A model generated the notes under the pieces. That model did no database searches, had not been told where the DNA came from, and saw nothing but the letters and a program-made list of their open reading frames with translations. From the NCBI GenBank assembly GCA_965197745.1, contig CBDANS010000006.1, forward strand, positions 32,001 through 96,000: a stretch of DNA of 64,000 nt, written 5' to 3'. The stretch's first letter is position 1. The number at the start of each line of letters is the position of its first letter. This DNA comes from Opitutales bacterium. GTDB taxonomy: Bacteria > Verrucomicrobiota > Verrucomicrobiia > Opitutales > PNEW01. Shown piece by piece: positions 1-64,000 of this stretch. The position numbers and the translations under genes were made by a program.

Positions 1-2
1 CA

Positions 3-1487
3 AATCTTGTCACTTGCATTACCGACGCATTTATGGACAGCATTCCACTCATTGCCATCACCGGGCAAGTTCATCAGTGGAATATTGGTAAAGCGGCATT
101 TCAGGAAACAGATTTTTTCGGCATGACCGTTCCGGTTGTGAAACACAGCTACCTTGTGCTCAATGCCAGCGATATTCCTCGTATCGTCAAAGAGGCATTC
201 CACATTGCAAACACGGGTCGCCCTGGACCTGTGCTTATCGATATCCCAAAAGATGTTCAGCAGGATAGAATTAAACCTACTTTTCCTGCGGAAATAAATC
301 TACCGGGATATCGTGATCCCCCCCGTGCCAGTGACGAGGAGTTAAATGAGATCCTACCTCTTTTAGAAAAAGCAAAGAAACCCGTCATATATTCCGGAGG
401 CGGCATTATTTCCGGAAAGGCGGAAAATGAACTTTTAGCCTTTGCCGAACTCACCGGAATTCCCGTGGCTACCACCCTGATGGGATTGGGCAGTTTTCCA
501 GAAGCCCATCCGCAATCATTACGCTGGTTTGGCATGCACGGCACGGTGGCCGGTAATTGGGCCGTGTGTGAAAGCGATCTGCTCATTGTGGCGGGGGCTC
601 GATTTGACGACCGTGTCACAGGCGCTCCCGCGAGTAAATTTGCCCCCGATGCAACGATCGTGCACATAGACATCGATCAAAGTGAGCACCATAAGAACAA
701 AATTGTGAAATATCCCATTCATTCAGATATTAAATATGCCCTCGGGCGTCTGCATGAATTAGCGCAAAGTAATAATTTTAAAAAACCCGATATCTCCAAA
801 TGGTATACGAAGATAAGTAAATGGCAGAAGAAACATCCTTTTAAATACGAGAAAAGCAAATATATCCTGGCCCAGGAAGCTATTGAGATACTTTACGAAG
901 AGACTAAAGGTGAAGCTATTTTAACAACGGGTGTAGGGCAGCATCAAATGTGGGCTGCGCAGTTCTATCAATTCCATAAATCAAGAAGTTATATCAGTTC
1001 GCTGGGTTTAGGAACCATGGGTTTTGGATTGCCTGCTGCGATTGGAGCTAAAGTGGCGTGTCCCGACCGTGTGGTTATCGATGTGGATGGCGATGGTTCA
1101 TTTCTCATGAATGTGCAGGAACTCGCCACCGCGGTGGTGGAAAAAATCCCAGTAAAAGTATTACTTTTAAACAACCAGCATCTTGGCATGGTCGTACAAT
1201 GGGAGGACTTGCTCTATGAAAGTGTCCGGGCCCAAACGATACTCGGTGATCCAACTAATATCGGCAGTCCCGAAAACAGAAGTGGTCTCTATCCGGACTT
1301 TGTGAAAATGGCTGAAAGCTTTGGTGTTAAGGCGCGCATGGTCATAAAGAAAGATGAGCTGCGCGAGGCTATTCGCGAAATGCTTGATCACGAGGGAACC
1401 TATCTTCTAGACGTTGTGGTTCCCTACACGGAGCATGTCCTCCCCATGATTCAACAGGGGAAATCGGCAAAAGAAATTCTCCTCTGA
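3..1487 (+). CDS. ilvB: Acetolactate synthase large subunit (5'-truncated by window edge)
   Basis: Frame is open from base 3 ([15 protein letters not shown]). Contains [32 protein letters not shown] and the ThDP motif GDGSF...NN. Confidence 0.95.
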
Positions 1488-1515
1488 TATAATTTAAATC
1501 TTAAACAAATTTATT

Positions 1516-1548
1516 AAAAGCCTCCATGTTTCGTGGAGGCTTTTTTTT
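1516..1548 (+). terminator. Intrinsic terminator after ilvB
   Basis: AAAAGCCTCCA-tgtttcg-TGGAGGCTTTT followed by a T run. Confidence 0.9.
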
Positions 1549-1672
1549 GGAAACCAGTTATATCAACCCCATGCCTTTGACCTTTAAGAGAAGACGACCC
1601 CATAAAGAGTCTTTCATTTTTTCATTGTCTTTATCGGTCAGGATTCCCATAAGCCAATATTCAATACCCGGT

Positions 1673-3562
1673 ATGCAGTTTTTCTTAATACTCATTATTC
1701 TATTCTTAGAACTGACCACGATAAATTGTCACTCAGTCAGGGGAGCGATCGGAGACCCAGGTGAGGTCGAAGCTTTTTTCGATGAATGGTTAGTGGAGAA
1801 AATGGAGAGTAATCACGTGCCTGGCGCGGTTGTCGCGGTTGTCAAAGACGGTAAAACAACCTTGCTTAAAGGCTATGGCTACGCCGACTTGAAAGAACAA
1901 AAGACGATGGATCCGGCAAAGACCTTAATACGCGTAGGATCCATATCCAAGCTGGTGACGGCAACAGCAGCGTTGCAACTTTTTGAACGCAACCTTCTCG
2001 ATCTCAATACTGACGTCAGGGATTATATTGAAGCGGATATTATAGCCGCTTATAACGATTCCATAACAGTCCATCATTTGCTTACGCACACCGGGGGTCT
2101 CGGTGAAAGATTTTACGGGCAAACCGTAAAAGACTCTGCGGATTTACTCCCCCTAGGCTTATTTCTCGGTCAAGAGATGCCGCCACCGCTTGCGGACCCG
2201 GGAGCGGTAATCAATTACTCAAACTACGGCATTTCACTGATCGGTTATGTGGCAGAAAAAATCAGTGGTCAATCGTATGCCACATACGCGCAAGAAAATA
2301 TATTTAAACCATTAGGCATGATAAATACCAATTACATTCCAACACCGGATCGGGATTCTGAAGTGGCGACGGGGTACAATTATGTATTTGGGGGATACCG
2401 GAATTTACCGCGGGGACATTGGAAACCTTATCCAGCATCATCACTGGTTACGACGGCGCAAGATATGGCCCGGTTTATGATTGGTCATTTGAATTATGAT
2501 TCTATGGACGAAACCGGGGGAGAGCGGAAACTTTTTATGCATGCAAAGACCAACCAGTATATGCACCAGGAGCATCACACGCTCAATCCCCATCTCCCCG
2601 GAATAGCCTATGGCTTCTGGATCTACGAGGAAAATGGTCAGCGCGTGCTATGGCATACGGGGCATATGCCGGGACATAGAAGCGCATTAATTCTAATCCC
2701 CGAACACCGATTTGGAATATTTCTGAATTACAACGCAGATCCAAAATTTTTAAACGAATATCTAAGCGCTTTACTGCAGCGTATTTTTCCCGCTGAGAGA
2801 GCGGAGATTCAAACCTCAAATAAAAGTAGCGACGGATTCAATGCATCTCTTTACACGGGAAGTTACCGTCATAATTGGTACCCGCGAACATCACCGGGTA
2901 AAGCATGTGCATTAGTAGGCATTCAAGGGAAGGAGATTAAAGTTAAAAACGCGGGGAATGGAGCGTTGTTCATCGACGGCATACTCAGTCTCCCAATCGG
3001 AACGAGCCTCTTCAAACAGATAACAAATAATAAAAGTGTGGCTTTTATTCAGGGTGATGAAGATGGGTCTGCCCATCTCTATTTTGGAGGCGTAGAAGTA
3101 TATAATAAAATTAAATGGTTTGAAACCGTGTGGTTTCACCGTGGCCTGATAGCAGGTTTAATCCTTTTCTTCGCCTTTTCTGCCCTGATATTTTTTATTT
3201 TAATTATAAAATCTCGGAAACAAAAAGATGAAAAGGGTAATTCGCCCACACCGACAGGCGTCTGGCAATTTGCATTTCTCGTGGCGGCATTCCCTGTAGT
3301 TTTTTTCGTCGGAATATTTGTTCTCACTTCTTTTGGCGCATACAAGATGGTCGAAGAAATGCCCAAAGTGTTATATGTGATACTGAGCGTTCCATTTTTT
3401 AATTTTGCCGCTTGCGCCGGTCTTATCTATCAGTCTGCTAAAATGTGGACGAACACCCGTTTTAGAAGGGGTGAAAAAACTTTGGTCATGCTCATATTAA
3501 TCAGTTCCCTGGTTTTTGCCTGGGGACTCGATCACTGGAATTATTTAGGTTATCACTTTTAA
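1673..3562 (+). CDS. Serine hydrolase (class C beta-lactamase/PBP-like fold) with C-terminal TM helices
   Basis: SxxK (GSISK), LLTHTGG, YSN and HTG motifs. Signal-like MQFFLILII at 1673; the 1526 start lies inside the ilvB terminator. About 4 hydrophobic helices at the C-terminus. Confidence 0.85.
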   Translation: MQFFLILIILFLELTTINCHSVRGAIGDPGEVEAFFDEWLVEKMESNHVPGAVVAVVKDGKTTLLKGYGYADLKEQKTMDPAKTLIRVGSISKLVTATAALQLFERNLLDLNTDVRDYIEADIIAAYNDSITVHHLLTHTGGLGERFYGQTVKDSADLLPLGLFLGQEMPPPLADPGAVINYSNYGISLIGYVAEKISGQSYATYAQENIFKPLGMINTNYIPTPDRDSEVATGYNYVFGGYRNLPRGHWKPYPASSLVTTAQDMARFMIGHLNYDSMDETGGERKLFMHAKTNQYMHQEHHTLNPHLPGIAYGFWIYEENGQRVLWHTGHMPGHRSALILIPEHRFGIFLNYNADPKFLNEYLSALLQRIFPAERAEIQTSNKSSDGFNASLYTGSYRHNWYPRTSPGKACALVGIQGKEIKVKNAGNGALFIDGILSLPIGTSLFKQITNNKSVAFIQGDEDGSAHLYFGGVEVYNKIKWFETVWFHRGLIAGLILFFAFSALIFFILIIKSRKQKDEKGNSPTPTGVWQFAFLVAAFPVVFFVGIFVLTSFGAYKMVEEMPKVLYVILSVPFFNFAACAGLIYQSAKMWTNTRFRRGEKTLVMLILISSLVFAWGLDHWNYLGYHF

Positions 3563-3620
3563 ATAATTTATGGCATGGGTCCGGCTCATCGATTGAAAAG
3601 ACGATTATCTCAGGTGATGA

Positions 3621-4376
3621 TTAATTATCCATGATTAAAATTTGGGGTGTCTCAACCTCCTCATCCAAGAGTCGATATTGTAATTCAATTGCTCCATCCA
3701 AAGCCGGGGGAAAGAAAAAGAGGAGGTAACGGTGACTGCGTTCGAAATTTAAGGGAAGATTAAATCCAGGAACCATTTTCCCGTTGATCTTATACCAAAG
3801 GGTAACAGGCAATTTATTACGCACGCTCAATGGTAACGATGGTCCAATCTTCAACTTTACTTTTTCCGGGCCCATTAATCCTTCCAATAAATGCCCTGAT
3901 AGATTGTAGACCACCATCGAATTATTCGGCAGATTTAACGCACTGTCATCAAAAACATTAATTTTAAATTCCGAATAATTTTTCCCGCTCTCAGCATTTC
4001 TTATAAAAACGAAGAGGGGGCTTTTCATGGTGGGAGGCACCGCTATTGATCCCACCTGTTTTTTTATTTTCTTAACACTGTCCAGTGGATCGATTTCATA
4101 ACGGTAAAAGATAATGGGATCACTCCCTAAATATTGGTAATAAGGTGATCGCGTAACGGTGTAGAAGCGCAGGGGAATCGGCTCAATGGTTAAGTGCTTA
4201 TTCTTATGGGAAGATTTTATAGAGTAAGTATCGAAATAAATACCGCGGAGCTTTTTATAGGCATATACCCTGAACGTGAGCTCTCGGTATAGCTGCGTAT
4301 CACCTTGACCTGAAGCGACCAAGGGAGAAACGCTTAAAATCAGCTGCAGTGTCAGATATCCGACCAATTTAGCCAA
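3621..4376 (-). CDS. Hypothetical exported protein, coupled to the PilX-like gene
   Basis: 251-aa ORF with a hydrophobic N-terminus; overlaps the 3' end of 4352..7321 by 25 nt. Confidence 0.65.
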   Translation of the reverse strand: MAKLVGYLTLQLILSVSPLVASGQGDTQLYRELTFRVYAYKKLRGIYFDTYSIKSSHKNKHLTIEPIPLRFYTVTRSPYYQYLGSDPIIFYRYEIDPLDSVKKIKKQVGSIAVPPTMKSPLFVFIRNAESGKNYSEFKINVFDDSALNLPNNSMVVYNLSGHLLEGLMGPEKVKLKIGPSLPLSVRNKLPVTLWYKINGKMVPGFNLPLNFERSHRYLLFFFPPALDGAIELQYRLLDEEVETPQILIMDN

Positions 4377-7321
4377 CGGAATTGAATTATATGAAAGCGA
4401 CGTCCGAACCTGTCGGGGGACGGAGCAACAATGTTATCATGTGTATTGACCGTTTCAGGCAGGCGCTGTACTAAGGCCTCGCACCAGGCACGCCCCTCGG
4501 TAACAGGTTGTCCTTCACGATCACGCGTAACTGGATTGAGAATATCTCCATAAGCTCTGATCAGAAAGGTGTCAGAGCGAACAGTAATAAAGGGAGCGAT
4601 AGCGGTAATAATATCTGCCTGTGAAAGATCGTAGGAGGAAAATTTATCAATATCAACGATGTCACCTTCTACCTGCCACAATCCAATGTCATCGATGTCC
4701 GCAATGGCCGCTTCAATCACACTCATCTCATTTGAGTTTGACTCATCCAATGGACCGATAAATTCACCCAGAGTACGAAAAGGCAACCCTTTGGATCCCT
4801 TTATGCGCAATCGCTCAACAATCCCCTCGGCTAATTTATCGACTTCATTAGAAGACAGTCCTCTCAACCCCCGACGATAAATTTTTGTGGGAAAAACTGT
4901 GGCGCCCGTATCATAAGGATCCTGCTCAACATCAGGCGCATTATAGGTCTCTTGGGCGCTTTGTGACAAACGCAAATAAGAAGCAGCAAGATCTATAGTA
5001 GAGGTGCTTTGAGGTGTCGCGTTTTTATTGTCTAACTCAAGAAAATTCCAGTTTTTAATTTTCAAAGAATTTAATACTGATTTCCACGCTTGTATTGAAG
5101 TCGAGTTAACATTAAATGCACCTTCGATGAGAAAGTAACGCCCGGACCCCGTCCCGGATAAAATAATTTCATTCAAACCCGGTAAAGTCATTGGATTATT
5201 CCCATGAAGAATGAGCCAGGGATTTGGGAGAGGAAGCTTTGGATCAAAGTTTGTATAATCTCCGTTGCGTGGAAAAACGGAGAGGAAATACAGATCGAAA
5301 ATACTTCTCCAACGTTTGGAGCTCCATCGGTTACCTATGGAGAACGGTCTTTCACCCGAAATGAAAAGATGCTGCAATGATCCCAGGGAAAAGGAGTCCT
5401 GACGCGGCAGTTCAAAGAGTGGAATATTCTCAGAAGGTTGACGGAAGTTAGGGCCAGAGCGACGATCAAATATGTGAGAGGGTGCCGAAGTCTTCACATT
5501 CACGCCGCCGAATAGTTCCGGTTCCGCGGGGGTAACACCCTGGACGCTGGTGAAGGCTGATGAACTTAAGACCGGATCGCGGGGATCATGGTCGGCAAGC
5601 CACTGGCCCCGGCGGTTAACCGGATGCACGTGGCTGTCAATGGGTTCTTTCAACCTGAAGTGAAAACCGAAATTCATAGGCTTATGCCAGTGTTTGTAAG
5701 GAGCAACATCGATTTTGGAAAAGCGAATATCACGGTAATCCGCAAGCAGCGCTCGCTCATTTTCAGATAACCTGAGAGACAGTTTCAGATTGAGTGAAGT
5801 CTGCTCCGTATTCGATATTTCAAAACGCGTATCATTGCTGGTTTTACTGCGTATGGGCCCGTTCGCCGATTTGCTGGTATCGAGCCCATTGGCCTTACCC
5901 ATCGTAATTGCATTCAGATTCCACCTTCGTGAATCAAAGTTAGCCACAGGGGCTCCAGCCCAATTGAATATACGCCCCGGTAGCCAGCGTTCCTCGGCAG
6001 GAAACGGCAGACGAATGACCAGCGGATTATCTGGCTTAGATGAATCACCAAATAATCTCTGCAAATTAATACTGGTATTTCCCCCATTAGAGTCGACAAC
6101 AGAAATCACCGGTAATCCTGTAACCGCCAATTCGAGATCGCCCGCATTAAGCAGCCCAAGGAGGATTTCACTGGTGTAAGGATTCCACAATTCGAACAGG
6201 CATCTCAATCTCGCGAGTATTTTCGCAGATTTAATATCACTTCGAATATTGTTCTGAAAGAGCGCTTCGGTAAGGACCGGTGAGACTGTATGCAGAATTT
6301 CACCCATTTGAGTTATGTCAGAATCAAAGGGAGTGATGTAGTAATGTCTTACGGGGAGTGTAGACTCGCTCTTTTCTATTATATTGTGCTGGTACCGGTG
6401 AAAATCCAGGTAGCTTTCGAAACCTGAGCCAAGCAGAAAAGGTTGCAGGGAAAGATCTCTTTTCAGGCCCGCATCCGGACCCGTCAAAGTATTAGCGAGG
6501 ACACCAAAAGCCACGGTTGTCAGATCATGAAAATACTGATTTGTAATCTCACCAACGTTTGAATTCGCTTCATTTACTAAACCAGTGATAAGCTGCAGTT
6601 GCGACAACGAATGAATTCTTCGAAGGTTTGAATTAACTGATTCATAACCCTCACTCAACGGATTAAGCCCGGGAAATAATACTTCGCCACCTGTCTTCCA
6701 GGGTCCCAATTGACGATTATGAACCCGTTCCTCTTTATCACGATAGTTGATGACCACACCGCTACGGTTAATTTTCGCGATGCTCGCTTTTATGCTTTCA
6801 TCAGAAACCCAGAAGGCATAATGACCTCGTGTTTCGAGGCCGGAATCAACTTCCTTCGAGTTTGTACTGACAAATAAGGGTTCGCGTGGCAGGGTGATAA
6901 TTTCTGATGCGGTGTTTTTTCCCACCAGAACAATTTTATCTGCAACGGCCACTGAAGGATCAGGGTTTTTTCCAGATACCAGCCAGGTGACATCACCATA
7001 ATCAGGCGATTGGGTATCGACATTCCAAACTCCCGACCAGAATGGATTAACACTGTCATTCGTCAGGAAATCTGCGCGCGCGGTCACCCGCTGGTCGGGA
7101 CCTGCATGCCGTTGAATTTTACCTATGGCCAGGCGTAAAGCAAAGAGAGCGTTATCCCTGGCCTGTTTTTGATATAATCGCGTCTGTGTAGCACCGGTTT
7201 CTACACGACCGAGAGTGGACATGCTCAGAAATATGAGCACCAATAGGGCAGTCAGAGAGAGAATAATGACAAGAGCGAAGCCGCGTTTATTAATACTGGC
7301 TTTGGCTCTGTATTCCGTCAT
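4352..7321 (-). CDS. Large PilX/GspK-like minor (pseudo)pilin-type protein, resembling the Verru_Chthon cassette A family
   Basis: Type IV prepilin-like KRG|FALVIILSL, QARxNA and GPDQRVTARAD at the N-terminus. C-terminal TVRSDTFLIRAYG...AWCEALVQR...FGRRF...FRWL. Confidence 0.75.
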   Translation of the reverse strand: MTEYRAKASINKRGFALVIILSLTALLVLIFLSMSTLGRVETGATQTRLYQKQARDNALFALRLAIGKIQRHAGPDQRVTARADFLTNDSVNPFWSGVWNVDTQSPDYGDVTWLVSGKNPDPSVAVADKIVLVGKNTASEIITLPREPLFVSTNSKEVDSGLETRGHYAFWVSDESIKASIAKINRSGVVINYRDKEERVHNRQLGPWKTGGEVLFPGLNPLSEGYESVNSNLRRIHSLSQLQLITGLVNEANSNVGEITNQYFHDLTTVAFGVLANTLTGPDAGLKRDLSLQPFLLGSGFESYLDFHRYQHNIIEKSESTLPVRHYYITPFDSDITQMGEILHTVSPVLTEALFQNNIRSDIKSAKILARLRCLFELWNPYTSEILLGLLNAGDLELAVTGLPVISVVDSNGGNTSINLQRLFGDSSKPDNPLVIRLPFPAEERWLPGRIFNWAGAPVANFDSRRWNLNAITMGKANGLDTSKSANGPIRSKTSNDTRFEISNTEQTSLNLKLSLRLSENERALLADYRDIRFSKIDVAPYKHWHKPMNFGFHFRLKEPIDSHVHPVNRRGQWLADHDPRDPVLSSSAFTSVQGVTPAEPELFGGVNVKTSAPSHIFDRRSGPNFRQPSENIPLFELPRQDSFSLGSLQHLFISGERPFSIGNRWSSKRWRSIFDLYFLSVFPRNGDYTNFDPKLPLPNPWLILHGNNPMTLPGLNEIILSGTGSGRYFLIEGAFNVNSTSIQAWKSVLNSLKIKNWNFLELDNKNATPQSTSTIDLAASYLRLSQSAQETYNAPDVEQDPYDTGATVFPTKIYRRGLRGLSSNEVDKLAEGIVERLRIKGSKGLPFRTLGEFIGPLDESNSNEMSVIEAAIADIDDIGLWQVEGDIVDIDKFSSYDLSQADIITAIAPFITVRSDTFLIRAYGDILNPVTRDREGQPVTEGRAWCEALVQRLPETVNTHDNIVAPSPDRFGRRFHIIQFRWLNWSDI

Positions 7322-7546
7322 GCCTTAGGATAAACCTGACATTATATATTGGTGATCGTATCTATATAACGGAATAATACACACGTCACTTAAACGGGGG
7401 ACACTCCTTTTAACCGATCAATCGGAAATCCAGTAGCGTGTTATTTTATGCTCCAGTGATCAGATCAATGATCCTAACCTGCTACCGCAATTTATGGCCC
7501 GCAACAGGCAGCTCGAGAAACCCTGGTAGAGTAATCAGTAAACAAC

Positions 7547-8443
7547 CTAATTACTACCACCAGTGCCGGGAGTAATGTCTGGCTGATCCGATGGAGGTTG
7601 GACTGCTCCTCCGTCGCCATCGCCGTCTCCGTCGCCATCTCCATCTCCATCTCCATCGCCGTCTCCATCGCCGTCTCCATCTCCATCGCCGTCACCGTCT
7701 CCATCGCCAAACGACTCTAAAATCGCTTCTTCAAATGCTTCAAGCACTGCTTCCGCGGCTTCTCCGCTTTCGTTTACTGCTTCAGTCACGGCATCCGCTA
7801 CTTCAGCAGTAGCTTCTACCGTTGTACCATCATCTGATTGAAAGGTCAGGCCACTGCCAACGTCGGTAATGATTCCTTGTATATTCGTAAATCCGGTTCC
7901 ATCGAAGAAGGTTGCCTGGAAACCTGTTACATTCCCCGCAGCATCCATGATTAATACTAAATCGATAAGGGTTCCACGGATACCTGCAATTCCAGTTGGC
8001 GTTTCAATTTCAAAGAGTGACCCTCGATCTGTATTGAGCTTTTTAATACTGCCGACCAGATGACCGCTATCAAGCGTCAACCTGGTTTGAGACATGCTGG
8101 GTTCCTCGTCAGCACCCGTAATTTCTGAAGGATCCACTTCAAAGGGTTCCTGTAAAAACTGTTTGACCGATACTTTCGTTTTTTCCTGCAGGTTGACTGT
8201 TGAACCATTAGAGAAAAGAAGAATGGCGGATGAATTTTCCATCGTTTCCACCACTGCTCCCTAGGACAGTCTCATCCCATTATTCGCCACTTGTGCAGGT
8301 GCTTCAGGGCTTGTTTGATAAATAACTTCACCCTCAACACTGGCAATAATAATAATAACGCCTTCCTGCTGGGCAGTAGCCTGGAGCAAAAAGATAAGGG
8401 AAGAAAAAAAGACAAAAAGGAGTAAGGAGAATGATCGGTTCAT
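7547..8443 (-). pseudogene. FecR-domain exported protein with (GD)16 tail, interrupted by one in-frame TAG at 8261-8263
   Basis: ORFs 8261..8443 and 7547..8254 share a frame and read GMRLS*GAVVETMENSSAILLFSNGS...ETPTGIAGIRGT, which are FecR-like motifs. The signal peptide lies in the upstream part. Confidence 0.8.
7613..7708 (-). repeat. 16 x 6-nt coding tandem repeat encoding (Gly-Asp)16
   Basis: Units RTCDCC on the + strand (gtcgcc/atcgcc/gtctcc/atctcc/gtcacc), varying only at synonymous positions. Confidence 0.95.
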
Positions 8444-8470
8444 ACAGCGTTCAGGTAGAGCTAAAAGATT

Positions 8471-10390
8471 TTACGGCGATTTCAATTTGTTCCTTAATCT
8501 TATCGCAAGCTTATGACTGTAGTCAAGCTCAATCGCCCGCTCTAAGGCTTCTACGGCCTCTTTTCGTGCTGACTTTTTAAAGCCGAGTACCGCGCCGTAA
8601 TAATACCAGGCATCAGCTTTATTAGGCGCGAGGGCAATGGCCTTTTCAAAAGAGGGGCGAATTTCATTTAACGGTCTGCCCTGCAAGTTCAAAGACAATC
8701 CATAGTAGGCATGGGATGACCAAATCTGATCGGTAATTGCCAATGCTTTCTCTATTTTCTGTTCAGCGTCCTGGCCGATGTTCTTATAATTTTCAGGAGC
8801 TATATAATAAGTCTGCAATGTGGCCAGTCCGAGATCGCTCCAGGCATAGGCATTGTGGGGATCCCACTTTGTGCTCTCTTCAAAAGCGCGTATGGTTTCA
8901 TCGAGGTAGGCATTGTCCAATTTCATGCTGTCGAAATTATCAAAAAATTTATTCAATCGCTCACGAGCGACAAAATAACGTTCCGCGCTTTTAAATGACT
9001 TCATTCCCTCCCACCCCAGGCAGAAGCCAAGCATGAGGGTGAAGACAAACCACAAACCTGGTCCCCATCGTTTCCCCGGCAGGTTCCAACTGGAGGTGGA
9101 GGAGAACTTAACGATCAGACCATAAAAGGATGCGACAACGAGGAGAAGCGCGAGTATTTTGAGATGGAAGTCGACGAAAAGATGAATGGAAAAGCCCATA
9201 ACTCCCGGCAGTAATCCAGCGATGAGCAATTGGGACGTGTTAGTCACCCGTTCCTTTGATTCCCCAGTATGAGCCAGTTTGGGTTGATTTCTCCAGACTG
9301 TCCATGCGCGCCAGAGAAGGTAGAGAGCGGGGCAAAAAAGCAGCGTAAAACCGAGGATACCGTAATCACTTAAGGTATTCAGATAATCATTATGGGTATG
9401 CCGGGCGCGGAGCTGGAGGGACTCCGGGCGGTAACTTTCGAAATAGTGATCAAAACTGGCAGCACCGCTCCCGGTGAGGGGATACTCTTTAAAAATCTCC
9501 CAGGAAGCCTGCCAAAGGATTTTTCGTGACGATTCACCCATCTGGTCAACCATGGTATCCACACGTTCACGATAAGTATCGACGAAAAAATAGACCGCGA
9601 GAAAAAGGACGACCCCGCTGATAATGATAGCCAGGAAAAACTTTATTCGGTCGATGGCTCGCCTCGTAAAAAAATACGGCATCACCAGGAGAGCACCAAT
9701 AAATCCAATGGACCCCCCTCGACTGCCAGTGATAACAATTCCACCACAAAACATTAGTACCAAATAGATGCATAGAATGCGAAAATTGAGGGACTTTTTT
9801 GGCGCAACCCCGACAGCCAGTAGTAGAGGAATAATTAATAGCAACAAGGCAGCCAGGCTATTAGGAATACCAAAAGTACCGGAAGCGCGGCCTTCATAAT
9901 TGACGACTTGCTTGCGGCCCATCGGCAACCAGTCTGAATGACTGAAATACTGGTAGTAAGCAACAAATACAGAAATAAATGCCAGGGCTACCAGAGAGAT
10001 AAGAAAAAACCATAAGTATTCTTTACGCCGCACATTATGTAGAACAACCCAGTAGACGACCATGCCCTGACACCCGAGAAGCAATTCGCGCTTGGCCAGC
10101 CATGAAACAGGTGTGAGAAAGCTGTAACTGATGTATAAATATATAAGAAAGGGCAGAAAAATCAGGCCCAGGGGATTAAAGCTCAGCCCCTCAGTACGTC
10201 TTGATAATCCCCAGAGGCCATGCAGGGCAAGTAAACCCCCCGTCATCCAGCAACTTACTATTTGAACAGCGGGATGATAGCCTCCCAAATGCCAGATATT
10301 GTACCCGAGGATAATGACGGTAATGAGGGTGATCAGCCTATCAAGGATGCCGCTCGCATGGGAGCGGTTTAAATGTACGAAATTATACAA
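8471..10390 (-). CDS. O-antigen ligase/Wzy_C family membrane protein with C-terminal TPRs (possible protein O-oligosaccharyltransferase)
   Basis: Many TM helices; RASGTFGIPNSLA, TGSRGG, GSGAASF and HTHNDYL motifs; TPR-like C-terminus. Start uncertain. Confidence 0.85.
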   Translation of the reverse strand: MYNFVHLNRSHASGILDRLITLITVIILGYNIWHLGGYHPAVQIVSCWMTGGLLALHGLWGLSRRTEGLSFNPLGLIFLPFLIYLYISYSFLTPVSWLAKRELLLGCQGMVVYWVVLHNVRRKEYLWFFLISLVALAFISVFVAYYQYFSHSDWLPMGRKQVVNYEGRASGTFGIPNSLAALLLLIIPLLLAVGVAPKKSLNFRILCIYLVLMFCGGIVITGSRGGSIGFIGALLVMPYFFTRRAIDRIKFFLAIIISGVVLFLAVYFFVDTYRERVDTMVDQMGESSRKILWQASWEIFKEYPLTGSGAASFDHYFESYRPESLQLRARHTHNDYLNTLSDYGILGFTLLFCPALYLLWRAWTVWRNQPKLAHTGESKERVTNTSQLLIAGLLPGVMGFSIHLFVDFHLKILALLLVVASFYGLIVKFSSTSSWNLPGKRWGPGLWFVFTLMLGFCLGWEGMKSFKSAERYFVARERLNKFFDNFDSMKLDNAYLDETIRAFEESTKWDPHNAYAWSDLGLATLQTYYIAPENYKNIGQDAEQKIEKALAITDQIWSSHAYYGLSLNLQGRPLNEIRPSFEKAIALAPNKADAWYYYGAVLGFKKSARKEAVEALERAIELDYSHKLAIRLRNKLKSP

Positions 10391-10411
10391 ACGAGAATAT
10401 TGCAGGATTTC

Positions 10412-10428
10412 TTGGCATTTAAATTGCT
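10412..10428 (+). promoter_or_regulatory. Sigma-54 (-24/-12) promoter of glnA
   Basis: TTGGCATTTAAATTGCT matches TGGCAY-N5-TTGCW with exact GG-N10-GC spacing, about 180 nt upstream of glnA. Confidence 0.8.
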
Positions 10429-10604
10429 CCTGTAATTTTACATCAAATTGTCCCTATTTATGTTTGACTGATTTCACAAATACCTTGCAAGTATCAAAAC
10501 CTCATCCCGAAGAGGAGGATGAGAATTTATTTTTATTTACAACGAATACCAACTATTGAATCTTCAAAAATAACTTGAGAACCAAAACTAAGAGGAGGAC
10601 ATAA

Positions 10605-12026
10605 ATGTCTAAGACTGTAAATGACGTAGAAAAACTGGCGAAAGAAGCTGGGATACAAATTGTAGACCTGAGATTTTGCGATCTGCCTGGAGTGTGGCAG
10701 CATTTCTCGATCCCTGTAGAAAGTCTCGATGAGGACCTATTCACTGAAGGTATTGGATTTGACGGCTCCAGTATTCGAGGATTTCAGCAGATTCAGGAAA
10801 GTGATATGGTACTCGTTGCCGATGCTGATTCAGCTTATGTAGACCCGGTTTTGCAGATCCCCACCCTGAATTTGATCTGTGATATTTTAGATCCGGTCAC
10901 GAGACAACCATACACCCGAGATCCACGTTACATTGCGAAAAAGGCTGAAAAATACCTGCAAAGTGAAGGAATCGCAGATGTCAGCTACTGGGGCCCAGAG
11001 CTTGAGTTTTATATTTTCGACGATGTCCGATTCGATCAGAACTCCCATTGTGGGTACTATTATGTCGACTCCAAGGAAGGCATCTGGAATTCCGGTCGAG
11101 AAGAATATCCAAACCTGGGATACAAACCGCGTCACAAGGAAGGTTACTTTCCTGTCCCGCCAACCGACTCATTACAGGATCTTCGCTCCGAAATGATCCT
11201 GAGGATGAAGGATGTAGGAGTCCCGGTTGAAGTACACCATCATGAAGTGGGCACTGCCGGACAAGGTGAGATCGATATGCGGTATGCTCCACTCAGAAAC
11301 ATGTGTGATAATGTTATGTATTATAAGTATATCATACGTAACATTGCGAAAAAATATGATAAGTCTGCGACTTTCATGCCCAAACCGATCTTTGAAGATA
11401 ATGGCACAGGAATGCATGTTCATTCAAGTTTGTGGAAAGGGGATACCAACCTGTTCTATGATGAAAAAGGATATGCGCAGGTGAGTGAAACCGCTAAGCA
11501 CTACATCGGCGGCCTTTTGAAGCACGCCCCCGCACTCCTGGCATTCACCAATCCTACCACGAATAGCTACAAACGACTGGTTCCCGGCTATGAAGCCCCG
11601 GTAAACCTGGTCTACTCCCAGCGGAACCGCTCCGCTGCCGTGCGTATACCACTCTATTCAAAAAGCGCGGCATCAAAACGAGTAGAATTCAGATGTCCTG
11701 ATCCATCCTGCAATATTTATCTCTGCTTATCTGCTATATTGATGGCTGGGTTGGATGGTATTCAAAACAAAATCGATCCTGGTGATCCTCATGATAAGGA
11801 CTTATATGATTTAGAGGCGGAGGAAGCCGAGAAAATAGCAAGCACGCCCGGTTCCCTCGGAGAGGTCCTGGATAACCTGGAGGCCGATCATGACTGGCTG
11901 CTTAAAGGTGATGTATTCACCTCTGATGTAATCGACACATGGATTTCATACAAACGTGAGCGTGAACTGGAACAGTTGAATTTAAGGCCTCACCCTTACG
12001 AGTTTCACATGTATTACGATTTATAA
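10605..12026 (+). CDS. glnA: Type I glutamine synthetase
   Basis: FDGSSIRG, HHHEV, FMPKP, NGTGMHVH, NSYKRLVPGYEAP and adenylylation-loop KDLYDL; strong RBS AGAGGAGG. Confidence 0.98.
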   Translation: MSKTVNDVEKLAKEAGIQIVDLRFCDLPGVWQHFSIPVESLDEDLFTEGIGFDGSSIRGFQQIQESDMVLVADADSAYVDPVLQIPTLNLICDILDPVTRQPYTRDPRYIAKKAEKYLQSEGIADVSYWGPELEFYIFDDVRFDQNSHCGYYYVDSKEGIWNSGREEYPNLGYKPRHKEGYFPVPPTDSLQDLRSEMILRMKDVGVPVEVHHHEVGTAGQGEIDMRYAPLRNMCDNVMYYKYIIRNIAKKYDKSATFMPKPIFEDNGTGMHVHSSLWKGDTNLFYDEKGYAQVSETAKHYIGGLLKHAPALLAFTNPTTNSYKRLVPGYEAPVNLVYSQRNRSAAVRIPLYSKSAASKRVEFRCPDPSCNIYLCLSAILMAGLDGIQNKIDPGDPHDKDLYDLEAEEAEKIASTPGSLGEVLDNLEADHDWLLKGDVFTSDVIDTWISYKRERELEQLNLRPHPYEFHMYYDL

Positions 12027-12050
12027 AATAAAACTGACCGATCACCTTCG

Positions 12051-12093
12051 AGGCCGGAATGGAATAATCAATTCCATTCCGGCCTGTTTTTTT
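12051..12093 (+). terminator. Intrinsic terminator after glnA
   Basis: 15-bp perfect stem AGGCCGGAATGGAAT/ATTCCATTCCGGCCT, 5-nt loop, then G and T7. Confidence 0.92.
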
Positions 12094-12141
12094 CCCCTGA
12101 AGAATACAGATCTGAATCGATCAGTAGATAAGAATCAGTGC

Positions 12142-13335
12142 TTATAAGCCGTTTTCTATTATAAGCTGAAGCAATCCCTGGCTGAATCCATTACAGGCAG
12201 GCCAATTTTGCCCATCGGTAATTTCGGTTCCTGCCAGATAAGCGTTTAAATCGCGGGGCATATCACCACAATACCAATGGAACCAATAGGGGAATAATGG
12301 CCTGGATGTGTGAACTGCAGCCAAGGGTAGTAATACATCGCATAGCAGCGTGTTCAGTCTCGTTGAGGAGAAACATCCGGCTAAAATATGATTTTGAAGA
12401 TGAAGCTTTAGGGATTTTAAATCATGTTCCCTTCGGAAATGTCTGATATCGTCCTCATCTCCAGATAATTGTGGTAAATCGCTGAACCCGTGCTTTATTA
12501 ATTCCGCCCAATGGGGAGCTTTCTCAAGAAGGGACAGATATTGCCGGATACGAGCAAGCGGGTGATTAGCCGGTCGCAATCCGGCGAGCTTCCACCTGTT
12601 TATTTCGAAATTAAAATAGTATTCGGCCTGTTCATTCATATCTCGCATTTCTTCCAGAGGAAAACGAATAGCCAGATCAAACATCGCAGTTCGGTTACGG
12701 CGATAACCCAATACCTCCAGGAATAACTGATGACATGTTTCCTGCCACCCGTTACTCATCAATCGATTTTCAACCTGTTTTTGCTTACGCTCCCACCGCA
12801 GACAGGCTTTCTCCTTCAACAGGCACCGCTGTTTACTTTTAGACTTTCCTATCAAGGGAAGAAAATCGTCGCTTCTGTCACGATTGTCTTCCCTTAACAA
12901 AGCATCCTCCAAAGCGTATTCTTCTATATCTTGAGAGAGCACGGGCAAAAGAACAAATGTCGGAATAATGTCACCTGATGGGTTCCTCAGAACGTGATTT
13001 TCAACAGCAGGTTCAAAGAGTACGACATGGAGAATGACATTTTCAAATTGAGGATTTATATCGTGATGGTGATAATTCCAGTCCTGTGTGTAAAAGTGAA
13101 CTTCTACATCCCCAAAGCTTCTGCGCCCGTCAATGTCGAGCTCCGCATGCTTAAAGTCGGGTCCCTCCTGCTGGTTCCACGTTCCTGGAGATAATATCTT
13201 GAGGCGAGATCCACTGGTAGTTCTCAGATTATTATGGCTGAAATCACCCCTTAACCAAATTTTTTGCAATAGCTCTTCAGAAATAGAAACAGGGCCGTAT
13301 AGTCCCTGAATTTCTTCTATTTCTATAACATTCAT
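12142..13335 (-). CDS. DUF2851 family protein
   Basis: WNQQEGPDF, GDVEVH, WNYHHHD...VILHVV, LGYRRN and RPANHP motifs. Confidence 0.85.
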   Translation of the reverse strand: MNVIEIEEIQGLYGPVSISEELLQKIWLRGDFSHNNLRTTSGSRLKILSPGTWNQQEGPDFKHAELDIDGRRSFGDVEVHFYTQDWNYHHHDINPQFENVILHVVLFEPAVENHVLRNPSGDIIPTFVLLPVLSQDIEEYALEDALLREDNRDRSDDFLPLIGKSKSKQRCLLKEKACLRWERKQKQVENRLMSNGWQETCHQLFLEVLGYRRNRTAMFDLAIRFPLEEMRDMNEQAEYYFNFEINRWKLAGLRPANHPLARIRQYLSLLEKAPHWAELIKHGFSDLPQLSGDEDDIRHFRREHDLKSLKLHLQNHILAGCFSSTRLNTLLCDVLLPLAAVHTSRPLFPYWFHWYCGDMPRDLNAYLAGTEITDGQNWPACNGFSQGLLQLIIENGL

Positions 13336-13342
13336 ATTTAAG

Positions 13343-13840
13343 TCAATGGGAGCGTTTCCAAAGTTTATCAGATTTTTCTCTTATCCGCTTTAAGCTCTCG
13401 GTTTGCCCGCGTTGGCAGGCGTGGATCCAATCTTCCAGAGCGTCAGGACTGAGGGTGCAAGCGCCGAACGCGCTGACCGTTTCACGAATCATATTATCAC
13501 GGCTTACGACAATAATACTCTCAGGGGTTTTTGCTTTAGCTACAAACTGTTCGATTATCTTATCCGCAGATACCCCGCTGGGTGTAAAAAGAAAAGAAAA
13601 GGTGTTTTCGCTCGTAGGGCGCTCCATCTTAATCTCTTCGCCGCGACCGTCAAAAATAATAGTCGTACGGATACCCTCTAAATCGTGAATAATACGAACT
13701 GTCTCTCCTAAATGAGCCCTGGCAGCATCCAAATTAACGCCCAACATCTTTTTTAATACTGGCCAGGTATGAAGAAGATTGTAGCCGTCAATAAGGAGGT
13801 GTTCGCATTCCAGCACAATCACAACATTCGATGCACACAA
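13343..13840 (-). CDS. NYN-domain (YacP/Rae1-like) RNase
   Basis: LIDGYNL, IIFDG, SADKII and VVSRD acidic PIN/NYN motifs; start uncertain. Confidence 0.85.
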   Translation of the reverse strand: MCASNVVIVLECEHLLIDGYNLLHTWPVLKKMLGVNLDAARAHLGETVRIIHDLEGIRTTIIFDGRGEEIKMERPTSENTFSFLFTPSGVSADKIIEQFVAKAKTPESIIVVSRDNMIRETVSAFGACTLSPDALEDWIHACQRGQTESLKRIREKSDKLWKRSH

Positions 13841-14148
13841 GATTGCCGCTGCAAGCAGAAATTAATTTCTGACGCTGTTAGATAACAATATTCCAGAATA
13901 TTGAAATAACCGGGCTGATATTAAAGTTAGATAGGGTTCACAACTCGATCTATGAACCCGTAAACCCCTCTGGAATCCAGACTCAGCTATGGGGGAACTC
14001 GCCTGTTAAATGAGCAACTGGGTCCTCTAATTATCAATTAAATAAGGGGAAATTGAATACTTGACGGACAATGCGTAGTGGCGTAATTAACATGAATAAT
14101 AATTTGTATTTAACAGCTTTCTTACTATAGATTCAGGAATAGACTTTT

Positions 14149-14328
14149 ATGGGTGCACCGAAGCGTAGACATTCTAAGCAAAGAAGCCGAAAAAGACGCG
14201 GCGCAAACCGTTTCAAATCGCCATCCCTGGCGAAGGATTCGGTAGATGGCACTATGCACAGACCGCACCGGGTGAATCCGGCCAACGGGATGTATCGAGG
14301 CCGTCAAGTTGTCGACGTGACGGTCTGA
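14149..14328 (+). CDS. rpmF: 50S ribosomal protein L32 (Cys-free form); absent from the ORF track
   Basis: [59 protein letters not shown], directly upstream of plsX. Confidence 0.97.
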
Positions 14329-14386
14329 GTTTCTGCTTAAATTTAGGAATTAAAAAACCGGGAGGCATATACTAGCCTCAACTATT

Positions 14387-15460
14387 ATGGGAACCGATAA
14401 AGCTTTCGGCACTATAGCCGTTGACGCCATGGGTGGTGATCTCGGCCCCGCAGAGGTTGTCCGCGCGGTTAAAATGGCCTTGGATAAATTGGAAAACCTT
14501 GCCAGTATCGTAATTGTCGGCGATGAAAGGCGTTTAGAGCGGTTGGTCAAGGGTGCAGGGTTAAGTGATGACCCTCGACTGAGTATTTTCCCTGCGTCAG
14601 AAGTAATTGGCATGGAGGAAAAACCTATTCAGAGTCTGAGACAAAAAAAAGACTCCTCCCTTGTCCGAGCCGTTGAGATGGTAAAAGATGGAAAATGCCA
14701 GGCCGCAGTAAGCTGTGGTAATACGGGAAGTCTTACGGCTTGTGGCACTATAAAGTTACGCCCTATGGCAGGCGTGGAACGCCCGGCCCTTGCGACGATT
14801 ATCCCGAGCAAAGACCATCGCTTTATCCTTATTGATGCAGGGGCAAATCCTACAGCTAAAGCTGAACACCTCGTCCACAATGCTATCCTCGGAAATCATT
14901 ATTGTAAAGTTGTCCTCAACAAGGAACAGCCCCGTATCGGATTACTCAGCATCGGAACGGAAGAAACCAAAGGAAACGAATTGACTCATGATACCCATCA
15001 GCTACTTAAACAGCTAAATGGCCCTATTTTAAACTACTGTGGGTTAATTGAGGGACTGCAAGTTTTCGATGACAGCGTTGATGTCGTTGTATGTGACGGA
15101 TTTATTGGAAATATATTGCTGAAAACATGTGAGGGCCTCTTTGATATGATCCAGAATTTTCTCAAGGAAGAGATCAATAAAGATCCTATTCGTTTAGCGG
15201 GAGCTATTCTGGCCCAGGGCGCCTTCAAAAATGTTAAAAAACGACTGGATCCTGAAAGATACGCAGGCGCTCCTTTACTGGGGTTGCGTGGACATGTGCT
15301 TAAAACTCATGGAGGAAGTAATCGTAATTACATTATGAGCGCCATTCGTATAGCTTCCCAGATTGTGAATCACGAACTGAATTCACAAGCGTTAGCAGAC
15401 ATTGAATGGGCAAATCAGATAATCAGGCCTAGCGAGGTCAAGGCCCTCACACCGGGCTGA
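14387..15460 (+). CDS. plsX: Phosphate acyltransferase PlsX
   Basis: IAVDAMGGD, GNTG, RPAL, DAGAN, DGFIGNI and GAPLLG; rpmF-plsX-fabH synteny. Confidence 0.97.
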   Translation: MGTDKAFGTIAVDAMGGDLGPAEVVRAVKMALDKLENLASIVIVGDERRLERLVKGAGLSDDPRLSIFPASEVIGMEEKPIQSLRQKKDSSLVRAVEMVKDGKCQAAVSCGNTGSLTACGTIKLRPMAGVERPALATIIPSKDHRFILIDAGANPTAKAEHLVHNAILGNHYCKVVLNKEQPRIGLLSIGTEETKGNELTHDTHQLLKQLNGPILNYCGLIEGLQVFDDSVDVVVCDGFIGNILLKTCEGLFDMIQNFLKEEINKDPIRLAGAILAQGAFKNVKKRLDPERYAGAPLLGLRGHVLKTHGGSNRNYIMSAIRIASQIVNHELNSQALADIEWANQIIRPSEVKALTPG

Positions 15461-15562
15461 GGAACTTCACAAAGATGACGGATGTCTAACTGGGATGCAC
15501 CTTGACACACTATCACTTTAACTTCTTTTTGATAGATTCTTTATGTCTAAATTTGCCGCCTA

Positions 15563-16564
15563 ATGAATGGGTCTAACACAGCAATCATCATCAGAGGTAT
15601 AGGCTCATATGCTCCTGCTCGGATATTATCCAATGAGGAGATATCCAAGTTTGTTGACACTTCAGATGAGTGGATCCGAACACGATCGGGTATAAGTGAA
15701 AGGCGGATCGCAGCCGACGATGAAAAATGCTCCGATATGGCCGTTAAGGCATCGGATGAAGCCATCAAGATGGCGGATTTAAAACCAGAAGAAATTGACA
15801 TACTTATTGTAGCAACGATGACCCCAGACATGATAACTCCCTCTACTGCTTGTCTGGTCCAAAATAAACTGGGATTGCGAAATATTCCCAGTTTCGATGT
15901 GGGCGCCGCTTGCACTGGATTTCTATATGGTCTGGGGATAGGGAGCGATATGCTCAAGGCAAATTCCTACCATAATGCGCTGATTATTGGAGCGGAAAAG
16001 ACTTCAAGTATCCTCGACTGGGAAGACCGGTCCACCTGTGTTTTATTTGGCGATGGAGCAGGAGCAGCAGTGCTGAGCCGTTCTGAAGGAACGCCGGGTA
16101 TAGGCATTCTCGAAACGGTTATGGAGGCCGATGGATCGGATTCCAATATATTAAATATGCCAGGAGGCGGCAGTAATTGCCCGGCAACAGAACAGTCCGT
16201 AAAAGAACGAAAACATTATTTAAAAATGGCGGGACGCGAAGTTTTTAAAGCCGCAGTAAGCGTTATGGAAAAAAGCGCCCGTGATATACTTAAAAAATAT
16301 AATCTCACTGCAGAAGACATAAGCTGCGTTATTCCGCATCAGGCCAATATAAGAATTATCGATTTACTTTCCTCTCGCCTGGGGATTAGAAGAGAAAAAT
16401 TTTACATTAATCTCGATCGTTACGGAAATACTTCCGCAGCGTCAGTCCCCCTTGCCTTGGATGAAGCTATTAGATCGGGTCGCATCAAAAAAGGTGACTA
16501 TGTTTTATTAATGGCTTTTGGTGCCGGTTTGACTTGGGCTGCATCATTAATAAAATGGCATTGA
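15563..16564 (+). CDS. fabH: Beta-ketoacyl-ACP synthase III
   Basis: DTSDEWI, AACTGF, PHQAN, GNTSAAS and FGAG. Confidence 0.97.
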   Translation: MNGSNTAIIIRGIGSYAPARILSNEEISKFVDTSDEWIRTRSGISERRIAADDEKCSDMAVKASDEAIKMADLKPEEIDILIVATMTPDMITPSTACLVQNKLGLRNIPSFDVGAACTGFLYGLGIGSDMLKANSYHNALIIGAEKTSSILDWEDRSTCVLFGDGAGAAVLSRSEGTPGIGILETVMEADGSDSNILNMPGGGSNCPATEQSVKERKHYLKMAGREVFKAAVSVMEKSARDILKKYNLTAEDISCVIPHQANIRIIDLLSSRLGIRREKFYINLDRYGNTSAASVPLALDEAIRSGRIKKGDYVLLMAFGAGLTWAASLIKWH

Positions 16565-16569
16565 GAACC

Positions 16570-18117
16570 ATGCGACGATTAATTTCTGGTGCTGCCCTCT
16601 TCATTCTAATTTCAGGTCATTCATTTCAATTGACCTATGGTTTCCTACGGGGAAAGGAAGGGGGGAAATCCAAAAATGCTCCCCTGGAAGTTCAAAATGA
16701 AGAGGCGATGGAGATTATGGAGATGGCCAGCCTCGCTCAGCAGAAAAAAAAATATAAAGAAGCCCTCGACCTGTATAAACAAATCTACAAAAAATATCCT
16801 GCCAGCTATTACTCTCCCGAAGCATATTTTCAATCAGGAGAAATCTATTTAGCTCAAAACAATCTGAAAAAGGCTTTCCAATCCTATAATTTCTCTATCG
16901 TCCGACACCCTGATTTTCCCAGATTTAATGAAGTTCTCGAAAAACAGTTTTTCATCGGCGATAAAACAATGCAGTCCAAAAGCGGACAGTATTTTCATAT
17001 CGTTAAGTTCCACAATTATGACGCCGCTATAACATATTTTGAGACCATTATCGGAAACGCACCCTATAGTGAGTATGCGCCAAGATCACTAATGAAAATA
17101 GCTATCATGCATCGCAAGCAAAAGCAGGAAGCTGAAGCTATAGATGCACTCGATCGTCTTATTAGTTTTTATTCGTTTAGTGATGTTGTTCCTGATGCTT
17201 ATCTTGAATTGGCTGATACTTTCAGTTCAATGGTCGCCGGTCCAGATTACGATCAGGGTGCGACTCGTGAAGCCATCAGTTACTATCGCGACTTTTTAAT
17301 ATTATTTCCTGACAGTGATTTAGTAGCTGAAGGTGAAGAAAAAATGGCAGAAATGCATGATATCCATGCCAGGAGCAAATTTGTTATAGGGGAATATTAT
17401 TTCAAACGCCACGCAAATTACCACGCCGCTGAGGTCTTCTTTAACGATGCCATTACGGTATCGCCAAATTCACCCACCGCTCAGAAAGCGCGTACATACC
17501 TCACAAAAATTGAAACCTTAAAAAATGAATTGGGGATAGAAGAAGACGATGAAATATTCGCATCTATGGAGGAGAAAAAACCAGTTCGTTTAAAGTTCTT
17601 GAATAAAAACAAAGACATTGAAGATAAACAAAGTTCTCAAGAAGATAAGGATACAACCGGCTTTAAACTATTTAGCAAAAAAGGCGATGCGGATGATAAG
17701 CCGGTCGTTAAAGATGTGGACACAACGGATAGCTTTCAGACTATGATAAAAGACGAGGAAAAGGAAGACACTCCGGTAGCTGAAGAAAAGAAAAATTTCA
17801 TGCATTTAGGATTATTCAAAAAAAAAGAAACCCCTGAAGTGATGCCGGTCGCTAACGAAGAGACAAATACAGAAAACTTAGAACCATCAATTGAAAACCA
17901 AAAGGGAGAAGAGCCTATTGCGACGACCGAGGAGAAGAAACAGGCACGGTTAAGAATATTTAATAAAAAAAATAATTCTGAGGATAACCTGGTCATTAAA
18001 GAGGAGAAAAATCCGATTCGCCTGAGACTATTTAATAAGAACCGAAACATGGAAGATGATATAAATCAGATGGAGGATACTCACATTAATTCATTAAAAG
18101 ACGAAGAGGCTAATTAA
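16570..18117 (+). CDS. bamD: BamD-like TPR outer-membrane assembly protein with a long charged repetitive tail
   Basis: TPRs, YDQGATREA...FLILFPDS and IGEYYFKR; translationally coupled to lptE. Confidence 0.7.
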   Translation: MRRLISGAALFILISGHSFQLTYGFLRGKEGGKSKNAPLEVQNEEAMEIMEMASLAQQKKKYKEALDLYKQIYKKYPASYYSPEAYFQSGEIYLAQNNLKKAFQSYNFSIVRHPDFPRFNEVLEKQFFIGDKTMQSKSGQYFHIVKFHNYDAAITYFETIIGNAPYSEYAPRSLMKIAIMHRKQKQEAEAIDALDRLISFYSFSDVVPDAYLELADTFSSMVAGPDYDQGATREAISYYRDFLILFPDSDLVAEGEEKMAEMHDIHARSKFVIGEYYFKRHANYHAAEVFFNDAITVSPNSPTAQKARTYLTKIETLKNELGIEEDDEIFASMEEKKPVRLKFLNKNKDIEDKQSSQEDKDTTGFKLFSKKGDADDKPVVKDVDTTDSFQTMIKDEEKEDTPVAEEKKNFMHLGLFKKKETPEVMPVANEETNTENLEPSIENQKGEEPIATTEEKKQARLRIFNKKNNSEDNLVIKEEKNPIRLRLFNKNRNMEDDINQMEDTHINSLKDEEAN

Positions 18118-18686
18118 TGAATACAAACTTAACGGCTCATAAAAATAATGGCACGATTAAGGATCCCCATAAGAAGCAAAACCTGGCTAAGCTCTTAATT
18201 ATATTATTAACCACGCTTGGTATTTTTAGTGGTTGCGCGCAATACCACCTGGGTCAGTCTGTTGACGCGCCCTTTAGAACAATCTACATCGAACCTGTAA
18301 CTAACCGCTCATTCGCACCGCAGGCACAGGCTTTGCTTACGGAAAACCTCATCGAGGCTTTTTTACGTGATGGCACTGTGCGCGTTGTTGATAAAGACCA
18401 GGCAGAAGCCACTTTGCATGTGACTATAACTCGCTACGATCGCGAAATTACGGCCAGACAACAGGACGACACTGTTCTTGGGCGCACTTTTGGAGTGACT
18501 TTAGAGGCCCAGGTCTCACTTCTCGATAATCTCAATGGTAATATATATTTTACGAGGAGAACGCTCTCTGCCAACGACCATGTTTTCATCGACGGAGGGC
18601 TGCCACAGACCGAATATCAAAATATTCCTGTGCTCACACGCAGCCTCGCTCAAAAAATCAAGAACACCGTGGTCAGCGTGTGGTAA
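18117..18686 (+). CDS. lptE: LptE-family LPS assembly lipoprotein
   Basis: Lipobox FSG-C, YHLG, TIYIEPVTNRS and C-terminal LAQKIKNTVVSVW. Confidence 0.8.
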   Translation: MNTNLTAHKNNGTIKDPHKKQNLAKLLIILLTTLGIFSGCAQYHLGQSVDAPFRTIYIEPVTNRSFAPQAQALLTENLIEAFLRDGTVRVVDKDQAEATLHVTITRYDREITARQQDDTVLGRTFGVTLEAQVSLLDNLNGNIYFTRRTLSANDHVFIDGGLPQTEYQNIPVLTRSLAQKIKNTVVSVW

Positions 18687-18803
18687 GAGAAAAGTTTTCC
18701 GGGCTCGCCCTGGCCATATATTGGCAAACAGGCGAACACAATTGGCACCATTAAAGACCGTTAATATATTCTGTAAGTATACCCATATAACATTCTTTCA
18801 TAA

Positions 18804-19466
18804 ATGAGCGCGAATGAAATTATTCTGGCCCCTTCTATCCTTGCCGGTGATCATGCCAACCTCGAACACAGCGTGAAGATCATTGAAGCCAGTGGATTAC
18901 GTTGGGTTCACCTCGATATCATGGATGGGCATTTTGTTCCCAATCTTACTTTTGGTCCTCAGACCCTGAACGATTTACGCACTAAAAGCTCCTTGTTTTT
19001 TGACACCCATCTCATGCTCGATCAGCCGCAACATTATGTAGAATCATTTGCCCGAGCCGGTGCTAACCTCATAAGCATTCATATCGAACCCGATTTCCCT
19101 ATTCAGGATACCCTCATGCAAATAAGAGATTTAGGATGCAAGAATGGAATTGTGCTTAATCCCGACACCGACTGCAATTCCCTGCTCCCCTATATTGAAG
19201 CCATCGATCTTGTGCTCGTGATGACCGTCAAACCCGGATTTGGTGGTCAAACTTTTCGCGAAGACATGCTCGAAAAAGTGGAAACCATAGATTCATGGCG
19301 TAATGAGCGTAATTTGGACTTTCGCCTCGAGGTTGATGGGGGCATTAATCTCGAAACCGGTCTAAAATGTCGTCAACGGGGGTGTGATACTTTTGTCGCG
19401 GGGTCCGCATTTTTCTATGCCGATGATAAAAAAAGGTTTGCTGAAAATTTTAAAAATTTTACTTAG
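18804..19466 (+). CDS. rpe: Ribulose-phosphate 3-epimerase
   Basis: APSIL, HLDIMDGHFVPNLTFG, DTHLM, MTVKPGFGGQ and VDGGIN. Confidence 0.97.
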   Translation: MSANEIILAPSILAGDHANLEHSVKIIEASGLRWVHLDIMDGHFVPNLTFGPQTLNDLRTKSSLFFDTHLMLDQPQHYVESFARAGANLISIHIEPDFPIQDTLMQIRDLGCKNGIVLNPDTDCNSLLPYIEAIDLVLVMTVKPGFGGQTFREDMLEKVETIDSWRNERNLDFRLEVDGGINLETGLKCRQRGCDTFVAGSAFFYADDKKRFAENFKNFT

Positions 19467-19518
19467 GAATAAACCTTTTATATTATTTTAATCATTCCCA
19501 TAGGCGCAGCCCTTCGTC

Positions 19519-19908
19519 TTGAAAACTAAATTAACAGCCCTTCTTCTTATTGCCGCACTGTGTGTGTCGCATGGCGGTCACCTTCTCATGCTCCAGTACT
19601 ATGGATGGGGCTTAATGCTTAACAACTTTCTATCCTCTACACAATCGATCGAACAGGCCGTAGAGATGACTTTCAGTGGAGACTACGCCTGCGATATTTG
19701 TAATATTGTGTTCGAGGGCCTCGAAGATAATAAAGAAGATAAGGCCATGGATGATTATCTCGTCCTTGAAAACAAACCGATCATCCTTGGGTTAGAATCA
19801 AGATTCAGCCTCGTCTTCCCAGAAAATTACCGTCGTATAATTGAATCTCGAAATGATTCTTTCAATCTGCGATTTGAGGCACCCCCACTTCAGCCTCCGC
19901 GGGTATAA
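19519..19908 (+). CDS. DUF2946-like small protein (hydrophobic N-terminus, CxxC, Pro-rich C-terminus)
   Basis: Signal/TM segment, GDYACDIC and terminal EAPPLQPPRV. Confidence 0.7.
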   Translation: MKTKLTALLLIAALCVSHGGHLLMLQYYGWGLMLNNFLSSTQSIEQAVEMTFSGDYACDICNIVFEGLEDNKEDKAMDDYLVLENKPIILGLESRFSLVFPENYRRIIESRNDSFNLRFEAPPLQPPRV

Positions 19909-20151
19909 TATAAAAACGGAAATTCCCGTTATTTTCGGACGCGAAGGGGCTCTCTCTTAGATTAAGGATAAATAATCCTTAGTCCGCTGTCAGTGCGTTG
20001 AATTTATTGAAGCGCTGAAAGCAAGATGGAATCAACTCCATGCCGTAACCGAACCGATAAGGAGGACTCTACCCTTATTTAGATATCTATTAACACTCCC
20101 CTATGATCCAAACGAACATACAAGCCTGAAATATAATTTACGTGCCCTAAA

Positions 20152-21261
20152 ATGAAACGCAACAGACTATTGTTTTATTTCACACTTTATCTCTTAACTA
20201 ACTCGGCAATGGCTGACCATGCGGCGTTAAGCTTAGATAATGGCAATGCTGGGCCCATTAATACCCTGTCCGCTGTGACTTTACCAAAAGGTCGAAGCGC
20301 GCTGTCAGTGCAAACACAATACATTTTAAACAATGAAATATCTATTGAGGAACTTGAGCGATTTGCCATGGATGATGAAGATATTCACAGCACATCCAGT
20401 CTTCTGAATATCGCTGTCAATGGTGCATACGCCTTCAATGATAAATTATCAGTTGGCTTCTCACTCCCTTACATCGAACGTGGGAATTTAATCGAAACTG
20501 CCCACGGCCATGAGGAAATTGAGGATCACCATGGAGATGAGAATAAAGGAGAACCCCACGAGGGTGAAAGCGATGAAGAACGGGTAATTGCACAGGGTGA
20601 CATCAATGGTATCGGCGATGCGACTTTTTTTGGGCAATATCGTTTTCTCAGCAACGCCGATATGAATATGCACGCCGCTTTAATATTCGGTATTAAAGTC
20701 CCAACCGGTAAAACCAATCGTCGAAATAAGGAAAATGAGCTCTTTGAAACAGAGCACCAACCGGGAACCGGGTCCTGGGATACGGTGTTTGGTTTAGCTT
20801 ACACTAAAAACTGGGGGCATTTAGCAATGAATACCAATATATTATACAGCGCTGTTAGTGATGGATCACAGGATACTAATATTGGCGATGCCTTTTACTA
20901 CAATCTGGCTTTCTCCTATCGGTTTGCTAAAAGCGCTGTCTCCCATCATCACGACTCTGATGAAGCAGGTTTCGATCATGAACACCATGACAATATTGAG
21001 TATATCCCCGATAACTTCAGCAAATACTGGGAAATTATTGTAGAGCTTAATGGCGATTGGCGGGACAAGGTCATGGTCGGCAATGAAGTTGAGAATCACA
21101 CGGGAGGTAACATTGTCTATCTGAATTCCGGATTCCGTTATGGGATTGGACACGGTTGGTCCGCTAACTTTTCTTTAGGTATTCCCGTGGTCGAAAACCT
21201 GAATGGCATACAAAGCGAACCTGATATTCGCTTCTTTGCGGGCATTAACAAAGGGTTTTAG
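20152..21261 (+). CDS. His-rich outer-membrane beta-barrel ('transporter'/MetA-pathway-like family)
   Basis: Signal peptide, GIGD, GIKVPTG, QPGTGSWD and C-terminal Phe; two His/acidic loops. Confidence 0.8.
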   Translation: MKRNRLLFYFTLYLLTNSAMADHAALSLDNGNAGPINTLSAVTLPKGRSALSVQTQYILNNEISIEELERFAMDDEDIHSTSSLLNIAVNGAYAFNDKLSVGFSLPYIERGNLIETAHGHEEIEDHHGDENKGEPHEGESDEERVIAQGDINGIGDATFFGQYRFLSNADMNMHAALIFGIKVPTGKTNRRNKENELFETEHQPGTGSWDTVFGLAYTKNWGHLAMNTNILYSAVSDGSQDTNIGDAFYYNLAFSYRFAKSAVSHHHDSDEAGFDHEHHDNIEYIPDNFSKYWEIIVELNGDWRDKVMVGNEVENHTGGNIVYLNSGFRYGIGHGWSANFSLGIPVVENLNGIQSEPDIRFFAGINKGF

Positions 21262-21313
21262 GGCAATAACCGTGCTATACCTCATCTGAATTATCTAAAG
21301 CGTATTCCCACGT

Positions 21314-21943
21314 TTAATCGAATCCGACAGATTTAATTTTAAACGAACTTTTTTTGAATAAGTCCTTACTAAAGCGGGCAATCTGTAAAATCGCCAGGGG
21401 CGCAAAAAAGTAGACGGTTTGAACTGCACCCGTTTTTTCCTGAGCGGCCTGATGATAGATTACAAGTAGTGCTGCCACATAGGCAAGCCGGTGCAGGCGT
21501 TTCCAACGTTTATAGCGAAGTTTACGAACCGCCCAGTCGGTGCTCGTAGCCGCGAGAATGAGCAGAATTATAAATGCAAGAAGACCCGATAAAATAAACG
21601 GCTTCAGTAAACTCTCAAGGATTTGTGAAAGTATGCCCTCGTAAACAAGATAAAAAAACAGGTGAAAGACCGCGTATACCCAGGCGCTGACCCCGAAAAT
21701 CCGCCGGTGGCGATTAAGGGTAGTCACAATTTTAGACTCGGGGAAAATCGACCGTAATGGGCTTAATGAAAGAACGCTTATAAAAAGCAAAGTTGCCGTT
21801 TTGCCGGCATACTCTAGAAGATACTTTGCGGGATCTGCGAGAAAAGTGGGGTTTTGTGTGAGAATGGGGTAAAGCGATAACAACCCCGGCAGTGCTACCA
21901 ACGTGTAGATAAACAACTTGGAGCGTAAAATCTTAACCATCAT
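21314..21943 (-). CDS. msrQ: Methionine sulfoxide reductase heme membrane subunit
   Basis: RRIFG, YAVFH, LAATS and WKRLHRLAY; downstream of msrP. Confidence 0.9.
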   Translation of the reverse strand: MMVKILRSKLFIYTLVALPGLLSLYPILTQNPTFLADPAKYLLEYAGKTATLLFISVLSLSPLRSIFPESKIVTTLNRHRRIFGVSAWVYAVFHLFFYLVYEGILSQILESLLKPFILSGLLAFIILLILAATSTDWAVRKLRYKRWKRLHRLAYVAALLVIYHQAAQEKTGAVQTVYFFAPLAILQIARFSKDLFKKSSFKIKSVGFD

Positions 21944-21999
21944 CTGCTTCTTAGGGTGATGGAAAGCTTATTAAGTCGGCTTTCGCAAACGAAGAAATA

Positions 22000-22962
22000 C
22001 TAATAAAATTTCTTCAAGTCCAGTCCATGATAAAGAGGGGCAACTTCCTTTTCATACCCGTTAAACTTGAGCGTCTCTTTACGAGCGCTGAAAAAGCCAC
22101 CACCGACAATGCGTTCCGTCGCCTGCGACCAGCGGGGATGGCTCACCTCAGGGTTCACATTCGCATAAAAACCGTACTCTTGAGGTTGCAAATCCTGCCA
22201 TGTGTTCAAGGGCGCTTTACCCGTAAACTCTATACGGACGATTGATTTTATACTTTTAAATCCATATTTCCAGGGGACAATGAGCCGAATGGGGGCCCCG
22301 TTCTGGTTGGGCAACGGCTTGCCATAAAGCCCCGTCCCGAGTAATGCCAATTCATGGGACGCTTCACTGAGGGTAAGGCCTTCCACGTAGGGCCAGTTAA
22401 TGTTTTTCCTTTTTTGTCCCGGGGCTTCTTTAGGATTATAGAATGAGATGAATTTCACGAACTTGGCGCCCTCGATTGGCTGAACCAGCTCGATGAGCTT
22501 ACGCAGGGGAAACCCATCCCAGGGAACAACCATTGACCACGCTTCAACACAGCGCAATCGGTAGACACGCTGTTCAATACCACCCAGTTTCTTTATCAGA
22601 TCATTGACATCCATTTTAATCGGATTCTGCACCAATCCTCGAACTTCCAGGGTCCATGGTTCAGGATTCCACCCATTATTGGCTAAATTTTTAGCCCCCC
22701 CCTTATCGGTGGAAAATTCATAAAAATTATTGTAACTGGTTACCAGATCGAAAGGGGTTAAATCCAAATCTCTAAGGGTATATTTTGAATTCCGCACAGT
22801 GGGAAACCCCGCTGTTGCACCAAGCAGTGAATGGGGTGAAAGCACCGCCCCGGCAAATCCCATGCCTAACGATTTGATAAAGGCACGCCGGTTCCGGTAA
22901 TCGGATTCCGGTGTTACTGCCGATTCCGGCAGTTCCCAGCTTTTTTTTATTTTGATGTACAC
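22000..22962 (-). CDS. msrP: Periplasmic protein-methionine-sulfoxide reductase catalytic subunit
   Basis: Tat RRAFIK, YNNFYEF, LRCVEAWSM, QNGAPIRL, PWKYGFKS and HPRWSQATER. Confidence 0.96.
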   Translation of the reverse strand: MYIKIKKSWELPESAVTPESDYRNRRAFIKSLGMGFAGAVLSPHSLLGATAGFPTVRNSKYTLRDLDLTPFDLVTSYNNFYEFSTDKGGAKNLANNGWNPEPWTLEVRGLVQNPIKMDVNDLIKKLGGIEQRVYRLRCVEAWSMVVPWDGFPLRKLIELVQPIEGAKFVKFISFYNPKEAPGQKRKNINWPYVEGLTLSEASHELALLGTGLYGKPLPNQNGAPIRLIVPWKYGFKSIKSIVRIEFTGKAPLNTWQDLQPQEYGFYANVNPEVSHPRWSQATERIVGGGFFSARKETLKFNGYEKEVAPLYHGLDLKKFY

Positions 22963-23181
22963 TCGATTTATAAATGTTGGCTTGATTCGAATATTATCCT
23001 ATTCTCTTCATAAGAGACTGGTAGATTAAAATTGTTCCCCAATAAAATAAATATGTAATTTGATTAACCAGGCATTGAATTAATCTTATCCTTTATACTG
23101 TCAGTGGTTTTTCCCCTATGAAAAAACTCGCTCCGGTTTCAGGTAAAATATAGTGATAGCTATTCAACACCTCCCATAAAT

Positions 23182-23778
23182 ATGCATCAGGTCGAAATCG
23201 AACCCCGTGAAATGAGTCAAGTGAAATTAGTGCTTGAACAAAAGCGCAATGTCTCACAATTCAGCGGGTTAATAAACATATTCTGGGGTTTGATTGCAGC
23301 CAAATGCGTACTCTCTGAATGGGCCGTGCAGTACTTCAACTGGCCGATATTTTCTATTTATATTTGGATGCCTACCTTACTTTTTGGAATCATAGGGACC
23401 TGGGTATATGCCGGATTCACGCTTAAAAAAATTCATCACCGTCCGCTTACCGGTCAGTTTGTCTCAGCCATATGGGGCGGTTCACTGATGGCTTTGGCTC
23501 TCATTGGTATAGGTGGATGGGGCCTGGGTAAAATCAGTCTTTACGTATTACCCTCAATATTCTCAATTGTCATAGGTATGGGATTCTTTATTCACAGCGT
23601 AATTGATAATCGATTTGTTTTCAAGTTATCGGCATATGGTTGGTGGATTGGTTCTGTATGGCTGTTTTATCAATCCAATCTTAATACGCTTGCCTGGTTC
23701 GCATTTATGATTGTCTTATTTCATGTGCTGCCTGCTGCCTGGCTTTACCTCAGCAATAGCATCCGTAAAACTTCGTAA
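23182..23778 (+). CDS. Hypothetical integral membrane protein (~6 TM)
   Basis: 198-aa hydrophobic ORF. Confidence 0.7.
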   Translation: MHQVEIEPREMSQVKLVLEQKRNVSQFSGLINIFWGLIAAKCVLSEWAVQYFNWPIFSIYIWMPTLLFGIIGTWVYAGFTLKKIHHRPLTGQFVSAIWGGSLMALALIGIGGWGLGKISLYVLPSIFSIVIGMGFFIHSVIDNRFVFKLSAYGWWIGSVWLFYQSNLNTLAWFAFMIVLFHVLPAAWLYLSNSIRKTS

Positions 23779-23813
23779 AATTGATATTTTTTAACCTGGT
23801 TATTTATTAATCA

Positions 23814-24797
23814 ATGAGCGCTGAAATCGTCGTTATCGGTAGTTATAACCAGGACTTAATTTGGACCTGCGAGGAATTTCCCAACCCCGGGGAAACGATT
23901 CTTGGCAGTTTCTCCAGCGGCTTCGGTGGTAAGGGATCCAATCAGGCGGTGGCCGCCGCTCGCACCGGAATATCAACCACTTTCGTCGGTTCAGTGGGCC
24001 GAGACGCGTTTGGCAGGGTGATAAGGGAATTTTATGACCGTGAAGGAATTAATTATCACCTTGAAGAACAGGAAGATACACCCACTGGCACCGCGGGCAT
24101 AATCGTCAATAAGGATGGTCAGAATGAAATAATAGTAGCCCCGGGCGCGAATGAAAAGATGTCACTGGCAGAAATACCCGGGGATCTCATTCGAAAAGCA
24201 CGGGTTGTTATTTGCCAGCTTGAATCCAATAGTGATACTACCTGCAGTGTTCTCAAAATGGCCCGGGATGCCGGCGTGACAACGATACTTAATCCCGCGC
24301 CCATGAGCCCCGATTTTCAAACGGAGTTTATTGAAAATGTTGATATTTTAATTCCCAATGAAATCGAGTTTGTCACGCTCATGAGAACACTCCACCCTGG
24401 AAAGTATGAAACTTTCTCGGAAACAAATATTCATCAATGCTCTGAAGAAGAACTTCACGGTTTATGTCGTAAATTGGGAGTCGAAAATATAATAATTACC
24501 CTTGGTAGTAAGGGTTGCTTCGTATCGATACCCGGTAAATACAGTTTACTCCCGGTCAGCAGTGCTATTAAAGTTATCGATACAACGGGTGCGGGTGACG
24601 CATTCGTCGGTGCTTTTGCCTCGGGGTTTGTTCAATGTGATAAAGACTTTTTTAAAGCTGCAGCCTACGGCAATCTCGTTGCCGGTCTTTCCATTACCAA
24701 GTTGGGCGCGGCCCCATCAATGCCCATTAAAGAAGAGATAATAGCCTCAACCCCTAAAAAATCATTTTCTATCACCTTCATAGGGGATAACCATTAG
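23814..24797 (+). CDS. rbsK: Ribokinase (PfkB family)
   Basis: GSYNQD, GGKGSNQA, NPAP, PNEIE and DTTGAGDAF. Confidence 0.9.
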   Translation: MSAEIVVIGSYNQDLIWTCEEFPNPGETILGSFSSGFGGKGSNQAVAAARTGISTTFVGSVGRDAFGRVIREFYDREGINYHLEEQEDTPTGTAGIIVNKDGQNEIIVAPGANEKMSLAEIPGDLIRKARVVICQLESNSDTTCSVLKMARDAGVTTILNPAPMSPDFQTEFIENVDILIPNEIEFVTLMRTLHPGKYETFSETNIHQCSEEELHGLCRKLGVENIIITLGSKGCFVSIPGKYSLLPVSSAIKVIDTTGAGDAFVGAFASGFVQCDKDFFKAAAYGNLVAGLSITKLGAAPSMPIKEEIIASTPKKSFSITFIGDNH

Positions 24798-26212
24798 TGA
24801 AACATTCAATCCGATTCAAAAAATCAAGACGGAAATTTTTAAGAAATTCTGCCTGTTTTACTGTCGGCTTTTTAGGTCTGCGTCACTTCGCCCTGCCTTC
24901 ACTAAGAGCGCAATCCTACTTAAGCGAAGTGCATGGTTACGGTCCACTCTCAGTTGACCCCCAGAAAATTATCGATCTCCCAAAAGGATTTCACTACACA
25001 GTATTATCCCGCAAGGGAGATATGATGGACGATGGTTTCCGTCTTCCAGGAGCCCCCGACGGCATGGCCGCATTTCCGGGACGAGGAAAAAATACAATCA
25101 TTGTACGTAATCACGAGATAAGCCCTGATCGAACTCTTGATGGCCCTTTTGGCATAGAGAACGAACTTTATGGCAAAATAGATAAAAGCAAAGTTTATGA
25201 TCCCGGCACTGACAAAATACCTGCACTGGGTGGCACGACAACGCTGCACTATAATCATGAAAAACAAAAAGTAGAGAGACAATTTCTCAGTCTCGCCGGC
25301 ACCCTTCGCAATTGCGCGGGGGGTCCCACTCCCTGGGGAACATGGATAACCTGCGAGGAAACCATATTACGCGCGGGAGAATCATTATTGAGGGACCATG
25401 GATTTAATTTTGAAGTGACTCCAACCTGGAAAAAGCAGCTTGCCGACCCTGTTCCACTGAAAGAAATGGGAAGATTTGTCCATGAAGCAGTAGCCGTAGA
25501 TCCTGATAGCGGCATTGTTTTTCAAACAGAAGATAAACACGATGGGCTTATCTACCGCTTCATTCCAAAAGAATATGGAAAACTGATAAAAGGGGGCCGT
25601 CTCCAGGCACTTGCCGTCAAAGGGCAAAAATCACTTGATACCCGCAATTGGCTCACTATCGACAGTCAACCTGTTCCCATGGGTGTTCCTATGGATGTTG
25701 AATGGGTTGATCTCGAAAATATTCTCTCACCCGCCGACGATCTTCGCCACCAGGGATTCGACAAAGGAGCGGCGCGTTTCGCTCGCGGTGAAGGTATGTG
25801 GTATGGGAAAGGTGAGATATATTTTGCCTGCACCAATGGCGGGAAAAAAATGAGCGGTCAAATATGGCGTTATCGTCCCAGTCCGGACGAAGGTAGCCCC
25901 AAAGAAAATATGCACCCGGGTAAACTTGAACTTTATCTCGAACCCAACGACACCCATCTACTTGAAAGCTGCGATAATCTCACGGTGGCTCCCTGGGGTG
26001 ATCTTATCATATGTGAAGATGGACCCAATGAACAATATTTGCGAGGAGTCACCCCTGATGGGAAAATATATACGCTCGCCCATAATAGCTACGCTGGAGA
26101 TTCAGAATTTTGCGGGTCCTGTTTTGCCCCTGACCACCCTACCCTTTTTGTCAATATTCAGAGGCCCGGAATCACACTCGCCATCACCGGACAATGGAAT
26201 GCTAAAGCTTAG
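24797..26212 (+). CDS. PhoX/DUF839 family alkaline phosphatase, Tat-exported
   Basis: SRRKFL, PDGMA, RNHE, NCAGG, TCEE, MGRFVHEA, CDNL and CEDG; GTG start overlaps the rbsK stop. Confidence 0.85.
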   Translation: MKHSIRFKKSRRKFLRNSACFTVGFLGLRHFALPSLRAQSYLSEVHGYGPLSVDPQKIIDLPKGFHYTVLSRKGDMMDDGFRLPGAPDGMAAFPGRGKNTIIVRNHEISPDRTLDGPFGIENELYGKIDKSKVYDPGTDKIPALGGTTTLHYNHEKQKVERQFLSLAGTLRNCAGGPTPWGTWITCEETILRAGESLLRDHGFNFEVTPTWKKQLADPVPLKEMGRFVHEAVAVDPDSGIVFQTEDKHDGLIYRFIPKEYGKLIKGGRLQALAVKGQKSLDTRNWLTIDSQPVPMGVPMDVEWVDLENILSPADDLRHQGFDKGAARFARGEGMWYGKGEIYFACTNGGKKMSGQIWRYRPSPDEGSPKENMHPGKLELYLEPNDTHLLESCDNLTVAPWGDLIICEDGPNEQYLRGVTPDGKIYTLAHNSYAGDSEFCGSCFAPDHPTLFVNIQRPGITLAITGQWNAKA

Positions 26213-26272
26213 TCGGTTCTCTACCTCCAGCGGGGATCAATCATGATCGGACACCAATATTACAGGCATCAT

Positions 26273-29200
26273 TTATGCCGTCGTCATAGCTGACTCCACG
26301 GTCTCAGCCTGCTGTGTGTCAGTGTTAAAGCGCATCGAGAATACATTTGAAATTCCTTTCTCCTGCATCGTGATGCCGTAAATTGAATCAGCGCAGGCAA
26401 TCGTTCTTTTGTTGTGAGTGATAATGAGAAATTGTGAATACTGAGTAAACTGTTGAACCATTTTTACAAAGCGGCCCACATTGGCATCGTCCAGGGGAGC
26501 GTCAAGTTCGTCAAGGAGGCAAAATGGACTGGGCTTAACCATGTAAATGGCGAAAAGGAGCGCGAGCGCGGTTAATGTTTTCTGCCCGCCACTGAGCAGG
26601 GCTAAATTATTCGTGCGCGTTCCGGGTGGCTGTGCAATGATATCAATACCGGATTCCAGAACATCTTCAGTGTCGATCAAAAGGAGGTCTGAATGGCCCC
26701 CGCCAAAGAGGGTGACAAAAGTGTGCTCAAAATTTTTGCGCACCTGTTCAAATGTCAGCTGGAAAAGTTCCTGGGAGGTTTGATTGATATCATCAATTGC
26801 TGCCAGGAGTTGCTCTTTAGAATTCCATAAATCCTCACTTTGCGTTTTTAGAAAATCATAGCGTTCCTTTAATTCTGCATATTCCTCAATGGCCACAAGG
26901 TTGACGGGACCCATGGCATGGAGACGCACCCGTAAATCATTAATTTCTTTTCCAATGGTATCCCAGTCAGGATTTTCGAGAGCTTCGAGATCCTCCGTAG
27001 CCGGTTCGCCACGGGATTCATACGATTCTTCCTCATCCATACTCCCTTCATCAAACTCGACTTTCACGCGTTCGGATAAAGACCCCCCTGCTTCCCATAA
27101 TTCCATTTTCCAATTCACGTCTGTCAATCCAACATCGTACTCGCGCTTTACTTCCTCGATAAGAAAATTCAATTCAGAACGTTGCTCGGCTAATTGTACT
27201 TCCCATTCATTATGATCAACTTCTCTTTGATGAAGCCCTTCCCTGTCCTCCGCCAAACTGTCTTCGAAAGACTTAATTTCGTTCTCGGCCTCCATAAGAA
27301 TTTTATGATCACGGTCCAGTGATTCCATAAGGATTTTGAGCGTTTTATCTAATTCCTCTGATTTAACTTTGGCTTTTTGGGATTCATTTAAAAAACCGGC
27401 GATTTGCTCGTTGAGGGTATCGATTTCCTGTTCTCTTTTAATAACCAGTTGATCAAGTTCCCGGGTCTGATTTTCTATTTCACTAATACCGCGATCAATC
27501 AGTTGAAGACGCTGGCGTTTTTCCGCTAACTCAAGGCGTACTTCCGAGAGTCCCTCGTGCTCTTTATCCTTGCTCGCTCTAACCTTCTGAACCGTCAATT
27601 CCGCTGTCGTAATGTCTTCTCGCTTTTCTTGTATCTCCAGTTCCGCATCGGCCAGATTCTTTCTCGCGAGATTAAGATTCCCTAAAGATTCATCCTTATT
27701 TTGCTCGAGTAAATTAATATCATTTTCCGACTGCCCGATACTCTTTTCATTTTCTTTAATACTTGCTTCTATCCCTTTATTTTGCGCTTCAAGCGTAGAT
27801 ACTTCCTGGGCTACTTCCATAAGAAGATGCTGCTTCTCCTCAATTTCACTTTCATTTTCATCAAGCGTTTTCTGAAGGGAATCTGCGCCTTTACGCAGTC
27901 CGCTTAATCGCTCCCCTATATGGGCTCTATCACCACTAAGTTTTTTAATCTCGGTTTCTCGCTGCAGGTAAGTTTCAGATTGGCCACGACTGTGCCCTCC
28001 ATAGACTAAACCCCGCCGATCAATGAGTTCACCTTTGACTGTCGCTACAAGGAGAAAATTAAAATCGGGATGGCTGTTCCAATAGCTGAGAAATTTCTCG
28101 AGATCGTCGCAAAAGTAGCAATCGGAAAGCATGTTATTCAACATGGATTGTATCTCGGGTTGCTTGCTGCTTACCAATTCATTCGCTGCTCGCAGCCAGG
28201 GGATTGAAGCATCATTCTCGCTTCTCTTTACCGGGGGAACATTGAATTGCAGACAGGCACGTCCAAGTTTTTTATTTTCAAGGACACTTGTCACGGGAAC
28301 AATTCGAGAAGAATCATTCAGGGTAATTGAATCGACTGCGGGCCCAAGGAGCGCTTCTAAAGCAAGTGTGTAGGAGGAATCAATTTTTATGTTTTTAGTC
28401 AACACGCGGTAAGCATCGGCATCGAGGAGATCGTCGAGCTGTCCCTGCATAATAGCTTTTGACCCTTCACTGAAACCTTCAAACTTCTCCTGCAAGTTCT
28501 GCAGAACTCCCAGTTCGGCGGTTAATTGCGCCAAGCCGCGATCCGTTTCCTGAATCTCCATTTGCTTTTCTCGAAATGCATCAAGACTCTTAGTGCGCTC
28601 ATCCTTTAGAATATTCAATTTACTCTCGAGCTCTTCCCGCCGGTTCAGGCGATGTTTGAAAGTCGTTAATATTTCGTTAAGATTAAATTCAAGGACGGAT
28701 CGATTATTCTTCAGTTTATATAAATCATCGCTGAGATTGGCATGCTTAACCTGGTAGGCTTTCAGATCTACCTCAAGTGAGGTACAATTTGACCGCAGGC
28801 GGGTAATACTGCTTTCGGTCATTAGAAGAAGCCGCTTTTTTTCCTCCAAGTCGTTTTCCGCTTCCGCGAGTTCCCCCTGGATGCTCATCAGGGAATTGCT
28901 TTTATCCTGGAAGGACTTATCGGAACTGCCCATAAGATCGAGTTGTTCCTGCTTTTGCCGGGTGTCACCGGCTACTCGAGTGGACAGTGTGTTCTTTTGT
29001 GTCTTTACCTCAGCCAATTCCATTTCGATCTCTGAGATGCGCCCCTTTAAGTCTTCCGCTCTGATAGCGGAAAACTCAGCTTGATTATCCGCCTGCTCCT
29101 TCTCTGATCGAAGATCAAAGACCGATTGCTGGGAATCCTGAAGCTTCTTATAAAGCTCCGTTCTGTTTTGCCGGTGGGATGCAATTTCAGATTCACGGGT

Positions 29201-29989
29201 TTCTATATTTCCCTGTATCGAACGAATTTCATTTTTGAGGGCGCTCGCTTTCTCTTCCAGTTGAGACATATCATCCCTTATTCTCGCATAGCGAAAGGCA
29301 CTGGAAGCGAGGTTGAGATGAGTAAGCCGATGATTAACGCGTTTGTAACGCAAAGCCTTGCCGGCCTGCCGCCGAAGTGAAATAATTTGCCGTGTTACTT
29401 CTTCAATAACGTCGGTGACACGTGCCAGATTAGCATCGACGAGAGCCAGTTTGTTAAATGCCTCCTTGCGCTGAGCTTTATATTTGGATATCCCCGCCGC
29501 TTCTTCGAAAATAGTCCGCCTATCGGCCGGATTTGAAGAGAGTATCTGGTCCACCTGCCCCTGGACCATGAATGAATAGGAAACTTGACCAATTCCGGTA
29601 TCGAGAAAAAGCTGCTGGATATCTTTCAGCCGGCAATGCTTGCCATTAAGATAATAATCACTGGGGCCATCCCGATGGACTCGGCGGGTAATTTCGACTT
29701 CATGATAAGCGGTGCCCAGCTCTTGCTCGCAGTCCGTGAAAAGCAAAGTTACCTCACAAAGATTGACCGCCTTACGGCTTTCGGAGCCCTGAAAAATGAC
29801 CTCCTGCATGAGCCCAGCGCGAAGTGACTTGGCACTCTGCTCACCCAGGACCCATCGAATGGCATCGGCGACATTACTCTTGCCACAACCGTTTGGGCCG
29901 ACAATCGCTGATATGCCCTCGTCCAGATCCAGTCTGGTCCGTTCGGCAAAGCTTTTAAATCCGTTAAGAGTAAGTTCCTTGAGATACAT
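26273..29989 (-). CDS. smc: Chromosome segregation protein SMC
   Basis: GFKSFA, Walker A GPNGCGKSN, hinge GX6GX3GG, LSGGQ, Walker B LLDELDAPLD and coiled coils. Confidence 0.97.
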   Translation of the reverse strand: MYLKELTLNGFKSFAERTRLDLDEGISAIVGPNGCGKSNVADAIRWVLGEQSAKSLRAGLMQEVIFQGSESRKAVNLCEVTLLFTDCEQELGTAYHEVEITRRVHRDGPSDYYLNGKHCRLKDIQQLFLDTGIGQVSYSFMVQGQVDQILSSNPADRRTIFEEAAGISKYKAQRKEAFNKLALVDANLARVTDVIEEVTRQIISLRRQAGKALRYKRVNHRLTHLNLASSAFRYARIRDDMSQLEEKASALKNEIRSIQGNIETRESEIASHRQNRTELYKKLQDSQQSVFDLRSEKEQADNQAEFSAIRAEDLKGRISEIEMELAEVKTQKNTLSTRVAGDTRQKQEQLDLMGSSDKSFQDKSNSLMSIQGELAEAENDLEEKKRLLLMTESSITRLRSNCTSLEVDLKAYQVKHANLSDDLYKLKNNRSVLEFNLNEILTTFKHRLNRREELESKLNILKDERTKSLDAFREKQMEIQETDRGLAQLTAELGVLQNLQEKFEGFSEGSKAIMQGQLDDLLDADAYRVLTKNIKIDSSYTLALEALLGPAVDSITLNDSSRIVPVTSVLENKKLGRACLQFNVPPVKRSENDASIPWLRAANELVSSKQPEIQSMLNNMLSDCYFCDDLEKFLSYWNSHPDFNFLLVATVKGELIDRRGLVYGGHSRGQSETYLQRETEIKKLSGDRAHIGERLSGLRKGADSLQKTLDENESEIEEKQHLLMEVAQEVSTLEAQNKGIEASIKENEKSIGQSENDINLLEQNKDESLGNLNLARKNLADAELEIQEKREDITTAELTVQKVRASKDKEHEGLSEVRLELAEKRQRLQLIDRGISEIENQTRELDQLVIKREQEIDTLNEQIAGFLNESQKAKVKSEELDKTLKILMESLDRDHKILMEAENEIKSFEDSLAEDREGLHQREVDHNEWEVQLAEQRSELNFLIEEVKREYDVGLTDVNWKMELWEAGGSLSERVKVEFDEGSMDEEESYESRGEPATEDLEALENPDWDTIGKEINDLRVRLHAMGPVNLVAIEEYAELKERYDFLKTQSEDLWNSKEQLLAAIDDINQTSQELFQLTFEQVRKNFEHTFVTLFGGGHSDLLLIDTEDVLESGIDIIAQPPGTRTNNLALLSGGQKTLTALALLFAIYMVKPSPFCLLDELDAPLDDANVGRFVKMVQQFTQYSQFLIITHNKRTIACADSIYGITMQEKGISNVFSMRFNTDTQQAETVESAMTTA

Positions 29990-30120
29990 TAATTAATCTC
30001 AAAGAACTTTATAGAAAGCTATAAATCAAAATCGGCAAGATTAAAATGCAGCTACGTGATAATTTACAGGCTTTTCGTTCGTCTGCTCTTGATAAAGAGG
30101 TGCTCTCATCTCGGGCCCAT

Positions 30121-31407
30121 TTAACTGCTCATGCTTACGAGTAAATCTTCAACCTCATATTTTTTCAGCTTGCGGCGCATCCAGTCAAGCGAAGCGCTTA
30201 CCGCTCGCACTTTTATCGCGAGTCGATTGCCGGGAAAAACAATTCTGTTCGCCCAGACTCCTACCGGAGAGTGATAACCGAGATAAATAGTTCCTACCGG
30301 GTTTTCTATGCTACCGCCATCCGGCCCGGCAAATCCGGTAACACTAAGGGCATAGTCGGCCGATAATCGTTCAGCTGCACCGGTGGCCATAGCCACCGCG
30401 CATTCAGCGCTAATCGCTCCATGCTGTTGGATGATGGCATCGGGAACATCGAGCATCTGTATTTTGGCATCATTGTTATAACAGACCACACCCCCCATAA
30501 ATACTTTGGAGGCGCCCGGTATATCGGTAAAAGCATTGGCAAGGAGGCCACCCGTGCAGGATTCCGCGACAGCCAGCGTTTTATTTAATCCCCGAAGCTG
30601 ATCGAGAACAAGCTTGGCAAGTGAACTGTTACCGTAACAGATGAAATCATCCCCTATTATTTCCTTACACTCGTTGCCAATGGCTTTTATCTCTTCCCAG
30701 CTTAATGAATCCTCAAGAGCATTCAAACGCACATCGACGAGACCGGAATGGGCACAATAAGCTACCTGTAAATTATCGTTATAGCGGTCAAATACCGGTC
30801 GCAATTTACTTTCTAATAGTGATTCCCCCACGCCAATAGTGCGAAACTGCAGGTAGGCCTCACTTTCCGTAATTATTCCTTCAGATCGGAGGCGGGGCAG
30901 GACTTGATCTTCAAACATGGGATAAAGCTCATGCGGCGGTCCCGGCAACATGACAATAATTTTTCCCTCAACCTGTAACCACAGCCCTGGAGCTGTTCCA
31001 AAGCGATTGGATAAGACAACGGCCCCCTCGGGTTTTTTCGCCTGTCGCAGGTTATTTTCCGTCACCTCCCGGCGACCCATACTGTTAAAACGGTCGCGGA
31101 TTTCCTGTTCTATTGCGTCATCATGGATAAGATCGAGGTTCAGTATTTGAGCCACGGTTTCTCGAGTTATATCATCGGTTGTCGGACCAAGCCCACCGGT
31201 GGTGATGACAATATCCGAATTATCCATGGAATCCCGGAAATAACGCTCGATATGCTGCACATCGTCACGTATAACTATGTTGCGTTGGATTGATAGTCCG
31301 TGACGGGCAAACTGTTTACCAAAATAAGTAAGATGGGTGTTTTCTCTGATCCCAAGCAGGAGCTCGTCACCAAGGGTAATAATTTCCAAGCGACTTAAAT
31401 TCGGCAT
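30121..31407 (-). CDS. cinA: CinA (MocF-like domain + NMN deamidase PncC)
   Basis: GDELLLG, GGLGPTTDDIT, LPGPP, AESCTGG and TGFAGPDGG. Confidence 0.93.
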   Translation of the reverse strand: MPNLSRLEIITLGDELLLGIRENTHLTYFGKQFARHGLSIQRNIVIRDDVQHIERYFRDSMDNSDIVITTGGLGPTTDDITRETVAQILNLDLIHDDAIEQEIRDRFNSMGRREVTENNLRQAKKPEGAVVLSNRFGTAPGLWLQVEGKIIVMLPGPPHELYPMFEDQVLPRLRSEGIITESEAYLQFRTIGVGESLLESKLRPVFDRYNDNLQVAYCAHSGLVDVRLNALEDSLSWEEIKAIGNECKEIIGDDFICYGNSSLAKLVLDQLRGLNKTLAVAESCTGGLLANAFTDIPGASKVFMGGVVCYNNDAKIQMLDVPDAIIQQHGAISAECAVAMATGAAERLSADYALSVTGFAGPDGGSIENPVGTIYLGYHSPVGVWANRIVFPGNRLAIKVRAVSASLDWMRRKLKKYEVEDLLVSMSS

Positions 31408-31481
31408 GATTGCTCTTTATATAATAAGTATGACCTTTGTAAGATTTTTTATACCATTAATAAAAGCACTTATGTCTTAAA

Positions 31482-32960
31482 ATGCCAAGTCAGGATAGCA
31501 GTAAAATAAAAGAAAAAGTGCGGCGGTTGCCCCATAAACCTGGAGTTTATATGATGAAAGATCGACTTGGGCATATCATTTATGTCGGAAAGGCGAAAGA
31601 TCTTAAAAAACGGGTATCCACTTATTTTCAGCCGTCGCGTAGAATGACCGCTCAACAGCCTAAATTACTGGCTATGGTCCCTATGATTCATGATTTTGAT
31701 ATTTTAGAAGTAAAATCAGAGCCAGAGGCACTACTGCTTGAAGGGCGGTTACTCAAACAATGGAAGCCCAAGTATAATACTGATTTCACGGACGATAAAC
31801 GTTTCCTCCTGGTACGGGTAGACCTTCAGAACACCATTCCAAAGTTTCGATTATGTCGTTTCAAAAAAGACGACCTCTCCGAATACTTCGGCCCCTTTGC
31901 CCATGCCAAGTTGCTTCGGAAAACTCTCGAAGAAATGAAACGTCGCTATGGCATACTTCTGGGCGATGCCCACCCTACCCGACTACCGGACGGCACCTGG
32001 AAACTTTACGATGACGTGCGATCGGAGATATACGGTCATCCCAATCAAGTTACCGGGGATGAATACCGTCAACATGTGGAACAAGCCTGTGACTTCCTCA
32101 GGGGGAAATCCCAAGAGTGGCTGAGCGATATCAAAACGGAGATGCAGACATTGGCTGCACGACGCGATTATGAAAAAGCCGCTGAATTGCGTGATATCGT
32201 ATCTGCGCTTGAGAAGACTGTTCTAAAGACCCGCAAGTTTGCTCATGCCCACGGCGCCATGAAATGGACGGATTCCGAGATTGTTCTTAGAGAACTAAGA
32301 ACGACGCTTGCGCTGACCAGTATTCCAAAACATATTGAATGCTTTGATATAAGCCACATCTCCGGTACTTTCGTTGTCGCTTCAATGGTACGTTTTACCG
32401 ACGGCAGACCTGATACCAGCCAATACCGCCGTTATAAAATAAAAAGCTTTATCGGTAATGATGATTTTCGTGCCATGGAAGAAGTCGTAGCTCGGCGTTA
32501 TGTGCGTCTTTACAAGGAAGCTAAAACTTTTCCCGATCTTATTGTCATAGATGGGGGGAAAGGTCAACTCGGGGCCGCTCTGCGCGCGTTTCTGGGAAAG
32601 GGGCTGGAGCCACCGCCGCTCATAGCACTGGCAAAAAAACGTGAGACCCTCTATTTTACCGACGAGCGACCGCCTCTTAATCTCAAACTGCAAAGCAATA
32701 CGCTACGATTACTGCAACACCTTCGTGACGAAGCGCATCGTTTTGCCAATACCTTCAATGCGGAAATTCGCAGTCGCAGGATGAAAGAATCCATCCTTGA
32801 TGATTTTCGTGGATTAGGTTCGGTACGGCGAAAAGCGTTGTTAAAAAAATTTAAAAATTTAAAAAATCTAAAAGTAGCCACTCCAGAAACATTGCGCGAA
32901 GTGGAGGGTATTGGCCCTATACTGGCAAACGAATTATTCATCTATTTAAAGAATATATAA
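31482..32960 (+). CDS. uvrC: Excinuclease ABC subunit C
   Basis: GIY-YIG (PGVY...YVGKAKDL), UVR motif YEKAAELRD, ECFDISH, IDGGKGQ, RDEAHRFA and HhH. Confidence 0.93.
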   Translation: MPSQDSSKIKEKVRRLPHKPGVYMMKDRLGHIIYVGKAKDLKKRVSTYFQPSRRMTAQQPKLLAMVPMIHDFDILEVKSEPEALLLEGRLLKQWKPKYNTDFTDDKRFLLVRVDLQNTIPKFRLCRFKKDDLSEYFGPFAHAKLLRKTLEEMKRRYGILLGDAHPTRLPDGTWKLYDDVRSEIYGHPNQVTGDEYRQHVEQACDFLRGKSQEWLSDIKTEMQTLAARRDYEKAAELRDIVSALEKTVLKTRKFAHAHGAMKWTDSEIVLRELRTTLALTSIPKHIECFDISHISGTFVVASMVRFTDGRPDTSQYRRYKIKSFIGNDDFRAMEEVVARRYVRLYKEAKTFPDLIVIDGGKGQLGAALRAFLGKGLEPPPLIALAKKRETLYFTDERPPLNLKLQSNTLRLLQHLRDEAHRFANTFNAEIRSRRMKESILDDFRGLGSVRRKALLKKFKNLKNLKVATPETLREVEGIGPILANELFIYLKNI

Positions 32961-33169
32961 ACGTTTAAGGCATTAAATTGAGTTTTAAATCTCAGTAAAA
33001 TATTTTTATAAAATTGATTTTACTAATTATTAACAGCTTTCACCGTGTTCAACTCAGCGAGCGGTCATTTGAATCATCTTGATTGTCAGTCCGTTTTTAT
33101 TAGGATATTGGGTGTTGGTTAATTTTAGTTTCCCGAGGTAGAACATCCTAAATGTAAAGGGTATTCAAC

Positions 33170-33550
33170 ATGACACATGAAGAACACTTTGAATTGGCAA
33201 ACGGTCAGACAATAATGGAACAGGGAGATGAAGGCCGCGGCTTTTTTATCCTCGAATCTGGATCACTGGAAGTTATTAAAGATGACGTCCTCCTGAGCAC
33301 GCTCATGTACCCGGGCACCATCTTTGGCGAAATGAGTGACATTCTGGGAAAGCCAAGGACCTGCACGGTTAAGGCCAAGAAAGCGTGTAAGATTACTCAT
33401 GTGACAACCACTAACATGAGTGAATTCATCCAGGATTATCCCCAGGTCGGGGTGAAAATCATAAAAACGCTTGCCAGTCGCCTTGATCGAGCTACCAATA
33501 AATTATCGGAAATGGCCATGGAGTCCCCTTTGTGGTCGGTACGTAAATAA
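33170..33550 (+). CDS. Stand-alone cyclic-nucleotide-binding domain protein
   Basis: EQGDEG, FFILESG and FGEMS...PRTCTV; no HTH. Confidence 0.85.
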   Translation: MTHEEHFELANGQTIMEQGDEGRGFFILESGSLEVIKDDVLLSTLMYPGTIFGEMSDILGKPRTCTVKAKKACKITHVTTTNMSEFIQDYPQVGVKIIKTLASRLDRATNKLSEMAMESPLWSVRK

Positions 33551-33560
33551 TTTCACCTTC

Positions 33561-34064
33561 ATGCTTGTCGCGGATAAAATTTTTCTAATTATGGTCTTAA
33601 CGATGACCATCTCCAGTGAAGACGCAGAGCCCATTGCCGTTGGCGCAGATGCACCCGCTATCACATCCCTTGCTGAAAACGGATCTCCTATAGATCTTAC
33701 CGAGGTCTACGATAAAGGACCCACGCTTGTTTATTTTTATCCCAAGGCCGACACTCCCGGTTGCACCGCACAGTCCTGTAATCTGCGCGACGCTTATGAG
33801 AATCTGCAGGATGCCGGCATTACGGTTATCGGAGTAAGTGCCGATACACCGGAAGAGCAAAAGGCTTTTAAGGATAAATTCCAGCTTCCTTTTATCCTAC
33901 TCGCTGATTCCAAGGGAGAGGTTATCGAAGCTTTTGGCGTGCCGCGCAATAACGGTAAAGCGAAACGCCAGACGTTCCTGATCAAGGGCGGCAAAGTAGT
34001 CTGGCGTGATCTGCAAGCCGAACCCAAAACTCAGGCAGAAGACGCGCTGAACAACCTGCCCTGA
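33561..34064 (+). CDS. bcp: Peroxiredoxin (BCP/PrxQ), probably exported
   Basis: YFYPKADTPGCTAQSC, GVSAD and RQTF; hydrophobic N-terminus from ATG 33561. Confidence 0.88.
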   Translation: MLVADKIFLIMVLTMTISSEDAEPIAVGADAPAITSLAENGSPIDLTEVYDKGPTLVYFYPKADTPGCTAQSCNLRDAYENLQDAGITVIGVSADTPEEQKAFKDKFQLPFILLADSKGEVIEAFGVPRNNGKAKRQTFLIKGGKVVWRDLQAEPKTQAEDALNNLP

Positions 34065-34082
34065 GATAACAATTTCAGGATA

Positions 34083-34430
34083 TCAACCGGGCGCGTTTTC
34101 ACCGATCAACCAGACTCGCCGGATGAGGTCCTTCTTCACTTCATATAAGGCAATATTGTAAGTGACAGGAGATTCCGGATAGCCGGTAATTTTTTCATGT
34201 AAGACCGTGTAATCACCCTGGCTTACAGTATTTAAAATGGCGCAATTTAAATCGGGCGATACTCTGAATTTATTAGCGTATATAGTGCGCACTGATTCCA
34301 GTCCCTGAGCTATTACCTCTCCTCCCGGTAATTGAAAAACTTCTATCTCATCACTGAAACAGTCGAGAAAAGCGCCTAGATCTCTGGCGTTAAATGCACG
34401 CACATGGTCATCAATAACATTTTTCGGCAT
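34083..34430 (-). CDS. SnoaL/NTF2-like protein
   Basis: AFNARDLGAFLDCFSDE and YEVKKDLIRRVW. Confidence 0.8.
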   Translation of the reverse strand: MPKNVIDDHVRAFNARDLGAFLDCFSDEIEVFQLPGGEVIAQGLESVRTIYANKFRVSPDLNCAILNTVSQGDYTVLHEKITGYPESPVTYNIALYEVKKDLIRRVWLIGENAPG

Positions 34431-34522
34431 AAGAATTACTGAATAGAAAATCGTGAGATCGACTTGCGCGGGAAAGATAAATTCGAGCGCTACGATTTGT
34501 CCATCGCAACGGTAATAAAATA

Positions 34523-36931
34523 TTAAAGTGTAATATTTAAGCCAACACGCGCCCTCCAGGAACTGAAAATCCGATCAGAGGGGCGCAGCGTATCACCTTC
34601 TAAACTGTTCTGCACCTGTTCCGAGATATTGAAAAAATCGGCGAATATACTCATATTAGGATGAATTCGATACTTCGTTGAAAAATTGATAATGGTCTCA
34701 TGATCGAGATATTCATCGGCATTGGTGGTTTCCGCTACATTATCAAGCGAGCGGCTTTGGAAATTTAAACTGATGCGCGTCTTCAATTTTCCGATTTCAT
34801 TGAGCAGGGCAACTTCCAGCATGTGCGCTGCTCTCTCAGGTAAAAGCAGTGTTTCACCCGGTCGCTTAACCGTAAATGCCTGGGAATCAGAATAAATGTA
34901 AAAAATAGAGGCTGTTGCATTGCCTAATGCTTGGGGGAACAGCGGAACATTTCGGTTCCAACCAAATTCCAATCCCCACAATTGGGCTTCTTCCCCATTT
35001 TCCGGCCGTCTGAACTTGAAGCCGTCGAGGGTTCCTCCCTCAACTAAAAATTCACCTTGAAAGAAAAAATTCTTGATATCCTTGTAATACCACGCCGCAG
35101 AAAAATTACCGGTCCAGGGGTTTCTGACATCTGCGGTCACGATAAAATTAGTATATTCCGTGGACTTCAAGTTCGGGTTGCCCTCTCGGATGAATTCACT
35201 GCTGCTAAATATTTGCCGATAGGGAACAAGATCAAAGTAATTGGGCCGCGCCAGGGTTTCGAAAGCAGAGGCTCTCAAATTAATCTGTTCGTTCAGTAAA
35301 TAAACAAATTCCAGCGCAAAATAGGTATTATCGTATTCATTCACATTCGAGACGGGAATCGTTTCCACGTATTCATCTTCACCGTCCACTTCTTCGGTAA
35401 TTACCGTATTGCCATCGGTTTCAATTTGCGTTTTCTCAAAGCGAAATCCGGCATTTAAAGACCATCGTGGAGCTTTAATGCGCTGCATCACATAATAGCT
35501 CTGTACCGATTCGAAAGACCTGAAATTATTGGGATCACTTTCGATATGGGTACGGCCAAAATCCAACTCATAATTATCGAAGTTATCCGCGAAAAACGTG
35601 CGAGAAAGAGAGGGGTCTGCTCCTCTCCCCAACCGATAGTGGTCTTCGGCAATCAAATCCGGTTCTTCTGTAACCACCGAATCGCTTAAGAGGTAAGTGC
35701 CATTATAAACTTCATAAATAAACCTTTCGTCTTGACTTGTTCGTTCTTTTTGCCGGTAGAGACTACCGGCAAAGATTTCCATTTCCGTTTTTGAGAAATT
35801 AAACCGTTTATGGAAATGAATATCTCCCGCGTAATCTTCATCCACTGTAAGCGAACTTCGATCGCGCATTTCGCGAAAGGACAATTCGTCCGGGTCATAA
35901 ATATCTATATCACTATGATTAGTAACTTGAGGAAAGTGGATATCTTCTCGATTGTAAGACAAATCCACACCCTCGCGTCGAAATTCGACCTTGAAAAGTT
36001 CAGGACGGCTGCGCTCGTAGTTTGAATAATACATACCATACTCCAAACCCCAGTCTTCCGCTTCAATTTTGCCGCCACCCTCGAAACGGTAGATATCAGT
36101 GCGCTCTGGTTCATCGCGCATTTCACGTTTTACACTCGCGCCGCGGGAAAAAGCAGATAAGTCTGATACAGCTTCGTATTCACCATCGGAAAACCGCATT
36201 TCCAGACGTTGCGCAATGTCACTGTCTTCGGTTTGTCTAAGATCAGTTTTGAAATAGAGGGTGTGATTATCGCTCAACGCTCGTTCAAGGACTCCTTTAA
36301 AACTTTTGCGCCGTGAATGGACCATACGCCTGCCGGTATTCAATCGTTCAATCACATTCTGTTCTCCAACATCTGTATCGATGGTACCCCATCGTGTAAA
36401 AATTCGCTCAAAGGCAAGTTCCGCCGCCAGGTCATCGAGGTAAAACGATAAGGCCCAACGATGGTCTCTGCCGAAAATCTGGGACATTGAGACATAGCCC
36501 TGCCAAAGGCCAGCGTCTGACAGTTTCCCATAGTGATATGAGGCTTCACTCTTTATCCTTAAGGTTGGACCATCTAATATGCCTCCGGATGGCAATTTAC
36601 CGTGGTAATTTACCCCTTCGGCATCCGCGTTGGCAAAAGACACCACTCCAACACCTCCCACCGATTGATATTCGGAAGCCATTGGATTCTGCTTCTGCAG
36701 CACTCGCTGGCGATCACGGGGGTTGGGCGCCAGACCGCCACTCACCGCCGGGAATACTACCATGCTGACTTTTTTTTCAGCTGGTTTTGCTTCAACGGAA
36801 TTAACCGACTCAACGGTCGCTTCAGGACTCAGACTCGTCTGGGCAAAACCTGAAGAGAAAAAAAAGGATAAATAAAATATCCCCAGGCTGAATCCTACTG
36901 TCGCGGCCGACGCACTGTATTTAATTGGCAC
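34523..36931 (-). CDS. TonB-dependent receptor-like beta-barrel (short or atypical plug)
   Basis: GFRFEKT, LARPNYFDL, GNPNLK, YYKDIKNF, GLEF and NIS...VGLNITL. Confidence 0.8.
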   Translation of the reverse strand: MPIKYSASAATVGFSLGIFYLSFFFSSGFAQTSLSPEATVESVNSVEAKPAEKKVSMVVFPAVSGGLAPNPRDRQRVLQKQNPMASEYQSVGGVGVVSFANADAEGVNYHGKLPSGGILDGPTLRIKSEASYHYGKLSDAGLWQGYVSMSQIFGRDHRWALSFYLDDLAAELAFERIFTRWGTIDTDVGEQNVIERLNTGRRMVHSRRKSFKGVLERALSDNHTLYFKTDLRQTEDSDIAQRLEMRFSDGEYEAVSDLSAFSRGASVKREMRDEPERTDIYRFEGGGKIEAEDWGLEYGMYYSNYERSRPELFKVEFRREGVDLSYNREDIHFPQVTNHSDIDIYDPDELSFREMRDRSSLTVDEDYAGDIHFHKRFNFSKTEMEIFAGSLYRQKERTSQDERFIYEVYNGTYLLSDSVVTEEPDLIAEDHYRLGRGADPSLSRTFFADNFDNYELDFGRTHIESDPNNFRSFESVQSYYVMQRIKAPRWSLNAGFRFEKTQIETDGNTVITEEVDGEDEYVETIPVSNVNEYDNTYFALEFVYLLNEQINLRASAFETLARPNYFDLVPYRQIFSSSEFIREGNPNLKSTEYTNFIVTADVRNPWTGNFSAAWYYKDIKNFFFQGEFLVEGGTLDGFKFRRPENGEEAQLWGLEFGWNRNVPLFPQALGNATASIFYIYSDSQAFTVKRPGETLLLPERAAHMLEVALLNEIGKLKTRISLNFQSRSLDNVAETTNADEYLDHETIINFSTKYRIHPNMSIFADFFNISEQVQNSLEGDTLRPSDRIFSSWRARVGLNITL

Positions 36932-37221
36932 GCACTATAATATGTAATTTCGCGTCAAAGTTGGCAATAGTAAACCTAAAAGATAAGAATACGTAATCCT
37001 TATCATAAATTTTTTTTTCAAATAATCTTAATTATCCAACTCGTGCCCTATAGATTTTCAGAATAATCCTGAAAATAGAGTATTCACAGTTTGTGCTTAC
37101 AACCGTAAAATGCATGATAAGCTGATGCCAGAGATGCGTCCTTGTTGAGCCCTGGTATCGATGACTATAGCGCGGTCTTCAGTTAATATTCAGGCACTAC
37201 CCGGATACTGGAATTACCTGT

Positions 37222-37617
37222 CTATTCTATAACAATCTGTCCTATCATCATCAGCTTATGAAAAGTACAGTAATAAGTATAAGTCCCTTTTTTATCAGGA
37301 ACAGAGATGGTAAAACGCTCAAACTCTCCATAGGACAATACTGCCGTCTGGATGTCCAAACCCTCTATGACCAGGTCATGGCGGATTCCTGCATCTTTAT
37401 TTTGAAACAAAATTGAGATTTTTTCTCCAACATGGAAGGTGAAGGTCGGATTTAACTCACCCTCAATATTCTGAGCAGAGGAAGAAAAGCTCATATTCTC
37501 GGCCACTATGATGACTTGACGTGGCAATTCCTTATCCTGCAGAAAGGTAACAAATAAGGCAAAAGCGCCCGCAATAATAACGAGTAATAAAATACTGATC
37601 AGTCCAACACTTTTCAT
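37222..37617 (-). CDS. Membrane-anchored cupredoxin (type-1 Cu)
   Basis: N-terminal TM; HDL ... YYCTFHKLMM supplies H, C, H, M ligands. Confidence 0.85.
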   Translation of the reverse strand: MKSVGLISILLLVIIAGAFALFVTFLQDKELPRQVIIVAENMSFSSSAQNIEGELNPTFTFHVGEKISILFQNKDAGIRHDLVIEGLDIQTAVLSYGEFERFTISVPDKKGTYTYYCTFHKLMMIGQIVIE

Positions 37618-37657
37618 TTTTTATAGCTGAATTTAAAATACATTTATCTAAAACCGA

Positions 37658-38833
37658 TTATGCTGCGCCCACCAGCAGACCCGTTCCGTACATGAGAAGG
37701 TACCCGATGAGTAAGCCTAAAAGATTTAGGGGTTGCAGATTTTCCGATCTGGATTGAGTCCCGACAATCGCCCCAATAACCTGGACAATCGCTCCGGAGC
37801 CAACTCCTAAAAATAAAATTGCCCAGAGATGGGAATAGGTAAATGCGCCGATCCAACATCCCAGTATCGTCGGCACACCGGCAAGCGCTCCAAGGCAAAC
37901 GAGGAATGGGATATTTACTTTTTCCTTAAGTATCGGTGAAACAATAGCGATCCCCTCGGTAGCGTTATGGATGGTAAAGCCCGCAACGAGCAATGCGCCT
38001 AAAGTAAATTCGCCAAGGACATAAGCTGAGCCGATGGCAAGACCTTCCCCCATGTTATGAAGGCCAATCCCGAGAGCGATGAGCCAGGCTATACTGTCCG
38101 CAGACCTTACCCCTCCATTACTATCCGGAGCCCGAGCTGAAATGCCTTGTAGGAAAAGATAAGCCCCCACCAGGCCCAGTATTAATAAAGCTTTTCCGTG
38201 ATATACGGAGGGTAGCATCTCGGCGACTTCCAATCCTTCTTCCACTGCGTCGACAACAAGAAAAGCAAGTAGGCCAACCGTAAAATATAAAAAGAATCCC
38301 AACGTTTTTCTCCCTAAGCGACGGAGAAATGGAAACCATGCAATCCCCAGAGCTACGGGTATCACCCCTACATATATCCCCAAAAGCGCGAACCGTCCAA
38401 AAGCAGCAGGTGTCGGTTCAGGGGTTAAAGATGCAACTTCAATTTCGTAGACAAAAGTTAGCCCCGTTGAAGAAAGGAGATTTATCTCAACCGGTTCACC
38501 AAGATTCCAGGGAAAGGGAATTGTCACGCGCGCTCGTTCCAGCGGTTTCAAAGTACGCTTTGGCGAAACCCCGTGTTGCCAGAACGCACCGCGAACCATC
38601 ACTTGAGCAAGAGTACAGGGGTCGGGGCCGGAGTTGACGATATCCAAATAGATAACGTCCTCTGCTAACGAATGTCTCAAAACGTGGAGTTCTTCGACAG
38701 GAGGCAGGTCTGATTGGAAAATAGCCAGGGGCCCCTTCCGAAAGAGGGCAAAAATTACGATCCCGAGGAGAAGTAAGGGGACGAGTGCGTAGACAATCGT
38801 CGCCATTGACAGTTTACCTTCTTGTTTAGTCAT
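37658..38833 (-). CDS. ZIP-family divalent metal permease with N-terminal extracytoplasmic domain
   Basis: Two ZIP signatures, LHNMGEG and IHNATEG. ATG 38833 overlaps the MCO stop (ATGACTAA). Confidence 0.88.
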   Translation of the reverse strand: MTKQEGKLSMATIVYALVPLLLLGIVIFALFRKGPLAIFQSDLPPVEELHVLRHSLAEDVIYLDIVNSGPDPCTLAQVMVRGAFWQHGVSPKRTLKPLERARVTIPFPWNLGEPVEINLLSSTGLTFVYEIEVASLTPEPTPAAFGRFALLGIYVGVIPVALGIAWFPFLRRLGRKTLGFFLYFTVGLLAFLVVDAVEEGLEVAEMLPSVYHGKALLILGLVGAYLFLQGISARAPDSNGGVRSADSIAWLIALGIGLHNMGEGLAIGSAYVLGEFTLGALLVAGFTIHNATEGIAIVSPILKEKVNIPFLVCLGALAGVPTILGCWIGAFTYSHLWAILFLGVGSGAIVQVIGAIVGTQSRSENLQPLNLLGLLIGYLLMYGTGLLVGAA

Positions 38834-39857
38834 TGCGGACCCTTTCCCTGGGAAGAACGCGGAATAAGCCCATCCAACCCCGCTCAGCAAACTCGGTCTT
38901 GTGACCGTGAAACATGAAATCTCCCGTAAAAGGAAATTTTACTTCTACTATCCCTCGTTCTCCCTGCCCGAGTATTACCGTATCCGTAAAATCGCGCGGA
39001 TTTTTTTTTGTTCCCGTGGGATAGTAATCAAAAAACGTGGCATGGATGTGGAATGAATTGATCATGTCGAATTCTAGAACATTCCCAAGGTAGATCCGGA
39101 CAAGCTCACCCTGTTTTACCTCTATCGGATTCCTCTGATAATGAAAGGCGACGGTGTTCACTCCATAAATTTCATTCTCTTCATCAAAGTTTGGATCAAA
39201 ACCGTTCATCATCATGTAGAGTTCGCGCGCGGGTGGGCGTCCTTCCTTGGGATCTACTATCCAGAACCCATAAAGCCCGTTGTGGATGTGTTGTGTAAGC
39301 GGTGTGGCGTGACAATGGTATAGGTGAACGCCGACCGGATCCGCATTAAATTCGTAAATAAAAGTTCCTCCAGGGGGAACCAATTGTTTTAGCATGGCCC
39401 CATCCATTCTCGCCTCGTGAAACCCGTGAAAATGCATTGAGTGTGGTCGGTCTCCCAAGTTAATGAAGGTAATTTTTATTCGCTCGCCCTCAGTGGCGCG
39501 AAGCGTGGGTCCGGGGACATCCCCATTGTATGTCCACGCGGGGAAAAAAATTCCCGGGGCAATCTCGATTTCCTTATTGACGGCATGGATCTCGAAAGAT
39601 CGCAGGGTGCGACCATCGGGGAGTTGAGTTACTTTCCCCTCCATATAATTGTCTAAATAGCGATCGGGATCGAGCGCTTGCGAGGTTACCTCGCCCACAG
39701 TTCCATTGCGAAAGGAAGTAAGGTCCAAACCATCGAGTCCCCGAAGTGCCTCCTTCTCCTCCCTGTCTAAAGAAGATACGGAATATGCCATATAAGCGGC
39801 CCCGATGAGTGCGATGGAACCTGAAAATATAAATAGTAAACTGCGCCAAGTATTCAT
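38826..39857 (-). CDS. Two-domain multicopper oxidase (type C-like; T1 site in domain 1)
   Basis: WTYNG..PGP, HSMHFHG, YHCH-X6-H-X4-L, SFHIH and FHGH; N-terminal TM anchor. Confidence 0.88.
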   Translation of the reverse strand: MNTWRSLLFIFSGSIALIGAAYMAYSVSSLDREEKEALRGLDGLDLTSFRNGTVGEVTSQALDPDRYLDNYMEGKVTQLPDGRTLRSFEIHAVNKEIEIAPGIFFPAWTYNGDVPGPTLRATEGERIKITFINLGDRPHSMHFHGFHEARMDGAMLKQLVPPGGTFIYEFNADPVGVHLYHCHATPLTQHIHNGLYGFWIVDPKEGRPPARELYMMMNGFDPNFDEENEIYGVNTVAFHYQRNPIEVKQGELVRIYLGNVLEFDMINSFHIHATFFDYYPTGTKKNPRDFTDTVILGQGERGIVEVKFPFTGDFMFHGHKTEFAERGWMGLFRVLPRERVRND

Positions 39858-39859
39858 AA

Positions 39860-41143
39860 TTAAAAAATGAATTGAAAACGTATGCCAAAGACAATGGCAT
39901 CTCTCGCTCCTTCGTGAGGGTTAAATATAAATTGCAGATCCGGTTGTAATGAAAACCAGGGGGTAATCATTCCCTGATAGGTTATTTCAAGCACACTTTC
40001 AGTGCTGGATACACCCGGGTTGGCGCTTACATAATCATTACTGAAATCGGTGTGAAGAAATCCAATTCCCAAAATGTCATCAGAGCGCAGCCCAAAAGGC
40101 CCTGCCCAATTAACGCCGAAGTCTGTATAATACGATACTATGTTTTTTTCTTCTTCAGGGCTATAGCCCACGCGCCACCAGCCGGTTAAAGATTCTGATA
40201 GTTCCTGGTTGATGGCAAAATATATACTCGAATTGCCATCCACGGGTTCATCGGTATTAAAATCAATAAATTCTTCCCCACTGTGATAAAACCCGCCGAC
40301 TTTAAAAACACCCTGACGTCCTAAAATATGGGACGTCACCCCCGCTTCAAAGATATAAAGAACCCCCTCAACTCCTCCTAAATTAATATGTAGTCCATCG
40401 TCATTGATTGCCTCGTCTCCAAGATTCCCATCGTAAATGCCAAACTGAACATAGGTATTATTCATCGGCTCAGCATAGAACAAAGCACCAAGTGCTCCTA
40501 TCGGCCATATCGGTGCAGCGTTGTTAAGCGATTGTGTGGGCAGCGGACCAAAACCACTGTTGATAAATAGCCCCGTAGAATCGGCTATCATAAAATCATC
40601 ATCGAGATCAATAAGCCCAACCCTGAATGACATCGATCCATCCATTAATTCCTGCTCATACCAGGCTTGAAAAAGACGCGTCGTATTGTAAGCGACAATA
40701 TTGCTTAAAGCATTGATATCACCAGCAAACACACTTGGGTCATCCCCGTGTATCGATTGACCATGGAGATGGATCATCCCGCCAGGCAGTCCGATTAAAT
40801 TTTCCAGGTAAAAATCGGCTCCGAAGTCAGCCAAACCCTGCCACGCAGTTCCGGTATTATTACCCCCGCTTATGACACTGAAAAACTCACCGGAATACCC
40901 CAGGAAGGGTTGTATCCCCTTCTCATCATTTGCCTTTTCGCTACTTAACCAATCCGTCGTTTCATAGGCCTTCGTTTCACTTCCTGCTCCTTCAAGCAGA
41001 GCACTCTCTTGAGCTCTTGAGTTAAGCGCAAAAGTGCACACGGGTATCAGTAATACGGTTAAAAAACTCCTTCCCAGAAAACACAGGTTCTCTCCGGGTG
41101 ACCCTTTTCTGATCCTCTGTATTAATCTTCGATAGGTATCCAT
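39860..41143 (-). CDS. OprB-family porin
   Basis: SNI, RLFQAWYEQ, FRVGLIDLDDDF, FINSGFG, EITYQ...LQPDLQ and terminal Phe. Confidence 0.88.
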   Translation of the reverse strand: MDTYRRLIQRIRKGSPGENLCFLGRSFLTVLLIPVCTFALNSRAQESALLEGAGSETKAYETTDWLSSEKANDEKGIQPFLGYSGEFFSVISGGNNTGTAWQGLADFGADFYLENLIGLPGGMIHLHGQSIHGDDPSVFAGDINALSNIVAYNTTRLFQAWYEQELMDGSMSFRVGLIDLDDDFMIADSTGLFINSGFGPLPTQSLNNAAPIWPIGALGALFYAEPMNNTYVQFGIYDGNLGDEAINDDGLHINLGGVEGVLYIFEAGVTSHILGRQGVFKVGGFYHSGEEFIDFNTDEPVDGNSSIYFAINQELSESLTGWWRVGYSPEEEKNIVSYYTDFGVNWAGPFGLRSDDILGIGFLHTDFSNDYVSANPGVSSTESVLEITYQGMITPWFSLQPDLQFIFNPHEGARDAIVFGIRFQFIF

Positions 41144-41196
41144 TGATTTATGAGTGGAATGGGATGGGAATCCTTTTTTAGTTATGGGTCAAGCAA

Positions 41197-41236
41197 ATTT
41201 TGTAGAATTAAAATAATAATTTTGAGTTGTCTAAAT
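41197..41236. promoter_or_regulatory. Possible DtxR/MntR operator (two imperfect AT-rich inverted repeats)
   Basis: ATTTT-gtagaatt-AAAAT and TTTgagttgtCTAAA lie between the divergent oprB and regulator genes; weak match in AT-rich DNA. Confidence 0.3.
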
Positions 41237-41305
41237 AAGCAATTAAGGACATTAAGTTTGATCTAAAGCGATAAAAATCATAATAAAGGCTTAGAGGAAC
41301 CATTC

Positions 41306-41962
41306 ATGGCGACGAGCACCGTTGAAGATTACATCAAGCAGATATATCTGGAACAGATAGAAAATAAGGCTGGGCCCGTATCCATGGGGCGCGTGGCCAA
41401 TTCTCTGGGCGTCGTTCCCGGGACAGCCACAACGATGATGAAATCGCTCGCCGATTCAGAACTGGTGGACTACGAACCGCGGGTGGGAGTACGATTAACG
41501 GAAGCCGGTGAAGAACTGGCACTGCAGATGTTGCGGCGTCATCGTCTAATTGAACTCTTCCTCGTGGAAACGCTGGGCCTTGACTGGTCTGAGATCCACG
41601 AAGAGGCAGAAAGATTGGAGCATGCCATTTCCGATCGTGTATTGGAACAATTAGACGCATTTCTCGGGTACCCAAAAGTTGATCCACATGGCGATCCCAT
41701 CCCCACTGATTCCGGTGTATTAAGCCAGGAGCAATTAAAGAATTTATGTGAATGTGCGCTTAATCAGCAACTGCGCATTTCCCGGATCACCGACCAGTCT
41801 TCCCTCTTTCTACAATTTATAAATAGGACCGGGCTCAAGCCGGGAGTGGAACTTACGATTGAAGAACGTGACCCCGCTGCTGACGCCATAACGATTCAAT
41901 TTTCGGATGGAAAAAGTCTCACCGTTGGCACTATCGCGGGCGAAAAAATTCTCGTGAAATAA
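41306..41962 (+). CDS. DtxR/MntR-family metal-dependent regulator with FeoA/SH3 C-terminal domain
   Basis: VEDYIKQIY, RRHRLIELFL, IHEEAERLEH and DPHGDPIP. Confidence 0.93.
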   Translation: MATSTVEDYIKQIYLEQIENKAGPVSMGRVANSLGVVPGTATTMMKSLADSELVDYEPRVGVRLTEAGEELALQMLRRHRLIELFLVETLGLDWSEIHEEAERLEHAISDRVLEQLDAFLGYPKVDPHGDPIPTDSGVLSQEQLKNLCECALNQQLRISRITDQSSLFLQFINRTGLKPGVELTIEERDPAADAITIQFSDGKSLTVGTIAGEKILVK

Positions 41963-41984
41963 AATGGGCGCAGTGAGAGCTGCG

Positions 41985-42497
41985 TTAATTCTTTTTAATT
42001 GAATGCGCCGCGAGTTGTTTAAATTCGTTTATTTTATCACGGTATTGAGCCGCGTCTTCATAGTGTTCACTGGACACTGCGCGCTCCAGTTGTGATTCCA
42101 AATGTTTTATGCGATCGTTGAGAAGATTTTCGGCAATTGCTTTTTCTGGAATCTTCCCCAGGTGACGATACCCGGCGTGCATTTTTTTCATCAAGGGATT
42201 GAGCAAGCCACTGAACGTTTTGTAACATTGAGGACAACCTAACCGTCCCGATTTTTCAAATTCAGTTTGTGAACAACCACAATCCTCACAGCGCAGTACA
42301 TTTAAATCCAGAATGATAGTCGAATCGTCTTCGATATTTCCGAGGCCGAGCAAATCGCAACTGGAAGGATGTAAAATGCTGGCTTTTTCAGCACAGGTCG
42401 GGCAATAGCTCTCGGTGGTTAATTCACAACCCAGCACCGTTGATACATGTATAGTTGCCCTTTCATCACACTCTACACATTTTACTTCTTTCGACAT
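41985..42497 (-). CDS. McsA-like CxxC/UVR-domain protein
   Basis: Four CxxC motifs, GRLGCPQCY, HLGKIP and C-terminal UVR EHYEDAAQYRD. Confidence 0.85.
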   Translation of the reverse strand: MSKEVKCVECDERATIHVSTVLGCELTTESYCPTCAEKASILHPSSCDLLGLGNIEDDSTIILDLNVLRCEDCGCSQTEFEKSGRLGCPQCYKTFSGLLNPLMKKMHAGYRHLGKIPEKAIAENLLNDRIKHLESQLERAVSSEHYEDAAQYRDKINEFKQLAAHSIKKN

Positions 42498-42723
42498 ACT
42501 TTATTAAATAAATCGCTTAAAACTTAAATGCCAATGAACCGGTTGTCTAATTAATACCAGATTTTATCAATATTAATTTAGAGCATAATGTTCCAGCATA
42601 TTCGAGAGAATAGTTTAAAAATATCAGTGGCCTTTTCAGATTAAGATAACGAATGGGGATGGTGCGCGCTATATGATTGATCCCGATTTTTAAAATACGA
42701 GTCGGATAATTCTGATTAATTTA

Positions 42724-43644
42724 TTATAAATTCCCGCGATCATTTGAACGTTTATCATTTACAAGTGTTCCGCTGTGGAGAATTCCCTGGTCCATGACTC
42801 TGTCTCTCCAGGAAACGGACGCATCGAAGATTTTCTCATTGGTATCGACCGTAGATACGAGAACACCCGCTTTATTACGGGGCAGCATTCCAGTGATCAT
42901 CCCATCAGCCCTGACGAAAAAACCAGGGAAAGCGGATTCTTTCGCCGATGTATTATTACAACTGATCCAGACATAATTATTGGCCGCGTAAGCTTGCATT
43001 GTGGGTGGCGCTAAAAGACCGGAGGTAACCGTATATCCTTTTACTTTTCTTACCCGCGGGCCAAAATAATTTTGAACCGACTTCCAAAATCTGGCACTGT
43101 AATGACCTATGTGGTAGGAGTGAAACATAAGCTTTACCCCTCTCCTTTTATACTCTCGATAAAGTTCCTGGTAGCGCATGTCATGGCATATTAATGCTCC
43201 ACACTTCATCCCTTTAATCGTAAAAACGCTGAAACGCTCACCCGAACTGTAATGCGCCAGATCTTCCGTATTCTCAGATTTTGCGCCCACACAGAATAAT
43301 TTATCATAGCGATCAACAATACTACCCCGGTCGTTTATAATATATAAACTGTTATGGGGTTTATGCTTTCCTGTCAGTCGATGGGTCGAACCGAGTATTA
43401 CCCACAGCTTTAATTCGCGCGCCAGTTTGAGTACCTTCTTACTGCAGATAGTGAGTAAATCCCAATCAAAATTATCATAAGATTTAAATTCTGATCCGGC
43501 ATAACCACTAAGACAAAGCTCAGAAAAATGAGCAACATCTGCGCCCTCATTTTTGGCTTTATGCATTTGTCGCAATACATAGTGAGTGTTACGCTCTATG
43601 TCCCGATCCACGGGAAACTGGCAGGTTGCGACAACAAGCTTCAT
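42724..43644 (-). CDS. Carbon-nitrogen hydrolase (nitrilase superfamily)
   Basis: E-K-C triad: FSELCLSG, YDKL, ICHDMR. Confidence 0.88.
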   Translation of the reverse strand: MKLVVATCQFPVDRDIERNTHYVLRQMHKAKNEGADVAHFSELCLSGYAGSEFKSYDNFDWDLLTICSKKVLKLARELKLWVILGSTHRLTGKHKPHNSLYIINDRGSIVDRYDKLFCVGAKSENTEDLAHYSSGERFSVFTIKGMKCGALICHDMRYQELYREYKRRGVKLMFHSYHIGHYSARFWKSVQNYFGPRVRKVKGYTVTSGLLAPPTMQAYAANNYVWISCNNTSAKESAFPGFFVRADGMITGMLPRNKAGVLVSTVDTNEKIFDASVSWRDRVMDQGILHSGTLVNDKRSNDRGNL

Positions 43645-43713
43645 AATGCCCCTTCACATGAATGTAGGATCATAGGTGATAATTGATACTAAGTAGAAAA
43701 ATATTTTCCCTTT

Positions 43714-45054
43714 TCATTGGACCTCAATGGCAGCCTGATGCATAGCCTCTATTAACCCGTCGACATGGCTCTCATCCATGGCCAGGGACAGGCTATTCAT
43801 GGCCAGGGTATGAGAAAGAAAATAACCCTGCTTTAATAGTGAATGAAAAACCAGGTGTGTTATCTCCGCGTCATTAGTGGCTATATTTCGGTATTTGTTG
43901 GCTTCTTTATCGGTAAAATAAATACTGAATACGGAACCGATGCCTACCACTTGCGCTTTTATACCGGCACCCTCAAGGGATTTCCTTAAACCTCTGAGCA
44001 ACCGGTCACCCAATCCGTTAAGACGGGTATAGGCCTCTGGCCTCAACTGCTTAAGGGTCGCTAATCCTGCCACCATTACAATGGGATGCGCGCTAAAAGT
44101 ACCACTTTGAAAAAAGCCTGTCGGCCCCGAAGAGTTATCGAAAAGATCCATAATATCCGCGCGTCCTCCAAATGCGCCAGCGGGAAACCCACCCCCCACC
44201 AATTTACCAAAAGTCGTCAAGTCAGGGGAAATGGCGTAAGATTCCTGAAGCCCCCCATAGCCTTCGCGAAAACCGACGATTTCATCAAATATGAGAAGCA
44301 CATTGTTTTTACGGGTGATTTCACGGACCGCCTGGACAAAACTTTTGTCCAGGGTCATGAGCCCGGCCTTGGGGTCGAATATGACGCAGGCTAATTCATC
44401 CCGAATTTTTTCGATCAGGTCCTCTACCGAGGACACATCATTGTAGGGAAGCACAACAACTTCCTCCGCGGCGTGCGGAGAAGCCCCACCGGCACTGGCA
44501 ATTGAAAGAGGACTGTTTTCGGGACCCGCTTGATCCGGGGGCGGGGCTACGCTGACTTCGACAACGTCATGGCTTCCATGATAACCGCCTTCGAATTTAG
44601 CAATTTTTGAGCGCTTACTGAACCCCCGTGCCAGTCGAATCGCGTGTAATGTCGCTTCCGTTCCTGAGTTGCAAAACCGAATCCGATCTACAGATTTCAC
44701 CCGGCGGGTCATTTCCTCTGCCAATTCTGCCTCGACCCCCGCAGGCGCACCCAGCGCGATACCCCGTTTCATCTGCTTATCGACAGCCGTTAAGACTGCA
44801 GGATGATTATGGCCTAATATTTGAGTGGTATGATGGCAGGCAAAATCAACAAACTTTCTCCCGTCTAAATCGAAGAGGTGACACCCCTCACCTCTCTTCA
44901 TGGTAAGAGGATAAGGGGCATAAAAGTAGGCGCCCTTAGCTCCCCCTGGCATGGACGCCAATGTTCGTTCGAAATACTCCTGTGACTTCGGGCTCCCTTC
45001 GCGATAGCTGTCTTCCAATGAACGCTTGAGTTCCATTACCGTTGAATTACTCAT
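43714..45054 (-). CDS. Class III PLP aminotransferase (GSA-aminomutase-like paralog)
   Basis: NSGTEAT, FEGGYHG, FDEIVGFR, TFGKLVGGGFP and SGTF. Confidence 0.88.
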   Translation of the reverse strand: MSNSTVMELKRSLEDSYREGSPKSQEYFERTLASMPGGAKGAYFYAPYPLTMKRGEGCHLFDLDGRKFVDFACHHTTQILGHNHPAVLTAVDKQMKRGIALGAPAGVEAELAEEMTRRVKSVDRIRFCNSGTEATLHAIRLARGFSKRSKIAKFEGGYHGSHDVVEVSVAPPPDQAGPENSPLSIASAGGASPHAAEEVVVLPYNDVSSVEDLIEKIRDELACVIFDPKAGLMTLDKSFVQAVREITRKNNVLLIFDEIVGFREGYGGLQESYAISPDLTTFGKLVGGGFPAGAFGGRADIMDLFDNSSGPTGFFQSGTFSAHPIVMVAGLATLKQLRPEAYTRLNGLGDRLLRGLRKSLEGAGIKAQVVGIGSVFSIYFTDKEANKYRNIATNDAEITHLVFHSLLKQGYFLSHTLAMNSLSLAMDESHVDGLIEAMHQAAIEVQ

Positions 45055-45101
45055 GATTTATCATCCTCTCTCCTTTTCGGATTTGATTACCTGTCTATGC
45101 C

Positions 45102-45875
45102 TTAAAGTATTTTAGCCACAAAAAGTTGATTGCTTACGGATGGCCCCAAGGACTTAGGATCCGAATAATGAACAAAGGGAAAAGCCGCATTTTCAAGCAT
45201 AACCGGTAATTGCCTGACGCATTCGGTATAATCCCATTTATTATAAACGAAAAATGCACGCCGAAAAATTTCCACCTCCAGCTTATATTCAATATTAAAA
45301 TCGGGTATGAGGAGCGGCCCCGCATCGATCTGCCAGGTAGCGTGCTGATGTCTCGCGTTCATCGGATATACCGGGTATTCCGCTATTACCTCGATTGCGT
45401 CATCTCCCCAATGATCTATATAGTGCGTCCTTCCCAGGATCGGTAAATTGCCAACCATGGCGTCATGGACCTCCTCATATTCAGTCATCTCAATGACCTG
45501 TTTATAATGTCTGATCCTGGTATTCATTTCTGTGATCGTCGAACCCCTGCCGTCATGCGTGGGAATCGTTTCACCCACCCGGTTGGCCACCCTCGTGTAA
45601 CCTGCGGCTTCAGCAAAATGTTTAACAATCATGAATTGACCATTATTGGAAAGGACGAGGTGGACTTCAGAAGTAGGTCTGTGGATTAATTCTTTGTCCC
45701 TATACATCTGTTCTCCAATACAAGTATGAGTCAGAAAATACTCGCGATATTCTCCGCCTTTTTCGCGAATTTTACAACTGGCTTGAAGCGCCATTCGCGG
45801 GGTATGGTCATCGGAGGGACTCGACCACTGCACGAAGGAATTATTATAGTCAATTTTTAAGATGTCATTCATCAT
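45102..45875 (-). CDS. Hypothetical protein
   Basis: 257-aa ORF heading the minus-strand AT-III/nitrilase run; no recognisable motif. Confidence 0.7.
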   Translation of the reverse strand: MMNDILKIDYNNSFVQWSSPSDDHTPRMALQASCKIREKGGEYREYFLTHTCIGEQMYRDKELIHRPTSEVHLVLSNNGQFMIVKHFAEAAGYTRVANRVGETIPTHDGRGSTITEMNTRIRHYKQVIEMTEYEEVHDAMVGNLPILGRTHYIDHWGDDAIEVIAEYPVYPMNARHQHATWQIDAGPLLIPDFNIEYKLEVEIFRRAFFVYNKWDYTECVRQLPVMLENAAFPFVHYSDPKSLGPSVSNQLFVAKIL

Positions 45876-46100
45876 TGATGAAATTAAATAGTCTAATTCA
45901 GTCCTTCTTTATAAAGTCTCAACGCATATTTCATTACACGGTGGAAGCTATTGAAGAGGCGAGCCATTTCTAAATTATTTAATTACTGCCTCCCGCTTCA
46001 TAACTGTCCTATGCCCTGAATCCCAGTAAGATAGGGCTTAAAATCTTGAATAGCCCTTGACCGTCACAACCTTATACCAATAATTAAATTTTTAATAAAT

Positions 46101-46868
46101 ATGGATTTTACTATTCCGGAGGAAAAAATAAGCCAATATAAAGTGGATGGTTACTTTATTTTGGAATCCGTTATCCCCGACGACCATCTTGAATTGCTGC
46201 GCTCTGAATGCCAATCCGCGGTTGATGAAATTGATGCAGAGATGGACCGTAAGGGCACTGATGTTCTCGGAATCAACCATCGCGGAAAACGCTATTTTTG
46301 CGGGCAGACCTATCGCACTCACCCCCGCTTAGGCACCTTCATATTCAGTGAGCTTATGACCGCCATCTGCCGTGTCACGATCGGTGATAATGCTTATTTT
46401 CATAATGATCAGTACGTCGTTAAAAGCGGCAAAACCGGAATGAAATTCAGCTGGCACCAGGATTCCGCCTATGTCCAGGCGCGCATTGGCGACCATCCCG
46501 AGCACATGACCTGCTGGTGCGCCTTAGATGACGTTACCGAAGACAACGGGACGGCTTATCTTTTACCCGTCAGCCGCTACGGCAAGCGGGAACTGGCTGA
46601 TCATATAAAAGATGAAGAAACAAATGACCGTATTGGCTATTTTGGCGATGACCCGGGCGAACCGGTAATCGCCAGGGCGGGAAGCATCGCCGTTTTTTCA
46701 ACGCTTACTTTTCATCGCAGTGGTCCCAACTCGACCGGCCGAAAGCGACGTGTCTATCTCGCCCAGTATGCGCCCGCCCCAATTGTTAATGAGCCAGGTG
46801 CCTACCCCCAGTATTTTGCAGAACCGTTTCTCAAAGATGGCAATCCTGTTTTGCGAAAATATAAGTAA
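46101..46868 (+). CDS. Phytanoyl-CoA dioxygenase (PhyH) family Fe(II)/2OG oxygenase, copy 1
   Basis: DGYF, WHQD, W.ALDD...NG, FHRSGPN and distal R. Confidence 0.9.
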   Translation: MDFTIPEEKISQYKVDGYFILESVIPDDHLELLRSECQSAVDEIDAEMDRKGTDVLGINHRGKRYFCGQTYRTHPRLGTFIFSELMTAICRVTIGDNAYFHNDQYVVKSGKTGMKFSWHQDSAYVQARIGDHPEHMTCWCALDDVTEDNGTAYLLPVSRYGKRELADHIKDEETNDRIGYFGDDPGEPVIARAGSIAVFSTLTFHRSGPNSTGRKRRVYLAQYAPAPIVNEPGAYPQYFAEPFLKDGNPVLRKYK

Positions 46869-46971
46869 AACCTGAATATTCACTTTCAGTAAATCCATGC
46901 ACCGTCTGTGTTTTACCTGTTAATTATGCTGACATCGTTAATATTCACTCAGAACAATAACTTTGGATAAG

Positions 46972-47760
46972 ATGGCGATCGATATTCCAAAAGAAAAAAT
47001 TGAACAATACGAGATTGACGGTTATTTCATTTTGGAATCCGTAATCCCGCAAAAGGATATCGAACTGTTGCGCACAGTATGTAAGATCTCCATGGATGAA
47101 ACGGATGCGGAAATGGATCGTTTAGGAACCGATGTTATCGGCCTTAACCATCGCGGGAAACGGTATTTTTGTGGTGGCATGTTGAATAAACATCCCCGTA
47201 TGAAAGATTATATTTTCAGTGAACTCATGGCTGCCATTTGCCAGGCGACTCTTGGCCAGAATATTTTTCTTCATGGCGATCAGTTTGTCGTAAAAAGCGG
47301 TAAAACCGGTATGAAGTTCAGTTGGCATCAGGATGGTGCTTATGTTCATAACCGTATTGGCGATCATCCCGAGTGCATTACCTGCTGGGCTGCTCTCGAT
47401 GATGTGAACGAGGAAAACGGCACGGCCTATCTTCTCCCCATAAGCCGCTTTGGTAAACGGGAGATTATCGAACATATTAAGGATGAAGTGACCAATGATC
47501 GCGTCGGCTATTTTGGTGATGATCCCGGTGAACCGATAATTGCTCCGGCAGGCAGTATCGCTGTTTTTTCCAGCCTCACCTTTCATCGCAGCGGCCCCAA
47601 TCCCACGGGATTAATGCGCCGTGTCTATCTTACCCAATATTCCCCCGCACCTATATTAAATAAACCCGGAGGTATTACTCAGTATTATGCTGAACCCTTT
47701 TTAAAAAATGGTCTGCCTGTTTTTTCAGATTCATTTGAGAAGGTGGGAAAAAGGACATAA
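46972..47760 (+). CDS. PhyH family Fe(II)/2OG oxygenase, copy 2
   Basis: Same motifs as copy 1 and gap-free colinear with it. Confidence 0.9.
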   Translation: MAIDIPKEKIEQYEIDGYFILESVIPQKDIELLRTVCKISMDETDAEMDRLGTDVIGLNHRGKRYFCGGMLNKHPRMKDYIFSELMAAICQATLGQNIFLHGDQFVVKSGKTGMKFSWHQDGAYVHNRIGDHPECITCWAALDDVNEENGTAYLLPISRFGKREIIEHIKDEVTNDRVGYFGDDPGEPIIAPAGSIAVFSSLTFHRSGPNPTGLMRRVYLTQYSPAPILNKPGGITQYYAEPFLKNGLPVFSDSFEKVGKRT

Positions 47761-47872
47761 TCTTTATTATAAATACCCGCATGAATTTCATGCCATTTAC
47801 AATGGCCGGGTGATGATTTTTGGGATTTTAGAATATCTGTCATCGCTGTCTTACCATAAAATACCGATTCGA

Positions 47873-48397
47873 ATGAAATGCAGACAGGTCATTTTCAGTA
47901 TCATTCCAGTTTTATTATTGGCAGCATGCAGTGCTGGGAACCCTGAAGTTCCAAGTGATGATATTCGGTGGCAACAAATCGAGACCCTGTTCTATGAATA
48001 TAAATTGAAGTATTTCTCCAAGGTTCCGGAAACTACTGTTGACCAGATTCCGAACGACTTAAAAAATCATGATCTGATCATTATTGATGTGCGCAGTCCT
48101 GAAGAAAGAGCGGTGTCGTTTATCCCCGGATCCATCACACGCGAGGAGCATGAAAATATTACAGTTAGCAAAGATACGAGGATTATCACTTATTGCACGA
48201 TTGGAATGCGCAGCGGACTATACGCGAAAAAACTGAGGGATAACGGTTTCAATGCATACAATCTAAAAGGAGGGGTTCTCGCGTGGGCACACCAGGGAAG
48301 GAAATTTATCGACGGAAACAGTGTAACCTTAAATCGTATCCATGTTTACGGGCAAAGTTGGGAGCTTGTCCCTGAAGGTTACGAAGCTGTGTGGTAA
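47873..48397 (+). CDS. Rhodanese-domain lipoprotein
   Basis: Lipobox [20 protein letters not shown] and LKGGVLAW. Confidence 0.85.
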
Positions 48398-48407
48398 TAA
48401 CTTTCTA

Positions 48408-50135
48408 ATGGATAAAAACAATATTGCGGCTGTGCTTGAAGAGATCAGTGTTCTCCTCGAATTAAAGGACGAGAACGCGTTTAAAGTGCGCGCCTATCAG
48501 AGCGGAGCCCGCGCCCTCGAGAGTTTGGATGAAGACCTCGATACCGTAATTAAGGAGAAAAGACTCAAAAAGGTGAAAGGTATCGGCAATGCCCTGTCCG
48601 AAAAAATTGAGACCTTATTCCTTACAGACGAACTCAAGTACTACGATGATTTGAAGGCTTCCGTGCCTGCCAGTCTTGTCGAGATGTTGGATATACCTGG
48701 ACTTGGGGCAAAAAAAATAAAATTGCTTCACGAAAAGTTGAAGATCGACAGCATCGAAAAGCTCGAGAGCGCCTGCAATGCGGGAAAGGTGGCAAACCTG
48801 GAGGGCTTTGGGGGGAGATCAGAGGAAAAAATAATTGCCGGTATCAAGCACCGTAAAATTTACCGTAAACGCCATCTCTGGTGGAACGCGCAAAAGATTG
48901 CATCGCCACTCATCGAAGGGTTGCGTTCCCTTCAAGAGGTGGAAATCGCTGAATGCGCCGGCAGTCTGCGCCGGGGGGTGGAAACCGTGGGTGATCTCGA
49001 TTTCATTGTGGCTTCTGAAAATCCTGAACCGGTTATGAACTGGTTTACGACGCGTGAGAATGTAACAGAAGTTACGGCCAAAGGGGATACAAAGTCCAGC
49101 GTGCGATTCGATACCGGTTTACAGGCGGACCTGCGTGTCGTCTCCATCGATCAATTTTACTTTACCCTTCACCACTTTACCGGATCTAAAGAGCATAATA
49201 TTAAAATGCGCCACCGCGCCCTGGGCCTCGGTTACAGCTTGGGCGAGTGGGGCCTGACTCCTGAAGCGGGTAGCCCCCATAAAGGGCTGGCTAAAATCTC
49301 CAGCGAAAAAGCCCTCTTTAAAAAACTGGGGCTCAATTATATCCCCCCGGAATTACGTGAGGGGCGTGATGAAATTGAGGCCGCGGAAAAAGGCCAACTG
49401 CCGCACCTGATTGAAGATGGAGACATTCGCGGAGTTTTTCATAATCATACTACCGCTTCCGATGGCAGTAACACGCTCAGAGAAATGACCCGCGCTGCGG
49501 AATCATTGGGTTGGGAATACCTCGGCATCGCGGATCACTCCAAGGCCAGCTTTCAGGCTAATGGTTTAAATGAAGAACGTATCGAAAAACAGGTTATTGA
49601 AATTAAAAATCTGAATGATTCCAAAGAATTTAATACCTTTGTTTTCAATGGTATTGAATGCGACATTCTGGCCGATGGGTCCCTTGACATCGCCGACTCC
49701 ATCCTTTCTCAACTGGATTATGTCGTGGTATCCGTGCACAGCTCCTTCAGCTTGTCTGAGGAAGCTCAGACTAAACGCATCATCCAAGCCATTGAACATC
49801 CCTCCACCACTATGCTCGGACACTTAACGGGTCGCATTTTGCTTCGACGCGAGAGTTACAAAGTTGATGCGCATAAAGTAATCGACGCGGCTATCGCCAA
49901 TGGAAAAATGATCGAATTAAATGCCAGTCCCTATCGCCTGGACATGGATTGGCGGCTGTGGAAAAATGCTTCAGCTAAAGGGTTGCTCTGCAGCATTAAC
50001 CCGGACGCCCACAACACCGATGGCTTAAATCATTTCCGAGCCGGCGTACTGTCAGCGCGCAAGGGGGGATTAACCGCTGAAAATGTTTTCAATACCCGGA
50101 CCTTGGAGCAAGTGAAGGCTTACCTTTTAAAATAA
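48408..50135 (+). CDS. polX: DNA polymerase X / PHP 3'-5' exonuclease
   Basis: [22 protein letters not shown] and PPELRE; PHP motifs HNHT..SDG, DHS, NPDAH. Confidence 0.95.
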
Positions 50136-50153
50136 ATTGTCTCCGCTGAGCGA

Positions 50154-51299
50154 TCAAAGGAGATCCAATGCGGTGTCCAGTTCTTCCCGCGTATTGAAAA
50201 AATGCGGTGAAAATCTCAGCCAGAATTTTTTATCGCGCGTCTGTCGTAATGAGACCGTAATCTTTGCCTCTGTGAATGTATCGTGCAGTGCTTTCAGATC
50301 GGTGTTCTCTTTGCGAAAGGATGTTATCCCGGAAAGTCGGCTGTCATCGGAACAAGCCAGAGTGTAGCCCTTGTTCTGCAAAACTTCACGCAGATGGCGC
50401 GTGTGCTTGAGTATTGTCTTTTCAACTTCCGGCAGCCCGTACTCTAATAACATTTTCATCGCGGCATGCATTCCGGCCAGCCCGGCGAGATTCGCGCTGC
50501 CGGCTTCATACCGTCTCGCGTCATTTTTAAAAGTTATCGTATCGGGGGTAACATAATTCGGGCAGATTACATTACTCCAGCCAAGGAGACTGGGCTCGAG
50601 AATTTTACGCGCTTCGGGGCTTACGTAAAAAATGCCTGCCGCGCAGGGTCCCAGCAGCCATTTATGAGCGTCAGCAGCAAAAAAATCCACATTCCTGATC
50701 GGTGTGCTTATGGCACCCAGGGTTTGAATGCCATCAATACTGAAGAGGACATCCCGTTCCTTTAACCAGGCTCCAATGGTGTCAGTATCTGGTTGATACC
50801 CACTGATAAAGTGGGCCGTGGAAAGGGCTACGAGTCGCGTGTTTTCATCAACCCTCGAGCAGATCGCTTCCAGGGTTATACGCCCGGGTTCTGAAGGGAA
50901 AAGAGGACGCAGTTCAATACCTCGTTTCTCCAGGTTCATCCAAACAACTGCGTTGGATGGGTAATCGTCAGGTGAAAAGACGATATTCTCTCCTCGCTTA
51001 AAATTCAGTCCGTTAGCGACGAGAGAAAGACTGATCGAAGTGGGCCCAATTAACGCGATATCGGTCGCGTCGCAATCCAGTATTTCTGCCGCAAGTCTGC
51101 GGATTTCACCAAATAAAGCAGGGGTGAAAATGAGTTCCTGGTCACCCTGGGTCGCCCGATTCACATAATCGCTCATCGCCTCAGCTACGCATTTGGGGAG
51201 GGGGCAAACCGCCGCATTGGCGAGAAATATCTCCTTATCAGCAACCGGGAATTGTTGGCGCCGAAACGCTTCGTTATTGTGAATCTCTTCGATTGTCAT
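50154..51299 (-). CDS. Class V PLP-dependent enzyme (no desulfurase Cys)
   Basis: DYPSN, DGIQTLG, DAHKWLLGP, RYEAGS and LRFSPH. Confidence 0.85.
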   Translation of the reverse strand: MTIEEIHNNEAFRRQQFPVADKEIFLANAAVCPLPKCVAEAMSDYVNRATQGDQELIFTPALFGEIRRLAAEILDCDATDIALIGPTSISLSLVANGLNFKRGENIVFSPDDYPSNAVVWMNLEKRGIELRPLFPSEPGRITLEAICSRVDENTRLVALSTAHFISGYQPDTDTIGAWLKERDVLFSIDGIQTLGAISTPIRNVDFFAADAHKWLLGPCAAGIFYVSPEARKILEPSLLGWSNVICPNYVTPDTITFKNDARRYEAGSANLAGLAGMHAAMKMLLEYGLPEVEKTILKHTRHLREVLQNKGYTLACSDDSRLSGITSFRKENTDLKALHDTFTEAKITVSLRQTRDKKFWLRFSPHFFNTREELDTALDLL

Positions 51300-51363
51300 A
51301 TTTTAATTTTATACAGGTAATCACAGGGGAATATTTTTTTAAATATTAAAAGGATCTCTAATT

Positions 51364-52551
51364 ATGGAATATAAACTGTTTCTTCTGAATAAGGAAAATG
51401 AACTATGGCAATATGAGATTGGTCGTGATGGCCACGCTCAGGTGGCAAGAAAATATACGGATGGAGACTTTCCCGGCATTTTCCCCATCGCGAGAATTAA
51501 AATGTCAAATGGGAATATTTTAAATGGCTACGATGCTCAAGGGCAAATGAAAGGACGACTACTGTTCGATCCCACAACTGACAGTTTAAAGACCTATAGC
51601 GGCGATCCGGAAAAAGCAATTGAGGGACTGCGTGTCCTCGAGACCCGACAGGCTGAAGACATGATCAAGAGCGATGCGGGATCTGATTATGAAGATTTTT
51701 TCGCCCTTGAAAATTCGGTATATGGTATTTCCGGTGATCATATTGACCAGCTATCCGCAAAATCAACTCCGGAAGATAACGTCTCTTCCCATAGGGTCCT
51801 GACTATTAAAGGGAGTCATCTCATCGCCGCAGCAGTCAGTCACTGGAAGGAAGCCTTTATCAGCGATACCTCGAATAATCGCATCCTTCGGGTAAAACAC
51901 AGTGATGATTCATTGCAATTTAATGGAGAAATTATTGAAGGCCGTTTGGATGCTCCTCGAGGATTAGTTTTCAGTCCTGATGGAGAGCTATTTGTTATTA
52001 ATTGTCGCGCAGATAATAATCAGATTATCCAATATGGTTTTAGATGTTATGAGCAAATTAACGTTAATGATTATACGCGAGAAGATGTCTGGGCTGTTGT
52101 ACCCGGTGCGGGATTTAACCTGGGCTCGGCAGAAGTAAGTGATCTTACCCTGGCGAAGCGGACAAGCATGGTATTTTCCGAAAAGATGAATCCACTAAAG
52201 AGAATGCAAGAGGCCAAAGCGGGGAAGGGCCACCACGGGGTCAGCGCTACAACTTATCTTAATTGTATTGAAACTCCGGACTATTTCGGTGAAAAAGCCA
52301 ACTCGGAAGCCGCCATAATCGGTCTCGTCGAATACGAACCGGGTGGACACACTGACGTCCACGTCCATGCGGATATGGAACAGGTATTTTATGTCTTAGA
52401 CGGCAAAGCTCTATTCGAAATGGGAGAAGTGGAAAAAGAGGCGGGGCCTGGCGATCTCGTTTTTTTTCCCCGTTTTGTAAAACATAGCTACAAGGTTATA
52501 GGTGATAAACCATTTAAATTCCTGATGCTGGAATGGCGAAATCTAAAATGA
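51364..52551 (+). CDS. Beta-propeller/NHL-like domain fused to a C-terminal cupin
   Basis: FISDTSNNRI and PRGLVFSPDGELFV; cupin HVHADMEQVFYVLDG...GDLVFFP...HSY. Confidence 0.7.
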   Translation: MEYKLFLLNKENELWQYEIGRDGHAQVARKYTDGDFPGIFPIARIKMSNGNILNGYDAQGQMKGRLLFDPTTDSLKTYSGDPEKAIEGLRVLETRQAEDMIKSDAGSDYEDFFALENSVYGISGDHIDQLSAKSTPEDNVSSHRVLTIKGSHLIAAAVSHWKEAFISDTSNNRILRVKHSDDSLQFNGEIIEGRLDAPRGLVFSPDGELFVINCRADNNQIIQYGFRCYEQINVNDYTREDVWAVVPGAGFNLGSAEVSDLTLAKRTSMVFSEKMNPLKRMQEAKAGKGHHGVSATTYLNCIETPDYFGEKANSEAAIIGLVEYEPGGHTDVHVHADMEQVFYVLDGKALFEMGEVEKEAGPGDLVFFPRFVKHSYKVIGDKPFKFLMLEWRNLK

Positions 52552-52570
52552 AATTCTAGCCTCGCTTCAT

Positions 52571-52849
52571 TTAAGTGTCTCCCCACATTTTCACCATCGT
52601 TTGTTCATATTCTGGAAAGTAGTTTCCAATCAGGGGAAGATCAAAACGGCGCAGGATCATCGTATTACTTTCGCGTTCCAGGAGGAAAGTAAATGATTTT
52701 TCAATAAGATCTTCGGGGGGAATTCGACCCTTCGTCAGTTTCTGGTAATAGTCCTGAGTAAGCGTCACGGTATGCGTGGTCGGTGATTGCCCTTCTACGA
52801 GGACCTCGTAACTTTCTGCGTCACATTTTTTTACCGAGATTGCTTTCAT
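52571..52849 (-). CDS. Small hypothetical protein
   Basis: TTHTVT...SFTFLLERE...ILRRFDL...YFPEYE resembles a conserved small family; ATG at 52849. Confidence 0.7.
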   Translation of the reverse strand: MKAISVKKCDAESYEVLVEGQSPTTHTVTLTQDYYQKLTKGRIPPEDLIEKSFTFLLERESNTMILRRFDLPLIGNYFPEYEQTMVKMWGDT

Positions 52850-52983
52850 TTCAATCAAAGATATAGCTATAATACCGACATCCTCCAGTTGATTATTCAA
52901 AAATCCTGTTTTAACTAGTGTTATCTGTGTTTGTCTTGCCCATCGTGATATTTCAATAAAAGTATCCAGTTGACTGTAATATT

Positions 52984-54174
52984 ATGTCTCAGAATTACGT
53001 CGTATCTGCGCGTTGGACACGCGCATTTGATGAAAACGCGCTTGAAGTGTGGGCTGAACAACTGCGTAAACAGATTATAGATGAAAAAGTATCACTGGGC
53101 TTATTGTTTTTGACCCCTGCCTTTTTTGAGGATGCCGAAAAGATTCTGGAAATCATTCGTGTCCACGCTCGTGTCCCTATTCTCATGGGATGTTCCAGCC
53201 ATGGTATTATTGTCAATGGTGAGGAAATTGAAGAGGAAGGGGGAATCGCCCTTTCCCTTTTTCACCTCCCCGGGGCAAATCTTAATGCCTTCGCTCTTTC
53301 CTCGGAACAGATCAATGATGTAGATGATGAAAATACACTGCCAGAACTGACAGGTATAAACCGTGAAGACACCAATGGGTGGCTGCTATTCGCGGACCCC
53401 TTTCACCTCAATAGCGATCAATGGCTCAATGGTTGGAACGCAGCTTATGCCCCAGTGGCTATGCTTGGTGGTTTAGCAGGTGGCAGACCAGGTGAACTCC
53501 GCACCTTTCTCTATCTCGACGGCAGGACCTATGATGAGGGCCTTGTCGCTTTGTCCGTAGGAGGCGCTATCACCCTCAAAAGTATTATTTCTCAGGGCTG
53601 CACACCGATTGGCGATACATGGACTATTACCCAGGCTGAAAAAAATATTATTTATAAAATCGGAAACAGACCGGCTTTCGAAGTGCTCTTGGAAACGTTA
53701 AACAATCTGCCTGACGAACTTAAAAAACGCGCCAATCGTAATCTTTTCACCGGACTGGTTATTGATGAATACCGCGAAGCGTTCGGGAGAGGTGACTTTC
53801 TTATACGCAATCTCATTGGGGGTGATCCTGATAAGGGTGCGATTGCTCTCGGTGCTTACCCAAGGGCAGGTCAAACGATACAGTTTCAACTTAGGGATGC
53901 CCAGGCCGCGACTGAAGACATAGACGCCTTGCTCCTCAAAGCCGAAAAATACCTGCACGATAAAATTGTCTATGGAGCCTGTCTTTGCTCTTGTAACGGT
54001 CGGGGTAAAGGACTGTTCGGAAAACCGAATCATGACGCCCATCACCTTCAGGCTCATCTGGGTCCCCTGGCCGTCGGTGGATTTTTCTGCAATGGTGAAA
54101 TCGGACCGGTTGGCGATATTAGCTATCTCCACAGTTATACCGCATCAATTGCCTTTTTCGTTAATAATGGATGA
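52984..54174 (+). CDS. FIST N+C domain sensor protein (NosP-like)
   Basis: MGCS, LFADPF, GGLAG, SQGCTPIG, CSCNGRG and GFFCNGEIGP. Confidence 0.9.
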   Translation: MSQNYVVSARWTRAFDENALEVWAEQLRKQIIDEKVSLGLLFLTPAFFEDAEKILEIIRVHARVPILMGCSSHGIIVNGEEIEEEGGIALSLFHLPGANLNAFALSSEQINDVDDENTLPELTGINREDTNGWLLFADPFHLNSDQWLNGWNAAYAPVAMLGGLAGGRPGELRTFLYLDGRTYDEGLVALSVGGAITLKSIISQGCTPIGDTWTITQAEKNIIYKIGNRPAFEVLLETLNNLPDELKKRANRNLFTGLVIDEYREAFGRGDFLIRNLIGGDPDKGAIALGAYPRAGQTIQFQLRDAQAATEDIDALLLKAEKYLHDKIVYGACLCSCNGRGKGLFGKPNHDAHHLQAHLGPLAVGGFFCNGEIGPVGDISYLHSYTASIAFFVNNG

Positions 54175-54418
54175 TCCTTCATCCTGATGTTTCAATTGCC
54201 TGGTGATCTGGATTATTATGTCTCCACTTTCGCCTTCAAACTATTCGAACCGTGGATTACCACGCGTTAACAATGAATATTTAAGTTGAAAAGAGACCTC
54301 CACGCGCTGCCAGTCTCTATTTTTGTGGTTATCATCAATCCAGTAATAAATATTAATTGATCGTTCAATCAATTATTAAGCATAATCCTGCTAGCGTGCA
54401 GAAATCCGGTGCAGGGCA

Positions 54419-54790
54419 TTAAATATGCCTTGAATCGTCGAGGTCTTTAGCGGAATAGCCATCGTCCTGGCGTTCTATATTAACTTTATTCTTTTTAACA
54501 TAGGCGTCGTGGACGTCGCCGGGTGTCATTCCAAGCACTTGGGCAAGTGAGATAAGAAAGTGAAAAAGGTCGACAACTTCGACCCGGGCATTTTGCTGGT
54601 CAAATTTCTGGTATTTAGCCCACCATTTCCAGGGCACAGAATCAACGAGCTCTGCTAATTCCTGTTGCATGGCCCTGGAATAATTGAGCAACCACTCTGT
54701 TTTTTCTTCATCTGTGAGATCCTTGGTCTCTACGCCGATACGATGGTTAAGAGATTCTTGCAATTCAAAGATCTCGTCTAATTTATCCAT
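54419..54790 (-). CDS. Dimeric all-alpha dUTPase
   Basis: QELAEL, WKWW, EVVDLFHF and KNKVNIERQ. Confidence 0.9.
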   Translation of the reverse strand: MDKLDEIFELQESLNHRIGVETKDLTDEEKTEWLLNYSRAMQQELAELVDSVPWKWWAKYQKFDQQNARVEVVDLFHFLISLAQVLGMTPGDVHDAYVKKNKVNIERQDDGYSAKDLDDSRHI

Positions 54791-55091
54791 GTTTCAGTTA
54801 ATGTATCAAATAGCAGTATATTAAACGCAAGTTCTTTCAGCCGCAACAGCTTGATTGAAAGGGGGTCTGTTAAAAAATGATTGAGCCTCAGAAAAAAATC
54901 CTCATGCTCATAACTATAAGGAATAACCTATTCTGAATAAATCCTTCTTTATCGGTTATAACAAAAGCGAATCAGTAAATTTTAAGCATCTTATAGCTTG
55001 GAAGATTTGTTCGCGGCGGGAAGATTTCAGGAATTCTGTGTTATACCATGTCCTGATATAGAATATATTCATTCATCTATTTATTAAAATC

Positions 55092-55841
55092 ATGCCACAA
55101 TTTATACATTCAGACGATAGTGACTCGACCACACCGAGTGAAAACCAAGATTCGCAGAGTTTTACAGATCAGTCGGGTCCCCATTCCAGAAGCCAGACAT
55201 CAAATCCCATAGCGCCTCATCACCGAGAAATAATTGAGTACACGCCACGCAGATCTGAAAATAAAAGGGAAGAAAAAGGCGACGACCTCGCGAAGAAAAG
55301 CGATGTTAGCACACCACCGAGAAGGGTTGATAGCCAAAAAAATAGAGCCCCACAACCCCGTCGGAAAACGAACTACCAATGCTATAATCGCAATCGGTCA
55401 AATCGGCATAATAAGTCCCGCGACAGGCGATCATTATTAGATAGAATAAAAGCCCTATTTTATTTTATCTTTCGAATAAAGGATCCAAAGCGTAAGAAGG
55501 AAGACAGAAGGCGGAAAAGAGGAAGATATAGAGGGCAATACCGCAATCGTCGCTCGGGCGGGGGTAGATCTCGACGACAGGGTGGTGATGGTCAAGGTTC
55601 AACAAACCGGCAGAACAACCGGGGTGGTAATCAGCAGCGGGGTAATGATAGAAACCAGCGCAATAATCGCGGGGGTCGACCCAGGAACGCCCGGCCTCAA
55701 AGCAGCGACACTGAGTCTAATAATAGTAACAGTGATGGAGGGGGGAACCAACCACGTTATCGATCGAGGAACCGAAGACGTGATAGAAACCGAACGGATA
55801 ATCCCCGGTCTGATCGCAACAGAGAAAACGATTCCCGATAA
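55092..55841 (+). CDS. Arg/Asn/Gly-rich disordered protein with one amphipathic segment
   Basis: 249-aa low-complexity ORF with LLDRIKALFYFIF, ending 9 nt before murA. Confidence 0.65.
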   Translation: MPQFIHSDDSDSTTPSENQDSQSFTDQSGPHSRSQTSNPIAPHHREIIEYTPRRSENKREEKGDDLAKKSDVSTPPRRVDSQKNRAPQPRRKTNYQCYNRNRSNRHNKSRDRRSLLDRIKALFYFIFRIKDPKRKKEDRRRKRGRYRGQYRNRRSGGGRSRRQGGDGQGSTNRQNNRGGNQQRGNDRNQRNNRGGRPRNARPQSSDTESNNSNSDGGGNQPRYRSRNRRRDRNRTDNPRSDRNRENDSR

Positions 55842-55850
55842 TTTATTAGT

Positions 55851-57158
55851 TTGATGGATGTCATTCGCATCAGAGGGAGAAATCCATTAAGCGGTAGAGT
55901 AAAAGTCAGCGGCGCTAAAAACGCGGCTTTGCCGGTCATGGCAGCGACGCTGCTTACGGACGAACCCTGCACCCTCTACAACATGCCCGATTTAAGCGAT
56001 GTTCACTTCATGGGGGACATTCTTCAGCACCTTGGTGCTGATGTGGAACAATTGGAACCGGAGACATGGCGCATAAGAGCGCATCATATTAATCCGAAAG
56101 CGCCCTATGAACTGGTGCGTAAAATGCGCGCTTCTATTTGTTTACTCGGTCCCCTCATAGGTCGGTTACGGAAGGCTGAAGTTTCCCTCCCCGGGGGTTG
56201 TGTTATAGGGCCGCGGCCCATCGACTTGCATTTAAAAGGTCTTATCAAGTTGAAATGTGATGTGCATATCAACAGCGGATATGTCAAAATTGATGGTTCT
56301 CATTTATCGGGAGCGGATATCTTTCTTGGCGGTCGTTTTGGGAGCACTGCCACCGGAACGGCCAACATCATCATGGCCGCTGTCCTCGCGCCCGGGACTA
56401 CGAGAATTGAAAGTGCCGCCTGCGAACCGGAAGTCATCGATTTATGCCAGATGCTTACGTCCATGGGGGCGGAAATCGAAGGGATCGGCGGACATGTCCT
56501 GACCATTACGGGTGTTGATAGCTTGCACAGCTGCGAGCATCATGTCATCGCTGATCGTATAGAAGCAGGGACATTCATCCTCGCGGGTGCGATTACCGAC
56601 GGAAACATTACGATTACTGGCGCGGAGCCCGAACACCTGGGTGCCTTGTTAGATAAGCTTGATGAAGCTCAGATTCCAGTATCCGTCAAAGACAGTGGGG
56701 ATATCAGTGTCACTAATCAAAATCATGTGCAACAGCCCGTGGACCTCATTACCCTGCCCCACCCGGGATTTCCTACTGATCTGCAGGCACAAATGTGCGC
56801 ACTCATGAGTATCACTCCTGGTCTCAGTATTATCACTGAACGTGTTTTCCCACATCGTTTCATGCATGTGCCGGAACTGCAACGCATGGGCGCTGACATC
56901 GCCATCGAAGGTCCCAGCGCCATCATACAAGGTAAGCAATCACTTTCTGGAGCACCGGTAATGGCCTCTGACCTGAGGGCAAGCGCAGCGCTTCTCCTAT
57001 CCGGCCTGGCCGCTACCGGAGAAACCTGGGTTCAACGCATCTATCATCTTGATCGCGGCTATGACAGAATAGATGAGAAGCTACAGGCTCTTGGCGCAGA
57101 CATCACGCGCATGCCGGTTGAATCCATGCCAAAGGATTTACAAACCGAAACCGTGTAA
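55851..57158 (+). CDS. murA: UDP-N-acetylglucosamine 1-carboxyvinyltransferase
   Basis: SGAKNAALP, MRAS, PGGCVIGPRP, GFPTDLQAQ, DLRA and HLDRGY. Confidence 0.97.
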   Translation: MMDVIRIRGRNPLSGRVKVSGAKNAALPVMAATLLTDEPCTLYNMPDLSDVHFMGDILQHLGADVEQLEPETWRIRAHHINPKAPYELVRKMRASICLLGPLIGRLRKAEVSLPGGCVIGPRPIDLHLKGLIKLKCDVHINSGYVKIDGSHLSGADIFLGGRFGSTATGTANIIMAAVLAPGTTRIESAACEPEVIDLCQMLTSMGAEIEGIGGHVLTITGVDSLHSCEHHVIADRIEAGTFILAGAITDGNITITGAEPEHLGALLDKLDEAQIPVSVKDSGDISVTNQNHVQQPVDLITLPHPGFPTDLQAQMCALMSITPGLSIITERVFPHRFMHVPELQRMGADIAIEGPSAIIQGKQSLSGAPVMASDLRASAALLLSGLAATGETWVQRIYHLDRGYDRIDEKLQALGADITRMPVESMPKDLQTETV

Positions 57159-57238
57159 TCACTGCCGCTATTTTGAGAGTGCTGGCACGAGACATCTTTT
57201 GGTTTGTTTATCTGAGATAAAAAATACATGGTGTCTAT

Positions 57239-58276
57239 GTGAGCGAACCGGAAAAAGGCGGCGAATATTTCAGCAATGCTCTGGAGCGAGACGAAACGGT
57301 GGATGCGGCATTGCGGCCCCTGTCCTTCGGCGATTTCACGGGGCAGACAAAGACGATTGAACGTTTACAGATAATGGTAGGCGCTGCGCTTGCTCGAAAA
57401 GATGTCCTCAATCATATTCTTATCAGTGGCCCCCCGGGTTTAGGTAAAACCACGCTCGCCTTTATTCTTGCCCAATCGATGGGCACGAATTTGCGACCGA
57501 CCTCGGGGCCGGTAATAGAAAAACCCGGTGACCTTGCCGGCATGCTTACCAACCTTGAAGAAGGGGATATCCTCTTTATCGATGAAATTCATCGCATTCC
57601 AAAAACGGTTGAAGAGTACTTGTATTCGGCCATGGAAGATTACCGTATCGATATTATGCTCGACCAGGGACCTAACGCTCGCAGTGTCAGGCTCAATATC
57701 CCCCACTTTACCCTGGTCGGGGCAACGACTCGCAGCGGACTCTTAACCGCACCCTTGCGCAGCCGCTTTACCCTGCAAACGCGCCTTTCTTATTATAATC
57801 ACCGGGAAATTTTATCGATTGTGAAGCGCAGCTGCAATCTTCTGAATATCCTCGCCAACAATGAGGGGGCAAAGGAAATTGCGGATCGCGCCCGCGGCAC
57901 GCCCAGGATAGCCAACAATCTCATTCACTTTATACGCGACTATGCGCAACAGCGCGCCGATGGAAAAATAACGCGTAAAGTTGCCGCGGCGGGACTGGAA
58001 CTGCTCGAAATAGATGCTTACGGTCTCGATGAGATGGACAAACGTATTCTCCAGATTATTGCAGAAAATTACCAGGGAGGACCGGTTGGTCTGAACACCA
58101 TAGCCATCGCGGTGGGTGAAGAAGAACAGACGCTGGAAGAGGTCAATGAACCCTACCTTATTCAAGAGGGGTACCTGCAACGCACAGCACAAGGGCGCAC
58201 CTTGACTTCAAAAGGGTTTGAAGTGATAGGACTCAAGGGGCCGTTGACCGGCGATGATCAACTTGAGCTTATATAA
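57239..58276 (+). CDS. ruvB: Holliday junction branch migration helicase RuvB
   Basis: LRP, GPPGLGKTT, FIDEIHR, GATTR, RGTPRIAN and GGPVG. Confidence 0.97.
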   Translation: MSEPEKGGEYFSNALERDETVDAALRPLSFGDFTGQTKTIERLQIMVGAALARKDVLNHILISGPPGLGKTTLAFILAQSMGTNLRPTSGPVIEKPGDLAGMLTNLEEGDILFIDEIHRIPKTVEEYLYSAMEDYRIDIMLDQGPNARSVRLNIPHFTLVGATTRSGLLTAPLRSRFTLQTRLSYYNHREILSIVKRSCNLLNILANNEGAKEIADRARGTPRIANNLIHFIRDYAQQRADGKITRKVAAAGLELLEIDAYGLDEMDKRILQIIAENYQGGPVGLNTIAIAVGEEEQTLEEVNEPYLIQEGYLQRTAQGRTLTSKGFEVIGLKGPLTGDDQLELI

Positions 58277-58317
58277 GCTGATTGATTTTAACGTCCCTTA
58301 GGACAGAAGCCTCGATA

Positions 58318-59295
58318 TTAACAGATAAGGCTTTTAAAATCGTCTATCTTACTTTTAAACCCGCCGGGCACACCCTTGTTGATAACAGAAACGGCATCAT
58401 GTGAATGGAGTGATTCCAAATGTGCACACGCAACCTGGAAATCGATAATCCGTTCGTCGGTGTCAAGTTGCTCATAAAGCAGGCGCGCCGCGTCCTCAAC
58501 AAATTTCACATTGGCCCCGTTTAGTTCAGCAAAAGCCTGTTCATCTTCACGTTTAACCATTACCTGGGTTTCGGTTTGAAGCCCTTTGAGACTGTGGCGG
58601 TAAAGGTCTTCAATCATAACCTGCATCCCCGGACGCACCTCTGCACTGATCCGGGCTTTGCTTCGCTGGCTGTGGGGGATGGCAAAGACCTGGCGATTAT
58701 CGCGTGCGTGTTCAGCCAGTTCGGAAGAACAGGGACAGGTCGATGAGTAAACAAAATCAAAATGGAAAATCTTCCGGCAGCGATTGAGATCATCAAGAAT
58801 GCCTTCATAGACGACTTCGTAATACTGATAACCCTCAAGTTCGCTGCGCAGACTTTTTTGAATTAAAGGATAGGAAAATCTCAGTTCCAGATGGGCCCGA
58901 CTACTGCCGTGGTCCTCCTTATAGCGCAGCAATATTTCCTCCAGTAATTCCAGGGTAAATATACGATCTTTGAAATAGTAAAATGTGCGTATTATGCGCG
59001 ACATGTTAATACCTTTAGAGTCCGCTGCGTGTGAGACCGTGCCGGAAACAGAGGTCTCAAGAGATACTGTCTCTCCGTCTCCTTTAAGGTACTTTAATGG
59101 TAATCGAAAATTGGAAATGCCTACCTGTAATATAGGGACATTCGCTCCGCGAATCTCATCGCTGGGTGCATTCTGGCTGTCTGGTAAAGAATTTCGATAC
59201 GTATCGGATACCACAAATTTTTTGTTGTAATGTTGTTTCAAAGACGGTCCTTCTGTTACCGGCTCCGAGGAAGTGCTTTTGCTTTTGTTGTCCAT
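58318..59295 (-). CDS. folE2: GTP cyclohydrolase I type B (FolE2)
   Basis: KGINMSR, SSTCPCS, PHSQRS, VKREDE, FVEDAAR and ESLHSHDA. Confidence 0.93.
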
Positions 59296-59546
59296 TATTT
59301 ATTAAAACCATTCAAAAAAGGTAAGATACGCCAAAAAGTCAATTATTCCTAACACAGGTATAGCTAATTTTGACTTATGTTGAAAATCTACTCCAAAACA
59401 TATAAAATTGCGAGTATAGAAAATACACGAATCGAGGGAGAAGAATTAAATCTGCAACAATAGAAAGGGTTTTAAAAAATGACCTAAATTGAAGAAAATT
59501 CAAGAAAACCTTTGCAGAACTATTGTATTTAAAATTATGAATCTAC

Positions 59547-60347
59547 ATGGCCATGCGTTTCAGGATATTGGGAAGTAGCAGTTCGGGTAATGCGGCTCTC
59601 CTTATTACCGAGAACTGCAAAGTTCTCATCGATGCCGGATTCTCGGGCCGTCGGCTCGGTGAGTACCTCGAAAACTGCGGCGAGTCCATTGATGCCCTGG
59701 ATGCGGTTTTTCTCACCCATGAACACAGTGATCACGCTTCCGGGCTCAGGGGGTTATCACGTCTTCCTCAATTGAAAGTATTCGCCAACCATGCGACAGC
59801 TAAAGTCGTCGAGGACGATATAAAGCGCCGCATCGCTTGGAAGCTGTTTGAAACTGGAACAACCTTCCAATACCGGGATCTCGAAATTACTACATTTGCC
59901 ATTCCGCATGATGCTTGTGATCCCGTGGGGTTCGTCATAAAAGAAAGTCCGCAAGCGCATAATCAGTCACAAAGCAGCATCGGCTGGGTTTTGGATCTGG
60001 GTTATGTTCCACAATTAGTACGTGAGCGTATTCGCAATGTCGACCTTCTCGTCATTGAGGCCAATCACGATATACGTCTGCTCGATGAAGATAGCCGCCG
60101 TCCATGGTCGGTTAAACAACGAATTAAAGGCAGACACGGACATCTCTCTAACGAGACCGTGCACACCTTCCTCAATGAGATGGAAAATCCAGGATGGAAG
60201 CAGGTACACCTGGCCCATCTGAGCAAAGATTGTAATAAAAAAACACTGGTTCAGGAAATGTTCAGTCCTCAAAAAGGATTTAAAAAGGATTTTGAGATAA
60301 ATGTTATTGATCCCCTAATTGAAACATTCCCCGCTCACGATTTTTAA
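59547..60347 (+). CDS. MBL-fold metallo-hydrolase (YycJ/WalJ-like)
   Basis: SSSSGN, THEHSDH, PHDA, EANHD, GHLSN and HLSKDCN. Confidence 0.9.
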   Translation: MAMRFRILGSSSSGNAALLITENCKVLIDAGFSGRRLGEYLENCGESIDALDAVFLTHEHSDHASGLRGLSRLPQLKVFANHATAKVVEDDIKRRIAWKLFETGTTFQYRDLEITTFAIPHDACDPVGFVIKESPQAHNQSQSSIGWVLDLGYVPQLVRERIRNVDLLVIEANHDIRLLDEDSRRPWSVKQRIKGRHGHLSNETVHTFLNEMENPGWKQVHLAHLSKDCNKKTLVQEMFSPQKGFKKDFEINVIDPLIETFPAHDF

Positions 60348-60376
60348 AGATATTAATTCGTGATACTCCGAATCAC

Positions 60377-61033
60377 TTACGATTTCTCGATAACCATTTG
60401 TTGATTCATATAAGCTTCAGCGCGTCGCCAACTATTAAGGTCATCGATATCTTCCAATGGTTTGAGAATAGTTACACTGCGGCCCGACGCCTTGATCCGA
60501 TCCAGCGTTTCTCTGAAAACGGATTCTGTGCTCCAGTTGATATCGACAAAAAGTTCTGGCTCGAATTGCTTACCGGCAAGCAAATAGTAACCTCCATCGA
60601 AGGCGGGTCCGATAACAAAATCGTGGTTTATCAGACCCTTGCCAACTTCCTCTAAAACCGATCGATCAATGTAAGGGCAATCCCCTCCCAACAAAACTAA
60701 AGCTTCGGCACCTCGCTCAAACGATTCCCTCCATGCGGACTTGAGACGCTCGCCCAAATCCCCATTCGACTGGGTATAAAAATTATATTGATCGCCCAAC
60801 CACGCGCACACTTGCGATTCAGCACCAGCGGGCGTGTAATATATTTCTACCGGGAATTCTGTGGGGAGCCTGGAGAGAAAGTATTCCACCATTTTACGGT
60901 AAGCATTAAGAGCCTCTTCTTCACCAATACACCGGGCAAGTCTGGTTTTCACGGCAACAGCGTTCGGCACTTTGAGCATAATTATCAAGGTAAGTGCCGC
61001 CGGGGATATTTTATTATTTTTCTTAGAGGGCAT
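60377..61033 (-). CDS. DUF2064/TIGR04282-family glycosyltransferase-like protein
   Basis: VKTRLA, GDLGERL, GGDCP, GPAFDGGYYL, WST and DIDD. Confidence 0.85.
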   Translation of the reverse strand: MPSKKNNKISPAALTLIIMLKVPNAVAVKTRLARCIGEEEALNAYRKMVEYFLSRLPTEFPVEIYYTPAGAESQVCAWLGDQYNFYTQSNGDLGERLKSAWRESFERGAEALVLLGGDCPYIDRSVLEEVGKGLINHDFVIGPAFDGGYYLLAGKQFEPELFVDINWSTESVFRETLDRIKASGRSVTILKPLEDIDDLNSWRRAEAYMNQQMVIEKS

Positions 61034-61053
61034 ACCGCACGTTGATGCTTTTA

Positions 61054-62166
61054 TTATACTGCTTTGCGGTAGAGATAGAGGGCAAAAAATAACATAAAAG
61101 TGTTGGGCAGCCATGCCGCTTGAAAGGGCTCTATTATCTGTCGCTCACCCAAAAGGGTGCAAAAGCTGGCCATAAAGTAATAGGCGAAAAAAAGACCGAA
61201 CGATTTCGATACCCCGACCATTGGATTCACTCTGACTCCCGCTACCGCATAGGGCACGGCAAGACCCAATACAATAAGACAGCTTAATGGATTGGCGAGA
61301 ATACTGTGGTAACGGACAGCATAACCATTTACGCGGGGATCATCATCCGACGAAAGTTTATCAAGTATTCTGGCCAATTGCAAAAATGATAAATCCTTAG
61401 GACGTTTTTCCAACGATTTCATTAATGTGGGATCTTCGGTTAAATAATGCAGGCTCTTCCGTTCGAACGCGACTGAGCGAATCGGTTCACCTAAAGCGGA
61501 ATCAAAGATTGTTTCACGCCCTTTAAGAAATACCCAATTGCCTTCAACATCGTCAAAAAAACCTTCATTTGCCATGAGCCTTGTCATTTCACGCTGATGC
61601 GTATCGAGAATGGAAATAGTTATTCCGTATCCACGGTAAGTGTATTCGCTGAATCTATTCATGAACCAAAGGCGATTATCCTTATGATTATAAAATGTAA
61701 GATTATAAATAAGGCCGACTTTAGATTCATCTTTCTCGGTCAGTTGATCGGCAAAGGCGTAGTTTTCCCAAATCTTGCGCGACTGTTCCACTGACCAGGG
61801 GACAAGTTGCGCATTGAGGTAGAGAAGCAGCAAGGTGGAAATGACACCCATCACCCACAAACTTCGTGTTATCTTATAAAGACTTAACCCACAGGCGCGC
61901 ATCGCTATTATTTCATTATTGCGATGCAGGCTGCCGAGGCTGAAGAGAACGGAGACGAGAAGAGATAACGGTAAAACAGTGGGAAAAAAACTTGGTAAAA
62001 GCACCAGGTAATACCAGCCTACGTTACGTATATCAGCTCCAAACTCGAGCAAGTCTGAGAGGTCGTCGTACATATCCTCCATCAGGAGCAACCCGAGCGT
62101 CACGCCTAGAGCAAGGGCAAAGGTCTTAAACCATTCTATGAGTATGTAACGGTCAAAAGTAGTCAC
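61054..62166 (-). CDS. LptF/LptG family LPS export permease
   Basis: FDRYIL, LPLSLLVS, NNEIIAMRACGLS and AAWLPN; GTG start at 62166 inferred. Confidence 0.9.
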   Translation of the reverse strand: MTTFDRYILIEWFKTFALALGVTLGLLLMEDMYDDLSDLLEFGADIRNVGWYYLVLLPSFFPTVLPLSLLVSVLFSLGSLHRNNEIIAMRACGLSLYKITRSLWVMGVISTLLLLYLNAQLVPWSVEQSRKIWENYAFADQLTEKDESKVGLIYNLTFYNHKDNRLWFMNRFSEYTYRGYGITISILDTHQREMTRLMANEGFFDDVEGNWVFLKGRETIFDSALGEPIRSVAFERKSLHYLTEDPTLMKSLEKRPKDLSFLQLARILDKLSSDDDPRVNGYAVRYHSILANPLSCLIVLGLAVPYAVAGVRVNPMVGVSKSFGLFFAYYFMASFCTLLGERQIIEPFQAAWLPNTFMLFFALYLYRKAV

Positions 62167-62348
62167 GACTGAGTATATCCTAAAATAGGGAATCAAATGT
62201 AAACCCTAAGCGGATTTTTAACACACTAAAATTTACTTTATTACCTTCATGCTCCCGGGAGTGCCGGATTGGGGAATTATTCCTCTATTATTCCAAAATG
62301 ATTTTTTGCTGGCTTCTTTGATCAAGGAAATTTCAAATATCTCATATT

Positions 62349-64000
62349 ATGGGTAATCTGAAGGAAAGTTGGAATTCAAGAATAGGGGTGATTCTTGCCG
62401 TGTCTGGAAGCGCCGTTGGTCTGGGGAATTTTCTCCGTTTCCCCGGTCAGGCAGCACAGTACGGCGGTGGCGCCTTCATGCTCGCTTACCTGATTTCTTT
62501 TCTCATTATCGGTCTGCCCATTTGCTGGGCGGAGTGGACAATGGGTAGATATGGTGGACAGCGCGGGTTTAATTCCGCCCCCGGTATTCTGAATGCCATA
62601 TGGCGTCATCCGGCCGCAAAATATTTAGGCATTATCGGAGTCATTATTCCAATAATAATTTATATGTATTATGTTTATATCGAAGCCTGGTGCCTGGGCT
62701 ACGCCGTAAATTTTATCGTTGGGAATATGGAATTTGATGCGGTTGAAGAAGTCGGAGAATTCTGGGGAAACTTTATCGGAATTGAGGCGAATGGGGGCGC
62801 TTTCGGATTTAGCATTCGCCATGTCGGCATCTACCTTCTCTTCGTTTTTATTCTTAATTTTTTTCTTATTTATCGTGGGATCGCCAAGGGCATAGAACTC
62901 TTTTGCAAATATGCCATGCCGACCCTCTTAATTCTCGCCCTCATTGTTCTTGTCCGCGTCTTGACCCTTGGAGCGCCGGACAGTGAGCACCCTGAAAACA
63001 ATGTCGCCAATGGCCTTGGCTTTATGTGGAACCCGAATAAAATTATTCTCCAGGAAAAATCGATTGCTCCCCATGGTGGTGAAATCGTCTGGGTCGATAA
63101 AGAAGAGTTGGTGGGTGAAAAGGTCATCGAAGCGGCAAGAGCTGAAATTATTGAAAACCCCGATCATCGTATCTACAATCGCACGGTTGGAGAACAACTT
63201 CTGAACCCTCAGGTGTGGTTAGCCGCGGCCGGCCAGATCTTCTTTTCACTCTCTGTTGGTTTCGGTATTATTTTGACCTACGCCAGTTACCTGTCGCGAA
63301 AGGATGATATCGTCTTGAGCGGCTTATCGGCAACCAGCACCAATGAATTTTGTGAAGTTGCCCTGGGGGGGCTTATCACCGTTCCCGCAGGATTCGCCTT
63401 CCTCGGCGTAGTTGGCGTTGCTGGCAAAGGCACTTTTGGCCTGGGCTTTAACGTCCTCCCCATGGTTTTTTCTGCTATGCCCTTTGGCGCTTTCTTTGGA
63501 TTTCTTTTCTTTTTTTTATTATTTCTCGCGGCCGTTACCAGTTCGATCTCAATGCTTCAGCCGGGCATCGCTTTCCTCGAGGAAACGCTCAACATAAACC
63601 GCAAGCAATCGGTTGCTTTGCTGGGTCTGATTACGGCCATGGGCTGCCTTTTCGTTGTTTATTTCAGTGAAAATGTAAAGGCTCTCGATACCATGGACTT
63701 TTGGGTCGGCACCTTTCTTATCTTCATTCTTGCCACCATACAGATTATAATATTCGGCTGGGCTATGGGATTGGATAAAGGATTTTCCGAAGCCCACCAG
63801 GGCGCCGCCTTTCCTATTCCCGCCTTTTTTAAAATCATTATGAAATATATCTGTCCTCTTTTTCTCCTCACTATTTTCGTTCTATGGATTCTCGTTAATA
63901 TAGTCGGTCTTGATTTCGCAACTGGCCAAAGCAATGTCCCCACTTATGTTTCCGACCTCTTTGGCGAAAATAAATCCGTGGTGGCGTGGATGAGTGTGGG
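62349..64000 (+). CDS. Sodium-dependent NSS/SNF transporter (LeuT-like), 3'-truncated; absent from the ORF track
   Basis: MGNLKESWNSRIGVILAVSGSAVGLGNFLRFP..GGGAF, GQIFFSLSVGFG, NEF and AAVTSSISM. Confidence 0.93.
   Translation, partial: MGNLKESWNSRIGVILAVSGSAVGLGNFLRFPGQAAQYGGGAFMLAYLISFLIIGLPICWAEWTMGRYGGQRGFNSAPGILNAIWRHPAAKYLGIIGVIIPIIIYMYYVYIEAWCLGYAVNFIVGNMEFDAVEEVGEFWGNFIGIEANGGAFGFSIRHVGIYLLFVFILNFFLIYRGIAKGIELFCKYAMPTLLILALIVLVRVLTLGAPDSEHPENNVANGLGFMWNPNKIILQEKSIAPHGGEIVWVDKEELVGEKVIEAARAEIIENPDHRIYNRTVGEQLLNPQVWLAAAGQIFFSLSVGFGIILTYASYLSRKDDIVLSGLSATSTNEFCEVALGGLITVPAGFAFLGVVGVAGKGTFGLGFNVLPMVFSAMPFGAFFGFLFFFLLFLAAVTSSISMLQPGIAFLEETLNINRKQSVALLGLITAMGCLFVVYFSENVKALDTMDFWVGTFLIFILATIQIIIFGWAMGLDKGFSEAHQGAAFPIPAFFKIIMKYICPLFLLTIFVLWILVNIVGLDFATGQSNVPTYVSDLFGENKSVVAWMSV

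Follow-up and report, generated by a model that had tools for sequence, protein, structure and literature searches.

A multicopper oxidase-ZIP permease operon beside a manganese-type DtxR-family regulator in an Opitutales bacterium: a candidate metal import system

Background

Ammonia-oxidising archaea carry a pair of genes for a multicopper oxidase (MCO1) and a ZIP permease that was reportedly described by Kerou in 2016. The pair has been put forward, as a proposal, for copper uptake (PMC7785015; PMC7819960) and under copper limitation it was modestly up in Nitrososphaera viennensis, with log2 fold changes of 0.81 and 1.33 (PMC7785015). The locus described here lies in a 64-kb stretch of Opitutales DNA (the window) and encodes an MCO and a ZIP that, judged by sequence, are homologous to the archaeal pair. 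An axial Leu in the T1 copper site is common to both (PMC7785015 for the archaeal side), as is an upstream palindrome of the TTAG-N8-CTAA type, but the two differ in reported range, since MCO1 is held in that source to occur only in Thaumarchaeota whereas the pair was found here in hundreds of bacterial genomes. The Opitutales pair also differs in its added porin and cupredoxin and in the full-length regulator with a FeoA-like domain alongside.

Other described systems share parts of this arrangement. Fet3p-Ftr1p and EfeUOB likewise link a metal-uptake permease genetically to a copper oxidase or a cupredoxin protein, but that permease is Ftr1/EfeU rather than a ZIP, and a three-domain oxidase stands in place of the trimeric-type two-domain MCO. 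The manganese regulons of MntR, ScaR and SloR (MntR-MntH, MntABC) likewise combine a DtxR-family regulator, whose selectivity positions hold Asp and Glu, and an AT-rich palindrome upstream of a divalent-metal importer; they differ in that the presumed importer here is an oxidase-coupled ZIP under a regulator whose metal response and DNA binding are predicted. BbZIP and ZupT (ZIP family, GufA-like) have the same 8-TM core with HNxxEG motifs in TM4 and TM5, but BbZIP is without the extra N-terminal helix and the 110-residue periplasmic beta-sandwich of the present permease. Copper nitrite reductase (NirK) receives electrons from pseudoazurin or azurin, and the blue copper protein encoded beside the window MCO is reminiscent of these donors, but NirK has a three-His T2 site where eight His make up a complete trinuclear cluster in the window MCO. 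The type-C two-domain MCOs 3gdc and 7rab share with the window MCO a T1 site in the N-terminal domain, the feature by which type C is defined (PMC13151041). A literature search found no paper naming 7rab, only two Rhodococcus papers for 3gdc among the matches listed, and no characterised system matching the locus; an earlier note on this DNA knew of no characterised five-part diderm version.

Organisation of the locus

Table 1. Features of the locus, in window coordinates
Feature	Position	Strand	Basis
DtxR-family metalloregulator, Mn type	41306-41962	plus	ORF, Pfam
Divergent control region between porin operon and regulator, 162 nt	41144-41305		conserved blocks
Candidate operator TTTTGAGTTGTCTAAA, imperfect palindrome TTTWG-N6-CWAAA	41220-41235		motif match
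OprB-family outer-membrane porin, first operon gene	39860-41143	minus	ORF, Pfam
Type-C two-domain MCO, N-terminal hydrophobic segment	38826-39857	minus	ORF, Pfam, solved relatives
ZIP permease	37658-38833	minus	ORF, Pfam, family profile vs BbZIP
Small T1 (blue) cupredoxin, N-terminal hydrophobic segment	37222-37617	minus	ORF, Pfam
TonB-dependent-receptor-like barrel, unit membership uncertain	34523-36931	minus	Pfam

The arrangement that had been noted, four tightly spaced genes divergent from a DtxR-family regulator, is confirmed (Table 1). A 2-nt gap (39858-39859) lies between the porin and MCO genes, an 8-nt overlap (ATGACTAA, 38826-38833) that takes in the MCO stop joins MCO to ZIP, and a 40-nt gap (37618-37657) precedes the cupredoxin gene. 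The ZIP starts at an ATG at 38833 and its 391-aa product is found in the same form in the protein database. The porin is assigned by Pfam OprB (2.6e-48). The TonB-dependent-receptor-like gene, 290 nt downstream, matches TonB_dep_Rec_b-barrel (1.3e-23) and gave no Pfam match to a Plug domain; its synteny extends no further than two close relatives (L001 and L002), and its place in the unit is uncertain.

Conservation and genomic context

The neighbourhood survey took in archaea and many bacterial phyla, with 122 related loci left once redundancy was removed. The MCO and ZIP genes proved to be co-conserved: at 117 of these loci, and at all 90 of a set counted before de-duplication, the gene immediately upstream of the ZIP is the MCO; at four of the five exceptions the ZIP stands at a contig end and at the fifth (L160) the MCO is ~860 nt upstream. 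Pairwise identities of the two proteins are correlated (r = 0.85; 4950 pairs from 100 loci), and this type of ZIP occurs in at least 581 to 585 species genomes. That MCO and ZIP form a real functional unit is supported. The archaeal MCO-ZIP pairs mentioned in the earlier note are confirmed, as the five ammonia-oxidiser genomes searched all hold a ZIP homologue with an MCO directly upstream. In four of them the ZIP, N-domain included, gives a near-full-profile match (E 1e-109 to 1e-119), and E values for the MCO run from 1e-103 to 1e-107. The fifth genome has its ZIP in two pieces (E 7.7e-59 and 4.9e-51), and its MCO match is likewise in pieces (E down to 3.4e-88).

The complete five-part route from outer membrane to cytoplasm that had been envisaged is not a conserved system. 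A cupredoxin accompanies 27 of the 122 loci, most of which fall in a single ZIP-tree clade, and the porin is linked to the pair in only three, all from Verrucomicrobia, so the five-part form is lineage-specific. The DtxR-family regulator is, as proposed, a frequent partner, being near MCO-ZIP at 60 loci, while no regulator lies within the flanks of the other 62. An Nramp gene (Pfam 6.2e-142) shares the cluster at 11 of the 122 loci, in several phyla and in Woesearchaeota, a further likeness to the manganese regulons. In the organism's own genome (92% complete) the window's ZIP, porin and regulator are the only ZIP, OprB-family and DtxR-family genes found; there are four Fur-family genes, no canonical MntH or MntABC (Nramp-like matches are weak, at 42.8 and 32.3 bits), and a ZnuA-type binding protein was not found. 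Four of five other carrier genomes have a full Nramp as well, and the MCO-ZIP module is therefore no simple MntH substitute.

Oxidase, cupredoxin and permease

The MCO matches Cu-oxidase_3 (1.8e-24) and Cu-oxidase_2 (2.6e-27), and among solved structures it is closest to 3gdc (6.8e-105) and 7rab (4.6e-97), with NirK-labelled chains ranking next. Its copper sites are as previously read: four HxH pairs (H142/H144, H181/H183, H270/H272 and H317/H319), a single T1 site in domain 1 (H139, C182, H190, axial L195) and, in domain 2, an HGH without Cys, the HxH pairs and T1 ligands being invariant in all 102 ZIP-linked MCOs compared. The protein begins with a hydrophobic segment, which may be a cleaved signal or a membrane anchor, and is without the twin-arginine motif that 67 of the 102 relatives carry. 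The cupredoxin (Cupredoxin_1 2.4e-08; Copper-bind 1.8e-05), also with an N-terminal hydrophobic segment that may be a signal or an anchor, has family-conserved T1 ligands H80, C117, H120 and M123 in which the last three form a C-x2-H-x2-M loop.

The permease matches Pfam Zip at 9.8e-07 with 28.7 bits, below the 35.1-bit cut-off, but a profile built from 15 members of the family finds solved BbZIP (5tsa) with a match over positions 142-381 (E 3.8e-10). Its 8-TM core carries HNMGEG (259) and HNATEG (289), in which H259-N260-E263 and H289-N290-E293 align with the transport-site motifs of BbZIP, and a ZIP with such canonical sites should carry divalent ions. The extra extracytoplasmic domain of the earlier note is borne out: a conserved stretch of ~110 residues (approximately residues 36-146; 38396-38728) follows an N-terminal hydrophobic helix and is modelled with confidence as a beta-sandwich (pLDDT 91.7), predicted to be periplasmic. 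The nearest fold to this model is that of archaeal FlaF, superposed over 88 residues at rmsd 1.6 (Z 11.2), and the family alignment of the domain holds no invariant His, Met or Cys.

Regulator and candidate operator

The regulator consists of an HTH, a metal-binding/dimerisation domain and a C-terminal FeoA/SH3-like domain (Fe_dep_repress 2.8e-11; Fe_dep_repr_C 4e-33; FeoA 3.3e-10). In NCBIfam it scores highest against the Thermus-type MntR model, reaching 167 bits where the model cut-off is 350 bits, and the closest solved structures are 5zr4, 8pvt, SloR and ScaR. D8 and E102 occupy the sites of M10 and C102 of DtxR, and by the Mn-type residue rule for the DtxR family all 42 linked regulators examined are of the Mn type (D/N at position 8, E/D at 102); the Met/Cys pair seen in Fe-sensing DtxR/IdeR occurs in none of them, and H79, E83, E105 and H106 are invariant among them. 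Some family members with Mn-type residues respond to Fe too.

The control region contains blocks, a TTGACC element included, that are common to both Opitutales relatives, while a search of its 162 nt gave no Rfam match, and sigma-70 and terminator scans gave matches not above chance. The candidate operator is one of two exact TTTWG-N6-CWAAA matches in the window, the other lying inside an ORF, and where the window site is imperfect L001 has a perfect palindrome, TTTGATTAATCAAA, at the aligned position. The motif was derived from the very upstream regions in which it was afterwards counted, where exact matches occur in 13 of 46 (shuffles 0.08) and matches of at least 11/14 to TTTAGGC-NN-GCCTAAA in 19 of 46 (shuffles 0.44; ZIP-coding controls 0/45). 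Fourteen of the 16 exact sites in 462 kb are within 150 nt of the edge of an MCO or regulator gene; in the organism's own genome the other 10 sites outside long ORFs adjoin unrelated genes. Archaeal MCO genes have tandem TTAG-N8-CTAA units just upstream, next to a TATA-like element. The recurrent palindrome upstream of MCO-ZIP operons is a candidate operator.

Which metal, and which direction

The linked regulators are Mn-type and not Fe-type, which puts manganese before iron or copper as the candidate metal; of the Fe/Mn/Cu route first suggested, the manganese part is favoured and the other two fall behind. The regulator residues, the upstream palindrome and the gene inventory of the organism's own genome point to manganese as the metal, and the co-located Nramp genes are in line with this; the locus as a whole points to a candidate kind of metal import system. 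Our tentative reading, to which we give somewhat less than an even chance, is of a metal-import operon under a Mn-type DtxR-family repressor, with an invariant core formed by a periplasmic MCO translationally coupled to a specialised ZIP. Against it count the want of any evident task for an oxidase in Mn2+ import, the modest rise of the archaeal pair under copper limitation, the Fe response of some DtxR-family members with Mn-type residues, the 62 loci that have no regulator in their flanks, the full Nramp of four other carrier genomes, the derivation of the operator motif from the regions in which it was counted, and, in the organism's own genome, the imperfect window site and the further sites beside unrelated genes. 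The leading idea of the earlier note, an oxidase-permease couple for iron like Fet3p-Ftr1p or EfeUOB with a ZIP replacing Ftr1, we consider improbable. Fet3p shares the axial Leu of the T1 site, the DtxR family includes iron sensors, the window regulator has its FeoA-like domain, a TonB-dependent-receptor-like gene adjoins, and marine ammonia-oxidising archaea have been suggested to depend on ZIPs for Fe2+ (PMC9723733). The analogy nevertheless meets a chemical problem, because a ferroxidase would turn Fe2+, the expected substrate of a ZIP, into Fe3+, and a scheme of oxidising and then transporting Fe3+ is thus not directly transferable; moreover, the Fe-sensing Met/Cys pair is missing from all 42 regulators, four Fur-family genes are at hand for iron control and no Ftr1/EfeU-type permease was found among the locus ORFs by Pfam. 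Copper acquisition, in which the MCO would oxidise Cu+ to Cu2+ or strip Cu from ligands and the ZIP would import Cu2+ for copper enzymes, is unlikely, if less so. It draws on the homology to the archaeal pair, with its modest induction by copper limitation and proposed role in copper uptake (PMC7785015; PMC7819960), on the suitability of divalent Cu2+ for ZIP chemistry and on the resemblance of the modelled ZIP N-domain to PCuAC copper chaperones, but those matches (Z 7.0 to 7.8) are in a range that the tool calls common and the domain is without an invariant His, Met or Cys. The Mn-type regulators and the co-located Nramp genes also argue against copper, as does the finding of no copper sensor among recurrent neighbours in the survey, and an apparatus that ties up ~13 Cu in each MCO trimer with its cupredoxin would be awkward under copper starvation.

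The oxidase might instead be a laccase that destroys periplasmic phenolic or catecholate ligands, the freed ion of any metal entering through a general divalent-metal ZIP. Near-obligate adjacency and translational coupling fit this, many laccases share the high-potential three-coordinate T1 site (axial Leu in 102/102 of the MCOs compared), and relatives of 3gdc are treated as laccase-like oxidases in the literature on them; however, no substrate site was identified in the MCO, genes of phenolic or siderophore metabolism are not recurrent in the neighbourhoods surveyed and the cupredoxin is left unexplained, so that this account too looks doubtful. Least probable is that the locus oxidises or detoxifies metal and does not import it, with the ZIP releasing or positioning Mn2+ or Fe2+ for the MCO, or the MCO being merely a co-transcribed stress oxidase. 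Some multicopper oxidases do oxidise Mn(II), and efflux genes can be activated by MntR-family proteins (PMC9240420, citing Huang 2017). Against this, the Nramp genes that share the clusters encode importers, the palindromes are placed immediately before the operons, and in archaea beside a TATA-like element, where repression would be expected, and adjacency at 117 of 122 loci is beyond chance co-transcription. Characterised ZIPs, too, import into the cytoplasm.

Proposed mechanism

Under the manganese import reading, scarcity of Mn(II) would take the repressor off the candidate operator and the operon would be expressed. The ion would cross the outer membrane by way of the porin in this Opitutales lineage, and Mn2+ would be carried on into the cytoplasm by the ZIP, though other divalent ions may pass. 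The oxidase would sit at the periplasmic face of the ZIP, probably docked on the beta-sandwich domain, and with O2 might oxidise redox-active species such as Fe2+ and Cu+, which could otherwise poison uptake or compete with it; an alternative task would be the oxidation of organic ligands holding the metal. This gatekeeper role is conjecture and the weakest step of the scheme. The cupredoxin, where present, may pass electrons to the T1 site of the oxidase.

Distribution and conservation of the MCO-ZIP pair

A very widespread, uncharacterised module pairs a multicopper oxidase (MCO) gene with a ZIP transporter gene, and the locus expands it into a five-gene form that is specific to its lineage. 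The pair had previously been noted in ammonia-oxidising archaea only, where it was assumed to serve copper uptake. The present survey shows the two genes to form a near-obligate unit in no fewer than about 580 species genomes, among them members of the PVC group, of candidate phyla and of several groups of archaea. Loci were detected by iterated profile searches of stop-to-stop ORFs, and two ZIP profile scans confirmed at least 581 of 588 and at least 585 of 588 candidate stretches. The bacterial lineages with this ZIP type include Gemmatimonadota, Acidobacteriota, Chloroflexota, Bacillota, Armatimonadota and NC10, together with Poribacteria, candidate phyla radiation groups, Planctomycetota and Verrucomicrobiota, and the archaeal carriers include Woesearchaeota, Thermoplasmatales and Haloferacaceae. 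A neighbourhood survey, suggested in the earlier note, found MCO and ZIP to be co-conserved: the MCO gene was immediately upstream of the ZIP gene at all 90 of a first set of loci and at 117 of the 122 pooled, de-duplicated loci, the remaining five comprising four with the ZIP at a contig edge and one (L160) with the MCO about 860 nt upstream. A DtxR-family regulator was found near the ZIP at 60 of the 122 loci, a cupredoxin at 27, an Nramp transporter at 11 (Pfam 6.2e-142) and an OprB porin at three, all in Verrucomicrobia, these counts being lower bounds because the flanks spanned 4 to 6 kb and some contigs were short. Thus, of the five-part route from outer membrane to cytoplasm that had been envisaged, the MCO-ZIP core is what is widely conserved, and the five-gene form, with porin and cupredoxin, is specific to a lineage.

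Among the ten close loci returned by the ZIP search the order MCO-ZIP-cupredoxin was kept in every one. Pairwise identities of MCO and ZIP were correlated (r = 0.85; 4950 pairs from 100 loci), as is expected of adjacent genes with shared inheritance. A quick maximum-likelihood tree of the ZIPs grouped the window with two Opitutales relatives (support 99) within an 11-row clade that also contains Acidobacteriota and Planctomycetota (support 100), itself nested in a clade of 18 rows (support 97), 17 of them with a cupredoxin, and placed three further Verrucomicrobia far from the window. The full-length ZIP type was found in only one of 301 sampled Verrucomicrobiota genomes, that of the window itself. 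Within the phylum the module thus has a patchy distribution, which suggests that it may have been acquired horizontally. Gene families that recur beside the Gemmatimonadota modules were considered and dropped; they were ordinary neighbours (3-hydroxyacyl-CoA dehydrogenase, a hydrolase, an ABC ATPase and others), several families with no Pfam match, and one whose coordinates overlap those of an ordinary gene and which was judged on that ground to be its antisense shadow.

A two-domain "MCO1" with an axial Leu, encoded beside a ZIP permease, has been described as conserved in ammonia-oxidising archaea (Reyes et al. 2020, PMC7785015), and in that account MCO1 is reported from Thaumarchaeota only, MCO1 and ZIP rise modestly when copper is limiting (log2 fold change 0.81 and 1.33) and Fet3p-like copper uptake is put forward as a hypothesis awaiting validation. 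The copper reading is repeated in PMC7819960. When five ammonia-oxidiser genomes, located via amoA-primer matches, were searched, a ZIP with the N-terminal domain described below was present in all five; it was full length in four (E 1e-109 to 1e-119), the best alignment covering profile positions 3-392 of 393, and in four the MCO lay directly upstream (E 1e-103 to 1e-107), in line with the MCO+ZIP pairs that the earlier note mentions for some archaea. In the fifth genome the MCO matched in pieces (E down to 3.4e-88) and the ZIP in two pieces (E 7.7e-59 and 4.9e-51). By this homology the window carries a bacterial equivalent of MCO1-ZIP, and the pair is therefore not confined to archaea. A literature search yielded neither a characterised bacterial MCO-ZIP system nor a published link to Mn. 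At loci L285/L286 of one Nitrososphaeraceae genome (G004:C5:60190-61462) the ZIP matches in two separate ORFs, one with the N-domain part and one with the core from about residue 232, perhaps through a split or a frameshift; this two-piece ZIP is followed by a short DtxR-like gene.

Organisation of the locus

The arrangement described in the earlier note, of four minus-strand genes and a divergent regulator, was confirmed from the ORF list, the sequence and Pfam matches for each gene, as were the junctions: a gap of 2 nt between porin and MCO, an overlap of 8 nt (ATGACTAA) between MCO and ZIP and a gap of 40 nt between ZIP and cupredoxin. The divergent spacer from operon to regulator is 162 nt long. 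The porin is a family match to OprB (PF04966, 165.7 bits, residues 103-427 on model positions 8-372 of 372). Rfam searches of positions 33000-44000 (E up to 0.1) matched no RNA family, a repeat finder returned no inverted repeat of 8 nt or more in the spacer, the promoter scan gave a count not above chance and the terminator scan was uninformative on the operon ends.

Features of the MCO-ZIP locus and its flanks (window coordinates)
Feature	Position	Strand	Evidence
SnoaL-like protein	34083-34430	-	
TonB-dependent-receptor-like barrel, 802 aa	34523-36931	-	Pfam 1.3e-23
Cupredoxin, 131 aa	37222-37617	-	ORF list, Pfam
ZIP, 391 aa, start ATG at 38833	37658-38833	-	ORF list, Pfam
MCO, 343 aa	38826-39857	-	ORF list, Pfam
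OprB-family porin, 427 aa	39860-41143	-	ORF list, Pfam
Candidate operator TTTTGAGTTGTCTAAA	41220-41235		exact TTTWG-N6-CWAAA
DtxR-family regulator, 218 aa	41306-41962	+	ORF list, Pfam
Hairpin	41967-41986		
Cys-rich protein with C-terminal UVR motif, 170 aa	41985-42497	-	Pfam UVR 1.3e-10

The oxidase, the cupredoxin and the ZIP transporter

Pfam resolves the MCO into two cupredoxin domains (Cu-oxidase_3, residues 106-205; Cu-oxidase_2, residues 212-336), and an alignment of 102 ZIP-linked MCOs bears out the ligand pattern that had been read from the single sequence. The T1 ligands H139, C182 and H190 with the axial L195 all lie in domain 1 and are invariant, the eight trinuclear-cluster histidines (H142, H144, H181, H183, H270, H272, H317 and H319) are likewise invariant throughout the set of 102, and domain 2 has an HGH and no Cys. 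The MCO also has invariant acidic residues, for instance in an NGFD-x-NFD-x-ENE stretch. Type-C two-domain MCOs are defined, in PMC13151041, by a T1 site confined to the N-terminal domain, which assigns the enzyme to this type. Its closest solved relatives are 3gdc (6.8e-105) and 7rab (4.6e-97), each labelled "multicopper oxidase", followed by copper nitrite reductases; no paper naming 7rab was found in the literature search. By homology to these two structures we infer that the MCO would be a homotrimer with its clusters at the subunit interfaces. A twin-arginine (Tat-like) motif precedes a hydrophobic segment in 67 of the 102 ZIP-linked MCOs (the L001-L162 and L281-L284 set) and is lacking throughout the 11-row clade of the window, where the N-terminus is more hydrophobic and anchor-like. 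The cupredoxin has the full T1 set of a blue copper protein of the plastocyanin/amicyanin type (H80, C117, H120 and M123), kept across the aligned family with the exception of one truncated row.

As a single sequence the ZIP scores 28.7 bits in Pfam, under the cut-off of 35.1 bits. Most of its homologues have a precomputed PF02535 match, and a 15-member profile aligned with the BbZIP structure 5tsa at E 3.8e-10 over profile positions 142-381, the whole eight-TM core. The TM4 and TM5 transport-site motifs of the window ZIP are HNMGEG at 259 and HNATEG at 289, with H259, N260, E263, H289, N290 and E293 invariant in all 15 ZIPs, and the HNLGEG and HNATEG of the profile align with the transport-site HNLPEG and QDVPEG of BbZIP. 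Between an additional N-terminal helix and TM1 lies a strongly conserved extra domain (residues 36-146), for which an eight-strand beta-sandwich was predicted (pLDDT 91.7) which most resembles archaeal FlaF (Z 11.2; 88 residues superposed at rmsd 1.6), FlaG and the archaellins. The N-terminus of eight-TM ZIPs faces outward, and by homology the domain should therefore be periplasmic. A reading of the domain as a PCuAC-type copper chaperone was considered and discarded: metal ligands are not conserved in it, the His/Met copper motif being absent, and its Z against PCuAC proteins is only 7.0 to 7.8, a range that the fold-comparison tool rates as common. The invariant residues, N32, G34, W50, W74 and A99, include no His, Met or Cys, and docking would therefore be a likelier role than metal binding. 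Prediction of a complex of three MCO soluble domains with the ZIP N-domain gave a score of 0.69, against 0.58 for a single control, a margin that speaks neither for binding nor against it.

The regulator and its candidate operator

The regulator has the helix-turn-helix (Fe_dep_repress, 2.8e-11) and the metal-binding and dimerisation domain (Fe_dep_repr_C, 4e-33) of its family, and its nearest solved relatives are 5zr4, 8pvt, SloR and ScaR, of which SloR and ScaR respond to Mn. Where DtxR has Met10 and Cys102, the window's regulator has D8 and E102, and Asp or Glu at these places reportedly marks Mn sensors. Of 42 regulators (the window's and 41 from the loci), 38 have D and four have N at position 8, while 37 have E and five have D at position 102; H79, E83, E105 and H106 are invariant.

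The candidate operator in the divergent spacer is imperfect and was detected only through comparison with other loci. It is one of two exact matches to TTTWG-N6-CWAAA in the 64-kb window, the second lying within an ORF. The palindrome recurs upstream of regulator or MCO genes: TTTAGGC-NN-GCCTAAA was matched at 11 or more of 14 positions in 19 of 46 regions, compared with 0.44 in shuffles (maximum 2 in 200) and 0 of 45 in ZIP-coding controls, and exact TTTWG-N6-CWAAA occurred in 13 of the 46 regions, compared with 0.08 in shuffles, although the regions used for the count had also served to define the motif, which inflates the enrichment somewhat. The loci, 462 kb in all, contain 16 exact sites, of which 14 are within 150 nt of the edge of an MCO or regulator gene. 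At three archaeal loci (L281, L283 and L284) 19-bp units of the AAATTTAGCCTAGGCTAA type (TTAG-N8-CTAA) are arranged in tandem, two or three to a locus, upstream of the MCO and directly preceding a TATA-like element. In the window's own genome the motif occurs at 38 sites, of which 11 fall outside ORFs of at least 120 aa; apart from the one at this operon, these 11 adjoin unrelated genes (PriA/Fur-family, TruB, Tgt/NrdR, MnmE and others), and a wider regulon could not be defined from them. A TTTTGGAAGATCAAAA site in the divergent spacer of a Fur-family gene and priA (G000:C5:109564) is the only other one adjoining a metalloregulator gene, and is probably due to chance.

The metal and the proposed mechanism

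The residues of the regulator, the palindrome, the Nramp neighbours and the genome inventory make Mn the leading candidate for the metal of the locus, although as an account of the whole operon Mn import is a tentative reading that we rate at a little under even. The inventory, from a genome 92% complete, comprises one DtxR-family protein, one ZIP and one OprB porin, in each case that of the locus, with four Fur-family proteins, no ZnuA-type binding protein and only weak Nramp matches (42.8 and 32.3 bits). Against Mn are the unrelated genes beside the other motif sites of this genome and the full Nramp in four of five other carrier genomes, so MCO-ZIP and Nramp are not mutually exclusive. Also against it is the response of the archaeal pair to copper limitation in the data reported in PMC7785015; copper uptake is a rival reading that we consider unlikely.

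If Mn is imported, the Mn-loaded repressor would shut the operon, and Mn scarcity would lead to the porin, MCO, ZIP and cupredoxin being made. The ZIP would import Mn2+, while the MCO, at its periplasmic face, would use O2 to oxidise competing Fe2+ and Cu+, or metal-binding ligands, and the cupredoxin would pass electrons to the MCO T1 site. Oxidation of ligands might alternatively be the whole function of the MCO, whichever metal is carried, but we consider this improbable, and give the same low standing to iron uptake in the manner of Fet3. The locus may work similarly to Fet3p-Ftr1p and EfeUOB, but those systems have a permease of the Ftr1/EfeU type, whereas the sole permease of this operon is a ZIP, and the locus is therefore not a member of either. 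The redox-coupled metal uptake proposed in the earlier note is partly supported. Metal oxidation or detoxification instead of import is the most remote of the alternatives.

Mn import with a redox partner offers a concrete and testable alternative for a very common, uncharacterised type of transporter, one that is tied to Mn-type DtxR regulators, to a shared operator-like palindrome and sometimes to Nramp. A bolder version, which we regard as speculative and on balance unlikely, is that MCO-ZIP represents a widespread class of importer that has gone unrecognised, the oxidase-gated ZIP. In it the O2-reducing MCO, docked on the periplasmic domain, would act as a redox selectivity filter: with Fe2+ and Cu+ oxidised at the transporter's entrance, Mn2+ alone would enter during Mn starvation. 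Were this true, the view that the pair of ammonia-oxidising archaea serves copper uptake would be wrong. Culturable carriers of the pair include Paenibacillus baekrokdamisoli KCTC 33723, Croceifilum oryzae DSM 46876 and Nitrososphaera viennensis, and the window's dedicated porin and blue copper protein provide an example of the core's extension in a diderm cell.

Flanking genes

The TonB-dependent-receptor-like gene lies 290 nt downstream of the cupredoxin gene, and Pfam found no Plug domain in its product. Its synteny is kept only in the two close Opitutales relatives (L001 and L002), which also retain the SnoaL-like gene that follows it; unrelated SnoaL-like genes occur near the module at seven Gemmatimonadota loci. 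On the other side of the locus the gene for the UVR-motif protein is convergent with the regulator gene, and the hairpin between the two is terminator-like when read from either strand.
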